From a virus: a stretch of DNA of 64,000 bases. The notes beneath the pieces were generated by a model. It saw only the letters and a program-made list of their open reading frames with translations, made no database searches and had not been told where the DNA came from. The position numbers and the translations under genes are program-made. Position 1 is the first letter of the stretch. Each line of letters starts with the position of its first letter. The stretch is taken from positions 96,001 to 160,000 of IMG/VR virus record IMGVR_UViG_3300032315_001401; one strand, given 5' to 3'. Positions 1 to 64,000 of this stretch are shown here, piece after piece.

Positions 1-1113
1 GAAGATATAAGTTCCAATTCCAGAAAGAACTGGTGGTGGCGCAATTGTTACAGTTGGTGCAACTGTATATCCCGCTCCTGGATTTATAATTCTTAAAGAA
101 TTAACTGTTTGTCCAGTTCCCACAACTGCTACAGAAGTAGCAGTTTCTCCAACTCCGGTTGGTCCACTTATTGTTACCAGTGGGGGAGTAACGTACCCAA
201 CTCCAAAATTAATCATTGTAATGGTAGAAATTCCACTTTGTATAGTTTCAATCGAGCACGTAGCTGCAGCACCAATCCCCCCTCCTCCAGAAATTGCAAT
301 AGATGGTGTAACTGTATACCCCGCTCCTGCGGAAATTAAAATAATGGATTCTACAGATTTAACTCCACCTTTACTTGTGGTAATAGCTACTGCACCTGCA
401 GTTATTCCACCTGGAGGAGCAGATGTAAATTCAACGATAGGTGTAGAAGTGTAACCATACCCATCATTATTTAAAAATATTTTACGCACATATCCTGTTC
501 CTAAAGTAGCAGTAGCAGAAGCTGTCGATCCTGCTCCAATAAGTTGTAAAGTAGTAATATATCCCTCATCTTTAATTTGACTATCAATTTCTTCAATAGA
601 TGTATCAATAACCTCATCTTCATATTCAAATAATTCACATTTTAATTCATACATATAAAGTTTTCCAAGTTGATAAAAATTAACTTCGTGTTCGACGAAC
701 TTAACTTCAAATAATCTTTGCCCTAAAGGAAAATAAACTAAATCACCTTCTCTTGGTCTGGATGTAAGAGGAATTTCATCATTATCAGGTATTTCTAAAA
801 ATGGAGATATAAAATCTTCAAACCTTTCTTTTGAAATTACTAGACTTAATTCATCTTTTAAATTGACACCAAATTTCGAAAGAATATCTCCCTGACCACT
901 ATATCCATCATAATTGTTAATATATGCTTCAATTGCGTAGTTATCATCAAATTTAGAGGATTGAATTTCTCTAATAATAGTTTGTTTCCTTACAAACTTT
1001 CTAGGAATGTAAATTACATCAACTCCATAAATTTTCAATTGCTCGTTAATTAAGTCTTGTACAAGTCTTTGTTCTCCTGGAGAACCTTGTAAAAAGAAAG
1101 GATTAAGTGCCAT
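1..1113 (-). CDS. gp14: Neck protein gp14 (3' end runs off the window) with C-terminal GxGYTxxPxVxI repeats
   Basis: Manual translation from ATG at 1113 gives MALNPFFLQGSPGEQRLVQDLINEQLKIYGVDVIYIPRKF, the typical cyanomyophage gp14 N-terminus. It directly follows gp13. It is absent from the ORF track because there is no stop codon in the window. Confidence 0.9.
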   Translation of the reverse strand, partial: MALNPFFLQGSPGEQRLVQDLINEQLKIYGVDVIYIPRKFVRKQTIIREIQSSKFDDNYAIEAYINNYDGYSGQGDILSKFGVNLKDELSLVISKERFEDFISPFLEIPDNDEIPLTSRPREGDLVYFPLGQRLFEVKFVEHEVNFYQLGKLYMYELKCELFEYEDEVIDTSIEEIDSQIKDEGYITTLQLIGAGSTASATATLGTGYVRKIFLNNDGYGYTSTPIVEFTSAPPGGITAGAVAITTSKGGVKSVESIILISAGAGYTVTPSIAISGGGGIGAAATCSIETIQSGISTITMINFGVGYVTPPLVTISGPTGVGETATSVAVVGTGQTVNSLRIINPGAGYTVAPTVTIAPPPVLSGIGTYIF

Positions 1114-1115
1114 TA

Positions 1116-1958
1116 TTATCCAATAAAATCGTAAGGTGGAAGTTCATAATCCATAGACATTCTTTGCATTATGTCTGCTAGTTCCTTTTCAGCATCTTCG
1201 TATATTTCTCTACCATTCAATTCAATTCCACCAGGAAGTTTGACTCCTCTGAATTTAATTAGATTCTGACCCCATTGTCTTTTTATTAGTGCAGTTAAGT
1301 ATCTCTTCAAAAAACTATCATTATAAACTTTAGTAAACTCATTAGGATCTAAAATTCTATAACAATCAATTATAATATAACTATCTTTTGTTTTTGCAGT
1401 CCAATCTATATCTAAATATAATCTATTCTGCCGCTTATTGTAACGTATTTGTTTGTCTGGAGTAAGTAAAAAGTCAATATCCTCTAGGTAGGTTTTAACC
1501 ATCGCATATTGTAGAAGTTCAACAGAATTGAAATAATATAAATCGTTTAAAAATAATTGATACTTAATACTAAACATTCCAGCAGAAATAGAGCTAGTAT
1601 CAAATTTAAAAACTTTTTCAATTCCTATCACAGAGTCTGGAACTTGTATGAAATTCGAGTTCTCATAAAAACTAAAAGTAGTGGTGCCAATGCCACTAAT
1701 ATTGGATGTTCCTGTTGTAGTAACAATCCCCACACCAACTTTAGGGTCTGCTTGCCCCCTATTTAAATCTTGATCTGTTATCTTATATTTAAGATACATT
1801 CTTTCAACACCATCAAAATGCCTTTCATTAAAATATTGTAAAGCGTCATCAACTAAATCATCTATTTGATCATCATCAACATTAATTTCTAAAACTGGTG
1901 CTCCTAATCTTCTTAGACAATAATCAATTAATTGTTGTCTACTTGCTGGTTTTGCCAT
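1116..1958 (-). CDS. gp13: Neck protein gp13
   Basis: MAKPASRQQLIDYCLRRLGAPVLEINVDDDQIDDLVDDALQYFNERHFDG and C-terminal LPGGIELNGREIYEDA are T4-like gp13 signatures. Likely start is 1958, not 1991. Confidence 0.93.
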   Translation of the reverse strand: MAKPASRQQLIDYCLRRLGAPVLEINVDDDQIDDLVDDALQYFNERHFDGVERMYLKYKITDQDLNRGQADPKVGVGIVTTTGTSNISGIGTTTFSFYENSNFIQVPDSVIGIEKVFKFDTSSISAGMFSIKYQLFLNDLYYFNSVELLQYAMVKTYLEDIDFLLTPDKQIRYNKRQNRLYLDIDWTAKTKDSYIIIDCYRILDPNEFTKVYNDSFLKRYLTALIKRQWGQNLIKFRGVKLPGGIELNGREIYEDAEKELADIMQRMSMDYELPPYDFIG

Positions 1959-2572
1959 TAGTAATTGCCTCCATCTATTACATTTGACCAAATTGGAACA
2001 TTACTATTATTTGTTGTTAATATATAATTAGTTGTAGTAGTGTTACCAACTCCAGGAGAATTTGTAGCAGTAAGAATACCAGATGGTCCAAAAAATGGAA
2101 TTGCATAAATTGGATATGGTCCAGTGTAGTAAATATTACCACCCAGATTTAAATCTCCTGTAATAGTTGCGTTTCTTGCTGTAAATTCATCTAACCTTAA
2201 ATCGTCACTAATATATAAGTCACCATCAATATAAACATCATTTTTAAATGTAGATAATCCTACAAATGTTGATACTCCAGTTACATTTAAATTAACTACT
2301 GTTGCAATTCCAGTAATATTTGCGTTTCTTGCTGTAAATTCATCAAATTTTAAATCATCACCAACTATTAAATCACCATCAATATAGACATCATTTTTGA
2401 ATGTAGATACTCCTACAAATGTTGATACGCCACTTACAGACAACTCTCGTATGGAACCAATTCCACCTATTACATTTTCTGCAACTACAGCTTTACCACC
2501 TGCAGCTCCAGAAACACTTGAAACAATTTTTACTGCATTTTGTTGCCCAACTCTAACTTTAATATCTGACAT
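1958..2572 (-). CDS. Hypothetical virion-associated protein with an internal 51-aa duplication (GVSTF-type repeats)
   Basis: ORF track. Two copies of VSTFVGxSTFKNDVYIDGDLxxxDDLxxDEFTARNAxITG. Lies in the structural operon. Confidence 0.6.
   Translation of the reverse strand: MSDIKVRVGQQNAVKIVSSVSGAAGGKAVVAENVIGGIGSIRELSVSGVSTFVGVSTFKNDVYIDGDLIVGDDLKFDEFTARNANITGIATVVNLNVTGVSTFVGLSTFKNDVYIDGDLYISDDLRLDEFTARNATITGDLNLGGNIYYTGPYPIYAIPFFGPSGILTATNSPGVGNTTTTNYILTTNNSNVPIWSNVIDGGNY
2168..2440. repeat. 153-nt period direct duplication inside ORF 1958..2572
   Basis: tgcgtttcttgctgtaaattcatc occurs at 2168 and 2321, an offset of 153 nt (51 codons). Confidence 0.9.
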
Positions 2573-2916
2573 TATCGAGTAACTCCTTCTGTTACAAGAA
2601 CCATTCCTTCAATTACTCTATTTCTTATATTAAACCTATCTATTATAACAACATCATAAACATATCTTCCGGGTTTTAAATTTGTTGTTTGGACAGAGGT
2701 TAATGAAATTAAGATTCTTCCGGAAGTTGATGGAATTTCAATACTAGTCGTAAAAGTTGTTGCACTGGAACTACCTGCCCATTTTCGCATTTGTGCTTCT
2801 ACCGTATATCCAGTCAAATTAAAAGCAGAATTTGTATCAGTTCCCTCTAAAGTAAACGATTGACTGAAGTCTGCCCCAGAATTTATGACTAGGTTATTTA
2901 CATATACTGCAGCCAT
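2572..2916 (-). CDS. Conserved cyanomyophage virion structural protein (114 aa)
   Basis: MAAVYVNNLVINSGADFSQSFTL...GRYVYDV...RVIEGMVLVTEGVTR resembles a common small structural protein family of cyanomyophages. A late promoter lies upstream. Confidence 0.6.
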   Translation of the reverse strand: MAAVYVNNLVINSGADFSQSFTLEGTDTNSAFNLTGYTVEAQMRKWAGSSSATTFTTSIEIPSTSGRILISLTSVQTTNLKPGRYVYDVVIIDRFNIRNRVIEGMVLVTEGVTR

Positions 2917-2939
2917 TTATTCCTTTAAGATCTACTTGT

Positions 2940-2947
2940 TATTTATG
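2940..2947 (-). promoter_or_regulatory. T4-type late promoter (CATAAATA)
   Basis: Reverse complement of tatttatg, about 25 nt upstream of ORF 2572..2916. Matches the gp55-dependent TATAAATA consensus at 7/8. Confidence 0.6.
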
Positions 2948-3119
2948 TTTCAAGTGCTCCTAAAGATTTTATAACCTCTTGCTGTTTTAAATACAATTTG
3001 CAATATAATTTTGAAAAGTTTTTAAGTTGATTAAAATCCATTTCGTCAATAAATCTCGAATGCTTTTCATATTCAAATAATTTATCGATAGTATCGAGAG
3101 TAATTTCATTTGGATCCAT
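2943..3119 (-). CDS. nblA: NblA-like phycobilisome degradation adaptor (58 aa, below the ORF-track cutoff)
   Basis: Manual translation: MDPNEITLDTIDKLFEYEKHSRFIDEMDFNQLKNFSKLYCKLYLKQQEVIKSLGALET. Strong SD (AAGGAG) upstream. Size and two-helix pattern fit NblA. The family assignment is by pattern only. Confidence 0.55.
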   Translation of the reverse strand: MDPNEITLDTIDKLFEYEKHSRFIDEMDFNQLKNFSKLYCKLYLKQQEVIKSLGALET

Positions 3120-3309
3120 TAATTATCTCCTTTAATAAAGTTTTAATTTCATCTATATCTTGTTTAATTTTATTCAATTCATTTTTTTGCGACTCTCTAT
3201 TACTCAAACTATTTACATATTGATTATAAGCATTATTGTCGCAGTTTATAATTGCTCCAGAATTTTCATCTCTGTATAAATTTGGGTGCCCTTTTACTGG
3301 TATCATCAT
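3106..3309 (-). CDS. Conserved cyanophage hypothetical protein with C-terminal coiled coil
   Basis: MIPVKGHPNLYRDENSGAIINCD... is translationally coupled to the upstream large virion gene. Confidence 0.7.
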   Translation of the reverse strand: MMIPVKGHPNLYRDENSGAIINCDNNAYNQYVNSLSNRESQKNELNKIKQDIDEIKTLLKEIINGSK

Positions 3310-6300
3310 CTAATTGCAATGGTTCTTAAATCTTTAAACCTAGGTGGATATGCTTGATTTGTGGATGACATAGCAATTTTAATTGTAAATCCACTAAATT
3401 GCCCTAGATTGTTAGCAGAAAATTCATATTCTAAAAATTGATTTCTACTGCTTGCTGGCACAAAAGTATCTGGCAACCCACTATTATTGGCAGGATCTAT
3501 AACATCGGGATATCCATCATTATTATTATCAATCGTCAAATTATCATAACCTGGGAATAGTTCGAATGATTGCTCAATCTCACTAGAGTCTGGTCTTATT
3601 AAACTATAAAGAACTCTGAAATCTGCAGAAAAATGCCTATATGCGGAAAGAATTACTTTTAATGAAGTTGCTGGTTGTGTCAATGTTACAGTATTTGAAA
3701 CATAAATCGCAGAATGTGGATCGTCAAGAATTGAATTTACTCTACCATCTTGTTGATAATTTGATATTGGTGAATTAATTCTGTTGCTATGAAAATCTGT
3801 AAATGATGTATCTAAGAATATTTGGGGGGATACATATTTATTGCTAGACAGTAAAGTAATCGCTGTAGTGAATGATTTATTTCTAGGTAAAGCGGTTAAA
3901 AATGTATCTTCATTTACTTTTGATGCAACTATTCTTGACGAGGGGAGGGTGTTTAAAGAATTCAATTGAATTTCTTCATATCCCAAATCTTGGAATGAAA
4001 TTTCATTACCGCCGATACTAGTTCCACTAACTGATCTAATTTTTGCGGACAGTGAAGTTGCTGAAGTTGGAGTTGCTGCGTCATAGAATGGAATTATTGT
4101 ATCATATTGAATATTTTCAGATGCAAATACTTTAGATCCTCCGGAAGTAAGTTCTGAAGAGAATGATAATTGTGGATACCCAGCAGGAGTATTATCTGCA
4201 CTTCTATTCACACCATTAGAAGTTCTATCAATTTCAATATAATAATTATCAATATCCAATCCAGTGTCGCTAATATCGTGAGTCGTATTGATTCTTGCAA
4301 GAGATATTCCATTAAATTCATACTTATATACTGGAATATTAGTTGAATGTGGGATTGGAATCGTAAAAAATTGCCCCCTTGTTACAGTTTCTAACGAATT
4401 AGATCCGACGCTTTCGTATTTAATAATTTCATTTTCTATAATTGCATATCCTGGATTAGTTCCATTTACAGATTTGCTCTCAAACGTTGCAAAGTTCGAA
4501 GTACTTGCGACCGAAATTGATGTAGAGGATGCTGTTATTGATTGAGATAAAGTTGTTGGTCCTGTGTTGGGAGAAACACCACTAATTAAAACTTTATTAT
4601 TTGCAGCATACATTCCATGATTGAAATGATTTACTTTAACATAATTTCCATTATAAATTGATCCAACTGGAGTAGATGATCTAATATATGTTGTTGCTAG
4701 AGAAACAGAATTATTTGATGAATCAAAATAAACTAGATTTGCAGTTCCATCTGAAGTGAATGAATCACCTTGAACATTATTTAAGTATAGAGTATCAATC
4801 CCATTATTATTTCCAGTAATTGTAATTCTAGCATCTCTACCACTATTACTTGAAACTGAAGAAGTTACAATACCAACAACATCTCCAATTGCATAACCAT
4901 TTCCTGAGGTTACGATAGAAGCAGTAGTAATTCCTCCGCCAGAAGCAGTTATATTCAAAACAAGACCAGATCCATTTCCAATAATATTATAAGTTGAGAC
5001 ATTGGTATCTGATACATAGTTTGATCCTGCTGTTGTGACTCCAACAGAAGAAACTGAACAACCAGTACCTACAATATAACCATAATTATAAGTTTTAGTA
5101 GATTCACTAATTTTTCTGCCAGTAGTTAAAATACCAATCATATTGGAATTTGTTACTGTCGTAATTCCAATTTTTAATTTTCTTGGGAAAACTGTAAGTG
5201 GATTATTTTGTAAGTTTTTAACGTAACCATTACTTTCATTTAATGTTGGGTTGTAAAAATATGCAGTAGATGGAGTGTCAGTAACAAAATTTGCTCTATA
5301 TAAAGTAAATTTCATGTCCTGATATTGATCAGCAGTCCAAACAGATCCATTTTGTGATTTGAATAGACTTCCCATTGCAAATTGTTGAGTGTATAAAACT
5401 GCCTCAGAATCTGGAAGATTTTTAGACTGAATTGTTTTTTTACCCATTTCTCCAATAAAAACTTCATACTCAGTGCTTTCCGGCGCTAAAAGCACAAGAG
5501 CATACTCTAAACCTGGAGATAAGTAAATTGGATAGTCAAATTTAACTTTTGTTGCAATAGAAGCATCATCCGAAGTTTGAATTTGATCTGGTCTAAGAGT
5601 GACAGAATTTCCAACCACTACTGTTGTTGGAGTTCCTAATGCAACAGTTCTTATTTCAACTGTTAATGGATTATTTCCACTATCCTTCTTATAAAAATAT
5701 AAATCAACTTCAGTTAGGAAACCACCGTCTTGATCAACTGTAAATGTTTGTGCAAGAGGGTCCTTTCCTCCACCTCTATCCTGTTGAGGAAACTGTGTTT
5801 GCTCAAAGTTTGTTGTTACTCTAGTTATATTTGTAGTTGTTAGTCTAGTATTAGTTACAGTTGTTGTATCTGTAATTGTAGTTTCATATAATTCTAAAGT
5901 ACCATCTGAGATATAATTCGTCTCAGCAGCAGAAACGGTAGTACTTCCAGAAACTGCCACGTCATTTGTTGAACTTGATGAAACTTTGAATGTCTTGGTT
6001 CCGGTATTAATTCTTACATTTGGTGGTGGAGATGTATTGGGATCTCTAATGAAGAAGGAACCTATTAAATCTCCATAATTGTCAGATATTAATCTGAGAT
6101 CTTTTACATATGCTATAGCACCACTTGTTTGCCCTACAAGTTTTGCTCCCTTTACCAAATACCCAGAATAAAGACCTTGTGCTTCTTCCGATATTGAATA
6201 AGTATCAACGTTTAAAATCTTTGATGAAGCACTATATGCATCTGGTATTGACTCTGATCTAAAATATGGATTTGTTGTAAACTTAGTAGTTGGTGCATTA

Positions 6301-9300
6301 TAAGATCCTATTTTGTGAGATGGCATTGCCACTCTAAAGGTTATTACTTTGTTACTTTGATTATCATATCCAATTACAGTTTCTCCAATTGTAAATGCCC
6401 CAGAAGAACCATAGTTTTCTAATGATTCGCTATTTGCAATTTCAATAAGTTTTGGTATAAAATCTACAGATCCGTTTCCATCCAAAAATTGATAATATCT
6501 AGTGTATGGTTTCAGACTAGTAATTGAAAATTCAGTATTTCTAGATCTCATGTATTCTTCTGCACGAGACTCTACTAGTCTTGTAGAACTTGTGCTTCTG
6601 GCAGAAGAACTACTAGTTTCTGTTACAGTTTGAGAAAATTCGGTTGAAAGTTCAGTTCTACTTGCTTCAGCTCCATTATCAACTGTGACCGTTCTATCTC
6701 CTAAAACAGTATTATCTCTTTCAACCAGAACAAAATCAGTAACAGATATAGTTTTATTTGGCAATTGTATAGTTCTTACCCAATTATCTCTGTCTGGTGA
6801 TAATTTTATAGATCCTTTGTAAGAAATTACATGGAATGGATTAACATTTTCTACCTGAGTTGCCAAAGGTTGTTCAATCCATTTTTCAGAATCATACTTA
6901 AGAGTAACAGTATTTCCTGTTTTTTGTACATTGGAATCTATCAATGTATAATTAGTTGAAAGATCAACTTCTTCATTTGTAGTATTAAGTGCAGGGGCAA
7001 GATAATTTTTAAGACTATTTCTAGAGATAATAGGTCTCATTTCTTGCAATTGAGAATCTATCTCAAGAAGGGAAAGATTTAAATTTATTCTCCCATAATC
7101 TTTAAAATCATCCACAAAAAATCCAGTTTTAAATCTACTGAATCCTTGCGAATCTTGCACTTGTAAAGTTTGAGTGCTCAATTCTAAGAGTGATAATGAA
7201 GTTATCCTTTCGAGATTCTTAACTCTATTTTCAATGAGACCAATGTCTCTCATTGTGTATCTTCTATTATCAACCAGAGATAATGTTGCATTATTTGGAC
7301 TATACAAGTAAGGTGGCAAATTGATTGTTGCAATCTCCATCACATCATCAATTTTAATAGGAGATTTTGGATTTGATGATGATGTACCTTGAATATAGAC
7401 AAATTCTCCACTCTTATCAAGATAAATTTTATCTATCCTTCCAATATAGTAATCATACCCAATAATTGCACTTTCATCTGGAGTTAAATTTAACTTAATA
7501 GAAGAACTGAAGTTTCTATTTGAAAAATCAAATGGAGAAGAATTAGATGCAGTAAATATAGATACTCTAGGTCTAAAATCAAGAGTATCTGATGCTCTCA
7601 AATTTTTAGCACCAATTAATGGGACATCATTTAAAAATTGTTCTTTATCGTAACTTAATACAGTAAATACATCCCCATTATCAGTAGATGGAACGCTATA
7701 ATAATCAAAAACTACTAAAAGTCTTCTAGAAGGCTCAGTCTCCCCTTCGTTTCTTACAATTCTAGAATAATCGTAATATTGTTCTTTCTGACCCTTATCT
7801 AATTTAAATCTATTTGTTATATCATTATAACTTCCTAAAGTAGTAAAATCTATTTCTCCAATTATATTGGATTCTTCAAATGTAACGCTTTCATTATTTA
7901 AAAATCTATTTGAATTTAAAAAGACAACACCAACACTATTTGTAGATCTTGTTACGACTCTAGCTATACAACCACTTTCAGAACCTATTATATTTTCACC
8001 AATAATTGCATTTCCACCAATATTTAAAACACTGCTAAATGATAAAGTGTCCAATGAAGGATTTGATGTATTTAAGGATTCATAAACTGCTAAAACTTTT
8101 GAAACATCTGGATAATTAAGAGAAACCTCTTGATCTTGTACTCTCAAACCATAATATGGATTATATTCGAGACCATCATTAATGGAAGTACTAATTCCAG
8201 TTCCAGATTCTAAATATTTTGAATAAGTTACATTTATTGTTTGACTTCTATTATATTGCTTTTCTTTACTTTGCACTCCATTTTTAATGAAAGTTGCATT
8301 AATTGAGGATGTTGTTTTTCCTGAAGTAAGATTTGATAAAGTAATTTGATTATTGGATAATGAGAATTGATCTGGTGTTAATGATTGTGTAGTTCCGTCA
8401 GTGTAATGTACAGAATAACGCTCTTCATCAAATGCTTGGAACAAAGCAGTTGTTAATCCCGTTGGAAGTGAAAAATCGGAAACAGATAATACAATTGGAC
8501 TACTCGATGATTTGGCAGAAGTTGATTGGGCACTAAAAGTCAGAACCGAATCATTTAAATCTATTGATGATAAATTAGAATTGGGAACTTCTGCATATAA
8601 AAATCCCTTTTCAATATTTTTAATTGAAGGAGATCCAATACTAAATGATACATTTGTGGAAACTCCAACAGCACCATTGCAGACTCCAGTAACAGATGGA
8701 ATAGCAACAACTGTCATAGAGTCGCCAGTTGAACTGACGCTACTTACTCTATTGAAGTTTTCTGAAGATCCAGTTGATGTTTGATATCTAATTATACTTC
8801 CAGGTTTAATTGAATTGAAAAATTTTCCTGGCGAAGTTACAACTCCACCTGCACTAATATTAACTGTATCGGCAGCATTAAATCCGATGGGTAGTTCTTT
8901 AGTTAAAACAGAATCCCCCATAAACGCAGTAGTAAAACCAGATACTGCAGTAGATTGATAGACTTGTTTAATATCACTACTGCCATATACTGCAATGTTA
9001 GCAATTAATCTTGGATATAATTCCAGACCATTAATAATTATTTGCTCACCAGTTATAAAAGATCCCGAAGTCTGCCTTAAATTAACTATAGTTGTACCAT
9101 CTCCAGCAGAAACTGCAAATCCACTTGCACCACTACTTTTTCCTTTAATAAATGAAGTAGATGGTAATTGAGAATTAGATAATCCCTGATTTAAAGTTAA
9201 TGTTGTATATGTTTGAATATCATAAAGATATAAGTCCCAATTTGTGGACGATGATGAGTAAGCAGCATCCGTCAGTCTAAAATTATAAACTCTAGCGTCT

Positions 9301-10601
9301 CCAATTTTTGTTATAGAACTTGGATTTCCTGATGTGCTTCTTCTGATCCCATGCAATTCTAATGATTCATTTTGTTTTGGAGATCCTGTTATATTATTAA
9401 TTCTCAGTAAATTTCCCATCTCAAATGGGATGCTTACATTTCCGACATTTTGAGTTTCTCTAGGTTTTGAAACATCTAAAATAGTAGTAGAAATTTTTTC
9501 AATATCATATCCCCTAACATATGCTTTGCCAGGTGACAATTTAATACACATTAAATCGTCAGATGGGGCATTACCACTATCGGTTTTTTGATCTTTAAAA
9601 TATAAACCATTATTTCCAAGTCTATCGTTCAAAGAATCATGTAAAGAAATTTTAAAAGGAGTTATTGAATAATTTCCAGATTCATCAAAAGTTCTTTGAG
9701 CCAAATAATCTTTGATTAAAGAATATTCGGTGTTTGTATTTAATTTTTTAACCTGGCCAGCATCTATTCTAAGAAGTTCAATAAAATCTACATCAGTATC
9801 AACACTATCAATTGGTTTTTTGGTTAAAGATAATCCTATTTTAAATCTATCAGCACCTGGCGCAGCATAATTAGTAAATCCTTTTGCATTATCATAAAGA
9901 GAATCATCCTCTTTTGCTGTTACAATTTCTTCAGATACTTTAAGACCCACTCTGTAGGAAGGTATATTTGTATAATAGTCTAAAATAATGGTTTGCTTAG
10001 AAACTTTTGTAAATGTACCCCTAACAAAGTAAATTCCAGTATCAATAGAAACTGCAGATCCAATGGATGTTGCTTCAGTGGAAATCAAAGATGCAAAAGG
10101 ATTTCCAGATACGATAGTTGTATTTCCATAAACTACATTTTCATCTGACGATAAAGATTCACCATCTTGAAAGGGTGTAATTATAAAATTTTCTCCAGAA
10201 TCAATATACTTTACATATAAAGTGATATATTTTATATTATTAATAGAATCTGGAATCTCAATTTTTTGAACAACTCCAGTTACACCGGAAATTTGTCCTG
10301 TAATTTTTTTACCCAAAAATTGATTAATATATAATGAAATATTTACACCAAAATTAGTTGCATTTAACTTAACTGCATTGAATTGTGGATCATAAGTTAA
10401 ATTTCCGGGAATTACAACCGAACCTTCTTTAAATATATGACTACCAAATGATTCAATCTGATTTTGTAAAATTGATTGAATATTATTTAATTCTCTTGCT
10501 TGTACAGGTTTTCCTGGATTAAAAAGAACTTTATAAAAATTCTTTTCGGCGTCAAAATCGTCAAAATAAGGACTTACATTTAAATTTGTTTTTTGTGCCA
10601 T
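3306..10601 (-). CDS. Large virion structural protein, DUF4815 (VrlC-like), 2431 aa
   Basis: N-terminus MAQKTNLNVSPYFDDFDAEKNFYKVLFNPGKPVQARELNNIQSILQNQ plus NYAAPGADRFKI and RTFDESGNY motifs. This gene conventionally follows gp8 in cyanomyophages. Confidence 0.85.
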   Translation of the reverse strand: MAQKTNLNVSPYFDDFDAEKNFYKVLFNPGKPVQARELNNIQSILQNQIESFGSHIFKEGSVVIPGNLTYDPQFNAVKLNATNFGVNISLYINQFLGKKITGQISGVTGVVQKIEIPDSINNIKYITLYVKYIDSGENFIITPFQDGESLSSDENVVYGNTTIVSGNPFASLISTEATSIGSAVSIDTGIYFVRGTFTKVSKQTIILDYYTNIPSYRVGLKVSEEIVTAKEDDSLYDNAKGFTNYAAPGADRFKIGLSLTKKPIDSVDTDVDFIELLRIDAGQVKKLNTNTEYSLIKDYLAQRTFDESGNYSITPFKISLHDSLNDRLGNNGLYFKDQKTDSGNAPSDDLMCIKLSPGKAYVRGYDIEKISTTILDVSKPRETQNVGNVSIPFEMGNLLRINNITGSPKQNESLELHGIRRSTSGNPSSITKIGDARVYNFRLTDAAYSSSSTNWDLYLYDIQTYTTLTLNQGLSNSQLPSTSFIKGKSSGASGFAVSAGDGTTIVNLRQTSGSFITGEQIIINGLELYPRLIANIAVYGSSDIKQVYQSTAVSGFTTAFMGDSVLTKELPIGFNAADTVNISAGGVVTSPGKFFNSIKPGSIIRYQTSTGSSENFNRVSSVSSTGDSMTVVAIPSVTGVCNGAVGVSTNVSFSIGSPSIKNIEKGFLYAEVPNSNLSSIDLNDSVLTFSAQSTSAKSSSSPIVLSVSDFSLPTGLTTALFQAFDEERYSVHYTDGTTQSLTPDQFSLSNNQITLSNLTSGKTTSSINATFIKNGVQSKEKQYNRSQTINVTYSKYLESGTGISTSINDGLEYNPYYGLRVQDQEVSLNYPDVSKVLAVYESLNTSNPSLDTLSFSSVLNIGGNAIIGENIIGSESGCIARVVTRSTNSVGVVFLNSNRFLNNESVTFEESNIIGEIDFTTLGSYNDITNRFKLDKGQKEQYYDYSRIVRNEGETEPSRRLLVVFDYYSVPSTDNGDVFTVLSYDKEQFLNDVPLIGAKNLRASDTLDFRPRVSIFTASNSSPFDFSNRNFSSSIKLNLTPDESAIIGYDYYIGRIDKIYLDKSGEFVYIQGTSSSNPKSPIKIDDVMEIATINLPPYLYSPNNATLSLVDNRRYTMRDIGLIENRVKNLERITSLSLLELSTQTLQVQDSQGFSRFKTGFFVDDFKDYGRINLNLSLLEIDSQLQEMRPIISRNSLKNYLAPALNTTNEEVDLSTNYTLIDSNVQKTGNTVTLKYDSEKWIEQPLATQVENVNPFHVISYKGSIKLSPDRDNWVRTIQLPNKTISVTDFVLVERDNTVLGDRTVTVDNGAEASRTELSTEFSQTVTETSSSSARSTSSTRLVESRAEEYMRSRNTEFSITSLKPYTRYYQFLDGNGSVDFIPKLIEIANSESLENYGSSGAFTIGETVIGYDNQSNKVITFRVAMPSHKIGSYNAPTTKFTTNPYFRSESIPDAYSASSKILNVDTYSISEEAQGLYSGYLVKGAKLVGQTSGAIAYVKDLRLISDNYGDLIGSFFIRDPNTSPPPNVRINTGTKTFKVSSSSTNDVAVSGSTTVSAAETNYISDGTLELYETTITDTTTVTNTRLTTTNITRVTTNFEQTQFPQQDRGGGKDPLAQTFTVDQDGGFLTEVDLYFYKKDSGNNPLTVEIRTVALGTPTTVVVGNSVTLRPDQIQTSDDASIATKVKFDYPIYLSPGLEYALVLLAPESTEYEVFIGEMGKKTIQSKNLPDSEAVLYTQQFAMGSLFKSQNGSVWTADQYQDMKFTLYRANFVTDTPSTAYFYNPTLNESNGYVKNLQNNPLTVFPRKLKIGITTVTNSNMIGILTTGRKISESTKTYNYGYIVGTGCSVSSVGVTTAGSNYVSDTNVSTYNIIGNGSGLVLNITASGGGITTASIVTSGNGYAIGDVVGIVTSSVSSNSGRDARITITGNNNGIDTLYLNNVQGDSFTSDGTANLVYFDSSNNSVSLATTYIRSSTPVGSIYNGNYVKVNHFNHGMYAANNKVLISGVSPNTGPTTLSQSITASSTSISVASTSNFATFESKSVNGTNPGYAIIENEIIKYESVGSNSLETVTRGQFFTIPIPHSTNIPVYKYEFNGISLARINTTHDISDTGLDIDNYYIEIDRTSNGVNRSADNTPAGYPQLSFSSELTSGGSKVFASENIQYDTIIPFYDAATPTSATSLSAKIRSVSGTSIGGNEISFQDLGYEEIQLNSLNTLPSSRIVASKVNEDTFLTALPRNKSFTTAITLLSSNKYVSPQIFLDTSFTDFHSNRINSPISNYQQDGRVNSILDDPHSAIYVSNTVTLTQPATSLKVILSAYRHFSADFRVLYSLIRPDSSEIEQSFELFPGYDNLTIDNNNDGYPDVIDPANNSGLPDTFVPASSRNQFLEYEFSANNLGQFSGFTIKIAMSSTNQAYPPRFKDLRTIAIR

Positions 10602-10604
10602 TGG

Positions 10605-12173
10605 TTAGAATTCCAGGATAATTTTAATGTCTTCTTTTTGTCTAATATTACGAGATACAAGAGGTCTGTTATCAATGTAAATAATATCTCCTGTTTTTTT
10701 ATTTATTTCGGGATTTGCAAGACCATTTGTGAAATTTACGCCAAGATTGATAATTGAATTATTTACTGTAGTTGTAATTCCGGAGAAAGAAGATATTTGA
10801 CCGGAAAAACCACTTGTTCCACCAACCACATTTCCCCCAGAAGCACTAAAATCAATATTTGCTTTTGCTTCTGTTGAAACTCCAACATAATCAGTTTGAT
10901 CGTGTGTGGAACCGTAATATAAAGATCTATCTCTGAAGTATTTTAAAACTTTCGTATCTGAATCATATGATGCAACATATCCAACAGCAATGCCGGTGGA
11001 TACTGTCTGATTGATTTTTTCTCCAACTTCAGGTAAGAAGGCATTTACAGAATTAAACTGCATAGCATACAAACCTGAAAACTCTCCTCCACTAAAAGTT
11101 TCTGTAGATATAAAAGTTGTTGGATTCTTTAAAATTCCAATCTGACAAAATTTTGTATTAATGGGGAAATCTCTAGTAGAATCATCAAATCTCGCATAGA
11201 TCATTACCCTATCAGCACCAAGTTCTTTATATAAATCAAACCCATGACCTCTAGAAGGCGGTATAATGGGTATTAATTTTGCGGGGTTGCTAATAGTACT
11301 TCCTGGTTGTAGAGAACCCAAATCGACGATTCCATACGTGTATCCGGTGCCTCCAGAAGTTACTGTAGTGTCTGTAATTTCTCCATTGGCGTTTGTTTGG
11401 ACAAATACTCTTCCTCCAGTTCCATTCCCTAAAATATCCACTTCACCTGAAGTGTAATTGGATCCTGCATTTGCAATATAGACTGTTTTAATTTGATTAT
11501 TATTTAATGTCGAATCTCCATTTTCTCTTACTGCAACAATTTGAGAGTCAGTAGATGTTTCCCAATTATTTGGCAATGTTATGTATTCTGTTGAATCAAA
11601 TTTTATAATGTCTGCAGGGGAAACTGTAAACAAATACTTCCACACATATCCGTCTTCTCCAGTTCCAGCTACAGTAGGTTCTAAATCTATAGTTGTTGGT
11701 TCATATTGTGATTGGTTTCCTGTGGTATTAATGCCAGTGGAACCATTTTCTATGCAAATATAAACATTGTAATCGCTATTTAAAACATAGTACTCACAAT
11801 CATAAAGTCTTGCCCGTCTTGAAATAGGAGAAAGATTTTCTATACTATAGTCATGCCTATACATATCATATTTTTTTCCACTAACCCAATCAACTCTTTT
11901 AATAACCCTTCTCATATTTGAAGATGTTACCCTTTTCCCAAAAAGAAGAGTGTCTTCATATTGAGTTAAATAATCTAAATTATCAGTTGGATTTGGAACC
12001 ACACCATTTGTTATTCCCAGACCATCCCAATTAGTATTTCTACCAAACCCAGTATAACGATTTGGATTTGTAAGACCAACCCAAATATAATATGAATTTG
12101 AAGAATTATCTACCGATTCTATAAAATTACTAGCGCTTAAAATTCTAAATTGATCTGTTACAAGTGCAGACAT
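10605..12173 (-). CDS. gp8: Baseplate wedge subunit gp8
   Basis: MSALVTDQFRILSASNF, RVDWVSGKKYDMYRHDY, YVLNSDYNVYICIENG, DGYVWKYLFTV and C-terminal EDIKIILEF. Located after gp7. Confidence 0.9.
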   Translation of the reverse strand: MSALVTDQFRILSASNFIESVDNSSNSYYIWVGLTNPNRYTGFGRNTNWDGLGITNGVVPNPTDNLDYLTQYEDTLLFGKRVTSSNMRRVIKRVDWVSGKKYDMYRHDYSIENLSPISRRARLYDCEYYVLNSDYNVYICIENGSTGINTTGNQSQYEPTTIDLEPTVAGTGEDGYVWKYLFTVSPADIIKFDSTEYITLPNNWETSTDSQIVAVRENGDSTLNNNQIKTVYIANAGSNYTSGEVDILGNGTGGRVFVQTNANGEITDTTVTSGGTGYTYGIVDLGSLQPGSTISNPAKLIPIIPPSRGHGFDLYKELGADRVMIYARFDDSTRDFPINTKFCQIGILKNPTTFISTETFSGGEFSGLYAMQFNSVNAFLPEVGEKINQTVSTGIAVGYVASYDSDTKVLKYFRDRSLYYGSTHDQTDYVGVSTEAKANIDFSASGGNVVGGTSGFSGQISSFSGITTTVNNSIINLGVNFTNGLANPEINKKTGDIIYIDNRPLVSRNIRQKEDIKIILEF

Positions 12174-12194
12174 TTATATAAGTGTTTTTTTTTA

Positions 12195-12202
12195 TATTTA
12201 TA
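12195..12202 (-). promoter_or_regulatory. T4-type late promoter (TATAAATA)
   Basis: Exact reverse-complement match in the gp7-gp8 intergenic gap. Confidence 0.8.
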
Positions 12203-12207
12203 TCATA

Positions 12208-15200
12208 TTACAGGTTCTTTTTGAGAGACCCATTGTTTCTTAATCCATAACCTCTTCTTTGAATTATTGGATAAGTTGATAATCCTGTATTATATGAGAG
12301 TGAAGTAATTCCTACACTTGATGTGTATCCACTCACCCCTATTGAAATTGGATTAATAGATCTAGTAAATCCTGATAATCTTCCCCAAGATAATCTACCT
12401 ACAGGATATTTAAGTGTGCCAGTAGTTGCAATGCCAACAATGGATGTGTTGGATGCAATATTGCAAGTTATGATACCTAATGTAGAATTAATTGCGTGAA
12501 TTTGATAAATGTTATTCGAGAAAGATGTGCTAATGGAAATAATATCAGTATTGCTCGTATTAATGGATGTTACTCCTTGTCCAACAGTAGTTTCAGAAAT
12601 ATAAACGGGATATCCAACCTGTAAATCTGGGAACAAGAATGGATCTCTATCTAAAGTAAATTTAAGTGCTAAAGGAGATCCAATTCCAGTTGTGGTTGCA
12701 ATTCCCACAATGGAAACATCATATCCCTCTACATCGATTATATTAGAAATATTCTCGTATATTGGATCTGGTGATGGAATTAACACCTGTGGAATTATAC
12801 TTTGACTATATCCAAATCCAGGATTTGTGATTGATACTGTTGATAACGAACCATCTACAATACTTATATTTGCTGTTGCCCTAATTCCAACTCCAATTGA
12901 TGGTGGTGATGAAATGCTTGCAGTTACTGATGATCCAATGTATCCACTACCGGGATTATTAATTATTAATGAAGAAATTGTTCCGGATGTAGAAACAACA
13001 GCAGTTACATCAGCAGGTACTAAATCAGATACTTTAGATATTATAGTTGCACTAAAATTAATTGGAGACTCATTTTCATAATTGAATATTGATGAATCAT
13101 CAACAAAGATTTGATTATCTGAATTACTAAAGTTCCTAATAATATTTGCAGTTGGATAAACTTGAGATTCTAAAGAATCTCTAGTCTTATAAACGTTTTC
13201 TCCATTAAGTATTAAATCTGTTTTTTGTTTAGTCCAATAGAGAGGTTTGTTATTAGATTCATCAATTCCCTGACCAGTATATAGATTTGTTTCAATTTTG
13301 TCAGAAGCAGAAACATCATAAATGATTCTCGCATCTTGAGTGATTGTATTTTGAATATTTGCGTTATTACTAAAGATTTGTACAGTATCTCCAATTTTGA
13401 CAGTTTCTGTTACATTAATTTGAATAGTATCCTGATTTCTTGTTCCTCTGTAGAAAAATACTGATATGTTATCTTCAGGGTCTGGTGCTACGGAGAAAGT
13501 AAAGGATGTTCCTCCGCTGAACTGATAAGAACTTCCAGGTTCTTGTAAAACTCCATTAATAAAGATAATAAGCACAGAATCCAAATCTATCAATTGTGAA
13601 TCTGGATCATTTTCATCAAGTTCAAAACTTAAAATTTCTGAATTGTAATAAAGAGGAAATCTTGTTCTTATTCCATCTTGATAATTTTTTATGGAATCTA
13701 TATAATCCAACTCACCAAACTGCCAAGCTGCAAAGGAATCTGTAAATACATCAAGAACAGTTAATTCAAATTCAGATATTGGTGAAGAAAGACCGGAAGC
13801 AGTTACTAAACCAACTGGCTTAAACACGTCACCAATTTTAAATGAATATCCATTTCTCACAATCTTAAATGATTTTACTTCAAATAATGTAGATCCAATT
13901 CCTGTTGCAGTAGAACTTGCACCAACTTCTATATTCAATAAAAGTCCAACCCCAGTATCTGTTGTATTTCCTATTCCAAGACGAGAGACCCCGATTACTG
14001 GCAAGTTTTCATATGATGGTGATGATACATTGACAGTTGGGTTGGTATATCCTGTTCCAGGATTAATAACATTAAATGATAATTTTCCTCCAGCGCCAAC
14101 ATTTGCTGTTATAACAGCACCTGTCCCTATATGACCTGTTTCAGTAATTGCAACGGAAACTGGAGAACGATATCCGGATCCAAGAATATCCATTGTACCA
14201 AGTCCAACGGATACAATAGTTCCGCCAGCACCAACAATGGCAGTTACAGAAGCGCCAACAAGAGGTGCTATACCCAAACCTCCGGTGGAACCGAAAGATA
14301 CAATTATACCGCCACGGGGTAATTGATTTTGGTTAATGTCATATTCTGATTTGAATAATGTGTTATTCGAGGATGTTATTCCGGTAAAAGTAATACTTGT
14401 TGCGCCTGCATTTTCCGATATCAAATAATTATTTGATGAATTATTAAGTGTTGTAGGAGACTGGAAAATATTATTGATAAATACAATTCCATTTCCTCCC
14501 GAAGTTCCTAGTCCTACTGTGTTTATTCCTTGAGAAGTTAAAATAAAAGTTTGTCCAATTCCTGTAAACTGGTCAGAAATATCATCATATATTTGATTGG
14601 ATGTATAATCTTGACGTAAAAACACTCTTCCGTTAAAAGATGCTCTTTCTCTTGGCAAATTAAATTCATTTGGTCCAAGTAAATCTAAAGAATTTCCTCT
14701 AGGCGGTTCAGTAAAGAAAATTTTATTTTTAGAAATATTATATGATCCTCTGTAAATTCTACCAATACTGGTATCCGTATGTACGCCTGCTATAGATCCT
14801 AAAAATCCTCTAGTCACCCCTACAAGAGAAATATTTCCATTAAAAGTAATAGGACCTAAATTTGTAGTGCCTAACCCAACATTGTTTATTTTCATGTATT
14901 CATTATCAATTTTTAATATATCCGTTGGGGTAATTGAACTTATTCCACTTAAAGCAAATATAGTAGATGCTGTTCCTATTTGTCCTCCATTTCCAGATAA
15001 TGTATGTGTTATGTAAGAATAAGAAATAGGACTTTGTACAATATCATTAATCGTAATGATAGATTTCTCATTCTTTTTATACATTTCTAACTGATGAGCA
15101 TTTCCCAAACCAAGGGAAGTAAATGTCACAGCAATTCCTAGATTTGCATATTCTTTTCTTGTAGAAATCCTGAAAGAATCATTAGTATCCTTAATAGCAT

Positions 15201-18200
15201 ACACTACAGATGGGAGTATTGTTGTTACTACACCGACATAATTTGAAGTTGCACCAATTCCCATTGAAGATGTTCCAATTCCTATAAACGTAGAATTTGG
15301 AGTATAGATTAATTGCTCTCCTGTACTAAAGAAATGATTAGGAATTGTAAATACTCCCGTTACTGGATTTAAAATGTCAGTATTTGTTGGGTCAAATGTT
15401 TTCATGAAAATTGGATTCCCTTCATATTCAGCATCAAAATCATATTTGTTAATATTTGAAGAATTTGCTCCAAAATATCTTGCAATTTTAACTGATTGCT
15501 GTACTGGACTATAATTTAAATCTGGTGGAATATTAATAGCATCTAATTCAGTATAAAAAGATTCACTAAATGAAAGTATTTCTAAATTGCCAGAAACTGA
15601 AGGATCTGCATAAAATTTAATTATAAAATTATTTCCAGAAATTTCTGCACCAAATGTTCCTATTCCGGAAGTGCTTCCAATGGATAAAAATGGATATTGA
15701 ATTGAATATGCATCATTGCCATCATTAATTGCCATTATTTGATGTAATGCACTTGTTTGTCCTAATCCAACTTTAACTACAGATTTTGCTGATGTAAATA
15801 AAAACTTATCTAAAACTAAAATACTTGTAGATCCAGATGAAATATTATTAAAGTTGGAGTTGAATACAACAGTTCTTTCATTACCTGCAGATTGTCCGGG
15901 AAGTTTAAATCTATAATTTCCGGCACCAATTGCAGTGGTTCCAAACCCTACATTTTTAGTTCTAATTGTAATTGTTTCTGAAGATGTATTGGTGTAATTT
16001 AGTGATAAAATTCCTCCACTCACTGATGCACCAAATGATCCTATAAATCCATAACTTGTTTCAGATATTTCATCATCAAAATAATATTCGCTAATATAGG
16101 TATTGGTTCCATCATGATTTAGATAAATTTCAACATAATTCATATCAGAACTATCACCATTTGAAATTTGAATATTAGAATAAACCGAAGAATATTTTGA
16201 AGAATTTAAATTAAAGACTGATGTTGTTATGCCGCTAGAAACAATTTTATTTGCAGATATTAAATCTATAAATCCAACATTTTGTGTTGTTCCAACCCCA
16301 GTTTTAGACGTAAATGTATCTTGTAGAATTTTTATATCAAAATCTGAGTTATTGACATCTTGTGGTTCAAATTTGAGATAAAAATTAGAATCACTATCTG
16401 CATATCCTTCAATATCTGCCAATAATGATTGATCTGATAAAGAAGTTAATGATGCCTTTGAAAGAGTAAATATATCCTGGTCATTATTAATTGTTACAAT
16501 TTCACTAAATTGAGCTTCATTGGTGTAAATATTTTGTATTTGTACTAAAAATCTATTGTAATTGTTTCCAGAATTAATTTGGACAATATTGGAAACACTA
16601 GATGTTTCATCATTTTCGCTGGAAAATTCAGAACTTATATCATCTATTTTTAAAACTCTATTCGTTTTGCATAAAATATAATCGGCAAGACGTATATTCC
16701 TAAACTTAATAAATTTTGACCTACTATCCAAAATATCAACATCAACAACCAAATCTAAATTATTAATCCTATCAACTCTAGTATCACTTTCAAATACGTT
16801 TAAAAGTGATAAAGTTGATTCAGTTGTACCTATTCCAGATTGAACATTGTTAATTATTTGAGTATCAGAGAAATTTTTCATTCCACTAATATGTAACAAA
16901 TTATTGACGGGTGTTACAATTTCTTCCCACGTTTTACTACTCTTTACTGAATATGATAAATTTTGATAATAATCATTATCAGAAGTTACTTGAAAATTTT
17001 CATTAAGTTTTCCAGTTTCTGACTTCCAACCAAACTTTTGCAAATTAAAATAGTTAACATTATAAACACCATCAATAAATTTAACAGAATCAATGGTTGC
17101 TTCATTTGAAGACTCTAGTCCTCTTATTCTTTCCCCACTAGAAAGATCATAATTTCCGGAGACTCTAACAAAATTTTCATCACAACTAATAACTGTTAAA
17201 TCTCTAACTATAAAACCGTTTCCACTATCTGATGATAATTTTTCCCCAATTGAAAATGGTGAAAACTTTTGAATAACTTTAAATTGTGGGTAGTAATTAT
17301 AATTAATTATTGTAGCATATGATTCTTGTATTGTTTTTGCTATTCCAGGGTTTGTAGTTAAACCAGATAAACTAAATTCTAATTTTGCGGGATTTAAATT
17401 TTGAAAATTGGTGACTGTAAAGAATTGGTATCCATAATCCGAAGAATTAAAACCATCCCCAGAAGAACCACTTTTTTGAATTCCTTCGGCAAATATTTTA
17501 TCTCCGATTGAAAATGGTGCAGATGTAAACCCTGCTATAGGAGTAGTTAAGAAGCAAGTAACTATTCCTGAAGAAGATTGAATAGTATCTATTGAAATTC
17601 CATTAGAGTTATTAATTGCCCTAATTGTAACCGGATTAATTGGAAGACCCTTTGGTTCATTTTCAATAATAACAGATGTAATTGAAGAACCTGATAAATT
17701 TGCACGTAAAAGTCCAGAGTTGATTATCTCGCCAGTATTGGAATCTATGCAAATCAAATTTGGTGCTGATGTATAATTTTGCCCTCCATTTAAAATATTA
17801 ATATTATCAATTGTATTAGATGAAGATATATACACAAATTTTGGTATTGATGCAGTTGGTCTTAGGGTTTTATCAGATGAATATTCAAAACCTTCGTTTA
17901 CAATTCTCGTTTGGTTTATTTTGCCAATTTGGGATGAAATTGGAACAATAAATGCTCCACTTCCAGTTTCAGTTTCTACTCCACCGAATATTGGCATAGA
18001 TCTATAAGAATACCCTCCAGATAAAAGTTTTACTTTAGAAATTCCACCAATAGATGATGATGAAGTAGTCGAATATTTAAGAATGTCACAATCTTCTCTC
18101 CCATATCTCAAACTCTCTGGAATTTTCTTAAGAGATATCGTAAAAGTAGTGCTTCCAACACTTACAATATTATAATCTCCAGAATATGAACTATTTTCAA

Positions 18201-21200
18201 AAACTATTTCAGAATAATTTACAACATCTTTATCAGTGGTGCTAATATAACCTGCCTTTTCTAAATTATAGTAAAGTTTTTCTGGAATACCATCAGAATA
18301 ATTTAAAGTAAGAGTAGATATTGTGGATACCCCAATAGTTCCAACACCAATAGTAGAAAGAGAATCTGTAGTTGCTATTGAAACAAATTCCTTTTCAAAA
18401 TTTTGATCATAATAGATCTTAAAATCATATCCAAATAATGATGGGTCTGAAAGGTTGAATACTAAATTATTATTTTTAATAACTTTAATTTGTGGATTAA
18501 CTTTACTAATTTTTTGATATCCAGATCCTGTACTACCTATCGAAACAATGATAGGTGGGGAAATAAAGGAATCATACGAAGTTTCACATAGACTTATTGT
18601 ATTTTCATCAACTTTATAAACAAAATAATTTCCGGTTGTCAAACCTATAGGTAAAGTGCCAAGAGACTCGTATAATATTTTGTCTCCTGTATTTAAATTA
18701 TGAGAATTTAGTAAAATTGAATTTGTTGCGGTATTAATACCAGAAGAATTAAAGGATAATGGATTTATAATTATTTTTTTAGTATTGCTATCTAATTTAA
18801 CATTAATAGATGTTGAAGTTCCAATTCCAACTGATAAATCTGGACTAATTTCTAATGATATTTGATCTCCAACTCTTAATTGATGTGAAGTAGATACTGA
18901 AACAACTGAAGATATTTTATTTACTTTTGCTTTAACTTGTGTTAAATTAGATTCTATTGAATAATGATAGTCATCTGTACCGGATGATAAGAAAAATAGA
19001 CCTCCAGTTGTAGTAAGTCCTACATTCGTCGCTATACCAACATAATCTTTTGATTTATTGATAATATAAAATACTTGAGAATTTGCTCTTAAAATATTAA
19101 ATGATGCTCCTCCAGAAGTATTGGAAACTGATATGGCACTGGCAGAAGATGGTTTTCTTAAAATAACCTGTTGATTAGTTTTAAATGGGTGGTTTGGTAA
19201 AAATATACTTTGTGTTGGAATAAAAGTATTGTATGTTGTAATGCCAATATTATAATTTACAGATATTCCTGATCCTGAGGTTGTACCCACACCAACAGAT
19301 TTTGTTGGGTTGAAATAAATTTTTGAGTTAACTTTAGAATCAAACTGATCTAATGTTTTATTTACTATAAATGAATCTGGAAGAAAATATACTGGAGTTG
19401 TTTGCGTATGAGCAACGCCACTACTAGATCTATCTACTTTTATAATTCCAAAATTTTCATAAACATTCAAGACAGAAAATATTTCATTTTCAATTTGAAT
19501 ACTACTTCCGATTGAAATATTTTTAGGAATAGATGTTAAGTAAATATCGGTAACTATTCCTGTTGATGCATAATTAGGAATATTTTTATCAAGAAATGTG
19601 GTATAGGTTGTAAAACCTACCTTATATGATCCATTTAAATTGGAAACCTGCGTTGATAATCCAGATATATTGATATTATCCCCATTCGTAAAGACGTGAT
19701 ATGGGGAAATATATACTTTTATTGCACTCCCATTTTGCCATTCTACGATAGAATCATTATATGAATCTATGGTTGTATTAATATTGATAATTTCTAATCC
19801 ACTTATTTCAGATACTTCTGCACTAATTCCACCACCGCCACTTCTACTGTCATCAAAAATTAATGCCTCACCGACCGAATAATTACTTCCCGACTTAATA
19901 ATATCAAGTCCAGTTACACTTCCGGCAGATACTGATTCTACTATTGTTTTTTGATTTACTATTTCATTTGATTCGATAATAAAATCATTGTCTGCATATT
20001 GATCATTTACTTTATATGGTAAAGTATTTCTAAGCAACTTAGAGTTATTGAAATCAAAATATTGATTCAAATCAATATTTTCTTCTAAATATGGCGATCT
20101 ATATTCATTTCCAATAAAATATGGAAATTTACCTATAAGTTCTCCATCGCGATTAATTTCTGTTGTCGCAAAGTATGCATAAACACCCTCTGGAAAATCT
20201 TTAGTTTTTCCAAATCTTCCATTATATTGATCTAAATCACCATTTCCAGTATAACGATAATCTTCAATAAAATATCCATATGGAAAATCTATTGTAGATG
20301 GTCTATTCTCAATGGTAGTTAAAGAATATCCAGGTTCTAATTTTTTTATTAATGAGTTTTCATTGTTAGGATCAGAATATCCAAATGATCCATAGATTGG
20401 GTTTCCATCATATGCCCATCCAATTATATCAGAATGCTGCCCTAATGTATCTTTATTGTCTCCTATGTTTGTTTTTACATTTTGAGAATATCCAATGACT
20501 GCATATTCCAAATTATTGTTAGTTTCGATTAATACTTCACTAGATGGATTTCTATAAAATTGATTTTGAATTCCATACTTATATGAATTATTAACTGACA
20601 ATTCCCTTACATTTACTTGAATTACTTCATCTTTTCCTGAAGGAATTGCTTTAACAAATGTATTTGTAAAAGTATATCCATATCCAGGATTAATGACTAC
20701 AACATCTACGATCTTATTATCTAAAATTACAGGTCTAGCAATTGCTCCAATACCATCCCCAGTAATAACTAAATCTGGTGTTGAATAATATTCGGACCCA
20801 CCATATAAAACTTGTATATCTGTTATTTTTCCATTAAAAATTGATGGTCTAAATTGAGCACCTTTACCATTTTTAACAACTACTTGTGGTCTTTTATGGA
20901 CGTTTAATATTGCAGAACCATAATCATATCCTTTATCATAAACATACACATCCGAGATACTTCCCTTAATAATTGGAGTCGCATTAATAGCACCCTTAAC
21001 TTGTGTGCTACCAATTCCAACAGATGTATATTCTACACTTATTTCAATATCTGGATATTTAAATATCTGATATCCACTTCCAGTTGATGAAAAATTTACG
21101 TAGTTTTTTCTTTGATAGTTTGAATTATCAGTTCCACCCACACCAGCATTACAAAGTCTAAACGTATCAGAATTTAATTTTAAAATTTTATACTTGGTAG

Positions 21201-24150
21201 ATGTAGAAAGTCCGGAAATATTAGAAGTTTCATATTCATATTCTACTATATCGCCATCAGAAAACCCATGATTTTTAAATGTAACTGCGTTATCATAAAT
21301 TGATATACCTGCTTGGGATACATTTAATTTTCTATTAGTATAACCTTCACCACCATTGATAACTGAAATGCCAGTTAATCTATTTTTTAGTTCAGTTTTA
21401 AACTTCTGAATTCCGGAATTTCCAATTGTGGTAAAACCTACAGTATTAATTCCCACACTATAATCTGAGTATGATTGATATATTTCAATAGTTTTATCAT
21501 TAATAATTTTTGGATAATATATTGCACCATCTATTAAAGTTTTTGATTGATCTAAGTTAGATCCATTAAATGTTCCTATCCCAATGGCAGAATTGTAGTT
21601 TTTGTCATATATGATAGGTTGCCCATTAATGAGATTGTGTGGCGATATAAAATATATTCTTTCATTACTAGTATCTAATCCACCTCCATTAGAAATTGAT
21701 CTTGCATCAAATTCCAATTCCCTCGCATACTTTTCAATAATTGGTTGAAAACTTGCTCCAGATCCATTTCCACCGGTGATAGCAATGGAAACAATAACAT
21801 CAATATCGAACTCTTGAGGATCTACGAATATTTTCTTTACTGTTCCGACCACTACCGGTTGAATTGATGCAGAACCATAAGATAATTGTAAAAGAGGGGG
21901 ATTGATTACATCAAAATTGCTGCCACCATTAAGAACATTTACATTATCAATTGGTCCATAATAAATTCTATCATTTGTTTTAAAACTGTGTATTTCAACT
22001 CCATTTTTTAGCATCCCAATGGAACCTGGAATTGTTTGATAAGTTTCTTTATCTCCCAATTTGGGATTTAATTTAAATTTCTTAAGTATTTTTTGACCAG
22101 AAATTTTATTTGATCTTTGAGAATATAGTATAAAATTATGCGTACCTGATAAAATACTCGATCCACTTGTTCCAAAACGGACAAAATCACTTGTACCAAC
22201 TACCGGACCACTTAAATATAGTTTAACTTGCCTTTTGTTAGTTAAAACTTCCACATAATAACTTCCTTCTTCCAATCCTGCTATAGGATTGCCATTGTTA
22301 GTGGAATAAAAAATTCTATCTCCAGTTATGAAAGAAACTTCAGTATTAAAATCAATTATTGTATATGAATCAGTTTCATTATCATAACCAGTCAGTTGAA
22401 AAGCATCATATTCAAAAGTATTAACTTGTATTTGATAAGATGGTAAAGAATTAGATGCAACATATAAATTGTCAGGTCTATCAATGTATACATTCTGAAC
22501 ATCTGAAATTAATTTATTATTTCCAAAATCAATAGGAACTATTGAAGATGAACATTTTTTAATTTTTCTTCTAATATCATACTTATCCAATGAATTTAGA
22601 AGAGATGTGTTAACACTGATGGTAACTGTATTGTTAATAATTGAATTAACATTTGCATTTTCAAATCCAGGAACTACTATTTCAGTATTTCTTTTTAATA
22701 CTTCAATTGTATCTCCAGAAGATAAACTAGTTGAATTTATATTAGATTTTGTTGTTAGTGTATTTCCTACAAAAGAATCTATTTCGTACCTAGAACTGGT
22801 ATTATAAATCCATATATTTGCAAATATTTCCTTAACCGTATTGCCGGAATCTATAACTTCTCCAAGATTTTTTGGATAAATTACATCATTATATGATAAC
22901 TCATAATTTTCAGTTTCAATATCAACGTCCGACAATACCCCAGTAATTCTAAATTCTACTTTTTTAGTCGTGTCTCCATTCTCATATCCATAATATGTTT
23001 CATTGGATATTAGTGATGCTGTTTTTGATATTGTTACTGGTGTAGATTTTGTATAGCATCCCAAAAATTGATTTACACTTTTATCAGAATAAACAATTTC
23101 ATTAGATCCAAAGAAAATACTTCCCGTTCTTGCAAAACCAACTGTCGAATCAACACTAATTACAGCAACTCCACTTTGTAAAGGAGTTACATTTACTTCC
23201 TCAACAACTTTAGTATTTGGTGTTATAGTAAATGTGCCGGTAACATTTGGATAAGTATCATCATATCCGACAAAAAAGTTTAATTTATAATATGTTACTC
23301 CGTTTCTAGTAATAGTTTCTACTTCAGAAACCGCAGCACTTGTATAATCATCAGTTGACTTTTTAATTGTTTGACCTACTAACTTGGTAGGATCTCCAGA
23401 AATTTTACTTATTACTGCAACATTTCTTCTAATATAACCAGCATCCGATGGTTTGATTAAGAATTTCTCAAGATTAATTACACTCGGGGTTTCCCCATAC
23501 AATACATTGAATAGTATTCTGAAAGATTCGGGAGTTCCTTTAGATTCATATAAAGTTCTTGCTTCTTTTATAAAATTTCCCACATCAAGATTTTCAGTAA
23601 AATCTAGTCCTTCTAATCCAGGAGTTAGACTAAACTTTATTTTCTTATAAAATTCTTGTAAAAATAAGGAACTTAAATTTTGTACCGAAGATCCTGATGT
23701 GTGTGAAGAAGCAGAAGATTGATTAAAAACTAATTCACCATATTGTAAGTCTTTATGATAATTTGTAACCCCACTGAATCCTCTTACACATCCAGTGAAA
23801 GTATTTCTAGATATAGCAGTGTATGTTATAATCTCATCATCAATTTTTAGAAGTCCATACTTTGCAGGAAAACCTCTAGTGCTAGATACGGAAATATTGG
23901 TAGAAGTTGTTGCAATATTACCTTCAAGAGTCGTATAACCAACAACTACTTCTGGAGTAAGATTATCAAGATTGATGTATTGATCTAAATTTTCAGCAAT
24001 ATCTATAGGACCGCCCTGATACTCTTGAGAGATATAATATTGCTTTAGAAATTCAGCAGCCTTTGGACTTTCATCTAAGATAAACTCCGGAATCTGACTA
24101 TCAATTATTTGTTGTACTTTTACTCTAGATTCAAAACCCGTTTGTATCAT
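12208..24150 (-). CDS. gp7: Baseplate wedge initiator gp7-like protein, 3980 aa
   Basis: MIQTGFESRVKVQQIIDSQIPEFI...FLKQYYISQE, YESKGTPESFRILFNVLYGE, IIGWAYDGNPIYG, DLDQYNGRFGKTKDFPEGVYAYF and NDYYQNLSYSVKS...HISGMKNF. Order is gp6-gp7-gp8. Confidence 0.88.
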   Translation of the reverse strand: MIQTGFESRVKVQQIIDSQIPEFILDESPKAAEFLKQYYISQEYQGGPIDIAENLDQYINLDNLTPEVVVGYTTLEGNIATTSTNISVSSTRGFPAKYGLLKIDDEIITYTAISRNTFTGCVRGFSGVTNYHKDLQYGELVFNQSSASSHTSGSSVQNLSSLFLQEFYKKIKFSLTPGLEGLDFTENLDVGNFIKEARTLYESKGTPESFRILFNVLYGETPSVINLEKFLIKPSDAGYIRRNVAVISKISGDPTKLVGQTIKKSTDDYTSAAVSEVETITRNGVTYYKLNFFVGYDDTYPNVTGTFTITPNTKVVEEVNVTPLQSGVAVISVDSTVGFARTGSIFFGSNEIVYSDKSVNQFLGCYTKSTPVTISKTASLISNETYYGYENGDTTKKVEFRITGVLSDVDIETENYELSYNDVIYPKNLGEVIDSGNTVKEIFANIWIYNTSSRYEIDSFVGNTLTTKSNINSTSLSSGDTIEVLKRNTEIVVPGFENANVNSIINNTVTISVNTSLLNSLDKYDIRRKIKKCSSSIVPIDFGNNKLISDVQNVYIDRPDNLYVASNSLPSYQIQVNTFEYDAFQLTGYDNETDSYTIIDFNTEVSFITGDRIFYSTNNGNPIAGLEEGSYYVEVLTNKRQVKLYLSGPVVGTSDFVRFGTSGSSILSGTHNFILYSQRSNKISGQKILKKFKLNPKLGDKETYQTIPGSIGMLKNGVEIHSFKTNDRIYYGPIDNVNVLNGGSNFDVINPPLLQLSYGSASIQPVVVGTVKKIFVDPQEFDIDVIVSIAITGGNGSGASFQPIIEKYARELEFDARSISNGGGLDTSNERIYFISPHNLINGQPIIYDKNYNSAIGIGTFNGSNLDQSKTLIDGAIYYPKIINDKTIEIYQSYSDYSVGINTVGFTTIGNSGIQKFKTELKNRLTGISVINGGEGYTNRKLNVSQAGISIYDNAVTFKNHGFSDGDIVEYEYETSNISGLSTSTKYKILKLNSDTFRLCNAGVGGTDNSNYQRKNYVNFSSTGSGYQIFKYPDIEISVEYTSVGIGSTQVKGAINATPIIKGSISDVYVYDKGYDYGSAILNVHKRPQVVVKNGKGAQFRPSIFNGKITDIQVLYGGSEYYSTPDLVITGDGIGAIARPVILDNKIVDVVVINPGYGYTFTNTFVKAIPSGKDEVIQVNVRELSVNNSYKYGIQNQFYRNPSSEVLIETNNNLEYAVIGYSQNVKTNIGDNKDTLGQHSDIIGWAYDGNPIYGSFGYSDPNNENSLIKKLEPGYSLTTIENRPSTIDFPYGYFIEDYRYTGNGDLDQYNGRFGKTKDFPEGVYAYFATTEINRDGELIGKFPYFIGNEYRSPYLEENIDLNQYFDFNNSKLLRNTLPYKVNDQYADNDFIIESNEIVNQKTIVESVSAGSVTGLDIIKSGSNYSVGEALIFDDSRSGGGGISAEVSEISGLEIININTTIDSYNDSIVEWQNGSAIKVYISPYHVFTNGDNINISGLSTQVSNLNGSYKVGFTTYTTFLDKNIPNYASTGIVTDIYLTSIPKNISIGSSIQIENEIFSVLNVYENFGIIKVDRSSSGVAHTQTTPVYFLPDSFIVNKTLDQFDSKVNSKIYFNPTKSVGVGTTSGSGISVNYNIGITTYNTFIPTQSIFLPNHPFKTNQQVILRKPSSASAISVSNTSGGASFNILRANSQVFYIINKSKDYVGIATNVGLTTTGGLFFLSSGTDDYHYSIESNLTQVKAKVNKISSVVSVSTSHQLRVGDQISLEISPDLSVGIGTSTSINVKLDSNTKKIIINPLSFNSSGINTATNSILLNSHNLNTGDKILYESLGTLPIGLTTGNYFVYKVDENTISLCETSYDSFISPPIIVSIGSTGSGYQKISKVNPQIKVIKNNNLVFNLSDPSLFGYDFKIYYDQNFEKEFVSIATTDSLSTIGVGTIGVSTISTLTLNYSDGIPEKLYYNLEKAGYISTTDKDVVNYSEIVFENSSYSGDYNIVSVGSTTFTISLKKIPESLRYGREDCDILKYSTTSSSSIGGISKVKLLSGGYSYRSMPIFGGVETETGSGAFIVPISSQIGKINQTRIVNEGFEYSSDKTLRPTASIPKFVYISSSNTIDNINILNGGQNYTSAPNLICIDSNTGEIINSGLLRANLSGSSITSVIIENEPKGLPINPVTIRAINNSNGISIDTIQSSSGIVTCFLTTPIAGFTSAPFSIGDKIFAEGIQKSGSSGDGFNSSDYGYQFFTVTNFQNLNPAKLEFSLSGLTTNPGIAKTIQESYATIINYNYYPQFKVIQKFSPFSIGEKLSSDSGNGFIVRDLTVISCDENFVRVSGNYDLSSGERIRGLESSNEATIDSVKFIDGVYNVNYFNLQKFGWKSETGKLNENFQVTSDNDYYQNLSYSVKSSKTWEEIVTPVNNLLHISGMKNFSDTQIINNVQSGIGTTESTLSLLNVFESDTRVDRINNLDLVVDVDILDSRSKFIKFRNIRLADYILCKTNRVLKIDDISSEFSSENDETSSVSNIVQINSGNNYNRFLVQIQNIYTNEAQFSEIVTINNDQDIFTLSKASLTSLSDQSLLADIEGYADSDSNFYLKFEPQDVNNSDFDIKILQDTFTSKTGVGTTQNVGFIDLISANKIVSSGITTSVFNLNSSKYSSVYSNIQISNGDSSDMNYVEIYLNHDGTNTYISEYYFDDEISETSYGFIGSFGASVSGGILSLNYTNTSSETITIRTKNVGFGTTAIGAGNYRFKLPGQSAGNERTVVFNSNFNNISSGSTSILVLDKFLFTSAKSVVKVGLGQTSALHQIMAINDGNDAYSIQYPFLSIGSTSGIGTFGAEISGNNFIIKFYADPSVSGNLEILSFSESFYTELDAINIPPDLNYSPVQQSVKIARYFGANSSNINKYDFDAEYEGNPIFMKTFDPTNTDILNPVTGVFTIPNHFFSTGEQLIYTPNSTFIGIGTSSMGIGATSNYVGVVTTILPSVVYAIKDTNDSFRISTRKEYANLGIAVTFTSLGLGNAHQLEMYKKNEKSIITINDIVQSPISYSYITHTLSGNGGQIGTASTIFALSGISSITPTDILKIDNEYMKINNVGLGTTNLGPITFNGNISLVGVTRGFLGSIAGVHTDTSIGRIYRGSYNISKNKIFFTEPPRGNSLDLLGPNEFNLPRERASFNGRVFLRQDYTSNQIYDDISDQFTGIGQTFILTSQGINTVGLGTSGGNGIVFINNIFQSPTTLNNSSNNYLISENAGATSITFTGITSSNNTLFKSEYDINQNQLPRGGIIVSFGSTGGLGIAPLVGASVTAIVGAGGTIVSVGLGTMDILGSGYRSPVSVAITETGHIGTGAVITANVGAGGKLSFNVINPGTGYTNPTVNVSSPSYENLPVIGVSRLGIGNTTDTGVGLLLNIEVGASSTATGIGSTLFEVKSFKIVRNGYSFKIGDVFKPVGLVTASGLSSPISEFELTVLDVFTDSFAAWQFGELDYIDSIKNYQDGIRTRFPLYYNSEILSFELDENDPDSQLIDLDSVLIIFINGVLQEPGSSYQFSGGTSFTFSVAPDPEDNISVFFYRGTRNQDTIQINVTETVKIGDTVQIFSNNANIQNTITQDARIIYDVSASDKIETNLYTGQGIDESNNKPLYWTKQKTDLILNGENVYKTRDSLESQVYPTANIIRNFSNSDNQIFVDDSSIFNYENESPINFSATIISKVSDLVPADVTAVVSTSGTISSLIINNPGSGYIGSSVTASISSPPSIGVGIRATANISIVDGSLSTVSITNPGFGYSQSIIPQVLIPSPDPIYENISNIIDVEGYDVSIVGIATTTGIGSPLALKFTLDRDPFLFPDLQVGYPVYISETTVGQGVTSINTSNTDIISISTSFSNNIYQIHAINSTLGIITCNIASNTSIVGIATTGTLKYPVGRLSWGRLSGFTRSINPISIGVSGYTSSVGITSLSYNTGLSTYPIIQRRGYGLRNNGSLKKNL

Positions 24151-24151
24151 A

Positions 24152-26104
24152 TTACGACCTCATTAATTTCCCGTTTGAGTAACTTGAACGATACGAATTT
24201 TTTGTAAAGACGACTCCGGAAATATCTTCCCCAGATGCAATTGTATCCTTTACCATATTTATTTGACTTTTTGAAACATCAAAAGATACATAAAGATCTT
24301 TAAGACCAATGACATCATTTGATTCTGGATATGCTTGTATTTCTATTAAATCATTTCCTAACTCTGTGGATGTAATTGTGATCGTATTTAGAGTTATTTC
24401 TCCATTTGTATAATTTACAACACCAGCAGATTGTACAACTACAAAAGGAGATAATGATGCAGTTGATACTCCTGCCGAGGTTTCAATAGGTTTTACAATT
24501 GAAACGACTCCTGTTACCCCATCTGCATTTGGAGTATCCGTAAGATATACAGTCTCAGATTCATTTAATATTTTAAACCCAGTTGATTTAATATTATAAC
24601 CGTATGAATTCATATGAAATTGATTACCAAAACATATTTCATACTGAGCTGGGCGACCTATAAGTGCTTTTAAATCTCTTCTAATTCTAACTCTGGTGAT
24701 GTTTGATGTAATTGCAGTATCGGTATTATCAATGACTTGAAGAAGTTTACTATATTTAAACCTACCTCCAAATTTATTTAAATCTACAGATTGTGAATAT
24801 TTGTTAAGTGAGTTATTTACTCTTGTTTTTAAATCAGAAACACTTCCAACCTGACTATAATTATAATAAACATAAGATTCAATTTCAACATATAGTATTT
24901 TAAGATCTACTATTTTTGGACGCATACCAGAAACACTATATTGAGATAATTTAGAAAGTATTTGCTCTTTATCAAAATCAGAAACAAATGTTCCATTTTT
25001 TGGTTTAATGCTAATTGAAACAGTCCCATATTCTGGAGGACTTAATTCTTCACCACCAACAACAGAAACAGACTCTGCGTTTCCATAAATTTTTGATTTA
25101 ATAATTGTTTCATAATCACTTGCAGTTACTGCTCTATACTGGGAAGAATATAGACGAGGTGCAAAGTAACGAATTGAATCTATTGTTTCTATATCAGACC
25201 CATTTTGGGCACTTTGATTTGTGGTAATGGTAATTGCATCATTTGTTGCGCGGACAATTCTATCATCTGCATCTCTAAAAGAACCTTCAAAAGTAAATGA
25301 ATTTGCCCCGTTTCCATTTTTACCACTTGTTACAATATAATTTGTAGTAATGACTGTGGAATTTTCAAGTTTTTTGCCAAATATTCCATCACCAAAAAGA
25401 AGTTGATATTTTTCGTCTTGCACTTCTTGGACTAAAAAGATTTCTGAGTTTGAATTAACATCAAAGATATTATCAACTAAAGAATATAAAGAACCAAGAC
25501 CACTATCACTAACACCCTTAATATAGACTCTGATCGTAGAAGTATCAATAAATGGATTTTCAAGAACAAACTTTTGATCTAGTGATGCATTAACAGTAAA
25601 CTTTTTAGTTAAGAAAGTTCCTTCTCTGATTGTAATATTGCTAAATGTTGCAATCCCATTTACAACAGGGACGGTAATATTTTCTGGAATTGAAAAGACA
25701 TAGGACGATCCTTTTACAAGACCGGTGCATACAAGTCCTGCTTGTAAAGTAACTGAAGATGTATATACAGGTGTGCCGTCCTGTAATATTTGATCTGGAT
25801 CTACTGATATGCTAAATGAAACTATTGCATTTGCAGCATTTCTGGAGTATGGAACATAACCAATATTTCTTGCCAGAGAGACAACGTTTTCTCTTACAGT
25901 TGCAGAATCCAAGAAGGATTCATTGACAACCATATTTGAATTGAATGCGGTGATATAAGTATTATATGCTAATGTGTCGATTAAAACAGAAAAATTCGAC
26001 CCTTCAAAATCAAAGTCCGTAAATGTGGAGTTAGCACGGAGATAATCTTTGATTGAAGTTTTTATCTGATCGAAATCTAGATTTGTAAATTGAGTAAAAG
26101 GCAT
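24152..26104 (-). CDS. gp6: Baseplate wedge subunit gp6
   Basis: MPFTQFTNLDFDQIKTSIKDYLRANSTFTDFDFEGSNFSVLIDTLAYNTY, SQYRAVTASDYE and FGGRFKYSK. Confidence 0.95.
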   Translation of the reverse strand: MPFTQFTNLDFDQIKTSIKDYLRANSTFTDFDFEGSNFSVLIDTLAYNTYITAFNSNMVVNESFLDSATVRENVVSLARNIGYVPYSRNAANAIVSFSISVDPDQILQDGTPVYTSSVTLQAGLVCTGLVKGSSYVFSIPENITVPVVNGIATFSNITIREGTFLTKKFTVNASLDQKFVLENPFIDTSTIRVYIKGVSDSGLGSLYSLVDNIFDVNSNSEIFLVQEVQDEKYQLLFGDGIFGKKLENSTVITTNYIVTSGKNGNGANSFTFEGSFRDADDRIVRATNDAITITTNQSAQNGSDIETIDSIRYFAPRLYSSQYRAVTASDYETIIKSKIYGNAESVSVVGGEELSPPEYGTVSISIKPKNGTFVSDFDKEQILSKLSQYSVSGMRPKIVDLKILYVEIESYVYYNYSQVGSVSDLKTRVNNSLNKYSQSVDLNKFGGRFKYSKLLQVIDNTDTAITSNITRVRIRRDLKALIGRPAQYEICFGNQFHMNSYGYNIKSTGFKILNESETVYLTDTPNADGVTGVVSIVKPIETSAGVSTASLSPFVVVQSAGVVNYTNGEITLNTITITSTELGNDLIEIQAYPESNDVIGLKDLYVSFDVSKSQINMVKDTIASGEDISGVVFTKNSYRSSYSNGKLMRS

Positions 26105-26105
26105 T

Positions 26106-26507
26106 TTATCTGGTTGCCTCTAATATAAATGAAAATTGTTGTGTTGGAACTTCTTGTCCGATAATATTAAAAATTACAGTCACTTCAAACTCATTTGTAT
26201 CCGGACTTGGATTGACTTCAACATCTACATTATCAACTCTAGGTTCATAGTTAGAAATTGTATTAATAATTTGCTCTCTGATTACAGATGCGGTTGCAAA
26301 ATCAACAAACTCAAACAAACTGGAGCGGACATCAGATCCCAAACTTGGATTGAAAAATCTTTCGTTTGGGATTGTTTCTACAAGATTACGAATTGATCGT
26401 ATAATTGCATTTTGATTTTTCAAAATTGGCAGATCTTTTGTCACAGGATGTGGATCAAAAGACAGGCTAATATCCTTAAATGATCTAGATATTCGTGTAA
26501 CTGCCAT
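26106..26507 (-). CDS. gp25: Baseplate wedge subunit gp25 (GPW/gp25 family)
   Basis: FKDISLSF...AIIRSIRNLVETIPNERFFNPSLGSDVRSSLFE...YEPRV. Immediately upstream of gp6. Confidence 0.95.
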   Translation of the reverse strand: MAVTRISRSFKDISLSFDPHPVTKDLPILKNQNAIIRSIRNLVETIPNERFFNPSLGSDVRSSLFEFVDFATASVIREQIINTISNYEPRVDNVDVEVNPSPDTNEFEVTVIFNIIGQEVPTQQFSFILEATR

Positions 26508-26528
26508 TGGATATGAAATTTCTTGGAT

Positions 26529-26536
26529 TATTTATG
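26529..26536 (-). promoter_or_regulatory. T4-type late promoter (CATAAATA)
   Basis: About 22 nt upstream of the gp25 start. Confidence 0.65.
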
Positions 26537-26537
26537 T

Positions 26538-26780
26538 TTATTTCCAAGAAGAACCATATCCAGGTTCAGTTCCATATTCCCAATCATCATAGTCCGCATC
26601 ATTACGAATTTTTTCGTGTAACTCTTGTTGCTTTTTTAAGTCATGCTTAGGTGCCAAATCGTGCATAACCTCTTGAATGACTCTTTTTGATGGTACATTT
26701 TCATAATCTGTAATCAGGTGAGTAGTTCCCCACATTTCTCTCATATAATTCGAATCTCTATCTACTGGTAAGTTTGACAT
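26538..26780 (-). CDS. Conserved cyanophage hypothetical protein
   Basis: MSNLPVDRDSNYMREMWGTTHLITDY...; has an SD (AGGAG) upstream. Confidence 0.7.
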   Translation of the reverse strand: MSNLPVDRDSNYMREMWGTTHLITDYENVPSKRVIQEVMHDLAPKHDLKKQQELHEKIRNDADYDDWEYGTEPGYGSSWK

Positions 26781-26847
26781 TTTGCTCCTGTTTTAAATGA
26801 ATAAAACAGAACTTTTATGAAGGAGGTTGCTATCTCCTTATTTCTAT

Positions 26848-27189
26848 TTAACGATCCACTTCTCTCAATGAATAATTATCCGAATCTAGGTATTTAAGCA
26901 TTTCTAAAGCAACTAATTTGGGATTTCCTTCACCGCAAGTATAAACATCAATTGCAATACACCCCTCTTCTGGCCAAGTATGGCAAGATACATGACTTTC
27001 CGCAAGGGCAATAACTATTGTGCAACCTTGAGGTAAAAAACAATGTGAAAATATATTCAGAATTGTCATTTTGGCACGTTCGATGCCCCTGATCATGACG
27101 TTCTGTAGAGATTCTACATCATTGATTAGGTGAAAATCGACATTATACACCTCTAAGAGTAGGTGTTTGCCCATCGAAAATCTTTCCAA
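26848..27189 (-). CDS. speD: Pyruvoyl-dependent S-adenosylmethionine decarboxylase proenzyme (class 1B)
   Basis: GKHLLLEVY...HCFLPQGCTIVIALAESHVSCHTWPEEGCIAIDVYTCG contains the E-SH self-cleavage site and the HTWPE and DVYTCG motifs. Confidence 0.92.
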   Translation of the reverse strand: MERFSMGKHLLLEVYNVDFHLINDVESLQNVMIRGIERAKMTILNIFSHCFLPQGCTIVIALAESHVSCHTWPEEGCIAIDVYTCGEGNPKLVALEMLKYLDSDNYSLREVDR

Positions 27190-27209
27190 TTCGGTTTGTG
27201 CAAAAAATA

Positions 27210-27217
27210 TATTTATT
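27210..27217 (-). promoter_or_regulatory. Possible T4-type late promoter (AATAAATA) for speD
   Basis: Reverse complement of tatttatt, about 20 nt upstream of the speD start. Confidence 0.5.
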
Positions 27218-27812
27218 TTATTAAAAATCCCTTTCTTTTATCACCAATATCAACAATAAATTCATAATCTTCATAAATTTCAGGTATATCTTCGTTCCAA
27301 ACTGGTATTGCAACAGTGTTATTATACCTAAAATTAGGATTTCTACGAAATTGAACCTCAATGAGATGCCCATCTATGAATTCACAATTAATCCACTCAT
27401 AATTTTTCTTTAAATTTTTTAAAATATCAGGAAATTCGACTTTTTTGTCAATTTTTTCCCATTTTGACCACTTATAAATGGGATTTTTTTCATCACGAGT
27501 GCCCAATATTACTAATTCTTGCTTCTCATGATGAAAATCGACACTTAAATGCTCACCTTTAAAAACTTCACACCAAAATTCTGATGGGTGAAAGTCATCT
27601 GTAGTTTTTTCTATCCATTCTATACGAGCAAAACGGCTCATTCCAAGTAAATTGAAGGATGGTCGAACAATATAAAAGTCGGGTTTAGGTACTGTAGTTC
27701 CAGAAGGACCACAAGTATAACCTAAACGCCGACTTATGAATAGTTTATTATAAACCCAAAGATCTTCCGAATGTATATGATTCCATTCATCATCACATTC
27801 TAGAAAATACAT
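27213..27812 (-). CDS. ATP-grasp-fold hypothetical protein
   Basis: YNKL...YIVRPSFNLLGMS, WCEVFKGEHLSVDF and INCEFIDGHLIEVQFR follow the order of ATP-grasp motifs. Confidence 0.6.
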   Translation of the reverse strand: MYFLECDDEWNHIHSEDLWVYNKLFISRRLGYTCGPSGTTVPKPDFYIVRPSFNLLGMSRFARIEWIEKTTDDFHPSEFWCEVFKGEHLSVDFHHEKQELVILGTRDEKNPIYKWSKWEKIDKKVEFPDILKNLKKNYEWINCEFIDGHLIEVQFRRNPNFRYNNTVAIPVWNEDIPEIYEDYEFIVDIGDKRKGFLIK

Positions 27813-27958
27813 TACCTCTTTCCTTGCCCTCTATACTTTTTACGAGCGGAATTACGAGAAGACGCTGAGTATTTAGTATTAGACCCACATCCTTGCCGAG
27901 TATTCTTTGGATGAGACTCAACTTCTTTTCCACCACTTAAAGATTTTTTGATTGCCAT
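27812..27958 (-). CDS. Small basic conserved phage protein (48 aa, not in ORF track)
   Basis: MAIKKSLSGGKEVESHPKNTRQGCGSNTKYSASSRNSARKKYRGQGKR. Its stop overlaps the next ATG. Confidence 0.7.
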   Translation of the reverse strand: MAIKKSLSGGKEVESHPKNTRQGCGSNTKYSASSRNSARKKYRGQGKR

Positions 27959-27961
27959 AAG

Positions 27962-28123
27962 TTATTCTCCAATAATTTCAGTTTCAAGTTCTTCAGGTCG
28001 TGGAGAACCTGTCTGATAGAATTCGATTGACAGGTCCTCCATAACTTCGAAATATTCTTCCTCTGTGAGTGAGGAATAAATTTTTCTTCCTTTACAAAGA
28101 ATATTGTAAGATTCGTTAGTCAT
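27962..28123 (-). CDS. Conserved cyanophage hypothetical protein (53 aa)
   Basis: MTNESYNILCKGRKIYSSLTEEEYFEVMEDLSIEFYQTGSPRPEELETEIIGE. Likely start is 28123, not 28276. Confidence 0.65.
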   Translation of the reverse strand: MTNESYNILCKGRKIYSSLTEEEYFEVMEDLSIEFYQTGSPRPEELETEIIGE

Positions 28124-28124
28124 C

Positions 28125-28883
28125 TCAAATGATTCTTGTTTTTTCGTGCCCAACGCGAATGCGAGGATCGCACCAAATTTCAAATCCCGATTCCTTTGCA
28201 TCCAAACAGAATGATACATCTTCTCCACACATGTCCTGAACCTCACCAGATTCAAATACTTGCATTTTGGGTGCAAACCATGGATACTTCATTTCGGAGT
28301 GCTCAAAGACACCATGCTTAATCAGCAACCAACCAAAACCTGCATAATCTACAGTGAATGGTTTACGACGCTTTGAGATGCTTTCAACGGTTTCGTGATT
28401 CATCACACCACCATTATTTCTGAAGTCATCTTCTTCCATCCAATGAGCAACCGAAGTCGTGTGCCCATCTTCTGTTGCATACCAACCAGAAGCAATGTCT
28501 CTGTCCATCAGAACCAATTGCCAAAACTTTTCAGTGTTGAAAACAATGTCAGAGTCAATCCAGAGTTGCCAATCATATTTCAGTTTACCATCCCAAGGAA
28601 TTTGGTCTGGTCCACGAAGAACATTTGCCCCAAGACACTTGCAACGTGCAAAGTTGACCATTGAGGAATAGTCTTGTGAGATTTGAATACTTGCGCCGCT
28701 TTGCACCAAATCAAAACAGAGTTGTACAAAGTTTTTCAGATAGGTATATGAAACACCTCTACCTGGAAGACAAAAGACAATCGACTTGCCTTTCACCATT
28801 TCTCTTGCAAGATTATAGTCCCATTCCTCTGTTGGTTTTTGAGTAGCGGGCGATTTTGCTTTTACCGTAAATCCTTTAGCCAT
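28125..28883 (-). CDS. GT-A fold glycosyltransferase-like protein
   Basis: IVFCLPGR, SMVNFARCKCLG, LWIDSDI (DxD), FGWLLIKHGVFE, GEDVSFC and VGHEK are GT2-like motifs. Confidence 0.75.
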   Translation of the reverse strand: MAKGFTVKAKSPATQKPTEEWDYNLAREMVKGKSIVFCLPGRGVSYTYLKNFVQLCFDLVQSGASIQISQDYSSMVNFARCKCLGANVLRGPDQIPWDGKLKYDWQLWIDSDIVFNTEKFWQLVLMDRDIASGWYATEDGHTTSVAHWMEEDDFRNNGGVMNHETVESISKRRKPFTVDYAGFGWLLIKHGVFEHSEMKYPWFAPKMQVFESGEVQDMCGEDVSFCLDAKESGFEIWCDPRIRVGHEKTRII

Positions 28884-28930
28884 AATAGAAAGCAGTTACT
28901 TCAGTATCATACAACATTATCTATAAGAAG

Positions 28931-29101
28931 TCAATCTGCCTCTGAGAGAATGACTTCAGATCCATCCATAGTAAAGCATATCTTAGTATCTTCATACCAA
29001 GAAAGTTCATTCATAATTTGCTCTGGAATTTTGATGAAGTAGTCTCCACTAATTGGATCAACCTCTATGGGCTCAAAAATATTCCCGGAATTTTTTTTCA
29101 T
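28931..29101 (-). CDS. AbrB/MazE/SpoVT-like small DNA-binding protein (56 aa)
   Basis: EVDPISGDYFIKIPEQIMNELSWYEDTKICFTMDGSEVIL fits the swapped-hairpin pattern (xxIPxxxxxxLgwxxGdxlxxxxxgxxixl). Confidence 0.6.
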   Translation of the reverse strand: MKKNSGNIFEPIEVDPISGDYFIKIPEQIMNELSWYEDTKICFTMDGSEVILSEAD

Positions 29102-29322
29102 TTCTATAAAACCTTTTTTCGTTTTTATATAGGGAAAAAAATTTTTATAATGAGAGTAATAATTAGCTCGCTTCCGTAACACTTTGTAGGTTACAGGGAC
29201 CCATCGATTTTATATACGGGGGGGTTATCTTATAACGCGCCGCCGGCGGGGGCGGGCACAATACCCGGACCCCTGCCAAACACGAACGAATGGCACTGCC
29301 CCTCACGAACAACGCAAGGGGG

Positions 29323-29613
29323 TCAGGCACCCCGACGCTCCAGAGCAGCAGCGCGGCGATCGTTGCGGTACTGATCACGGGCACGGATCATCACTGCCTC
29401 AAGGTCAGCAACCATCACGCTGCCCAACCCTGTGACGCGGGTGATGGTCAGACCCTTACCCGAACCAACGGCGTGGGACGAACCACCGGCAGGCAGATCA
29501 GAATCACGAACGGAACCAATAGCAGCACCCCGCCCGTGTTGAGAGTTACGGCTGAGGGTCTCGCCCTTACGGGGACCGCGACGGGGCAGGCGGGTGACGG
29601 TGTAAACAGTCAT
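29323..29613 (-). CDS. GC-rich early hypothetical protein (96 aa)
   Basis: MTVYTVTRLPRRGPRKGETLSRNSQHGRG..., preceded by a TGCTACAAT extended -10 at 29640-29648. Confidence 0.6.
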   Translation of the reverse strand: MTVYTVTRLPRRGPRKGETLSRNSQHGRGAAIGSVRDSDLPAGGSSHAVGSGKGLTITRVTGLGSVMVADLEAVMIRARDQYRNDRRAAALERRGA

Positions 29614-29662
29614 CGGTTCAGGGGGTGTCGGTTGAGAGTATTGTAGCAGGTCGGCGGAGGGG

Positions 29663-29875
29663 TCACCCCCATTGAGTGCTGCGCCACCCGCTGATGGGGC
29701 AGGGGGCAACGTCACCAGCAAGGGTCTCTGAATACTGGGCGGCGAGGGCAGCGGCAGGCACCCCCCAATGAATGTAGGCGGAGGGGCGGGAACCGTTCTT
29801 CAGTTGGTCAGCACGGGAGATCCACTTGACCTGACGGGTCGCGAGGTCAGAGCAGGCAGCAAGGGGGAAACGCAT
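29663..29875 (-). CDS. GC-rich early hypothetical protein
   Basis: ORF track. Own upstream promoter (TAGAAT at 29903-29908, TTGACC at 29927-29932). Confidence 0.55.
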   Translation of the reverse strand: MRFPLAACSDLATRQVKWISRADQLKNGSRPSAYIHWGVPAAALAAQYSETLAGDVAPCPISGWRSTQWG

Positions 29876-29928
29876 CGGGTGTCGGTTGCGGTTGACTTTG
29901 AAATTCTACAGGGTCAGGTGGGCAGGGG

Positions 29929-30117
29929 TCAATACCCCAACCAGACCAAAAACTCACCGGCATCTACAGGTCCGAATTTGGCGGTCGTCCCGTAGTCGGT
30001 GCGGAAGTCATCCCAGAGGGAATGGTCCTTTGCTGCCTGGCAGGCGGTGCTCCAACGAATGCACCCGTTATCATCGGCGCAGTTCAGGAGCAGGGCAGGG
30101 AAGGTGGCGAAGGTCAT
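29929..30117 (-). CDS. GC-rich early hypothetical protein
   Basis: ORF track. Own TGCTACAAT promoter at 30144-30152. Confidence 0.6.
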   Translation of the reverse strand: MTFATFPALLLNCADDNGCIRWSTACQAAKDHSLWDDFRTDYGTTAKFGPVDAGEFLVWLGY

Positions 30118-30165
30118 CGGTCGGTGTCGGTTGACTTGAGAGTATTGTAGCAGGTCGGGAGGGGG

Positions 30166-30357
30166 TCAACCCTCCCACTCATCCTCTGGGGTCAGCACAC
30201 AGACCAACGATTCCAGATGGCAGCAGTAGCTGTAGTCCTTCCCATGATGGCGGACCTTCCACACTGGGGCACCAGGCAGGTTGGCAGTGTGGGGACTCAT
30301 TTCAATTCGCTCCACACCGTAGGGGGCAAGCATGACCATCGCTTCGGAGATGAGCAT
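30166..30357 (-). CDS. GC-rich early hypothetical protein
   Basis: ORF track. Preceded by the shared leader/promoter GGTTGACTTGAGAGTATTGTAGCAGG. Confidence 0.55.
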   Translation of the reverse strand: MLISEAMVMLAPYGVERIEMSPHTANLPGAPVWKVRHHGKDYSYCCHLESLVCVLTPEDEWEG

Positions 30358-30404
30358 CGGAGGGGGGGTTGGTTGACTTGAGAGTATTGTAGCAGGTCAG
30401 GGGG

Positions 30405-30590
30405 TCACTGCCCGTCTGTGTAGTCTCCGATGATGACCCCGTTGCAGCGGACCTGGGCGTACCCGTACTCCTCAGACAGGGAGAGGCAGAGGTCCCATGC
30501 GCGGTCCTCATCGGTGGTCGTGTTCTCCCAGGGAGCGGAAGGGCAGATAACGTCGTAGCGGGTCATGAGGTCGTTTGCTTTGGTTCCCAT
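30405..30590 (-). CDS. GC-rich early hypothetical protein
   Basis: ORF track. MTRYDVICPSAPWENTT...YGYAQVRCNGVIIGDY. Confidence 0.55.
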   Translation of the reverse strand: MGTKANDLMTRYDVICPSAPWENTTTDEDRAWDLCLSLSEEYGYAQVRCNGVIIGDYTDGQ

Positions 30591-30635
30591 AGTGTAAACC
30601 CCCCACCCGCGTCAGCAGGCAGGGGGTGTGCGGTT

Positions 30636-30776
30636 TCAGAATTGGACCTCCTGCAGGGTCGGGGCGTCAGCAGGCGCAGCATCCCCAGATTCAGCGGTCA
30701 GGGTCTCCAGAATCTGCAGCAGTTCGGCGCCATTAGCAGCGCGATTCAGCAGGGCAACGGCAAGGTCAGCGGTCAT
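30636..30776 (-). CDS. Early hypothetical protein (46 aa)
   Basis: MTADLAVALLNRAANGAELLQILETLTAE... Confidence 0.5.
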   Translation of the reverse strand: MTADLAVALLNRAANGAELLQILETLTAESGDAAPADAPTLQEVQF

Positions 30777-30842
30777 GGTTGAAATAGGGTTGAGGTTTGC
30801 TGGGCGTCTTTCAGGGCGCACCCGCTCCCGTATTGTATCAGG

Positions 30843-31004
30843 TCAGCGGGCGAACTGTGCCAGACTGCTGGGAGCGACGTGAGCAGGCGACCCGCAGGAC
30901 CGGTAGAAGTCTACCATGCTCTGTGCTTCCTCCAGGGTGGGGAACCACTGGGAGCGCCACTCGCAAGCGTTGTAGGGGGTCTGGTAGCGGACTTCGATTC
31001 GCAT
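30843..31004 (-). CDS. Conserved cyanophage early protein (53 aa)
   Basis: MRIEVRYQTPYNACEWRSQWFPTLEEAQSMVDFYRSCGSP..., with its own TGCTAGAAT promoter at 31028-31036. Confidence 0.6.
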   Translation of the reverse strand: MRIEVRYQTPYNACEWRSQWFPTLEEAQSMVDFYRSCGSPAHVAPSSLAQFAR

Positions 31005-31317
31005 GGGGTTGGTTGCGTTGTGAGAGAATTCTAGCAGATCAGGGGCAGGGGTCAACCTGCCCCGTAGGGGGTCAGCGGATCACCTTGACCACTTCGCCCT
31101 TGTGGCGAATCACGATGGAGGTGAAGGAGGGGTGGAACCCCTTGGCGCTGCGAACGGCACCTGCCAGGGAGGTGCAGTGGGTCATGCAGGATGCTGCATC
31201 GGGGGTGGAAGCAGCAACAACGGTGAAGTCGCGGGTCTTGGTGGTTGCCATGGGGTGGGGTTGTGAACTGAGAGAATTCTAGCAGGTCAGGGGGTCGGGT
31301 GTGACCCCCCAGCGGGT

Positions 31318-31578
31318 TTAGAAGTCGAACACGTCGCCGTTGATTTCAGCGCGGTTGACTTTAGGGTCGTCCCACTTCACACCGTCCGGGGTCTCTTTGG
31401 TGCCAAATTGATAGAATGCCTCCAGCAGTTCTTCATAGCAGCAGACATCATTTTCCTGAATGAAGTTATGAATGCTCTCATCATTCTCAATCCAGAGCAC
31501 AACATTCCAGGTCTCATAATTGGTCCAACCGTTGTAGGTTTGGTCGGTGAGGCAGGTCTGGTAGGTAGTGGCAGGCAT
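31318..31578 (-). CDS. Conserved phage protein with YNGWxNxETW motif
   Basis: TYNGWTNYETWNVVLWIENDE is a widespread phage family signature. Promoter cassette upstream. Confidence 0.7.
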   Translation of the reverse strand: MPATTYQTCLTDQTYNGWTNYETWNVVLWIENDESIHNFIQENDVCCYEELLEAFYQFGTKETPDGVKWDDPKVNRAEINGDVFDF

Positions 31579-31651
31579 TGGTTTGTCTGTGGTTGACTTG
31601 TTAATTGTAAGGGGTCAGGTGGGGGGTTGGTGCCCCCCTTGTGCCAGTTCG

Positions 31652-31837
31652 TCAGGCGGCACACAGGGCAGAGTCCATGCAGACCTCGCGGGTCTCCACC
31701 AGCACGTAGTCTACTGCAATCTGCTGCTCCAGCTCATGAGCGTAGGCGTCAGCAGCAGAGCGGCAATCGAACAGGCGAAGGGTGCTAAAGTCCTGCCCTT
31801 CATAGTCGGCACCAGCGATGACAGCGTAGACTTGCAT
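31652..31837 (-). CDS. Early hypothetical protein
   Basis: ORF track. Flanked on both sides by promoter cassettes. Confidence 0.6.
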   Translation of the reverse strand: MQVYAVIAGADYEGQDFSTLRLFDCRSAADAYAHELEQQIAVDYVLVETREVCMDSALCAA

Positions 31838-31913
31838 GGGTTGCTCCGTTTGGTTGACTTGTTAATTGTAAAGGGTCAGGGTGGGGTCTGTGGGGTGGTA
31901 GTGTGCCACCTTA

Positions 31914-32810
31914 TCAACTGGCACACTGGAAGCGCCCGCTGTTGAAATTATGGTATGAAAAGACCTCACGGTTCACCAGTTTGAACATACCAAACTCATT
32001 GGTCATGACATAACCTTCAGCATCAATCCTCTCCTGCCCGATGTAAGCGGCAGGACCATCATTGCGGCACAGATAGAGACAATCATCTTTGATCGACTTT
32101 ACCAGTGCCCACAATCCAAGCAGGTTAGGATCGCAGTCGAATTCAGTATTCACAACAGGACGATTCTCACGAATGCAGGCATTCAGTTGTTGCTTGATCT
32201 TTGCTGCCTCTTTATCAGTCACAAACTTCACCGCAAGTGCCATCACCCGTGCAAACTTGCAGACCTCTTCAACATCAGCGAACGATTCTTGCCCGTGCTG
32301 GATGTATGCTTGCGGTTTCACAAATTTGCAGTAGTGTGTATCAGTGATGATAAAGTTCATCGGGTGAGCAACAGCATCACGCAAATCATTCTCTGCCACG
32401 TAGACAGTGTGAGGGGCAACAATAATCTCCTGATAGACTACTTCAGGAAACTTGTAAGTGATCGTGTTGGGAGTATACTCATCGCTATCACCAAACCCAA
32501 TAAAATCACCTTGAATGATACCATTTGTGCGAGGAAGATAATCAAAGCAAGCGTGAAGAATACGCGCAACTTCACCCTGATAGAATGCATCAATCTCTTC
32601 ATGATTGTGAGCGATACGAATCTTTTTCTTGTTAAAGACCGCTTTGGTTCCTACAAAGAACTCACCGCAGGCAGGGTCAATACCCCAGACAATTGCAGGG
32701 GCACCATCAATCTTAACGCTCAAGTTACCAGGATTGACGAACCAATCCAGAACAGAAAGGTCACCCGTGAGGATAGAATCTTCGGGGTGCTCAAGGTGGG
32801 TGTTTTTCAT
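31914..32810 (-). CDS. DUF6267-like protein with a nucleotidyltransferase/RNA-ligase-type KxDG motif
   Basis: MKNTHLEHPED...SVKIDGAPAIVWG...FFVGTKAVFNK, IIQGDFI, EGYV and FKLVNREVFS. Confidence 0.7.
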   Translation of the reverse strand: MKNTHLEHPEDSILTGDLSVLDWFVNPGNLSVKIDGAPAIVWGIDPACGEFFVGTKAVFNKKKIRIAHNHEEIDAFYQGEVARILHACFDYLPRTNGIIQGDFIGFGDSDEYTPNTITYKFPEVVYQEIIVAPHTVYVAENDLRDAVAHPMNFIITDTHYCKFVKPQAYIQHGQESFADVEEVCKFARVMALAVKFVTDKEAAKIKQQLNACIRENRPVVNTEFDCDPNLLGLWALVKSIKDDCLYLCRNDGPAAYIGQERIDAEGYVMTNEFGMFKLVNREVFSYHNFNSGRFQCAS

Positions 32811-32863
32811 GAGACTATTGTAAGGGGTCCTGTGGGGGTCTGGGGTGGGTCTTGTGCCAGTTG

Positions 32864-33073
32864 TCAGGGTGTCACAGACTCTTTAAGTTGCTCCGCAGGA
32901 TAGTTAAAAAGTTTATTAATCCTTTCAACTTCACTCTCAAAAAACTCCATTGCTTCCAAAGGTTCAATGTCATACTTGTCAGCAAGTCTATCAAGTTTCC
33001 ACCGCAGATTATTCATCTCCCAAAGTTGGGTGAGAATGAACAAACGAACTTCGTGCTTTTGTGTGTTTTTCAT
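32864..33073 (-). CDS. Hypothetical protein
   Basis: ORF track; plausible helical protein. Confidence 0.5.
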   Translation of the reverse strand: MKNTQKHEVRLFILTQLWEMNNLRWKLDRLADKYDIEPLEAMEFFESEVERINKLFNYPAEQLKESVTP

Positions 33074-33130
33074 TTCAAATGAGGTGCAATTTGTGTTTGA
33101 AGTTAGGGAGGCATTGTGCCCCCCGATTCT

Positions 33131-33478
33131 TTATGTGAACATGAAACCATTCACAAACTCACTCTCATTGTAGACAGGAGAAGTTCCTGCCTGCCCAATG
33201 AACTTGTGAACGAACCAATCGAAGTTCCGTTGCAACACACATTCGCCCTTGATTCCGTGCTCTTTGAGAATCGCATTCAAACGCGATTTGGTGGTTGCAG
33301 ACTGATAACCACCATCAAAGATTTGCACGAAGTTGTCACCAATGGTAGCAATGTGATTGCCGAACAGAAACACTTTGGACTCTTGAGTTTCAGCGTCAAA
33401 GGTGACTTCAGTGTTGCCAGACTTCCAGTTCAGGGAGTCACGAATGGCAGCATTCATCTGGGTTTCGATCTTGCGCAT
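33131..33478 (-). CDS. Conserved cyanophage early protein
   Basis: MRKIETQMNAAI...SATTKSRLNAIL...QRNFDWFV. Promoter cassette upstream. Confidence 0.7.
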   Translation of the reverse strand: MRKIETQMNAAIRDSLNWKSGNTEVTFDAETQESKVFLFGNHIATIGDNFVQIFDGGYQSATTKSRLNAILKEHGIKGECVLQRNFDWFVHKFIGQAGTSPVYNESEFVNGFMFT

Positions 33479-33875
33479 TTGGGGGTTTCCCTCTCAACAA
33501 AGGTAGTATGGACCAGATTGGGGGGAATCGCAACCCCCCTTGTGCCACTTTCCCAGGTGTCACAATCCCAATAGGTATTGAGCATACTCTACAGCATCTT
33601 CACGCTTTTTGAATCTTGCCGGAAATCCACTGTAACGAAGTTGACGATACTTAAACTTTCGTTCAGAATTTACAATAACATCGTTAGAATAGATCCAAAG
33701 TTCCCAACGACCTTGAGAATCATCTTTGTTGATTTTTTTATTTTTATTGGTGATGTAGGGTCTTTGGATGTGCCCTTTTTTGGTGGTTTGGTTGACGATC
33801 ATGAGATGCAGTGTCTCAAGGACGAATGTAATTTATCAGGCTCGGGGGGAATCGCAACCCCCCTTGTGCCAGTTC

Positions 33876-34061
33876 CTAGACTGTCACATCCTCCAGCAGT
33901 TCGGGATAGTATTCACGAACCTCTGTAATCAGTTCGTCTTCATTGTATTTGTCGTAATTTTCCATCAGATAATCATAACAAAGACCCACCAAAGTTTCCA
34001 TGTCCATGCCATCAATAATTTGCTGGACCAGGTGATTTTGAAGTTCAGAACGGTTCATCAA
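33876..34061 (-). CDS. Small acidic hypothetical protein
   Basis: MMNRSELQNHLVQQIIDGMDMETLV...YYPELLED. Confidence 0.6.
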   Translation of the reverse strand: MMNRSELQNHLVQQIIDGMDMETLVGLCYDYLMENYDKYNEDELITEVREYYPELLEDVTV

Positions 34062-34651
34062 TTGTCTCCAAAGTTGTTAGAAAGAAAGTCTTCAAGTTCA
34101 GTGAGTTTGCTCTCACTCATGTTCCAAATATATTCACTGATAACAGTATCCAAAAGGTCAGCATCTTCACGACACTTCTCTTTCAAAAACCACTCAAGTT
34201 CGGTTCGGTTAGTCATCTAAACAGTGGCGGTAGGTTTGATTCAGGCGAATGAGAATGTCATCCCAGAACTCTTTGTCCTCATCATCATTGTATTGGTTGT
34301 TATCTTCAACCAAACGAATCAGATTGTTGAGGTCATCAGGGGTGAGATAGTTCATTCAGCACCCTCCAACATTTCGAGCAGAGTATCATAAAGCACGGCA
34401 ACATCTGTGCCCACAATCTCATTCAGTTCTGCTTCAGATTCATCATCGGCAAACGATTCAGTGTGAAACTCAATGAACCTACGAAGAGCATCAATCTGCT
34501 CAAAGGTGAGGGTAGTTTGAGTCATTTACGAAGAGGAGAATTGTAGTAACGACGAAAAGCAGTGAGAAGAATAATGCCCGTTGAAACAACACCAACCAAA
34601 CCAAGGAAGGTGACAGCATCTCCAGTGAAAGTGTAAGTGTCAGGATTCATT

Positions 34652-34777
34652 TCAGTAATCATAATTTGCGTTCAGGTATTCATTGACATCGAACTTCTCA
34701 TCACGAAGTTCGGGAATGTCAAGGTCGAAGATCTCCCCGGGAGCATCTTGAATCTCACTCCAGAGTTCATCAAACAT
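34652..34777 (-). CDS. Very acidic micro-protein (41 aa, not in ORF track)
   Basis: MFDELWSEIQDAPGEIFDLDIPELRDEKFDVNEYLNANYDY, first gene after the cassette at 34839. Confidence 0.6.
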   Translation of the reverse strand: MFDELWSEIQDAPGEIFDLDIPELRDEKFDVNEYLNANYDY

Positions 34778-34856
34778 GGTCTGTCTCTCAGGGACGAATG
34801 TAATTTATCAGGGTTTGGTCAGGGTCGCAAGGGGTCTTGTGCCACCTTGTCAACTG

Positions 34857-35045
34857 TCACATCATATCACCCTCAGCGATCAAACCCATGATCTCCCTTG
34901 CCGTAGCAGCAAAGTTAATGTGATCTTCCAAACCTTCTTTGGAGTATACTTCAAAGAGATCAGTTTCCCGATAAGTATCAAGAATCAACTGGCAAGCATC
35001 ATAAAGTGCTGCGACGTTATGTTGACGGGTTGGGAAGGAAATCAT
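34857..35045 (-). CDS. Hypothetical protein
   Basis: ORF track; first gene after the cassette at 35105. Confidence 0.55.
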   Translation of the reverse strand: MISFPTRQHNVAALYDACQLILDTYRETDLFEVYSKEGLEDHINFAATAREIMGLIAEGDMM

Positions 35046-35127
35046 CGAATTTCTCAGCGACGAATGTAAATTATCAGGAATTTACCCCCAGCGCAAGGGG
35101 GTTTGTGCCACTTCGAGAACTGTCACA

Positions 35128-35280
35128 CTAGACGAAGATATCGACCTCTTTGATGCTAACATCGACATCTTCGTCACCTTCGAGTTCTAATACTCTGCGC
35201 CAATTAATATCCTCAAGATCTAAATCATCATAACACTCTACATCTAGAGTAACACGTACTAGGCGTTTGTGTGCTATCAT
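35128..35280 (-). CDS. Acidic micro-protein (50 aa, not in ORF track)
   Basis: MIAHKRLVRVTLDVECYDDLDLEDINWRRVLELEGDEDVDVSIKEVDIFV. Confidence 0.6.
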   Translation of the reverse strand: MIAHKRLVRVTLDVECYDDLDLEDINWRRVLELEGDEDVDVSIKEVDIFV

Positions 35281-35286
35281 GATATA

Positions 35287-35427
35287 TTATGCATAATGCC
35301 TGTATGCTAGGTCCTGATAATCATGTGTGTCTCGTGCATAATCATCATCTAGATCTAGTGTATAATGCTCATCTAGATCCGCGTAATCGTTCGTGTATGT
35401 GTAGTCGAAATCGTAATCGTCGTACAT
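35287..35427 (-). CDS. Asp/Tyr-rich micro-protein (46 aa)
   Basis: MYDDYDFDYTYTNDYADLDEHYTLDLDDDYARDTHDYQDLAYRHYA. Upstream promoter TTGCAA-18-TATAAT with extended TG (35459-35488). Confidence 0.55.
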   Translation of the reverse strand: MYDDYDFDYTYTNDYADLDEHYTLDLDDDYARDTHDYQDLAYRHYA

Positions 35428-35429
35428 AG

Positions 35430-35644
35430 CTCGTCGAGATCGTGTGAGTGACTTGTGTATTATAGCATAGAGCTCGACGAGATTGCAATAGGTATGCACA
35501 TATCTCGACGAGATTCGTATGGTAGTATATATGAATCTAGATGCTTCTAGATGGGTCTCGACTAGATTATATGAGAATCTCGTAACATAATGCCTCGTCG
35601 AGATTCTATCATACTTTCATAAGAATGTCAAGTCTCGTCTAGAT
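35430..35644. repeat. Six copies of the quasi-palindrome CTCGWCKAGAT
   Basis: Copies at 35430, 35473, 35504, 35557, 35594 and 35634 in largely non-coding DNA. Confidence 0.9.
35603..35631 (-). promoter_or_regulatory. sigma70-type promoter TTGACA-17-TAGAAT with extended TG
   Basis: tgtcaa at 35626-35631 and attcta at 35603-35608 on the plus strand. Confidence 0.7.
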
Positions 35645-35680
35645 TTTATGAGGGTCTGTGAATTTTTATGGGGGCGGGGG

Positions 35681-35709
35681 TTGACAAACTGCGAGTCTTA
35701 TGCTACGCT
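35681..35709 (+). promoter_or_regulatory. Plus-strand sigma70-type promoter TTGACA-17-TACGCT with extended TG, divergent from the 35603-35631 promoter
   Basis: TTGACA at 35681-35686, TG at 35701-35702, TACGCT at 35704-35709. No plus-strand gene follows. Confidence 0.6.
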
Positions 35710-35735
35710 CGCTTAGCTCACAAGACCTGGAGGGG

Positions 35736-35895
35736 TTTATAAGCATTTAAGACACAAAAACCCGGACACATTTATAAGCACTTATAAGCATTTAAGACAA
35801 AGTTTTCCACACAAATACAATACTTTTCCACAGGTTTTCCACAACTAAACAAAATACACTTATATATTTTTTAATACATTTTTTTAATTAATTTA
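35736..35895 (+). other. Candidate replication origin: TTATAAGCA/TTTAAGACA repeats, three TTTTCCACA boxes and an AT-rich tract
   Basis: TTATAAGCA at 35737, 35772 and 35782. TTTTCCACA at 35803, 35824 and 35835. A near-pure A/T run follows to about 35895. Confidence 0.55.
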
Positions 35896-36081
35896 ACCTT
35901 TTTTATCCTTTCTTTCTTGTGCTGCTGTCTGTGCTAAATGAATATTTGTATGAAGACGTTGTAGATTTGCATAACGATTATGCTGACGTGTGATAACAGA
36001 GTTTGCTTTAATTCTTGCAGCATTAACATTTGACTGCTGTGATGTAGGAATCTGTTCCATGAATTGAAAGAACGTCTTCAT
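35893..36081 (-). CDS. Hypothetical protein (MKTFxQFxE type)
   Basis: Likely start 36081. A CTAAATA late-type promoter lies at 36105-36111. Confidence 0.5.
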   Translation of the reverse strand: MKTFFQFMEQIPTSQQSNVNAARIKANSVITRQHNRYANLQRLHTNIHLAQTAAQERKDKKG

Positions 36082-36283
36082 TGCTATACTTAAGACTGTA
36101 ATGATATTTAGAATCTGGTTGATTATCATTCCAATGTCTTACCACTCCTGCAATAATAAAAGCATTAGTAATCAAATAAGATGCAAAGATGAATGTTCGA
36201 ATCAATGCTATCTTATCTGACTCCTTATTACATTTGGATGCTTTCTCTCCTAATGCTTTTGCCCACAGTCTCCACAACTTCAT
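36023..36283 (-). CDS. Conserved cyanophage membrane protein
   Basis: MKLWRLWAKALGEKA...DKIALIRTFIFASYLITNAFIIAGVVRHWN, one transmembrane segment. Confidence 0.65.
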   Translation of the reverse strand: MKLWRLWAKALGEKASKCNKESDKIALIRTFIFASYLITNAFIIAGVVRHWNDNQPDSKYHYSLKYSNEDVLSIHGTDSYITAVKC

Positions 36284-36468
36284 TTATCAGATTCTTTTAA
36301 AAGTTTAACTTGATTCCATTGACTCTTATACACCAACACACAAGTATCATTCACTCTGTAATCACCAACTCTTACGCAGATTGAAATGTATTCATCACAG
36401 ATAAATCGGACTTCACCAATCCAATCCCTATACTGAACAACAATACCTTCACTGAAAGTTGGTCTCAT
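36280..36468 (-). CDS. Conserved cyanophage hypothetical protein
   Basis: ORF track; overlapping start/stop with its neighbours. Confidence 0.6.
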   Translation of the reverse strand: MRPTFSEGIVVQYRDWIGEVRFICDEYISICVRVGDYRVNDTCVLVYKSQWNQVKLLKESDK

Positions 36469-36749
36469 ACAAATGCTGCTGTTAATGGAGTTTGTTTCAG
36501 TTGCATTGCTGTATAAGGAGTTGTGTCTTTTGGATTTATACGCTTACCAATGGTCTTACTATTAATGGGGGAGAAATACTCTTTTGTTTTGGTGTTGTAA
36601 AATCCCCAGATACATTTAACAGGTTTGCCAAGATTATAATCAAAGCACCGATCATAACAAATCCAAATCGCGGTGACATTGCGCTTGAAATCTTCATATT
36701 CATAATGCATTCCTTTTGGTGCTTTGTGAGGAAATTCAATCGTTGTCAT
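36465..36749 (-). CDS. Conserved cyanophage hypothetical protein
   Basis: MTTIEFPHKAPKGMHYEYEDFKRNVTAIW...IWGFY...TTPYTAM. Confidence 0.65.
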   Translation of the reverse strand: MTTIEFPHKAPKGMHYEYEDFKRNVTAIWICYDRCFDYNLGKPVKCIWGFYNTKTKEYFSPINSKTIGKRINPKDTTPYTAMQLKQTPLTAAFV

Positions 36750-36896
36750 AAACTGCACGAAGATACTTGGGATTGGTGCCGGCAGCAACATAGTGTTGGA
36801 GCATTGAGTCACATTGCTCCTTTGTCAGTTTCTTGGCATCTTCCTCAATCAGTTCCCAACCATGAGAAAACAATTCTTCAATACGATACAGTTGTG

Positions 36897-37127
36897 TCAT
36901 GTGGTAAATGCCTCCAGAATACCAGAGTCATACTCTTCTTGCAATGCAAACTTTTGAGCGTTGATGATTCTTTCCATAATGCGATCGGTATAACGATCAT
37001 CAAACTGTTTTTCATCTGCCAGAAGAGTAAATGCTTCGGTGTCAGATTCTGCAATCAGATTAATCAGACCACCATATTCACTGGAAGGAAACGGAACCCA
37101 GTAGTCTACAATGTAAAGATACTTCAT
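36897..37127 (-). CDS. Conserved cyanophage hypothetical protein
   Basis: MKYLYIVDYWVPFPSSEYGGLINLIAESD... Confidence 0.65.
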   Translation of the reverse strand: MKYLYIVDYWVPFPSSEYGGLINLIAESDTEAFTLLADEKQFDDRYTDRIMERIINAQKFALQEEYDSGILEAFTT

Positions 37128-37566
37128 TTCTTGTGTTAAATTACTCCTTAATTTTAGTCGAATGTATAGGATTTGTCAACTGTCGATTCAACTCAACTTT
37201 CATCTGAATCAAACGCGAATGTAGATAAACAGCATACTCATTGGTTGAAAGCAATGAGATCAGATTCTCAATTTGCAATAATGCCAGAATCAGTTTGGTG
37301 TTCTCATTCATAGAAACTCTGCAACAAAATAATCAACCGTCAGTTCAAGTTTAGCAGCAGTGTTCTCAATATAATCATCAACCAATTCGGGTGCATCCTC
37401 TTGAAGAATATGATAATACTGATACCACATAGGAGAAAGAGATTCAATCATTTGTGAGGGCGGTTGTAGGACTCAAACAGTTTAGCATCTCTCTGAATCA
37501 GAAAGGCATTGTAACCAATCAACAGAGATAGAATGACAATGCAATAGGCAATCGTTTTGCGATTCA

Positions 37567-38617
37567 TCAGCACGCTCCTGCCATTGGATTCACATTCACC
37601 GATTCGGTATTGAAACCGGTCACATTATAACCCAGACCAATACGCTCTTCACACTCACGCTCAAAGTCACGCTTGCTGATACACTTGGTGCTCATTGTAT
37701 CCACACCCTGAAACTTCAGCACCTTGTACATAAATTGAGTGCTTCCTTGAATCGGATAATAATCAACAACCATCGTGCCAGTGGTAGAGGTCAGTTGCAT
37801 TGAGAGTGTCTCGCGATTACCTTTGTATTATAGGTCAGAACGACGGCACCACGTCGTTGCGTATGCCAGTTTCCGAACTGTCCATCTGCTCATAGAGAGT
37901 GTAAAGTTTGTTGTACAGTGCTGGCACACTTCCATACTCTCTGGCAATCATTCTTTCTTCTCTGATCTCCAGAAGTTGAAGTGCAGATAAAATCACACCA
38001 ATTTCATGAACATTCAGTCTTACAAAATCTTCAGTCATTATTTCAATTCAATACGATCAAATACTAGCATACCAATTTCAAAAAGTAAATCTTCATCCAT
38101 ATCTCCCATCACACTGCGAATCCCTTCAACCACAGCAGTCTGCATGTATTCAGTGAATCCTTCATCCTCATAGATGTAATTGATAATTGCAGGTTTGAGT
38201 GCATCCGCAATCTTGGAAACAGAAGTGTTAGAGAGTTTCATTGTCATTGAATGTTGAGATACTTTTCGTTGCGAATCATATGGTCAAGAACTTCACCAAT
38301 CATTTGACGGTAAGTTTCATCATAGTTTTTGCTACACTCTTCATAAGCATCATACAGTTTGGTGTAGAGTGTATCCCAGTGTTGACGAGTAATAACAGTC
38401 ATCAGTAGTGTGCCTCCGAATAATCAAGTTGAGCAGAATACTTTGCAATGGCATCATAACACTTTGCCCGCATACCATCATCGGCACCCACAATGAACTC
38501 AAAGCAATACTTCATACGCTGCTCGGGATGTGAATTGATTCGTGCAATCTCTTGCTGTTGCTTGTTGTAAGCAAACATCTCACGGTCAGCAAAACTGGTG
38601 GTGTAGTAGGGGTGCAT
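37567..38617 (-). other. Run of small early hypothetical ORFs (37567..37800, 37835..38038, 38038..38247, 38402..38617 and others)
   Basis: ORF track; tightly packed on the minus strand and driven by cassette promoters. Confidence 0.55.
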
Positions 38618-38644
38618 CAGGCGTTTCCGTTGATTACCTTGTAA

Positions 38645-39142
38645 TTATACTGCCTGCATCAGGCGGTTCCGGAACCACTGTGCCACTTTGGGGGCTGGCA
38701 CAGGGTTCTTCTCAATCAAATACTCCAGATATAAGGTTTCTTCTTGCTCTCGTGCCTCAATTTCATGCGGTTGATGCCAATACTCAATATCTTCGACGCA
38801 TTCTTTACCATAATACATTTTTCCACGCTTGGACCGCAGCGAACCCACTACCCACTGTCGCAGATGTGTCAGTTCGTGCAAAAGAGTTTTTATATACAAC
38901 TCCTTACACATATGCGTGTCAAGTTCAATCAGGAACTCACGGGGACGATAAGATTCTCCCACATAGTCACAGTAACCATAAACTGCTTCACGACGCAGAC
39001 CACGATGAAGAATCTCCACTTCAATCTTGTGTCGTGGCAGAAACTTATTCAAAAACCAAGAGGTAACGTCCTCACAGAGGCGTTTAGAGTAACCATATCC
39101 AGAAGTTTGAATGTAAGACATTGCCCCCAATGCAAAAACCAA
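38645..39142 (-). CDS. HExxH zinc metallopeptidase-like protein (SprT/ImmA-like)
   Basis: YIKTLLHELTHLRQWV followed by YWHQPHEIEAREQE, which supplies a downstream Glu ligand. Likely start is 39121. Confidence 0.7.
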   Translation of the reverse strand: MVFALGAMSYIQTSGYGYSKRLCEDVTSWFLNKFLPRHKIEVEILHRGLRREAVYGYCDYVGESYRPREFLIELDTHMCKELYIKTLLHELTHLRQWVVGSLRSKRGKMYYGKECVEDIEYWHQPHEIEAREQEETLYLEYLIEKNPVPAPKVAQWFRNRLMQAV

Positions 39143-39179
39143 ATGAATGAAAACATGAAAAGCAAACGGTCAAAGTTAT

Positions 39180-39569
39180 TCAATTGCATCCGAACATTGC
39201 TCCTCCAATTGCAGCACCCACAGGAACAGACCAATAATATCCATTGCCACGACTCATACTTGCAGCAACACCACCACCTAATAGAGCACCCAATACAGAC
39301 CGGGTTGGATTACAATATCTTCTACCATATCCACCATAACCATTCCCATAATACTGATTGGCAGGTCGATATCCTTGATTTACATTGTTGCAAGGAACAT
39401 TGTAAGATTGCACACTCACACCACCGGGAACATAATTACCATATTGATCATATCCACCGGGTCGATAGACTTCTTGATTCTGAGTGCAGACTGCAAACTG
39501 ATTGACCTGCTGTGCCTGAACTGGAACAGATAGAAGTGTCAGTGGAAGAAGAAAAAGAAGTTGTTTCAT
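39180..39569 (-). CDS. Secreted or membrane glycine-zipper protein
   Basis: N-terminal signal peptide MKQLLFLLPLTLLSVPVQA; C-terminal GALLGGGVAA...GAAIGGAMFGC. Confidence 0.65.
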   Translation of the reverse strand: MKQLLFLLPLTLLSVPVQAQQVNQFAVCTQNQEVYRPGGYDQYGNYVPGGVSVQSYNVPCNNVNQGYRPANQYYGNGYGGYGRRYCNPTRSVLGALLGGGVAASMSRGNGYYWSVPVGAAIGGAMFGCN

Positions 39570-39572
39570 TGT

Positions 39573-39926
39573 TCAGCGAGCGTAAAGATAATCACCCGCC
39601 CAATCGGCATTCTCAAGCAACCATTCACGCTGCTCAATGATGCGAAGGTCATAACGAACACCTTTGGCAGGTGCTTTAGTGCTGGCAGGTTTATACACTT
39701 CACCAGTTTTCTTATCAATGAAGCAATGAATACTATCAAGACGATTGTTAATGAACATGTGAATCTTGTGATACTTACGACCAGTAGATGTCAATTCAAA
39801 ATGATAATCTTTAGGAGCATTTTGACCTAGAGCATCACACAGCATGTGAGCATACTTGGTAACATTCAACTGAATGGTGTTACGGGCGTCTTGCTGGGCA
39901 GCGTAGTCAGCGAAGGTGGCAGTCAT
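39573..39926 (-). CDS. Conserved phage hypothetical protein
   Basis: GRKYHKI...HCFIDKKTGEVYKPASTKAPAKGVRY...ADWAGDYLY. Likely start 39926, behind the cassette at 39985. Confidence 0.7.
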   Translation of the reverse strand: MTATFADYAAQQDARNTIQLNVTKYAHMLCDALGQNAPKDYHFELTSTGRKYHKIHMFINNRLDSIHCFIDKKTGEVYKPASTKAPAKGVRYDLRIIEQREWLLENADWAGDYLYAR

Positions 39927-40151
39927 CGGTTGATTGCGTATGTGCTTATTATAGGGGCACACAGGCGCCTCTGGGAGGGTCAGTATGCCAGTTCTGAATC
40001 TGGCACATAGTAGTCGTCTTCTCCCAAGTATCCCATCCAATCTGCAGGTTCAGAACCATAAATTTCAATCTCACGGATTTCGTCAATCAATTCAGACAGT
40101 TCAACAGAATTCATTGGAGGTTCTCTCAACTACAAGTATATTATAACAGAA

Positions 40152-40172
40152 AACCCGCCTTTTGGGCGGGTT
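40152..40172 (-). terminator. GC-rich hairpin within a promoter cassette; possible intrinsic terminator
   Basis: AACCCGCC-5 nt loop-GGCGGGTT, followed by a short T-run on the minus strand. Confidence 0.45.
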
Positions 40173-40335
40173 CCTTGTGGCAGTTACTGAACTGGCGGTG
40201 GAAGTTGTGGGTGATTCATTTCTACTGTAGTCTTTTGAAGATTAAACATTGCACCGTCAAGAACTTTGGCAATAGGACCAAACCCAACAGTTGCAGCGAT
40301 AATCCCAAAAATCACACCAGAAATGAAGTTAAACA

Positions 40336-41385
40336 TCACTGATTCAAAGAAACAACACCACCATCAGGATCTACATCCACAATTTGAGAAGGACGAACAC
40401 CAAACTCAAAAGGAGTCCAGTTACGATCTTCTTTCAATTTGAGAGCGCAAAGTTTTACAGCATCCCACAACTCCATCAATTCATCTTTTGTAGAATCAAT
40501 GATTTCAGTTGCCTTGTCTGCTTTTTTGCCACTAGGAATATACAAGTGAACTTTAGATCTCCTACCTTCCGCAACATCTTTCAAAATGTGGGAGAAATTG
40601 CGAGGAACATATGTTCCATTCGGTTCAGCACAAATAATGCGTCCAGCAAAACCTTCTTCATCAATTTTACCACCAGAGGTATATCCTTCAGCAGCAAGAT
40701 ATTCTTCTGCCTCATTACAAGTAAAGGTGCGAAGACTTTTATCTGGATAGGATTTACTGTGAATTTTCTTAACAATTCCAGTCACTTTTTTCTGTTCAAA
40801 AGTATGAGGAATAGAGTTCACCCAATCACGAATTTCATCTTTTGAAACAAGATGATCTTGACGATTGACCCAATTAAGACCACGAGTCACAAAATCTTCA
40901 TCTGTAGAAGATTTACTTGCAGGGTGACTATTTGCGCCCAGACCAATCTCATCAAAAAGATCTTCCAGAGTATAACCGTCGTTAATTTCATAGACATCAA
41001 ATGCCCAAGCAACTTGTCCACGACGGGTCAGGGCACGAAAACGAGTGAAACCATCAATCAGTTTCAAAACTCCTTCAGCATAAGTAACAATAGGGGGAAG
41101 TTGATCGTAACGAATACCACACTCAAATTCACCATACAGGTTTTCCGTGTTGATATTGTCAGTGCCACCAGAACGAGCACGATTTTTGATTGTCTTACCA
41201 CCAACATCAATATTGGACAGATCTTCTACAATGGTAGTTTTGTAGGTTCCAGTGCGAAACTTCCTTCGTTTTTCCACAGAAGGAAGACGATTTACGTCAG
41301 GAACTTCACAAATGCTAATAGGGGTGTGTGTAGACATAATAAGTAATAAAATGCAAACTGCAGGATTAGATTGAGTGTTTGGCAA
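40336..41385 (-). CDS. ParB/Srx-like N-terminal domain protein
   Basis: GIRYDQLPPIV...LKLIDGFTRFRAL is a ParB-like 'lidGxhRxxA' motif; helical C-terminal part. Confidence 0.55.
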   Translation of the reverse strand: MPNTQSNPAVCILLLIMSTHTPISICEVPDVNRLPSVEKRRKFRTGTYKTTIVEDLSNIDVGGKTIKNRARSGGTDNINTENLYGEFECGIRYDQLPPIVTYAEGVLKLIDGFTRFRALTRRGQVAWAFDVYEINDGYTLEDLFDEIGLGANSHPASKSSTDEDFVTRGLNWVNRQDHLVSKDEIRDWVNSIPHTFEQKKVTGIVKKIHSKSYPDKSLRTFTCNEAEEYLAAEGYTSGGKIDEEGFAGRIICAEPNGTYVPRNFSHILKDVAEGRRSKVHLYIPSGKKADKATEIIDSTKDELMELWDAVKLCALKLKEDRNWTPFEFGVRPSQIVDVDPDGGVVSLNQ

Positions 41386-41455
41386 ATTGCCTTTTCAATC
41401 TCCAAGTATTATAGGGCAAGCGGGCAGGAAAGTCAAGGGTTCTGTTTCGGTTTTG

Positions 41456-42124
41456 TCACATAAAGGACAGAACGCTCTCGGTTTGGTTGTGTATCCTTTC
41501 TTGTGTCATTTGGAAATATTCTGGATTCATTTCAACACCAATAAAGTTTCTACCACACTGTTTTGCAGCAACACCAATTGCACCACTTCCCATACAAGGA
41601 TCAAATACAGTGTCACCAATGTTTGAACTTGCCTCAATCAATCTTGTCATAAGTTTAACTGGCTTGGGTGTTGGGTGATCTTTATATCTCTCTGTTGCAC
41701 AACGCCAGACAGCAGATTTACAGTGCTCATTGAACACTGCTCCCGACTTTTTGGCAAACACACAATTCTCTATACTGGACAACCATATATGTTGTCCGTT
41801 CATTGGAGAAGGATTAGTTTTCTCCCATATACAGTGCCTCACAGATAAACCGTGCTCGATCAATCGGTTGCGGATATGTGAGACCTGAACTGAACCACAA
41901 AAAATATAAATGCTCCCGTAAGTCACGCGAACAACTTCATCGATAAAGTTGTCAAGTGGAAATGTAATAATGTCTGCGTGACTTTTGTCAAGATTTCTCA
42001 ATCCACCACTCTTACGATTTACCTCATCATATGGTATATCTGTAAGAGTAAGCGAAATGCTCCCATCAGCAAGTGACGGGAGCACATTCATACAATTATC
42101 GTTATATAATTTTACTTCACTCAT
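41456..42124 (-). CDS. N6A/N4C DNA methyltransferase, beta class
   Basis: Motif IV LTDIPY near the N-terminus, HPTPKP, then motif I VFDPCMGSGAIG. Confidence 0.9.
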   Translation of the reverse strand: MSEVKLYNDNCMNVLPSLADGSISLTLTDIPYDEVNRKSGGLRNLDKSHADIITFPLDNFIDEVVRVTYGSIYIFCGSVQVSHIRNRLIEHGLSVRHCIWEKTNPSPMNGQHIWLSSIENCVFAKKSGAVFNEHCKSAVWRCATERYKDHPTPKPVKLMTRLIEASSNIGDTVFDPCMGSGAIGVAAKQCGRNFIGVEMNPEYFQMTQERIHNQTESVLSFM

Positions 42125-42135
42125 ACATTTTTGAT

Positions 42136-42540
42136 TTATTTATTCATTTGTAGTGTAGGGACAGGCATTCCACCTTCAGTGGGAACATAGATGGTCACAT
42201 TACCTTTGTTGGAACCTTCTTCCAGTCCAGTAATGTACAGATACTGAAGATACTCACGGTTATCTTTCAGTGAATTGCCGATGATTTGGTTTGCTTTTGC
42301 AACACCAGTGGCACGGATCACTTCAGCATCAGCAAGTTGTTGAGCACTATCTTTCTTTGCTTGTGCCTCCAGAACTGCAACTTGACGAGTGTATTCTGCT
42401 TTTTGAAGTTCTGCCTTACCTTGCAGAGATTGTGCCCACACATTATAGAGAGGACCAACCACTGCATTGATAATCATCAGACTCAAAAGAAAGGAAACGC
42501 CAATGATACTAGCGTTACGAAGAGTGTTATCAGGTTTCAT
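42136..42540 (-). CDS. Membrane protein with an SPFH/HflC-like coiled-coil tail
   Basis: N-terminal TM helix, then AEVIRATGVAKANQIIGNSLK...YLQYLYI, which resembles band-7 C-termini. Confidence 0.55.
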   Translation of the reverse strand: MKPDNTLRNASIIGVSFLLSLMIINAVVGPLYNVWAQSLQGKAELQKAEYTRQVAVLEAQAKKDSAQQLADAEVIRATGVAKANQIIGNSLKDNREYLQYLYITGLEEGSNKGNVTIYVPTEGGMPVPTLQMNK

Positions 42541-42677
42541 TTTGTTTCTCCAACATAAACATAATCAGGATGTTTGACTTTGAAAGCCTCTACTTGTTCT
42601 TGAGTTTTCAGGAACACCGAAAGCGTAGTGTTAGGATGTTCCTTATAATAATACTTTACACGAATCATATTCATAAA

Positions 42678-43064
42678 TCAAGCAGCAAGGGCACCAGAGG
42701 GAATTTCAACGACTTCAGGAAGTTTGCTGTCGTCAAACTGATGCATATTATAGCACACCCATTCACCACTACGGAAGACATAGGCATACTCTTCACTGTT
42801 GCCAGGAAGAAGATACTCACACAGGTCAGCATCAAGGCGAGGAGGGCAATTCTCACCACGAGCACTATAATACTCGGGTTTCTTATCTTCTGCCCAACAA
42901 GTGCTCATCTCACCACCATCAATCAGTTCAGCAGCAAGTTCTTTGCTGTTGTAGTGGGTGCGAAGAATGCGACCCAACCATTCGGGATAACCATCCCAAT
43001 GGTGGTAAGCAGAGAGAATAGAACCGTCAGCAAGTTCAAGACCGATGCGAGAGCGAGTTGCCAT
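42678..43064 (-). CDS. Conserved phage protein with YxHxDGYP motif
   Basis: MATRSRIG...SAYHHWDGYPEWLG...EEYAYVF. First gene after the cassette at 43127. Confidence 0.7.
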   Translation of the reverse strand: MATRSRIGLELADGSILSAYHHWDGYPEWLGRILRTHYNSKELAAELIDGGEMSTCWAEDKKPEYYSARGENCPPRLDADLCEYLLPGNSEEYAYVFRSGEWVCYNMHQFDDSKLPEVVEIPSGALAA

Positions 43065-43088
43065 TGGGGCGTTTCGTTGATTACCTTG

Positions 43089-43877
43089 TTAGTATAGGGC
43101 ATCCACCAGCGGATTCTGGGGGTCTTGTGCCACTTCCTCAACTGGCACACCATTGATCCTTTGTTGAGCAATCGAAAAGTATTCTTCCTCTCGCTCAATG
43201 CCGATAAAGTTTCTATTTTCCATTTTAGATGCGATTCCAGTGGTGCCAGCACCCATACAGGGGTCCAGCACCAGATCTCCCTCATTAGAGAATGTTCTAA
43301 TCAACCAACGATAAAGATCTACTGGTTTTTGTGTGGGATGGTATTTTCCTTCACCTTCTGCAGTCTTGAAGTAAATGACACTGCGAGGATACCTCAACCC
43401 ACTATCATTCTTTACATGAACTGCTTTTGTCTGAACACCATATGCTTCAGTATCTCTTACTGCAGTTCCCTTATCATATGGGGTTCCTTGTGTCATTTGG
43501 GGATTGTATGTTGGTTGCTTCTTATAAAACACTACAATATCTTCGTGAGCACGTAGAGGTTGTTTCTTGGCATTCAGATAACCAGTTGCTTTTGATTTTT
43601 CCCATACCATTGTATACTTGAAGTTCCTATAGTTTGAGGCAATAAGGACACTTGTAAATGGTTGTGCTGCTGTTGATATGATGGGGCACGTTGGTTTGCA
43701 TATGCGGTCAACATGCTCCCAAAACTTGGGATAATCAATGACGGTATCCCATTCATTTCTTTTGTTCAGAGTTCCATAAGGAAAATCTGTCAATAACAAA
43801 TCGATGCTCTGGGGAGCAAGATTCCCCAGAACATCGAACATATCATTATTGTGTAATACTATTGGAGATGTACTCAT
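43089..43877 (-). CDS. N6A/N4C DNA methyltransferase, beta class (probable cognate of the adjacent nuclease)
   Basis: LLTDFPYG, VWEK, HEDIVVF, RYPRSVI, HPTQKP and VLDPCMGAGTTG. Confidence 0.92.
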   Translation of the reverse strand: MSTSPIVLHNNDMFDVLGNLAPQSIDLLLTDFPYGTLNKRNEWDTVIDYPKFWEHVDRICKPTCPIISTAAQPFTSVLIASNYRNFKYTMVWEKSKATGYLNAKKQPLRAHEDIVVFYKKQPTYNPQMTQGTPYDKGTAVRDTEAYGVQTKAVHVKNDSGLRYPRSVIYFKTAEGEGKYHPTQKPVDLYRWLIRTFSNEGDLVLDPCMGAGTTGIASKMENRNFIGIEREEEYFSIAQQRINGVPVEEVAQDPQNPLVDALY

Positions 43878-44424
43878 AGAACCGATTTAACTCGTTTAAG
43901 TCTAAACTAAATTTTTCACGATAAATCGGTTTCTTGGAATCTCTCTTCTTAATATCATTAACAACAAATAATTCAAAACTCCTACCCGTTGCTTCTTTGC
44001 AAAGTGCTTGATAGTATCGGAGTGTTGATTCTGCAATAGATTTTTGCCCACAGAAGAGAACAAATTTAACATCACTGTCGGATGCTCTTGAAATCTCAAT
44101 GAAGTTCGCAACTGCTCTCATACAATATGAAGCATCAAGATATGCTTTACATTCGACAGCTATCTTCAAAATGTTTTCGAGAGTTCTGATGTGACGATCC
44201 ACTTGTACATTGTCCCTACTTTCATTCAAGCAATGTGCAGTCAAATAGTCGTTTTTAAGAGATTTTAATTGAGAAATTAAAGAAACTATATCGTCAACAA
44301 GATGTTCAAAAAGATCTCCAGAAGCATTTGCTGCTGCTCGTGGACCTTTTCGATCATAAATTTGCTGTAGGTTATTAAGATCACGGACATAATTTTGGAC
44401 CGCGATGGATGATTCGGTAAACAT
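43846..44424 (-). CDS. PD-(D/E)xK restriction-endonuclease-like protein
   Basis: SGDLFEHLV...QVDRHI...IAVECKAYLD; its 3' end overlaps the MTase start. Likely start is 44424. Confidence 0.65.
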   Translation of the reverse strand: MFTESSIAVQNYVRDLNNLQQIYDRKGPRAAANASGDLFEHLVDDIVSLISQLKSLKNDYLTAHCLNESRDNVQVDRHIRTLENILKIAVECKAYLDASYCMRAVANFIEISRASDSDVKFVLFCGQKSIAESTLRYYQALCKEATGRSFELFVVNDIKKRDSKKPIYREKFSLDLNELNRFYEYISNSITQ

Positions 44425-44497
44425 AGATTTTTCGTAATTGAATTCGACCTTTACTGTTGTGGGGGCACCTGTCGAACATTCCCTTATCCACAAAATC

Positions 44498-44533
44498 ATA
44501 ATACAATAAAAATGGGGGTTTGTCAACCCCCAT
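44498..44533 (-). terminator. cp12 intrinsic terminator hairpin that also contains the -35 box of a TTGACA-17-TATTAT promoter for the nuclease-MTase pair
   Basis: ATGGGGGTT-TGTC-AACCCCCAT (44512-44533) followed by TTTTATT on the minus strand. tgtcaa at 44521-44526, ataata at 44498-44503. Confidence 0.7.
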
Positions 44534-44554
44534 ATGCCAGTTTGCTAACTGTCC

Positions 44555-44767
44555 TCAACTATCATACATCCTACACTCTAATGCGTCAGGATTAGCATCG
44601 CAATAAAGTTCAAAAGCATTCGGATCGTGATCATCATTGGGATGATTTGCTTTATATGATTTAAGTGATTGCAATTCTTCTTCGGTATGTCTTCTTGCTT
44701 GTGGAGATGACATAGGATCATTCAAAAGATCCTTATCTCTTTGAATGTGTTGATCTATAGTGCTCAT
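44555..44767 (-). CDS. cp12: CP12 Calvin-cycle inhibitor (cyanophage type)
   Basis: C-terminal DPNAFELYCDANPDALECRMYD matches the CP12 CxxxPxxxxC motif; N-terminal IDQHIQRDKDLL...PQARRH is typical of cyanophage CP12. Confidence 0.9.
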   Translation of the reverse strand: MSTIDQHIQRDKDLLNDPMSSPQARRHTEEELQSLKSYKANHPNDDHDPNAFELYCDANPDALECRMYDS

Positions 44768-44787
44768 TGTTTTTTATCGGTATGGTA

Positions 44788-44795
44788 TATTTATT
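44788..44795 (-). promoter_or_regulatory. T4-type late promoter (AATAAATA) upstream of cp12
   Basis: About 20 nt upstream of the cp12 ATG. Confidence 0.55.
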
Positions 44796-44797
44796 TT

Positions 44798-45004
44798 TTA
44801 CTCACTTAAGGGACTACCTCTCCAATTCTTTGGTGGAGGTGGGTCACATTTTCCTTCAAGCGAACGAACTAACAATTCGGTAAATTTTTCCATTTTTTGA
44901 GGATGAACTGTAGCAGGGTTGTCATTAATTGCCTCTTTGAGTGCTACAAGTTCTTCCCATTCTTCAGGAGTGAGAATTTCGGGTCCTGTTTTTGCAAGTG
45001 TCAT
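44798..45004 (-). CDS. Conserved cyanophage hypothetical protein
   Basis: MTLAKTGPEILTPEEWEELVALKEAINDNPATVHPQKMEKFTELLVRSL; start could be 45004 or 45037. Confidence 0.65.
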   Translation of the reverse strand: MTLAKTGPEILTPEEWEELVALKEAINDNPATVHPQKMEKFTELLVRSLEGKCDPPPPKNWRGSPLSE

Positions 45005-45083
45005 AGTGTTGTTGCGGTGTGTCCCAAATGTTAGCATTTCAATATATTAATATCTAGTAACTTAATGTTTTCTTTGGGATCGC

Positions 45084-45101
45084 GTTACAAACATTTACAT
45101 T
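45084..45101. promoter_or_regulatory. HLR1 element (cyanobacterial RpaB binding site)
   Basis: GTTACAAA-CA-TTTACATT is a full match to (G/T)TTACA(T/A)(T/A)-N2-(G/T)TTACA(T/A)(T/A), in an intergenic position. Confidence 0.7.
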
Positions 45102-45582
45102 ATAATTCAACAATTGTATCTCTTTTAACATCAATGAATAAAAATTCCATCGATTCATCTGAAAGATTTCCACCGTCATGAATATTATTCATAACATCAT
45201 ATACCTGAACAATACCCTCTTTCCAATATATTTTTTCGCCCATCCAAGTCATATAGCATTTTTTTCTGTCTGGTATAGTTAAAGGTATTTGAATTCTTTT
45301 GTAAGGTTCTCGATAAATGTTCGGATCTTTATGTGCTATCAATATAGTTCCTGGTTCAAACAAAGAATATCCAGAATATAATATACTATCATTTTGATGT
45401 ATTCGAAATATTTCATCTGTCATAAATTTTTTTCGAATTAAAATAGTTTTCGAAATACTTTTCAACCAATAATGTGGTATAAACTTATTACAATACCCAT
45501 TTGTAGTTGGAGCTTTTTTAGTTGGAAAACTAGTTATCTTTGCCCACTTATATAAAGTTTGCAAATCATTTTGACTGACCAT
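45100..45582 (-). CDS. Aspartyl/asparaginyl beta-hydroxylase-family Fe(II)/2OG oxygenase
   Basis: LFEPGTILIAHKDP...RIQIPL...WKEG...HDGGNLSDESMEFLFID (HxD...H facial triad). Confidence 0.75.
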   Translation of the reverse strand: MVSQNDLQTLYKWAKITSFPTKKAPTTNGYCNKFIPHYWLKSISKTILIRKKFMTDEIFRIHQNDSILYSGYSLFEPGTILIAHKDPNIYREPYKRIQIPLTIPDRKKCYMTWMGEKIYWKEGIVQVYDVMNNIHDGGNLSDESMEFLFIDVKRDTIVEL

Positions 45583-46303
45583 AATATTTCGAAAAAGGAT
45601 TATTCGGATAAGTTCTATAAAATTTAACTATAGTTCTTTCATTATTTAATTTAATTTTTATATGAAAGAAAAAATCATCTTCCAAGTAATTAATAAATTT
45701 TTTATCATAAAGATTTATTTTACTTTGATCAATATCAAAATGATTTAATAGAATATTTTTTATCTTATAAAAATTTTCTTTCGTTTGAAATGGAAATATT
45801 TCTATATTAATGGAATTATCAATAAAATTTCCAATCTTGTCAAAATCACCAGCAATCCATACATCATAATATATATTTTTGAAATATTTAATAATTTTAA
45901 TTGTATCACTAAAAAATTTTGATTTAAAAGATTTATATGTATTTAAATAAAATCCACATTTAAAATTACTTTCAAATGGAATTTTACGTGTAAAATAAAG
46001 AACGGGAAAATTTACATTAATATTAAAAAAATTTAAAGTATCTTTGTCTAAGTATTCATTTGGACCTTTACTTAGATAAGAAATATGAAAATAATCACCA
46101 TCAGATGTAGTATTTGATGACGTAATATTGCACTCATATTTTGATAAGTCCAGTTTTGGACATAAATTCAATAGTTGATTTTCTATTTTTTTTAAATTAG
46201 ATTTCTGAGGAAAATTATTTCCAAATTTATCAACACAAAAATGATGAGAAACATGATTGCTACCCTCTGTAATCTCTTTTTCAAACATTTTGTATCTTAT
46301 CAT
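45566..46303 (-). CDS. Hypothetical protein, tandem paralog B
   Basis: Near-collinear with 46307..47077, including CVDKF.N.F, CxITSSNTTS, NFPVLYFTRKIPFE and KFYRTYPNNPF. Confidence 0.7.
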   Translation of the reverse strand: MIRYKMFEKEITEGSNHVSHHFCVDKFGNNFPQKSNLKKIENQLLNLCPKLDLSKYECNITSSNTTSDGDYFHISYLSKGPNEYLDKDTLNFFNINVNFPVLYFTRKIPFESNFKCGFYLNTYKSFKSKFFSDTIKIIKYFKNIYYDVWIAGDFDKIGNFIDNSINIEIFPFQTKENFYKIKNILLNHFDIDQSKINLYDKKFINYLEDDFFFHIKIKLNNERTIVKFYRTYPNNPFSKYYGQSK

Positions 46304-46306
46304 AAC

Positions 46307-47077
46307 CTAATAGTTTTTTAGAAAGAATTGCATTGCAGAATATTGCAAATATTGCTGCAAAAATGGATTATTTGGATAAGTTCTATAAAATTTTACTATT
46401 TTACCATTATTAGTTATTTTTATTTTTATATAAAAATAAAACTTATCAAGACTATAATTTTCAAACTTTTTATCATACAAATCAATTTTTTCTTTTTTAA
46501 CATCAAAGTTTTTTAACAAAATTTCTTTAATTTCATAGAAATTTCTTTTTGACTGAATGGGAAGTATTTCTATATTAATACTATTATCAATAAACTTCCC
46601 ATCAAACGTAAAATCACCTGCTAAATGCCCACCGGTTTTTACATTATTAAACAAAGAAATAATTTCAACAGTTTCATTAAAAAATTTAGATTTAAATGTT
46701 TTATAAGTGTCTAGATAAAAACCACACTTAAAAGTTTCTTCAAATGGTATTTTTCTGGTAAAATAAAGAACAGGAAAGTTAACGTCAATTTTGAAAGATT
46801 CTAAAATTTCTTTGTTTAAAAACTTTTTATTGGGATTAAGAGGATCAGTCACATAAGAAATATGAATATAATTATTTGGAGATGTAGTATTTGATGATGT
46901 TATAGTGCATTCATAATCATATTTTGATAAGTCAAGATTGATACTAGATAATTGTTTTTCAAGAATATACTGTTTGGATTTTGGGTGAAAATGATTTGCA
47001 AATTTATCTACACAAACATGAGATTCAATATGATTACCTTTGGTGATTTCCTTTTCAAATAATCGATATCTTATCAT
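46307..47077 (-). CDS. Hypothetical protein, tandem paralog A
   Basis: See paralog B. Confidence 0.7.
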   Translation of the reverse strand: MIRYRLFEKEITKGNHIESHVCVDKFANHFHPKSKQYILEKQLSSINLDLSKYDYECTITSSNTTSPNNYIHISYVTDPLNPNKKFLNKEILESFKIDVNFPVLYFTRKIPFEETFKCGFYLDTYKTFKSKFFNETVEIISLFNNVKTGGHLAGDFTFDGKFIDNSINIEILPIQSKRNFYEIKEILLKNFDVKKEKIDLYDKKFENYSLDKFYFYIKIKITNNGKIVKFYRTYPNNPFLQQYLQYSAMQFFLKNY

Positions 47078-47775
47078 TTTGAAAATACCTCAGAATGATT
47101 TTTACCCTTAATAACTTTCTTATCAGATCCATAATAAATCCAAAATGTACCAGAGTACCTAATACCAGAAGTAACGGGTTTTACTTTATGATAAAACATC
47201 CAGTTTGATGGAGAGATAATAACATCGCCAATTGAAGGACGATAAGTTTTATTGCACGAAGCAAAATGCAACTCACCTCCAGTATACTCGTTGTTATCAT
47301 TTAAGTAAACATTGCAGGTTAAAATATTTTTTCTTCTCATAAACCACATAGGAAATATCTCTTCAATGATATCATCATAATGATACTTAAATTCGGATTG
47401 ATTATTATATCTTCTTACAATCATTTCTGAAGGATGAAGATTTTTGTTCCCATAATATGCCCAATTAAAACCTCTAACTCTTTCAGAATATTGTTTTAAA
47501 CCTTTAGTTAAAGCTTTATTTTTGATACTTCCAATGATCTCAATATCAGGATCAAAATAAGAATCTGTTTTATCGTTTAATAAACCATCAGTATAGGGAG
47601 CAGACTTATCTCTTTCACCATTTGAGTTTAAATTATGAATGAGTTGCTCACATTCATTTGGATTAATAAAAGACTTTAGATACAAAATATGATCAGATAA
47701 ATTTAATAAAAACTTATCTTGATCAATTTCATTCTCAATTGAATCTACATTAGTAGATATTTTTAAGTTTTCCAT
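47074..47775 (-). CDS. Prolyl-4-hydroxylase-like Fe(II)/2OG oxygenase
   Basis: FKYHYDD...LTCNVYLND...YTGGELHF...MFYHKVKPVTSGIRYS. Confidence 0.88.
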   Translation of the reverse strand: MENLKISTNVDSIENEIDQDKFLLNLSDHILYLKSFINPNECEQLIHNLNSNGERDKSAPYTDGLLNDKTDSYFDPDIEIIGSIKNKALTKGLKQYSERVRGFNWAYYGNKNLHPSEMIVRRYNNQSEFKYHYDDIIEEIFPMWFMRRKNILTCNVYLNDNNEYTGGELHFASCNKTYRPSIGDVIISPSNWMFYHKVKPVTSGIRYSGTFWIYYGSDKKVIKGKNHSEVFSK

Positions 47776-48509
47776 TATTTTTTAAATACGAATGTTGAAA
47801 GTCCAACACCAGATAAAACATTTTTTAAATTTCTTTTTAAGTATCTAGAACTTATTTCTAAAGTCTGAAGGTGTTTGGTTTTTTGATTTTTTTGAATCGT
47901 AGATAAGTTATTTAACCAGTAATCAAGGGTTGGTTCAAGAGCATAATCATAATGATCTTCAAAATAGATTAAATCAAAATTGTGAGATTTAAACATGTCG
48001 ATCCATTTATCTTTACTATAAGTTTTCATTAGAAAATTATTTAAGTATTTTTCACAATGAGAAATATCAGTTTTTAAATAATAATCTCTTACAATAATTT
48101 GATTTGAAGATTTTGAAAGTTGGGTTAGAACACTATCAGGTTGATATAAATGACAAAATGATTCAATAAACACTATTGAATCATACACCTGATTAAAATT
48201 ATAGTCAAGTAAATCACAAAGTATTACATTTTCAGATATGTTTTCTTTTACATATTCATATTGACGTTTTGAGTTTGTAATTGAAATAACCTCACAACCC
48301 AAATCTTTTTGAATTACTTTTGCTGGTCCACCCCAACCACATCCACAATCTAAAATTTTAGAATTGGGTTTGAGGAATTGATAAAGATGTTGAACTGCAT
48401 TATACATTATATCACCATCTCCCCACCCAACATGATAGTGAAGATCCTCACCTAAAACTTTTTTCCATAATTCTGGATCTGTATCAGAATAAAAATCTTC
48501 AATTTTCAT
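47775..48509 (-). CDS. Class I SAM-dependent methyltransferase (CFA-synthase/tocopherol-MT-like)
   Basis: DLHYHVGW, KILDCGCGWGGPA, YDSIVFIESFCH. Confidence 0.8.
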   Translation of the reverse strand: MKIEDFYSDTDPELWKKVLGEDLHYHVGWGDGDIMYNAVQHLYQFLKPNSKILDCGCGWGGPAKVIQKDLGCEVISITNSKRQYEYVKENISENVILCDLLDYNFNQVYDSIVFIESFCHLYQPDSVLTQLSKSSNQIIVRDYYLKTDISHCEKYLNNFLMKTYSKDKWIDMFKSHNFDLIYFEDHYDYALEPTLDYWLNNLSTIQKNQKTKHLQTLEISSRYLKRNLKNVLSGVGLSTFVFKK

Positions 48510-49137
48510 TTAACACCATTGTCCTATTTAAATCTACTATTAAATTTATCCGATCTTTTGAGGTATTATTCCAACCCCTATGCTCATAAAAATCATTAAA
48601 TGCAACACATTTTCCTGCATTCCAACTTCTACATTCATTTTTTACACAAAATATTATATCACCTTCAGGAACTATTAGTCCAAGATGAACTCTAATAATA
48701 TTTTTGCTTCCCCTATGCGGAGGAATAATGCCATTTGCTGGGAATTTAGCAACAGAAATTGAAGTTACTTCAGAAAATTTAGAAAGTAATGATATCGTTT
48801 TAGGAAATATTTTTTTACCAATAGGAGTTGGATTTGACTGATTTGAAATTATTAAAGTTTCCCATATTTGCTTATCGTTCAGTTGTAGCTCATATCTGCT
48901 ATGAGATTTTTTAAGAGCATTCAATTTAATTTGAGATTCATCCACGTTAGCCATATTTTTAGAGACTTCGTGCATATCTTTCCAAATTAAATAATTTTTA
49001 TCAACTCTCAACAAATCAAAAAAGTTAAAAGTTGATTTAAAATTAAATTTTAAATATTCTTCTAGAATTATGAAATAATTAGATTCTAACGAATTGCAAA
49101 CGTTAAACCTAGAAGTGTTAAGGAAACTCATAATCAA
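48499..49137 (-). CDS. Aspartyl/asparaginyl beta-hydroxylase-family Fe(II)/2OG oxygenase
   Basis: FPKTISLL...AKFPANGIIPPHRG...IRVHLGLIVPEG...WNAGKCVAFNDFYEHRGWNNTSKDRINLIVD. Confidence 0.85.
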   Translation of the reverse strand: MIMSFLNTSRFNVCNSLESNYFIILEEYLKFNFKSTFNFFDLLRVDKNYLIWKDMHEVSKNMANVDESQIKLNALKKSHSRYELQLNDKQIWETLIISNQSNPTPIGKKIFPKTISLLSKFSEVTSISVAKFPANGIIPPHRGSKNIIRVHLGLIVPEGDIIFCVKNECRSWNAGKCVAFNDFYEHRGWNNTSKDRINLIVDLNRTMVLNEN

Positions 49138-49735
49138 TATGCAAAACTTTTAAGGGAGAATATTTACATTCAAAATAATACTCATGATTTTCATAACCAA
49201 AGTTAGTTTTCATTGGTGATGTAATATCAACTTTTTTTCCTTTAATTTTTAATTCAATATTATCTGGAACATTAGAATAAAATATAATGTTATTATATTT
49301 ATTTTTATATTTCCATGGATCTTTATGCTTTGGAGTTCCATTAAATGCTTCTATGTAATGGACACCATATATTCTTTTATCTGAAAATAAATCAATCAGA
49401 GATGGGTCAATTGATATATTATTTTTCAAATATCCATTTTCAATTTTATTATATTTTTTTCCCTCTAGCATAAAATCATCTACAGTAGATTTTTTGTAAA
49501 TTAAATGAGAATAACACATATCCTCAGAAAATTTTATCCACAAAAATCTTAGTCTATGTTTTTTTGAATTCTTTTCCATCAAAAAATGACTCATCTTTGA
49601 TGAAAAATTTCTTAGCGTAGGATTCTCCAAATCCCATTCTCTAAAAACAAACCATTTATCATTATCACAATTTAAATTATCAAGAAAATTTTGTATTTTA
49701 TCTTTATTATTTAAAATTTTATCAACTAGTTCCAT
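49118..49735 (-). CDS. Hypothetical protein, possible Fe(II)/2OG or cupin oxygenase
   Basis: GTPKHKDP...YENHEYY...LKVLHID resembles an HxD...H triad. Confidence 0.45.
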   Translation of the reverse strand: MELVDKILNNKDKIQNFLDNLNCDNDKWFVFREWDLENPTLRNFSSKMSHFLMEKNSKKHRLRFLWIKFSEDMCYSHLIYKKSTVDDFMLEGKKYNKIENGYLKNNISIDPSLIDLFSDKRIYGVHYIEAFNGTPKHKDPWKYKNKYNNIIFYSNVPDNIELKIKGKKVDITSPMKTNFGYENHEYYFECKYSPLKVLHIDYEFP

Positions 49736-50247
49736 AACTCAAATACACCAACATCACTATTTTCTTGAATATCAATACTGTATTCTACATTTTGGTTTAA
49801 ATCAGAATAGTCATATTGAACAAAACTTTTACCATTTACAATACAAGATCCCTTCAAACAAACTATACAAGAATATGATGCATTTGATGATATTATTTTT
49901 TCATTTTTTTCCATCAATTTAGCAGTCCAATTTTCATTTTTCCTCCATGGATTAAATGAAATAAACTTACTATTTTCTAAAGATTCACAAACTACATGAG
50001 AATTGACATAATCTTTCAAATTAATAAGAATTCCAGATGATCCTCCCCCTTCTTTTTGTATAACATTTCCATCCTTGATAACATAAAATCTACCATAACC
50101 ATACTCCAAGTATGTAAATTGAGTAAATCTTTCTTCAGATTTTTCAAATCCAATGCAACCTTTTGGTGCTTGATGGACGCAAAGAAAAAATTTCTTTGAT
50201 CTATAGGTCGTATTAAATGATCCTGATTCTGATTTTGAAAAGTTCAT
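49726..50247 (-). CDS. Cupin-like double-stranded beta-helix protein
   Basis: Beta-rich sequence; IVCLKGSCIVNGKSF...YSIDIQENSDVGVF resembles cupin/pirin C-termini. Confidence 0.45.
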   Translation of the reverse strand: MNFSKSESGSFNTTYRSKKFFLCVHQAPKGCIGFEKSEERFTQFTYLEYGYGRFYVIKDGNVIQKEGGGSSGILINLKDYVNSHVVCESLENSKFISFNPWRKNENWTAKLMEKNEKIISSNASYSCIVCLKGSCIVNGKSFVQYDYSDLNQNVEYSIDIQENSDVGVFELWN

Positions 50248-50249
50248 AT

Positions 50250-50615
50250 TTACCCATTATTCTCTAAAAATTTATCAAAGGTATCTAGGTCATCTTTAAG
50301 TTCCTTTTCTTTCTTCTGGTCGTGATAATAAGACCAGAGAGCATTATGCACATCCATGAGATTATCAATCCAGAAACCTGCAGGATAAATTCCTAGTGTA
50401 TCTTGAAGACCACGATGACTGGTTCCTTCACTTTCTGCTTTACACATAATATAGCAGATTGCCTGAACCATATCAATCTTATCTGATTCAGAAAGCATAA
50501 AATACTTTCCTACTGCTCTTTGCTTTGCTTCTTCAGATTCTTTCTGGAGTTGTTTGCAAGCATCAGAATCCCACCATTCTTGTAGGGATTTGCCGAATTC
50601 GTTATGTTCAGTCAT
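50250..50615 (-). CDS. Hypothetical protein
   Basis: Likely start 50615 (MTEHNEFGKSLQEWW). Confidence 0.55.
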   Translation of the reverse strand: MTEHNEFGKSLQEWWDSDACKQLQKESEEAKQRAVGKYFMLSESDKIDMVQAICYIMCKAESEGTSHRGLQDTLGIYPAGFWIDNLMDVHNALWSYYHDQKKEKELKDDLDTFDKFLENNG

Positions 50616-50838
50616 CTTTATGAAAAAAATTGCCAAAGAATCCGGAGTCGCCCTGTTTACGATTCTCAAGTTTATCCAGAAGACTATCGGTGGTTTGTAG
50701 AGTTTCAATGCGATGAATAAGGTCTGCAATCACACTACAAACCATTGGACGCTCTTGACGGGCAGCATATGATAGAGCATTACGCAGTGCCGCTTCTGCT
50801 TCTTTAAGTGATTCTTCAACTGATTGTGATAGTGCCAT
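50608..50838 (-). CDS. Conserved cyanophage hypothetical protein
   Basis: MALSQSVEESLKEAEAALRNALSYAARQERP... Confidence 0.7.
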   Translation of the reverse strand: MALSQSVEESLKEAEAALRNALSYAARQERPMVCSVIADLIHRIETLQTTDSLLDKLENRKQGDSGFFGNFFHKDD

Positions 50839-50840
50839 AA

Positions 50841-51425
50841 TTAATTCGCCTTTTTAATAAGATAAGATCCATCACCATTATCTACCCATTCAATTCTATC
50901 ACCTTCTTTAAAATCCGCTGCTTCTAATAGGTCTTCGGGAAATGTTATACAATATTCATCTTTATCAGTATCTTCATCTCTGACCACTTCAACAGGAAGA
51001 ACCCACTTTTTTACTTTATCCTTCTTTTGATTAGCAACAAGATACTCAAGATCACTATGACCCCAAGGTCTCATACCATCATCCTCCACTTCTTCTGGAT
51101 AATAGTTTTCTTCCCAAACTTCCCAGAAATCATTCCAAGATTTTTTGCATTCTTCTGACGAATCATCGTTATCACACACAAGATGTTCTTTTTTCTCAAC
51201 ATATTCATCATATGCAGGAATATGACCCTTACCATTACCATTCAGGAGTGCCAAGAGATCATAACAACGACCAGTATGATGCTTGAAGTAATGATACTCT
51301 TCATTCACAATACCTTTGATAGTATCATAGATTTCTTGTGGGGATACTTCAGCAGAAACCAAAGCATCTCTCACCCAAGTCTCAAGTCGTTCAAGTGAAT
51401 ACTTTTTGTAGTCAAAGTTGTCCAT
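50841..51425 (-). CDS. Hypothetical protein with a C-terminal AbrB-like domain
   Basis: KKWVLPVE...YCITFPEDLLEAADFKEGDRIEWVDNGDGSYLIKK. Confidence 0.6.
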   Translation of the reverse strand: MDNFDYKKYSLERLETWVRDALVSAEVSPQEIYDTIKGIVNEEYHYFKHHTGRCYDLLALLNGNGKGHIPAYDEYVEKKEHLVCDNDDSSEECKKSWNDFWEVWEENYYPEEVEDDGMRPWGHSDLEYLVANQKKDKVKKWVLPVEVVRDEDTDKDEYCITFPEDLLEAADFKEGDRIEWVDNGDGSYLIKKAN

Positions 51426-51572
51426 TTTGATGCTCCTTAACTGCTTGTTCAATTATAACACCCAACTCTTTGCCGGTCAATCCATTCAACCATTTCCAGT
51501 TTGGGTCTTGCGGGTCCCAATCTGCCGTATAAGACCCATCGGCATTTTGTGTGATTTTAAAAGTATCTTCCA

Positions 51573-51821
51573 TCAGAACCAAGAACCATTCAGTGACTTA
51601 TGAGATTGCTTCAGTGCTTTGTAAAGTTTTTTAATTTCTTGATAGGATTCTTCTGGTTTCATCTTCCCACCAATTGCCATATTCACCAGATAGGAAACAT
51701 GATGAGAAAAGTTATTGAGATTGTTGATTTGAGCAATTTCAAGAAAACTTATTCCGGCATCTGGATTGATTGGAGGAGTTGGAAATAAAAACTCCTCTTT
51801 TGCTTGCTTTGCAGTTGTCAT
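51573..51821 (-). CDS. Homolog of a small conserved cyanobacterial protein family
   Basis: KEEFLFP...NLNNFSHHVSYLVNMAIGGKMKPEESYQEIKKLYKALKQS parallels the cyanobacterial NLQEFAQRVSY...GGKxxPEEAYxxIKxLWKxLK pattern. Confidence 0.55.
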   Translation of the reverse strand: MTTAKQAKEEFLFPTPPINPDAGISFLEIAQINNLNNFSHHVSYLVNMAIGGKMKPEESYQEIKKLYKALKQSHKSLNGSWF

Positions 51822-53013
51822 TTGTCAAGTGTATAATTATTTAAATTATAAGGTTCTGATGCCAGAATGTCAATCCTTTCATCTATACCATTCATAGAGT
51901 TCATAATTTCATAAAGAACATTTGTGGTTTCAATGTTTTCTTCTTCAAGTTTTTGAACTTTCATTTCCAACTCTGATAACCTTTTATAAACATCATCCAT
52001 AGGGACTTCATCTAACTTGCCCCACTTCTTTTGAAACCAGTTTGGATCACTCATAATACACCTACAGACTTTAAATAACGACGATATGCCATAAACCTAC
52101 CCACACTTGGTTGCCCTGAAACATTCAATTGATGGCAGATTTCACAATATTGAATCCATTCATACCAAGGAGTAGTAGGATCTAATTCGTGATAAGGATA
52201 ATCAGAGTTTTCCACCTACCTGCCCAGTATAAGTTTTGGATTCAGTGAAACCTTCCTGCCGTCCTTTAAGGAGAAAACGGGTTGCTGAAATACACGACTC
52301 TTCAGTGAGAGAGGTGATAAGTCCATTACCTTCTTTGTCCGTTGAATACCAGAGTCCATACTTTTTCTCATCAACATAAAAGGCATCATCGATTAGTTTC
52401 TTTTCGGTCATTGACTTTCTTTACAGTTTCGTGCAGTTCTTTAAGTGCTTGAATGGTTTCAGGAGTTTCTTCCCAACTCCAATCATTGTCATTTTTGTCT
52501 TTATAAGTTCTTTCAGTCATACTTGTAACTCAATTTAATGTCTTTCTTTTTTAGATTGTAACGGTCAATGTGCTGCTTTCGATGGTCTTCAGTTTGAAAA
52601 TAGCACTTGCGGGTTTCTTTTCCGTCTTTATGCACCAATTTGTAAGGAAATTGGTCAAAAGGAAACTCTTCAGTGTGTTCCATAATGTTGATTGCTCACG
52701 GTTTTGAGTATAGGATGAGATGTGGGATTTGTCAAGTCATTTAAATCCCTTTGTCTTCTCTTTGATATCTAACACTTCAATATGACTCAAAAATTGATTT
52801 GCTGTTTGCAACCACGCTGCCTGCACTTCCATATAATCTTCAAAAACAATCTCTCTACCATTAGAAAGAATTAACTTATAGTGATGACGATTATAAGGGT
52901 CGTTTGATGTTTGTTTGAATGTCTTCACTTCTTGTTTATTGTTGTCAGTAGAGTCCAAAACCAAACCTCCAAAAGAATTAGAATAATAATCTCAACAAAT
53001 ACTGGTGGCAGAC

Positions 53014-53364
53014 TCATTCTTCATCATTCCACGGAGGAACTTTTTGCATAATCTCTTTAATTCTTTCCACCACAGCAGGGTCTGGTGGTTCATTGATTCG
53101 TCGCACAAGTTCATCATATGCTTCTGCGGATACAATAATCCTTTCTGGTTCTTGTGCCAATCTCAACCTGCGTTCTGGACTGATAGTTAGATTGTAAGGG
53201 TCATCATAATCATAGATGTATTCTTGAAACCACCCAATACTCAAACTCTCCCAGAACTCACCATAACCCCATTCATCACCATCATTATAACAGTCAAGAA
53301 TATACAGGACATTACGAAATCCATCAAGAAAGTATTCCCATTTTGTTGGGGTTTCAAATCTCAT
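53014..53364 (-). CDS. Hypothetical protein with a C-terminal DUF1778/TacA-antitoxin-like segment
   Basis: ERIIVSAEAYDELVRRINEPPDPAVVERIKEIM resembles the IxLSxxxxxxxxxxLxxPPxPN tail of DUF1778 proteins. Confidence 0.45.
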   Translation of the reverse strand: MRFETPTKWEYFLDGFRNVLYILDCYNDGDEWGYGEFWESLSIGWFQEYIYDYDDPYNLTISPERRLRLAQEPERIIVSAEAYDELVRRINEPPDPAVVERIKEIMQKVPPWNDEE

Positions 53365-53769
53365 TATTTTTCCTCACTCGTTCAAGAAATGCAGTTGCTT
53401 GCTCATCCAATCGTGCAATCAAATCCTCAATATCACTAATTGCAATCTCATTATACTCACGATTGAGGTTCTCACAACGCAAAGCATCAATCATAGATTG
53501 AAATGCAATCATTTGTTGATGTTCTGGTGTGATGGGTGTGCCGTGAGTAAGTCCAGCACATTCCATATTGTAGTAATCATTATATCGTTGAAGAACACGA
53601 TTACTCTTCTCACGACGCTCCGCTTCTTCAAACATTTCGTCAGGGTATGGTTCTTGATTTCTCATAAGTTCTTTCAACCTCTGTTTGCCGTATTCAGTGA
53701 GTTCGTGTTTTTGTTTGCGGAGTTCTTCTATTTCTTCTTGTGTGAGATTGACCCAAGGCATATCATCGT

Positions 53770-54372
53770 TCATCGCAACATCTCCTTGATTTTACGCAAA
53801 CAATCATTAAATCCATCCACAAGCAATTCAGTATCTACATTTTGACTTCCTGCTGCCGATTGTTCTTTAGGCAACCATCTCTCCACTAAATCTACAAACT
53901 CATCACAATAATATCCAAGTTCATCTCTTACCATATTGTAGAGTTTTTGAGATTTATGTTTCTCCACCAATCTATTCACAACCTCATCGGTAATGTATGA
54001 AGCAGGATTATCTTTCTTATCCCACTCTACTTCATCAGCAACTTCATCTGGTGTATATTTTTTATAAGGATACTCTTCTATTTGTTTCATAACTTGCTTC
54101 TGGTAGTAATCTTCAAGAACTCCATATACATTTACATCTCTGACCTGACGGATATAATCTTCTCCCCTTCTTCGCACAAACCACACATAAGCACCAGAAA
54201 AACTATCCGTGTATTCAATTCTATAATATGTTTTTGTATCATAATCTACTATATCAACTTTACCCTGACGCATCAGCATCATATCAGGTTCTTTTTCTGC
54301 TTCTTCAAGTTTATTGAGTTTCTCTTGAAGAATAGCAATATCTTCTTTGAGTTGTTGAATGGTTTCAGTCAT
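53770..54372 (-). CDS. Hypothetical protein with an N-terminal coiled coil
   Basis: ORF track; first gene after the cassette at 54433. Confidence 0.55.
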   Translation of the reverse strand: MTETIQQLKEDIAILQEKLNKLEEAEKEPDMMLMRQGKVDIVDYDTKTYYRIEYTDSFSGAYVWFVRRRGEDYIRQVRDVNVYGVLEDYYQKQVMKQIEEYPYKKYTPDEVADEVEWDKKDNPASYITDEVVNRLVEKHKSQKLYNMVRDELGYYCDEFVDLVERWLPKEQSAAGSQNVDTELLVDGFNDCLRKIKEMLR

Positions 54373-54454
54373 AAGGAGGTTTGTTTCATAGGGTTATTAT
54401 ACGACAAAAGGCACCCGTTTTCAAGTGCCTCTGTTCCAGTTTGAGAAGTGTCCT

Positions 54455-54931
54455 TTAATCGGGATACTTCCCCTTTCGCACCTCATTAAACCAAAGTCCT
54501 TCAAGCAGACGACGAGTTTCACCATCCATAATAACAGCAAGCATCATACCATCAACAGTATGCTTTTTCTTAAACCAATTATGACTTTCATCATTAAATT
54601 GAAGACGAAGATATTCTTCATCATTATAAGAGACAAACTCAAACTTACCACCAAAATCAAACTCCATTTTTGGTTGAGATTTATGTGTCTCAATCTCTTT
54701 GAGGAGTTCCAGTTTCTTTTGAAGCACTTTGATTTCTGCTTCTGTCTTTTCAATATCAGATTTGTAAGTCATTTGTTTCAGGTAAGGAGTAGCATCCATC
54801 ACACCATCTTTCATTGCTTGTCTAAAGGCATTACGCAGACCTTCATCAACTTCTTCGGGATGTTGCTTCCTTGGTTCCCAGTTTGTTGGTTGTCCTTCGT
54901 TGATTTCAGTTGGTTTCCAATCGTTATTCAT
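54455..54931 (-). CDS. Hypothetical protein with a coiled coil related to that of 53770..54372
   Basis: IEKTEAEIKVLQKKLELLKEIE compared with IQQLKEDIAILQEKLNKLEEAE. Confidence 0.55.
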   Translation of the reverse strand: MNNDWKPTEINEGQPTNWEPRKQHPEEVDEGLRNAFRQAMKDGVMDATPYLKQMTYKSDIEKTEAEIKVLQKKLELLKEIETHKSQPKMEFDFGGKFEFVSYNDEEYLRLQFNDESHNWFKKKHTVDGMMLAVIMDGETRRLLEGLWFNEVRKGKYPD

Positions 54932-57900
54932 TTAAGTGATTACTTATAAGATAATTTATTAAAGTTCATTTAGTCAGTTCCAGCATATTTCATATGAGTA
55001 TCATATCCACCTCTACTATAACCTTTATCATAGGACAAAATCATCAATTTTCGTATATCTCTCCATACAGCAGTAGGAAGTGGATAAAATTCCATAAGAG
55101 CATCAAGTTGATCTAAAAGTTCAGGAATTTCTTCAAATTTTTGTTCTAATGTCTGGGGAGTTGGTTGATATTCAGTCATCGGTTCTGGTAAAAAACCTTC
55201 ATGGATAATTCGTGGTTTTGGAAACTCTGGTTTATTCATCATATCTCCGCATCAATAATCATAAAATTGATCGGTTACTTTATAATCTTTATCCCGCACA
55301 CGACCAGCATAAGGATCAATGGAACTTACAGATTCTTCCATATCAGGAACAACTTCATAACGGTAAATATAATCGGCATTTCCACCACAATCAACAGAGA
55401 TTACATTTCCGTCAGGTAAAGTACCAATATAATTGAAAGTGTACTTATAGTAACTTGAAAATTTCACCTTTACTTCACCGTATTTTTCAATAAATTCTTC
55501 TTTTGTCATTTTAGGTCAGCAGGGTTGTTTGTCTATGAGAGTATTATACGACAAAAGGCACCCGTTTTCAAGTGCCCCTGTGCCAGTTCTTCAAGTGTCC
55601 TTCTCTACCTCTTTTTCCAGTTGCTTATAAAGAGCATATTCGTATCCACACAAAAATGCACTTTCCACCCAACTGATAAGAATTTGTTTCCTTTGGTTCT
55701 CATCCTCAATTTTTATGTCGTCCATAAAGTATTCATACCGATATGTAAATCTACCATAAAAATCTTCATAAAACCACTTGTTAAATGAAAGTTGAGCATC
55801 TTCTTGGGGGTCAAGATATTCATTAGCAGGATGTTTCATAGTGTATCAAAAGGTTGTTGTGCGTCTTGATACCATACTCTACTAAAACACAACCATTTCT
55901 CTGTGTCGTGCTCCATCTGTGCCATCCAGTGCAAACCTTCAGTATCTACAGCATCAAGATAATGAACACCAGTCTTGGGGCAGATGACTCTGGATACTTG
56001 TGTGAATTTTAGTTTGTTAGTCATCATCAGAACTCCAAGTATTCATTTTGGTGCTTACATTACTACTTTCCCAACCTTCATCGTATCCTACTTTGAAACC
56101 TTCTGTGTAGATTAATGCAGAAAATTTCAAGAGTTGTTTTTTGGTTGATGTAATATTATCTGGAAATTCATCAAACCCACAGGTTTTAGCAAGTTTTAGG
56201 ATTTGTTCGTCAGTCATTCTTCCAAACTCTTAATACATTTTTGAATCAGGTCATTCCATCTCTTTGGAGTAAGTTTCTCACTCGCATAAGAACTCCTAAA
56301 AGGATACTTATACCAAGTCAAACGGAAGTTTTCACTTGGGATTTCAAAGTTAGGTTTATCCATTTCATCTTCTTCATCACCCCAATAATAAGGACGGATG
56401 ATAAAGAAATCGTTGGAGAAATGTGGAGTGTATCCATAATCTTTTTCTCCTGTCTTTTCTGTAATCGCATCAATAAGGATTTGGAATGGACCACCCATCC
56501 ATTTCTCACGAGGAACACTATATTCCTCTGTGGGATTTCCAAATAACATTTGTCCGATTTCAAGTTCAGTCATTTTCTTTCATACAAGGGTATTCAAACT
56601 TTTCACCAATACATTCTAACATAGTGCGGGCAAAGGTAATCTCACCATAAGCACAACCATCTTCAAAGGCATCATCATAACTACCAGCACTTGGAGTATA
56701 ATCATCTCCATATACATCATAGCAGTGTTTTACCTCTGCGAATTCTTTGAGAACCTTGAGGAGAAGTGTGAGTTTTTCTTCGTTAGTCATTTCAGTCATT
56801 TTTCATCATCATCAAAAATTACTCTACTGCTACAATTGTTTAGATAGTTCCAAAACCACCACATATCATCAGCACCCATATATTCTTCATACTTTTCACC
56901 ATATTCACTATAATAAATGTGAGGATACATTACTCTAAACCACCAATCAAAACACCATCTCCACATCAATCTTCGCAACCAGAATTGTTGAAGTTCATAT
57001 GGAAGTTTCATTTCAATCCACTCATACAAATGGAACAAAGACAATCATCAGTTTTAGGAACTCTAAACATTATGTGATTTCCAGAGCAACAATCTCTATC
57101 ACCACATTTCATACAATTATCACAAACCCACTCTTTTTGATTACGACATTTGACGAAATCTTCAAGAGTATAGTTTTGAAGAAGGTTAGACATCAGGTGT
57201 CTGTGTGTATGAGAGTATTATAAGGCATCCAGAGACACCCAGAGCATCCCCTGTGCCAGTTCTTCAAGTGTCATTCAGGTTCTCCAAAGCATCAATAAAA
57301 TATTCTACACAATCTTTAGGAATACGAAATTCTGTTGTTTTTGAAAGTGGTTGTTCAAAATAAACAATTCTTACAAAATCTACCTCTTCCCAAAATTGAA
57401 AACTCCAACCTTCTTCTTCATTTTGAATGATTTGTTGTTTTTTGATGTTGTATTTCATTTAGTTTTTACACCTCTTCTTCTATCGTGTTCGTCAACTCTT
57501 GCCTTATCAACATTTCTACCCCAAATATCATATCCTTGTGTTTGAATGAACTTTTTGTTCCTTTCATCTTTCTTTTCAAATCTGTTCATTTCAATTCCTC
57601 AATAAGTTCATCACGCATTTGTTTGAGATTGTCTCCTGCCCAAATGTCAAGAGTTCTGTCGGCAAGTTTAACTGCTTCCCAAAGTTTAGGATAGTTCCTC
57701 CAATCTACTACATCCTCATCAAGAGCAATCAGCAACTCAAGAATACAGAGTTTGTAAAGTTTTTCTTGGTCAGTCATTTCAGTTCTGGTGTTGTTTGAGG
57801 TGAAGTTGGATACATTCCATAACATTATCAAGAGTTAGAGCACTACCCTCATAGTAGTAATCCATATTCATTACATCTGTGACTTTGAGTTTGTAATAAA

Positions 57901-58674
57901 ATCTATCATCAGGGAAATACTGGTGGATGTCGATGTGAGTTTCGTAGTCCATCGGTTTGGTTGCTTATGAAGTCATTATAGACCAAAAGGAGCACCTGTG
58001 GGATGCTCCTGTGCCAGTTCTTCAAGTGTCCTCACCAAAGTTCTTATAAATCGCATCCACCCATATCTTATCAATATATTTCCTATCTTCATCAGTAATC
58101 ATATTTGCTCTCATATACTCTTCAAAGGTGATGTTATTATCATCCAAGTATTTTTGGAGTTCTTTGAGAGTTTCTTCAGGGTTCATTTCTCATCACCCTC
58201 TGGTTCTTCGGCAGTTACATAGGTGACTTCCATATCAGCATAAGCAAGAATATCCATAATCTTATTCATAGTTCTTGCCCTTACATCATCTGGAAACTTT
58301 CCACCATAATTCACAGTTATCAAACTATGATAGATTATATCGTGAATAACATATAAATCAGCAGCAGTTAGTTTCATTTTTCATTTCCAAAATGTTCAAG
58401 TAAAGCACGAGCAAGTCCTCTTACGATTTCTTCATCATACCACCAATCTTCACCATCACTCAAATAACCTTGAATAAAATTATCAAGTTCTTCGTCTGTT
58501 GGTTTAGTCATTTTTCTACCTTTCGTGGGTCTTTACCTTTATGCCAAATAGTATGAAGTTCATCAACACGATTTTCCCAAATCATAGTATCTACAATATA
58601 GTCATATGGGGTTTCATAAGTATCTTCATACACTTCTCTAATGAAGATAGATTTATTTACTGATTGGGGGTATT

Positions 58675-59202
58675 TCATTTCTCATCCACCCATCTAATAG
58701 AAAGACATTTATTCATAAACCACCGAGTAATAGCATTCGGTTTAGTCGGCATATAGAACCTCAAATAACCATTTCCAATCGTATAATAACCTTCGTGTTT
58801 ATTTCCTTGTTTGATTATAAAACTGGAAGCAATATTATTTGTTCCAAGAGAAGTGCTATAAGTTAGTATAGATTTTTGTGGAAATTGTCCGTGTTCCTTC
58901 GCATACTCAAAGTTCTCAATAATTCTATTGAACTTTGTTTCATACAAAGTTTCAGCAATATACTTTGACTTATAAAAACTATTCTTCGTTCTCTCAATCA
59001 AATCATCAAACTTCTCCTCACATTCTTGTTGGATTTCTTCTAATGATTTGGGTGGTTCGGGAATATCAAGATAAGGTTTGATTACATCAAAATACTCAAA
59101 ATCTTCTGTGTAATAAAAAGCACCACAAACATAAGGAAGAATACTTTGAGGTGCTCCTTTGAGTTTTTTTGGATTGAGTTTATATCCTATTTTTTCAGTC
59201 AT
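58675..59202 (-). CDS. Hypothetical protein
   Basis: ORF track, 175 aa. Confidence 0.55.
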   Translation of the reverse strand: MTEKIGYKLNPKKLKGAPQSILPYVCGAFYYTEDFEYFDVIKPYLDIPEPPKSLEEIQQECEEKFDDLIERTKNSFYKSKYIAETLYETKFNRIIENFEYAKEHGQFPQKSILTYSTSLGTNNIASSFIIKQGNKHEGYYTIGNGYLRFYMPTKPNAITRWFMNKCLSIRWVDEK

Positions 59203-62200
59203 TTTTCATTCTCATTAATAGGGGGGGGGGCAATCAATCCTGGTGGAATTACATACCAGATAATGTTGTTTGTTTTGCGAATATCTGTTAGAGCATACAT
59301 AAACTCATCAATAGTATTGAAAGATAATACTTCAAAGTCCTCTTCTTGATGAAGAGAAATCTTTTTATTTTGAATATCTACCACATATTTTATTGGAGTT
59401 TTAAGGAGTTCAGTCATTGGTGATAATAATCCCAAATCCGTTGTTCCACCAATTCTAACACATCAGGAGGCACATATGAAGTGTCTGTGGTTGTTGGAAG
59501 TTTTGCGACTTCCTCACAGATAAGTTCCAGTTCCATTAGGGTATAGTCAATCATTCTTCAATCTCCACATTTCCCCAACGATGAAGTGCTTCACGAATAG
59601 TATTTCTAACTTCGGGATAAAGATTGTAATACCCTCCAATCTCATCCCAAAGTTCATCAATTTGTTCGTCAGTTGGTTCAGTCATAATCAATAATCAACT
59701 CCTTCTACTCTATTATCCCAATTTGGTCTCATTACACCTTTTTTATCCCAATTTGCTCTCACATCTTTAAACCTAAAATCATAAAGTCGTTGAACAGCAC
59801 CATTGCGATTTATGATTTCGTTTTCCAACTGACGAATGTAGATATAAACTGGTTCGGGCACTTCAAAGTTTTGAAGGTCTTTATAGGGCATAATGTAGCA
59901 CGAAATGTAGGATTTAGTCATTTCACTTCACCTCATTATAAAATACAGGAACTTCACCACAAATAGAATTTGCTGAATTAATCACGGTATAAGACTTCCT
60001 ACATTCTATCACAATCTCATAAGATTTCAAGAACATCTCCCTATCCTTTTGAGTATTGTAAGTGTTTAGTAGTTCCATAGAAAGGAAATAACCAGTGACG
60101 ATAAGAAGTGGAATGATGAGAGTGAAAATAAAGAGTTTCACAGTGCCTCCAATTCATCAACAAGTTCAAGAATATTCTTTTCAGTAATACCAATATATTT
60201 AAGTTGATTGACTAACTCACGGAGAGAAGAAGAAAGTGCTTCTTTCATATCATCTGTGGGTTCTACAATCAATTCTGCTTTGAATGTTTCCCAGATTTGG
60301 TATGCTGTGTTAGTCATTGTGGTTCTCCAAAAAGTCCAGTGTATCCAGTGGAATAAGATGTTTCGTAGCAACCATCATCATAACCCATTTGATAGATTTT
60401 TTGGGCAAACTTCAAGAAGTCTTTTTCATCACATTCCCAGTAAATGTCGTGTGTTGTTTTACATATGTGTCTATCAAACCCATAGGTGTTAGCAAGTTTG
60501 ATGACTTCTTCATCTAAAATCATTAGAGTGCCTCCAGTTCCTCACACAATTCTAACACATCAGCACACATAATCACACCAGGACTTTGTTGGAGTTGGTT
60601 GATAGTTTCACGGAGAACATTAGCAATCGCATCATCATTAAGTTTTTCAATAATAAAATCTTGTCTTTTATCTGCGAAAGTGAGATAAAATGCTTCCCTA
60701 ATCGTTTGTGCTCTTTCAGTCATATTAGTAATTTTAGTTTTTTTGAGAGGACCATAAACTTGTTCCATTAGATTTTGGAAATCCTTTTCAATACCAAACA
60801 TTAGAGTTCCTCCAATTCATCAATGATACCATCAATATCTTTCAAACAATCATCATAACCAAGAACATACATCACATTTAGTTCATCCTTAAAATCAACA
60901 GGATTTTGTCCTGATAGTTGCTTACGAAGATGTTGAAGAACCTCTTGAAGCATCCAAGCAGTATTGTGTGCTTCACTTTTACAAATAACTTTTAGGAGTT
61001 CTTCTGCTCGTTGTTGATTAGTCATTTCAGTTCTTAAAGAGTTTGTAGATTGCGTCTGCGAGTGCGAGTGCCTCTTCTTTATCCATAGTAATATGATTAA
61101 CTCGTTTATCTCCTTCTCCCTTGCGAATTTCCCAATAGGAAATGGTGAAACCTTCACAACCTACATCAAGGTTAAGATCTTCAGCAGTATACCAATAATC
61201 TGCGTGGTTTTGGATGCGAATTTGAGTTGTGATGTCAATCATCAGATGTCCTTGTGTATGAGAGTATTATAAGGCACTCACAGGGTCTGTGGTGAGGTCT
61301 TGTGCCAGTTTAGAAAGTGTCCTTCTTTATAGATTTCTCCACAATCTCTAATAATTTTTTAGGAGTAATGGAACGAAGTGCTTCATTTTCTTTTCGCAAT
61401 CTTTCAACTTCCTTTCTAATTTGTTTGTTGTCTTCTCTAATTTGTTTGATTTCTTCTCTAAAACCAGACAACCAATCAGTCATAATACATTTCCTCTTCA
61501 TACTTGACATAATCTGTGCAAAGATTACAGAAGAAATCTCCACCATTATCTTCTGGATGTGTCATACAATACACCCACTCACTCCAACATTCACCAAACC
61601 AATAATACCCAGCAGAAAGTTTCTCAAAGAAATTCATAGGACGATTGTAGAGTTTCGTCATTTTTCTTCCCGATTACTAATAAAAACTTTGAGAGTTCTT
61701 CCGTCATCCTGAAAAGACAACTCTACCTTATTGTTGTCATCCCAATTCACATAAGACCTTCCATCTTGGTCAATCACTTCTACACGGGTTACATTATCAG
61801 TTGAGTAAGTCATAATACCTCACACAAAGGGAAAACTTTTATACTACTTATAAATCCTGGTTTTGTGTATTTTTCTCTGTAATCTGCTGCGAATACTTTT
61901 GCTTCTTCTTTGGTTTCAAAAACTCCAAAGTATCTATGAAGTCCTTCTACACCCTCATATTTGTTATAAAGTCCCACTATCCACTTATGAGAATGTTCTG
62001 GGTATGTGTCGTTTTCGGCAATCCAGTCGTAGTATGCGTCCTTATTCATTCCACCCCCCAAAGTATTCAGTGAAAAATTCAAAAGCAAGAGATTGTTTGT
62101 TGTTATTAAGTTCTACACCAAAAAAAGAACTGGCAAGAAAAGAAAGTGTGATATGAAATCCACCAGAAGACCAATGATGAGCAGTAGGATTTTCATAATT

Positions 62201-63477
62201 CACCCACAGGAATGAACGATTTTTGAAGATACCAAACTGCCAAGTATGAGAGGTTTCACCTTCATCCCAGACTTTTTTATCGTATTGAAAGAGTTTCATT
62301 TCCTCACCTCACAAGCAGGAGTCATACCAACTAAGGTTGCAGCAAGTTTCAATCCACCAAGCACCGCAGTTGGAGCAATAAAAATCAACAACAGAATGCC
62401 AAGTGGAATGGCAACATATTCTTCAAAAAAACTTTTCATCACAGCAACTCCATTTTACATTTACCATTCACATCATAAACCACTTTGACTTGATAATCTA
62501 CTGACATATCTGCTCTCCACATAGCATCTTTGAACTCTTGTGTTTCTTTTTCTGGGTATTTGGGAACAATTTTCATATTCTCATCATACTCATTACAATT
62601 CACATCACCAAGATAATGGAGATTTAGATAACGACGGAGTTGTTGTCTTTGTTCGTGGTCAAGTTGAATTCTTACAAATGTGATGAATTCGTTTGATACT
62701 GGGAGTTCTTCGTTAGTCATTCTACAATCAGGCAATAACGACATTGGAAAGCAAAAGTTTCTTTTTGCCAGATTTTCTTCACACCATTTTCTTCCCAAGA
62801 ATACACAACTTCATACCAAGGGTCTGTGCTTCCATAAGAATTGAGACCTTCAACGGTCACATAACCTTTAGAACCATCTGCCCGTGCCCAACGAGAACCA
62901 ACTTGGATTTCGTGTGGTTTGAAGAAATGACGGACAACTGCTTTGCGTCCATCTATAATTTCGGTTTCGTAGTCCATCGGTTTGGTTGCTTATGAGAGTA
63001 TTATAAGGCAAAAAGGGGTCTTATGGAGACCCCCTGTGCCAGTTTAGAGATTGTCCTCTTCCTGCTTTTCAATATCAAAGATTGCATTTAGAAACTCCAA
63101 ACCATACTTACCCACAACCCACGCATCTTTATCCTCAAAGAACCTATCACCAATGGTTCTCATATCATAACACTCTTTGCCTTTATCAAAGAAGGCAATC
63201 ACATAACAGTTCTCTTGTCCTGAACCATTAGATTGATACCACTTGACGAGTTCATACTTGTTGTTGCATTTACTCCAACGGAACTCAATGTTACGAAATC
63301 TCATTGTTCTCCAACATAGTTTTAATTTGTTGGAGGTCTTCTATTCTTTGTTTAGTAAGGTCGTATTGTTCTACATACCAATCAATATCATTGACTTCGT
63401 GATTGGTTTCTTCACGAATGTCCCATTCAAGACATTGTAGGTGTCCTTCTTGGTCTTGTATGAAGTAGTTGAGAGTA

Positions 63478-63762
63478 TCAAGGAGTGACATTTTCGGGAA
63501 CAGGGGGAGGAGGTGTTACTGGTGGTAGTATAGCAGGTTGTGGTGCTACTGTTTGAACTGTAGGTGGTGGAAGTTTGACTGGTTCTGGAGCAACTTGTGG
63601 TTGTTGTGCTTGGTCAAGTTTCTTTTCCAACTCCATTACCTTTTGGTCCAATGGACTCAAAGGAACTTCTTTTTGCGAATCTGCAAGTTTCCAACCAGTT
63701 GCACCGGCAGCAAAGATACTTGCGAGAGCAGCAAAGACTGAAATTGTTTTAGAAAAACTCAT
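63478..63762 (-). CDS. Membrane-anchored, proline-rich hypothetical protein
   Basis: N-terminal hydrophobic helix, a coiled coil and a Pro/Gln-rich tail. Confidence 0.6.
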   Translation of the reverse strand: MSFSKTISVFAALASIFAAGATGWKLADSQKEVPLSPLDQKVMELEKKLDQAQQPQVAPEPVKLPPPTVQTVAPQPAILPPVTPPPPVPENVTP

Positions 63763-64000
63763 TCAATAACCTCCCAATGTGCGTCAGATTTGTCACCGAA
63801 ACGATTAGTGCCAGTTCTTGTGCTTACCCAGAAGAAGTATTTGCGATTTTCTGATGCCAAGAACAACTCACCACCAGTATCCTGCTCTACAATACAGACA
63901 GGGTTACTGTCCATAATGTTAGCAAGACGATTCTTCGCTTTGCTGGACTTTGGTTTGACTGTTACTTTTCTCATTTTGAATCTCAAGTTTCAGTTTGCGA

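Follow-up and report, generated by a model that had tools for sequence, protein, structure and literature searches.

A gene-free cassette with host-type DnaA boxes as the best candidate replication start of a T4-like cyanophage

Described origins and the setting of the locus

The minimal oriF and oriG origins of bacteriophage T4 span about 100 bp and combine a promoter with an A+T-rich unwinding element, where the transcript persists as an R-loop and primes synthesis, and T4 oriE contains iterons without a known role (PMC3016281). In cyanobacteria, the 9-mer TTTTCCACA has been named a "species-specific" DnaA box (PMC4674748). T5-like phages, which are virulent, carry eight DnaA boxes in pairs spaced by 3 bp, within a large untranslated region rich in repeats and palindromes (bioRxiv 10.1101/866236). 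The locus described here resembles T4 oriF (uvsY) and oriG in that it is a compact stretch, gene-free or at a gene edge, with a host-polymerase -10-type promoter and an A+T-rich block downstream, in a phage with a T4-type replisome. It also resembles the iteron origins (P1 oriR, RK2 oriV, pSC101 and lambda ori) and T4 oriE, since DnaA boxes and an AT-rich block adjoin direct repeats with a period of about one helical turn.

T4-like cyanophages are major agents of mortality for the main photosynthetic bacteria of the ocean and of lakes, and we know of none with a mapped replication origin; full-text literature searches turned up no publication on this subject or on DnaA boxes in the group. The short and recognizable cassette described here provides a concrete site at which to look for one. 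As comparison with related genomes shows, the gene-free stretch at 35670-35896 is one copy of a single-copy cassette common to many T4-like cyanophages (Kyanoviridae), and it is the best candidate, though not a proven one, for the start of replication in this virus.

The genome is an IMG/VR record of 188,017 bp, judged 84% complete, of which bases 96001-160000 make up the window, the whole stretch of 64,000 nt that was analysed; positions below are those of the window unless stated otherwise. Its closest isolate is the freshwater Synechococcus phage S-SRM01 (Kyanoviridae), with 85% identity across the baseplate block. The minus strand carries almost all genes of the window, and the baseplate genes gp6 and gp25 are located at 24-26.5 kb. 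The cassette lies about 9 kb away from gp25, and oriF of T4 is found in the gp25 neighbourhood as well. The cassette itself forms the right portion of a gap of about 430 nt separating minus-strand genes, limited by the stop codon of the upstream gene at 35893 and the next ATG at 35427. Its position marks the upstream end of an early-type array of small genes, which could aid the annotation of these genomes. A tRNA scan gave no result.

Layout of the cassette

On the plus strand, the cassette runs from a G-rich block through a promoter, a leader, fast-changing repeats and a docking slot to a conserved AT element, and direct reading of the sequence recovered every feature listed in the preliminary description at the positions given there. 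The G-rich block (35670-35680), likewise read in the sequence, abuts the -35 hexamer on its upstream side and precedes it in nearly all related cassettes. The promoter (35681-35709) is of the sigma-70 extended -10 type: TTGACA at 35681-35686, a 17-nt spacer ending in TGc, and TACGCT at 35704-35709, with transcription predicted to start near 35715-35716. A simple promoter scan did not list it because the -10 hexamer matches the consensus at only three of six positions; the argument that it is a real promoter comes from conservation among relatives. In more than 25 related sequences, the -35 (TTGACW), a spacing of 17-18 nt, the TGn and the first, second and sixth positions of the -10 (TAnnnT) are fixed, and the middle positions of the -10 vary freely (TACGCT, TATAAT, TAGAAT, TACAAT, TAAACT and others). 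This is the pattern of a promoter under purifying selection. The conserved promoter is not of the MotA type and differs from the promoters of T4 oriF and oriG in having full sigma-70 -35 and -10 elements and, by its sequence, no dependence on MotA.

The promoter is directed opposite to all flanking genes, and the term "antisense" first applied to it stands only in a narrower sense. Because two strong minus-strand promoters (35631-35603 and 35488-35459) occupy the left part of the gap, the plus-strand promoter is strictly divergent; it would become antisense only if transcription passed 35893. At that point the stop codon of a minus-strand ORF of 78 aa (35893-36129), 97% identical in the related contig L091, falls inside the AT element.

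The leader (35710-35736, plus strand) includes TCACAAG at 35718-35724 and was delimited by alignment with relatives. Relatives from freshwater and from the sea retain it, S-SCSM2R among them, and S-BM3 and S-SRM01 have diverged versions. From freshwater to marine relatives, the promoter and the first ~25 transcribed nt are conserved, beyond what transcription alone would need, and no plausible ORF follows the promoter on the plus strand, in agreement with the original report that no gene does. Both observations would suit an early non-coding RNA gene, with the leader as its working part (for example, by seed pairing with host or phage mRNAs) and the repeats as filler or protein-binding sites. 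We consider such a gene rather unlikely: an Rfam scan at the gathering score gave no match anywhere in the window, the predicted transcript folds no better than shuffled sequence (z = -0.29), a terminator scan found no intrinsic terminator, and the body of the RNA would be hypervariable in both length and sequence. The conserved leader nevertheless counts against an origin as well, as it suggests that the RNA sequence itself matters.

Tandem 9-mers about 9-10 nt apart follow the leader (35737-35799, plus strand), with three copies of TTATAAGCA (starting at 35737, 35772 and 35782) and two of TTTAAGACA (starting at 35746 and 35791). Their identification as a Pho box, an HLR1 element or a MotA box was rejected on reading, the consensus being unfit in each case; a further ground against a MotA box is that MotA, as far as we are aware, is absent from cyanophages. 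Related cassettes contain from two to about nine tandem units, which differ strongly in sequence. Here the locus departs from the iteron origins: its repeat units are not conserved among close relatives, unlike initiator-specific iterons, and no Rep- or O-type initiator gene is adjacent, the flanking ORFs having no match to a Rep-like family. The two flanking proteins, of 46 and 78 aa, gave no family match. The repeats also set the locus apart from T4 oriF and oriG, since in cyanophage cassettes 90-290 nt of them separate the AT block from the promoter.

Three exact cyanobacterial-type DnaA boxes occupy 35803-35843 on the plus strand, all aimed at the AT element. Copies of TTTTCCACA start at 35803, 35824 and 35835 (start-to-start distances of 21 and 11 nt, with gaps of 12 and 2 nt), and the proposal that this 9-mer is the characteristic cyanobacterial box agrees with the published one (PMC4674748). 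The 188-kb genome contains eight exact boxes over both strands, three of which fall within this 41-nt span. By comparison, 200 first-order Markov genomes contained a mean of 5.3 boxes, and three within 41 nt occurred in none of the 200; the clustering is non-random, beyond chance. When sites with two mismatches or fewer from the general box consensus were counted, ten on the same strand fell in 125 nt, which ranks in the top 0.08% of windows. A second stretch that abounds in near-box words, at genome position 164.1 kb, was set aside as plain T-rich coding DNA.

The region borders a mosaic island, and the number and sequence of its repeats drift fast, so that a functionless product of neutral repeat expansion in a hypervariable intergenic region might be suspected. 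We give this explanation next to no weight: the simulations never yield the triplet, exact boxes are kept while the spacers between them change, and the same architecture is found over several genera and habitats.

The layout of the boxes is host-like. A scan of prokaryote genomes for tandem box pairs returned many cyanobacteria among its matches, with pairs 2-3 nt apart in box clusters beside dnaA, between dnaA and dnaN, or upstream of dnaN (Nostoc, Oscillatoriales and others). One cyanobacterial contig (L250) has the identical 12-nt/2-nt triplet layout followed by AT-rich DNA; a locus between dnaA and dnaN (L202) has a box, 12-13 nt and then a tandem pair with a 3-nt gap. Of these box-pair loci, L250 and also L254 are not adjacent to dnaN. 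The orientation rule was checked on the cyanobacterial oriC loci L206 and L260, where the boxes are aimed at AT-rich DNA. In the phage, boxes 2 and 3 are 2 nt apart with the AT tract on their 3' side, which conforms to the tandem-box arrangement of the bacterial basal unwinding system, BUS (boxes at most 3 bp apart and aimed at the unwinding region). The likeness to cyanobacterial oriC thus comprises an identical 9-mer and tandem boxes in the same orientation, 2-3 nt apart and aimed at AT-rich DNA (PMC4674748, PMC8287927).

In other respects the phage locus differs from cyanobacterial oriC: it has three boxes only, no adjacent run of DnaA-trios and no dnaA or dnaN nearby, and its boxes lie inside a predicted transcription unit of a lytic phage. 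Where at least three consecutive DnaA-trios near the proximal box would be expected (PMC8287927), a single CTA was found after a 1-nt spacer, and the next trio run begins only 20 nt downstream of the boxes. At the oriC loci L206 and L260, the true unwinding module is a box pair with CTA-type trios immediately after it. Having a single trio only, the phage therefore copies the high-affinity pair and not the full host-type unwinding system, which is incomplete.

As the T5-like phages illustrate (bioRxiv 10.1101/866236), box pairs are not by themselves proof of an origin in a virulent phage. The injection-stop region of T5-like phages shares with the present locus box pairs 2-3 nt apart and a conserved, untranslated, repeat-rich setting, and it has been proposed that the boxes there tether phage DNA to membrane-bound DnaA (bioRxiv 10.1101/866236). 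A similar tether in the cyanophage is very improbable. The T5 model is itself unproven; it requires a fixed genome end, and the T5 boxes indeed lie in a terminal repeat at such an end, within inverted repeats, but T4-type genomes are circularly permuted (PMC3016281). The boxes described here are found mid-genome, downstream of a promoter and together with an AT element.

The AT-rich element (35844-35896) contains a sequence-conserved core at about 35861-35890, and the tract that begins at 35844 is 88% A+T across its first 60 nt. Ranked by duplex stability in 50-bp windows, it falls in the lowest 0.04% and is one of the ten weakest regions of the 188-kb genome; it lies 135-190 nt downstream of the promoter, as an unwinding element of the T4 oriF/oriG kind would. 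The correspondence between this promoter-plus-AT layout and the minimal T4 origins, already drawn in the preliminary description, is borne out by the published account (PMC3016281). An alignment of related cassettes (alignment A2) revealed an invariant AT core about 30 nt long. Its motif occurs once in the genome and was matched three times in 473 kb of related loci, each time inside a box-bearing cassette. The AT block is thus conserved in sequence in cyanophages, whereas the T4 element is replaceable by heterologous DNA. Of the DNA on the two sides of the boxes, that on the 3' side is less stable in 18 of 24 promoter-bearing cassettes, which fits boxes aimed at the AT element.

Distribution, exchange at the docking slot and possible function

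Relatives were fetched by the flanking protein at 36023-36283, independently of the boxes; 67 loci were obtained and the ten closest (in the range L127-L140) were examined. The whole control region is kept in these ten, with the promoter, the G-rich block and the leader present in all. Three exact boxes were found in L129/L130 and in L128 (the same contig as L091), at start-to-start distances of 11 and 20-21 nt and with inter-box spacers that differ. Six others (L127, L132, L135 and L137-L139) are without boxes and have an inverted repeat of the ATTCTCAAT / ATTGAGAAT type at the same place, and L140, also without boxes, has tandem repeats only. In alignment A2, one and the same slot holds the box triplet in the window, L128 and L129, and the inverted repeat in L511 and S-SRM01, where, as in L127, the repeat stands in place of the boxes. 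Boxes and inverted repeat are equidistant from the T-rich element. As read from its sequence, the inverted repeat is a terminator in neither direction; an A-run, not a U-run, comes after it. The insertion of DnaA boxes or an inverted repeat is a further difference from T4 oriF and oriG, with which the cassette has no sequence homology.

The equal distance of boxes and inverted repeat before the T-rich element bears on the possibility of a non-coding RNA gene. Box-bound DnaA can block a transcribing polymerase in an orientation-dependent manner, and the 3' end of such an RNA could be set by the U-rich AT element in combination with either the inverted repeat or a DnaA roadblock at the boxes, which would also shield the upstream genes from antisense transcription. 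The A-run in place of a U-run speaks against this, however, and an RNA gene would leave unexplained both the conservation of the AT core as DNA and the repeated recruitment of sites for the host initiator.

The preliminary description had made its case depend in part on conservation in related phages, and the boxes are indeed kept, in L128, L129/L130, L091, L114 and some 20 contigs more. A triplet spaced as box, 10-14 nt, box, 2-3 nt, box was found in 107 IMG/VR stretches, and in at least 24 distinct contigs the promoter, leader, repeats, box triplet and AT-rich DNA follow one another as they do here. Nearly all of the latter share gp6, gp25, Kyano_Gp96 or neighbouring genes with this genome and are therefore T4-like cyanophages. 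Among isolates, the cassette with boxes is present in S-BM3 (marine); DSL-LC03 (from a lake) has the inverted repeat, the AT motif, boxes and a second box cluster. S-SRM01 and S-SCSM2R have the cassette without boxes, and the whole 240 kb of S-SRM01 are free of box clusters. Given the cassettes of these two isolates, DnaA is therefore not essential for cassette function.

A scan with the promoter and leader pattern, blind to the boxes, returned matches that were mostly due to chance, and the resulting estimate of box frequency is rough: among the matches listed, boxes were present in 2 of 13 credible cassettes with enough downstream sequence, and the AT motif was present in 8 of 15 credible cassettes. 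A BLAST search of the 171-nt core against phage isolates gave mostly low-complexity noise, and one with the related locus L323 matched two isolates only. On comparison of these sequences, the boxes are an optional add-on of the cassette.

Optional boxes that are missing in close relatives are what would be expected of an accessory trait for host manipulation. The boxes could be a DnaA decoy or sensor, titrating host DnaA with the growing number of phage genomes (and so, like datA, stalling host initiation) or tuning the divergent early promoters; the sites are perfect, of the high-affinity type, clustered and conserved, and DnaA-trios are absent. The cassette also adjoins an early promoter block under heavy operator control, and six to eight boxes lie on both sides of the promoter in L323 and DSL-LC03. 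The position of a decoy should be free, yet the boxes keep returning to a single slot, with the repeats on one side and the AT core, into which they mostly point, on the other. Their replacement by an inverted repeat at exactly this slot speaks for a task tied to position that another DNA-binding protein also performs, and at 95-160 nt from the start sites of either promoter the boxes are far for classic repression. A decoy or sensor is thus improbable in our judgement, although not negligibly so.

Our tentative preference, held with somewhat less than even confidence, is that the cassette is an early origin activated by transcription, as T4 oriF and oriG are, and assisted interchangeably by DnaA or by a protein that binds the inverted repeat. 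The promoter, used by host RNA polymerase, would fire rightward through the leader, the repeats and the docking slot to the AT element, and the transcript would invade this element and prime leading-strand synthesis. Host DnaA on the triplet would help to open the AT element or would stall the polymerase at its edge; in relatives with the inverted repeat in the slot, another protein, probably phage-encoded, would act instead. The transcript, DnaA binding, unwinding and priming are all predictions, and the "hybrid origin" originally put forward, in which host DnaA and a transcript would act together, is likewise something that we infer.

Several observations count against an origin, namely that the boxes are optional, that no DnaA-trio run is present, and that the transcribed stretch (57% purine on average) lacks a stable fold. 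Whole-genome GC skew had been named as a check on the origin; the cumulative skew is monotonic, falling steadily over the whole contig with no turn at the locus. This result is weak evidence against an origin because the genes are nearly all on one strand and because T4-type phages replicate mostly via recombination. A search for a helicase loader of the T4 gp59 type found none, and the control genomes likewise gave nothing, making the search uninformative.

It is possible, if doubtful, that T4-like cyanophages as a group possess a dedicated transcription-activated origin cassette with an exchangeable initiator-docking slot, filled by host-type DnaA boxes or by an inverted repeat for a phage factor. 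Were this true, the lineages with boxes would recruit the host chromosomal initiator to a T4-type replisome, and the need for host DnaA would vary between close relatives that have promoter and AT core in common; the natural swap of boxes and inverted repeat supplies ready-made controls. If host DnaA is truly used, phage replication would be coupled to the replication state of the host, which is unexpected for a phage with a full replisome of its own.

Flanking operators, further box clusters and the gene island

The left part of the gap is an operator-like block (35430-35641), in which about seven palindromic sites of the CTCGWCGAG type lie over the two minus-strand promoters. In this 188-kb genome, the strict CTCGWCGAG motif occurs only in this interval, and it is kept in relatives and in S-SRM01; the palindromes are probably an operator set for some regulator. 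At the S-SRM01 locus (L126), CTCGWCGAG(AT) sites are found in three clusters, at 7072-7223, 9666-9745 and 12409-12498 of that locus. The first gene behind the minus-strand promoters (35287-35427, minus strand) encodes an acidic protein of 46 aa, rich in Asp and Tyr, which is conserved in every related cassette. It is very acidic and could possibly be a DNA mimic. The operator word is found even within its coding sequence in some relatives, where it encodes D-L-D-E.

Other arrangements of boxes were observed in cyanophage contigs near gp6/gp25. One family (L030, L042, L323, L049 and about 30 more) has four forward boxes and one reverse, and a second (L027, L061, L072 and about ten more) has a box pair directly after the AT motif; in L323, eight boxes flank the same promoter. 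A distinct group of high-GC viruses (L055, L318, L321, L363, L369, L383 and L392; about 42-43 kb, 55-58% G+C) carries five to seven perfect boxes, with pairs 3 nt apart, near one contig end.

To the left of the cassette, G+C content rises to as much as 63% at 29.2-35.7 kb, against about 36% genome-wide. This island is an array of tiny minus-strand genes with a repeated promoter block before each. The idea that it might be a mobile element with its own origin was dropped, since its genes at 31.3-33.5 kb (Kyano_Gp96, DUF6267 and DUF7249) belong to ordinary cyanophage (Kyanoviridae) families; the idea is also undercut by the cassette being kept in phages without the island. Within it, the 2.3 kb at 29200-31500 (58-64% G+C) are packed with minus-strand ORFs of 46-96 aa, each preceded by a near-identical promoter block (on the minus strand, TGCTACAAT and then AAGTCAACC), and look like a recently imported or fast-evolving array of early-gene cassettes. 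Between the small genes at 31619-35127 lie five to six copies of an element of 36-45 nt, made up of a G6/C6 hairpin, then TTGTGCCAC, and later GTCACA. Finally, the DUF6267 / phrog_455 protein of 298 aa (31914-32810, minus strand) has a K-I-D-G motif near its N-terminus that is reminiscent of motif I of the nucleotidyl-transferases (ligases).
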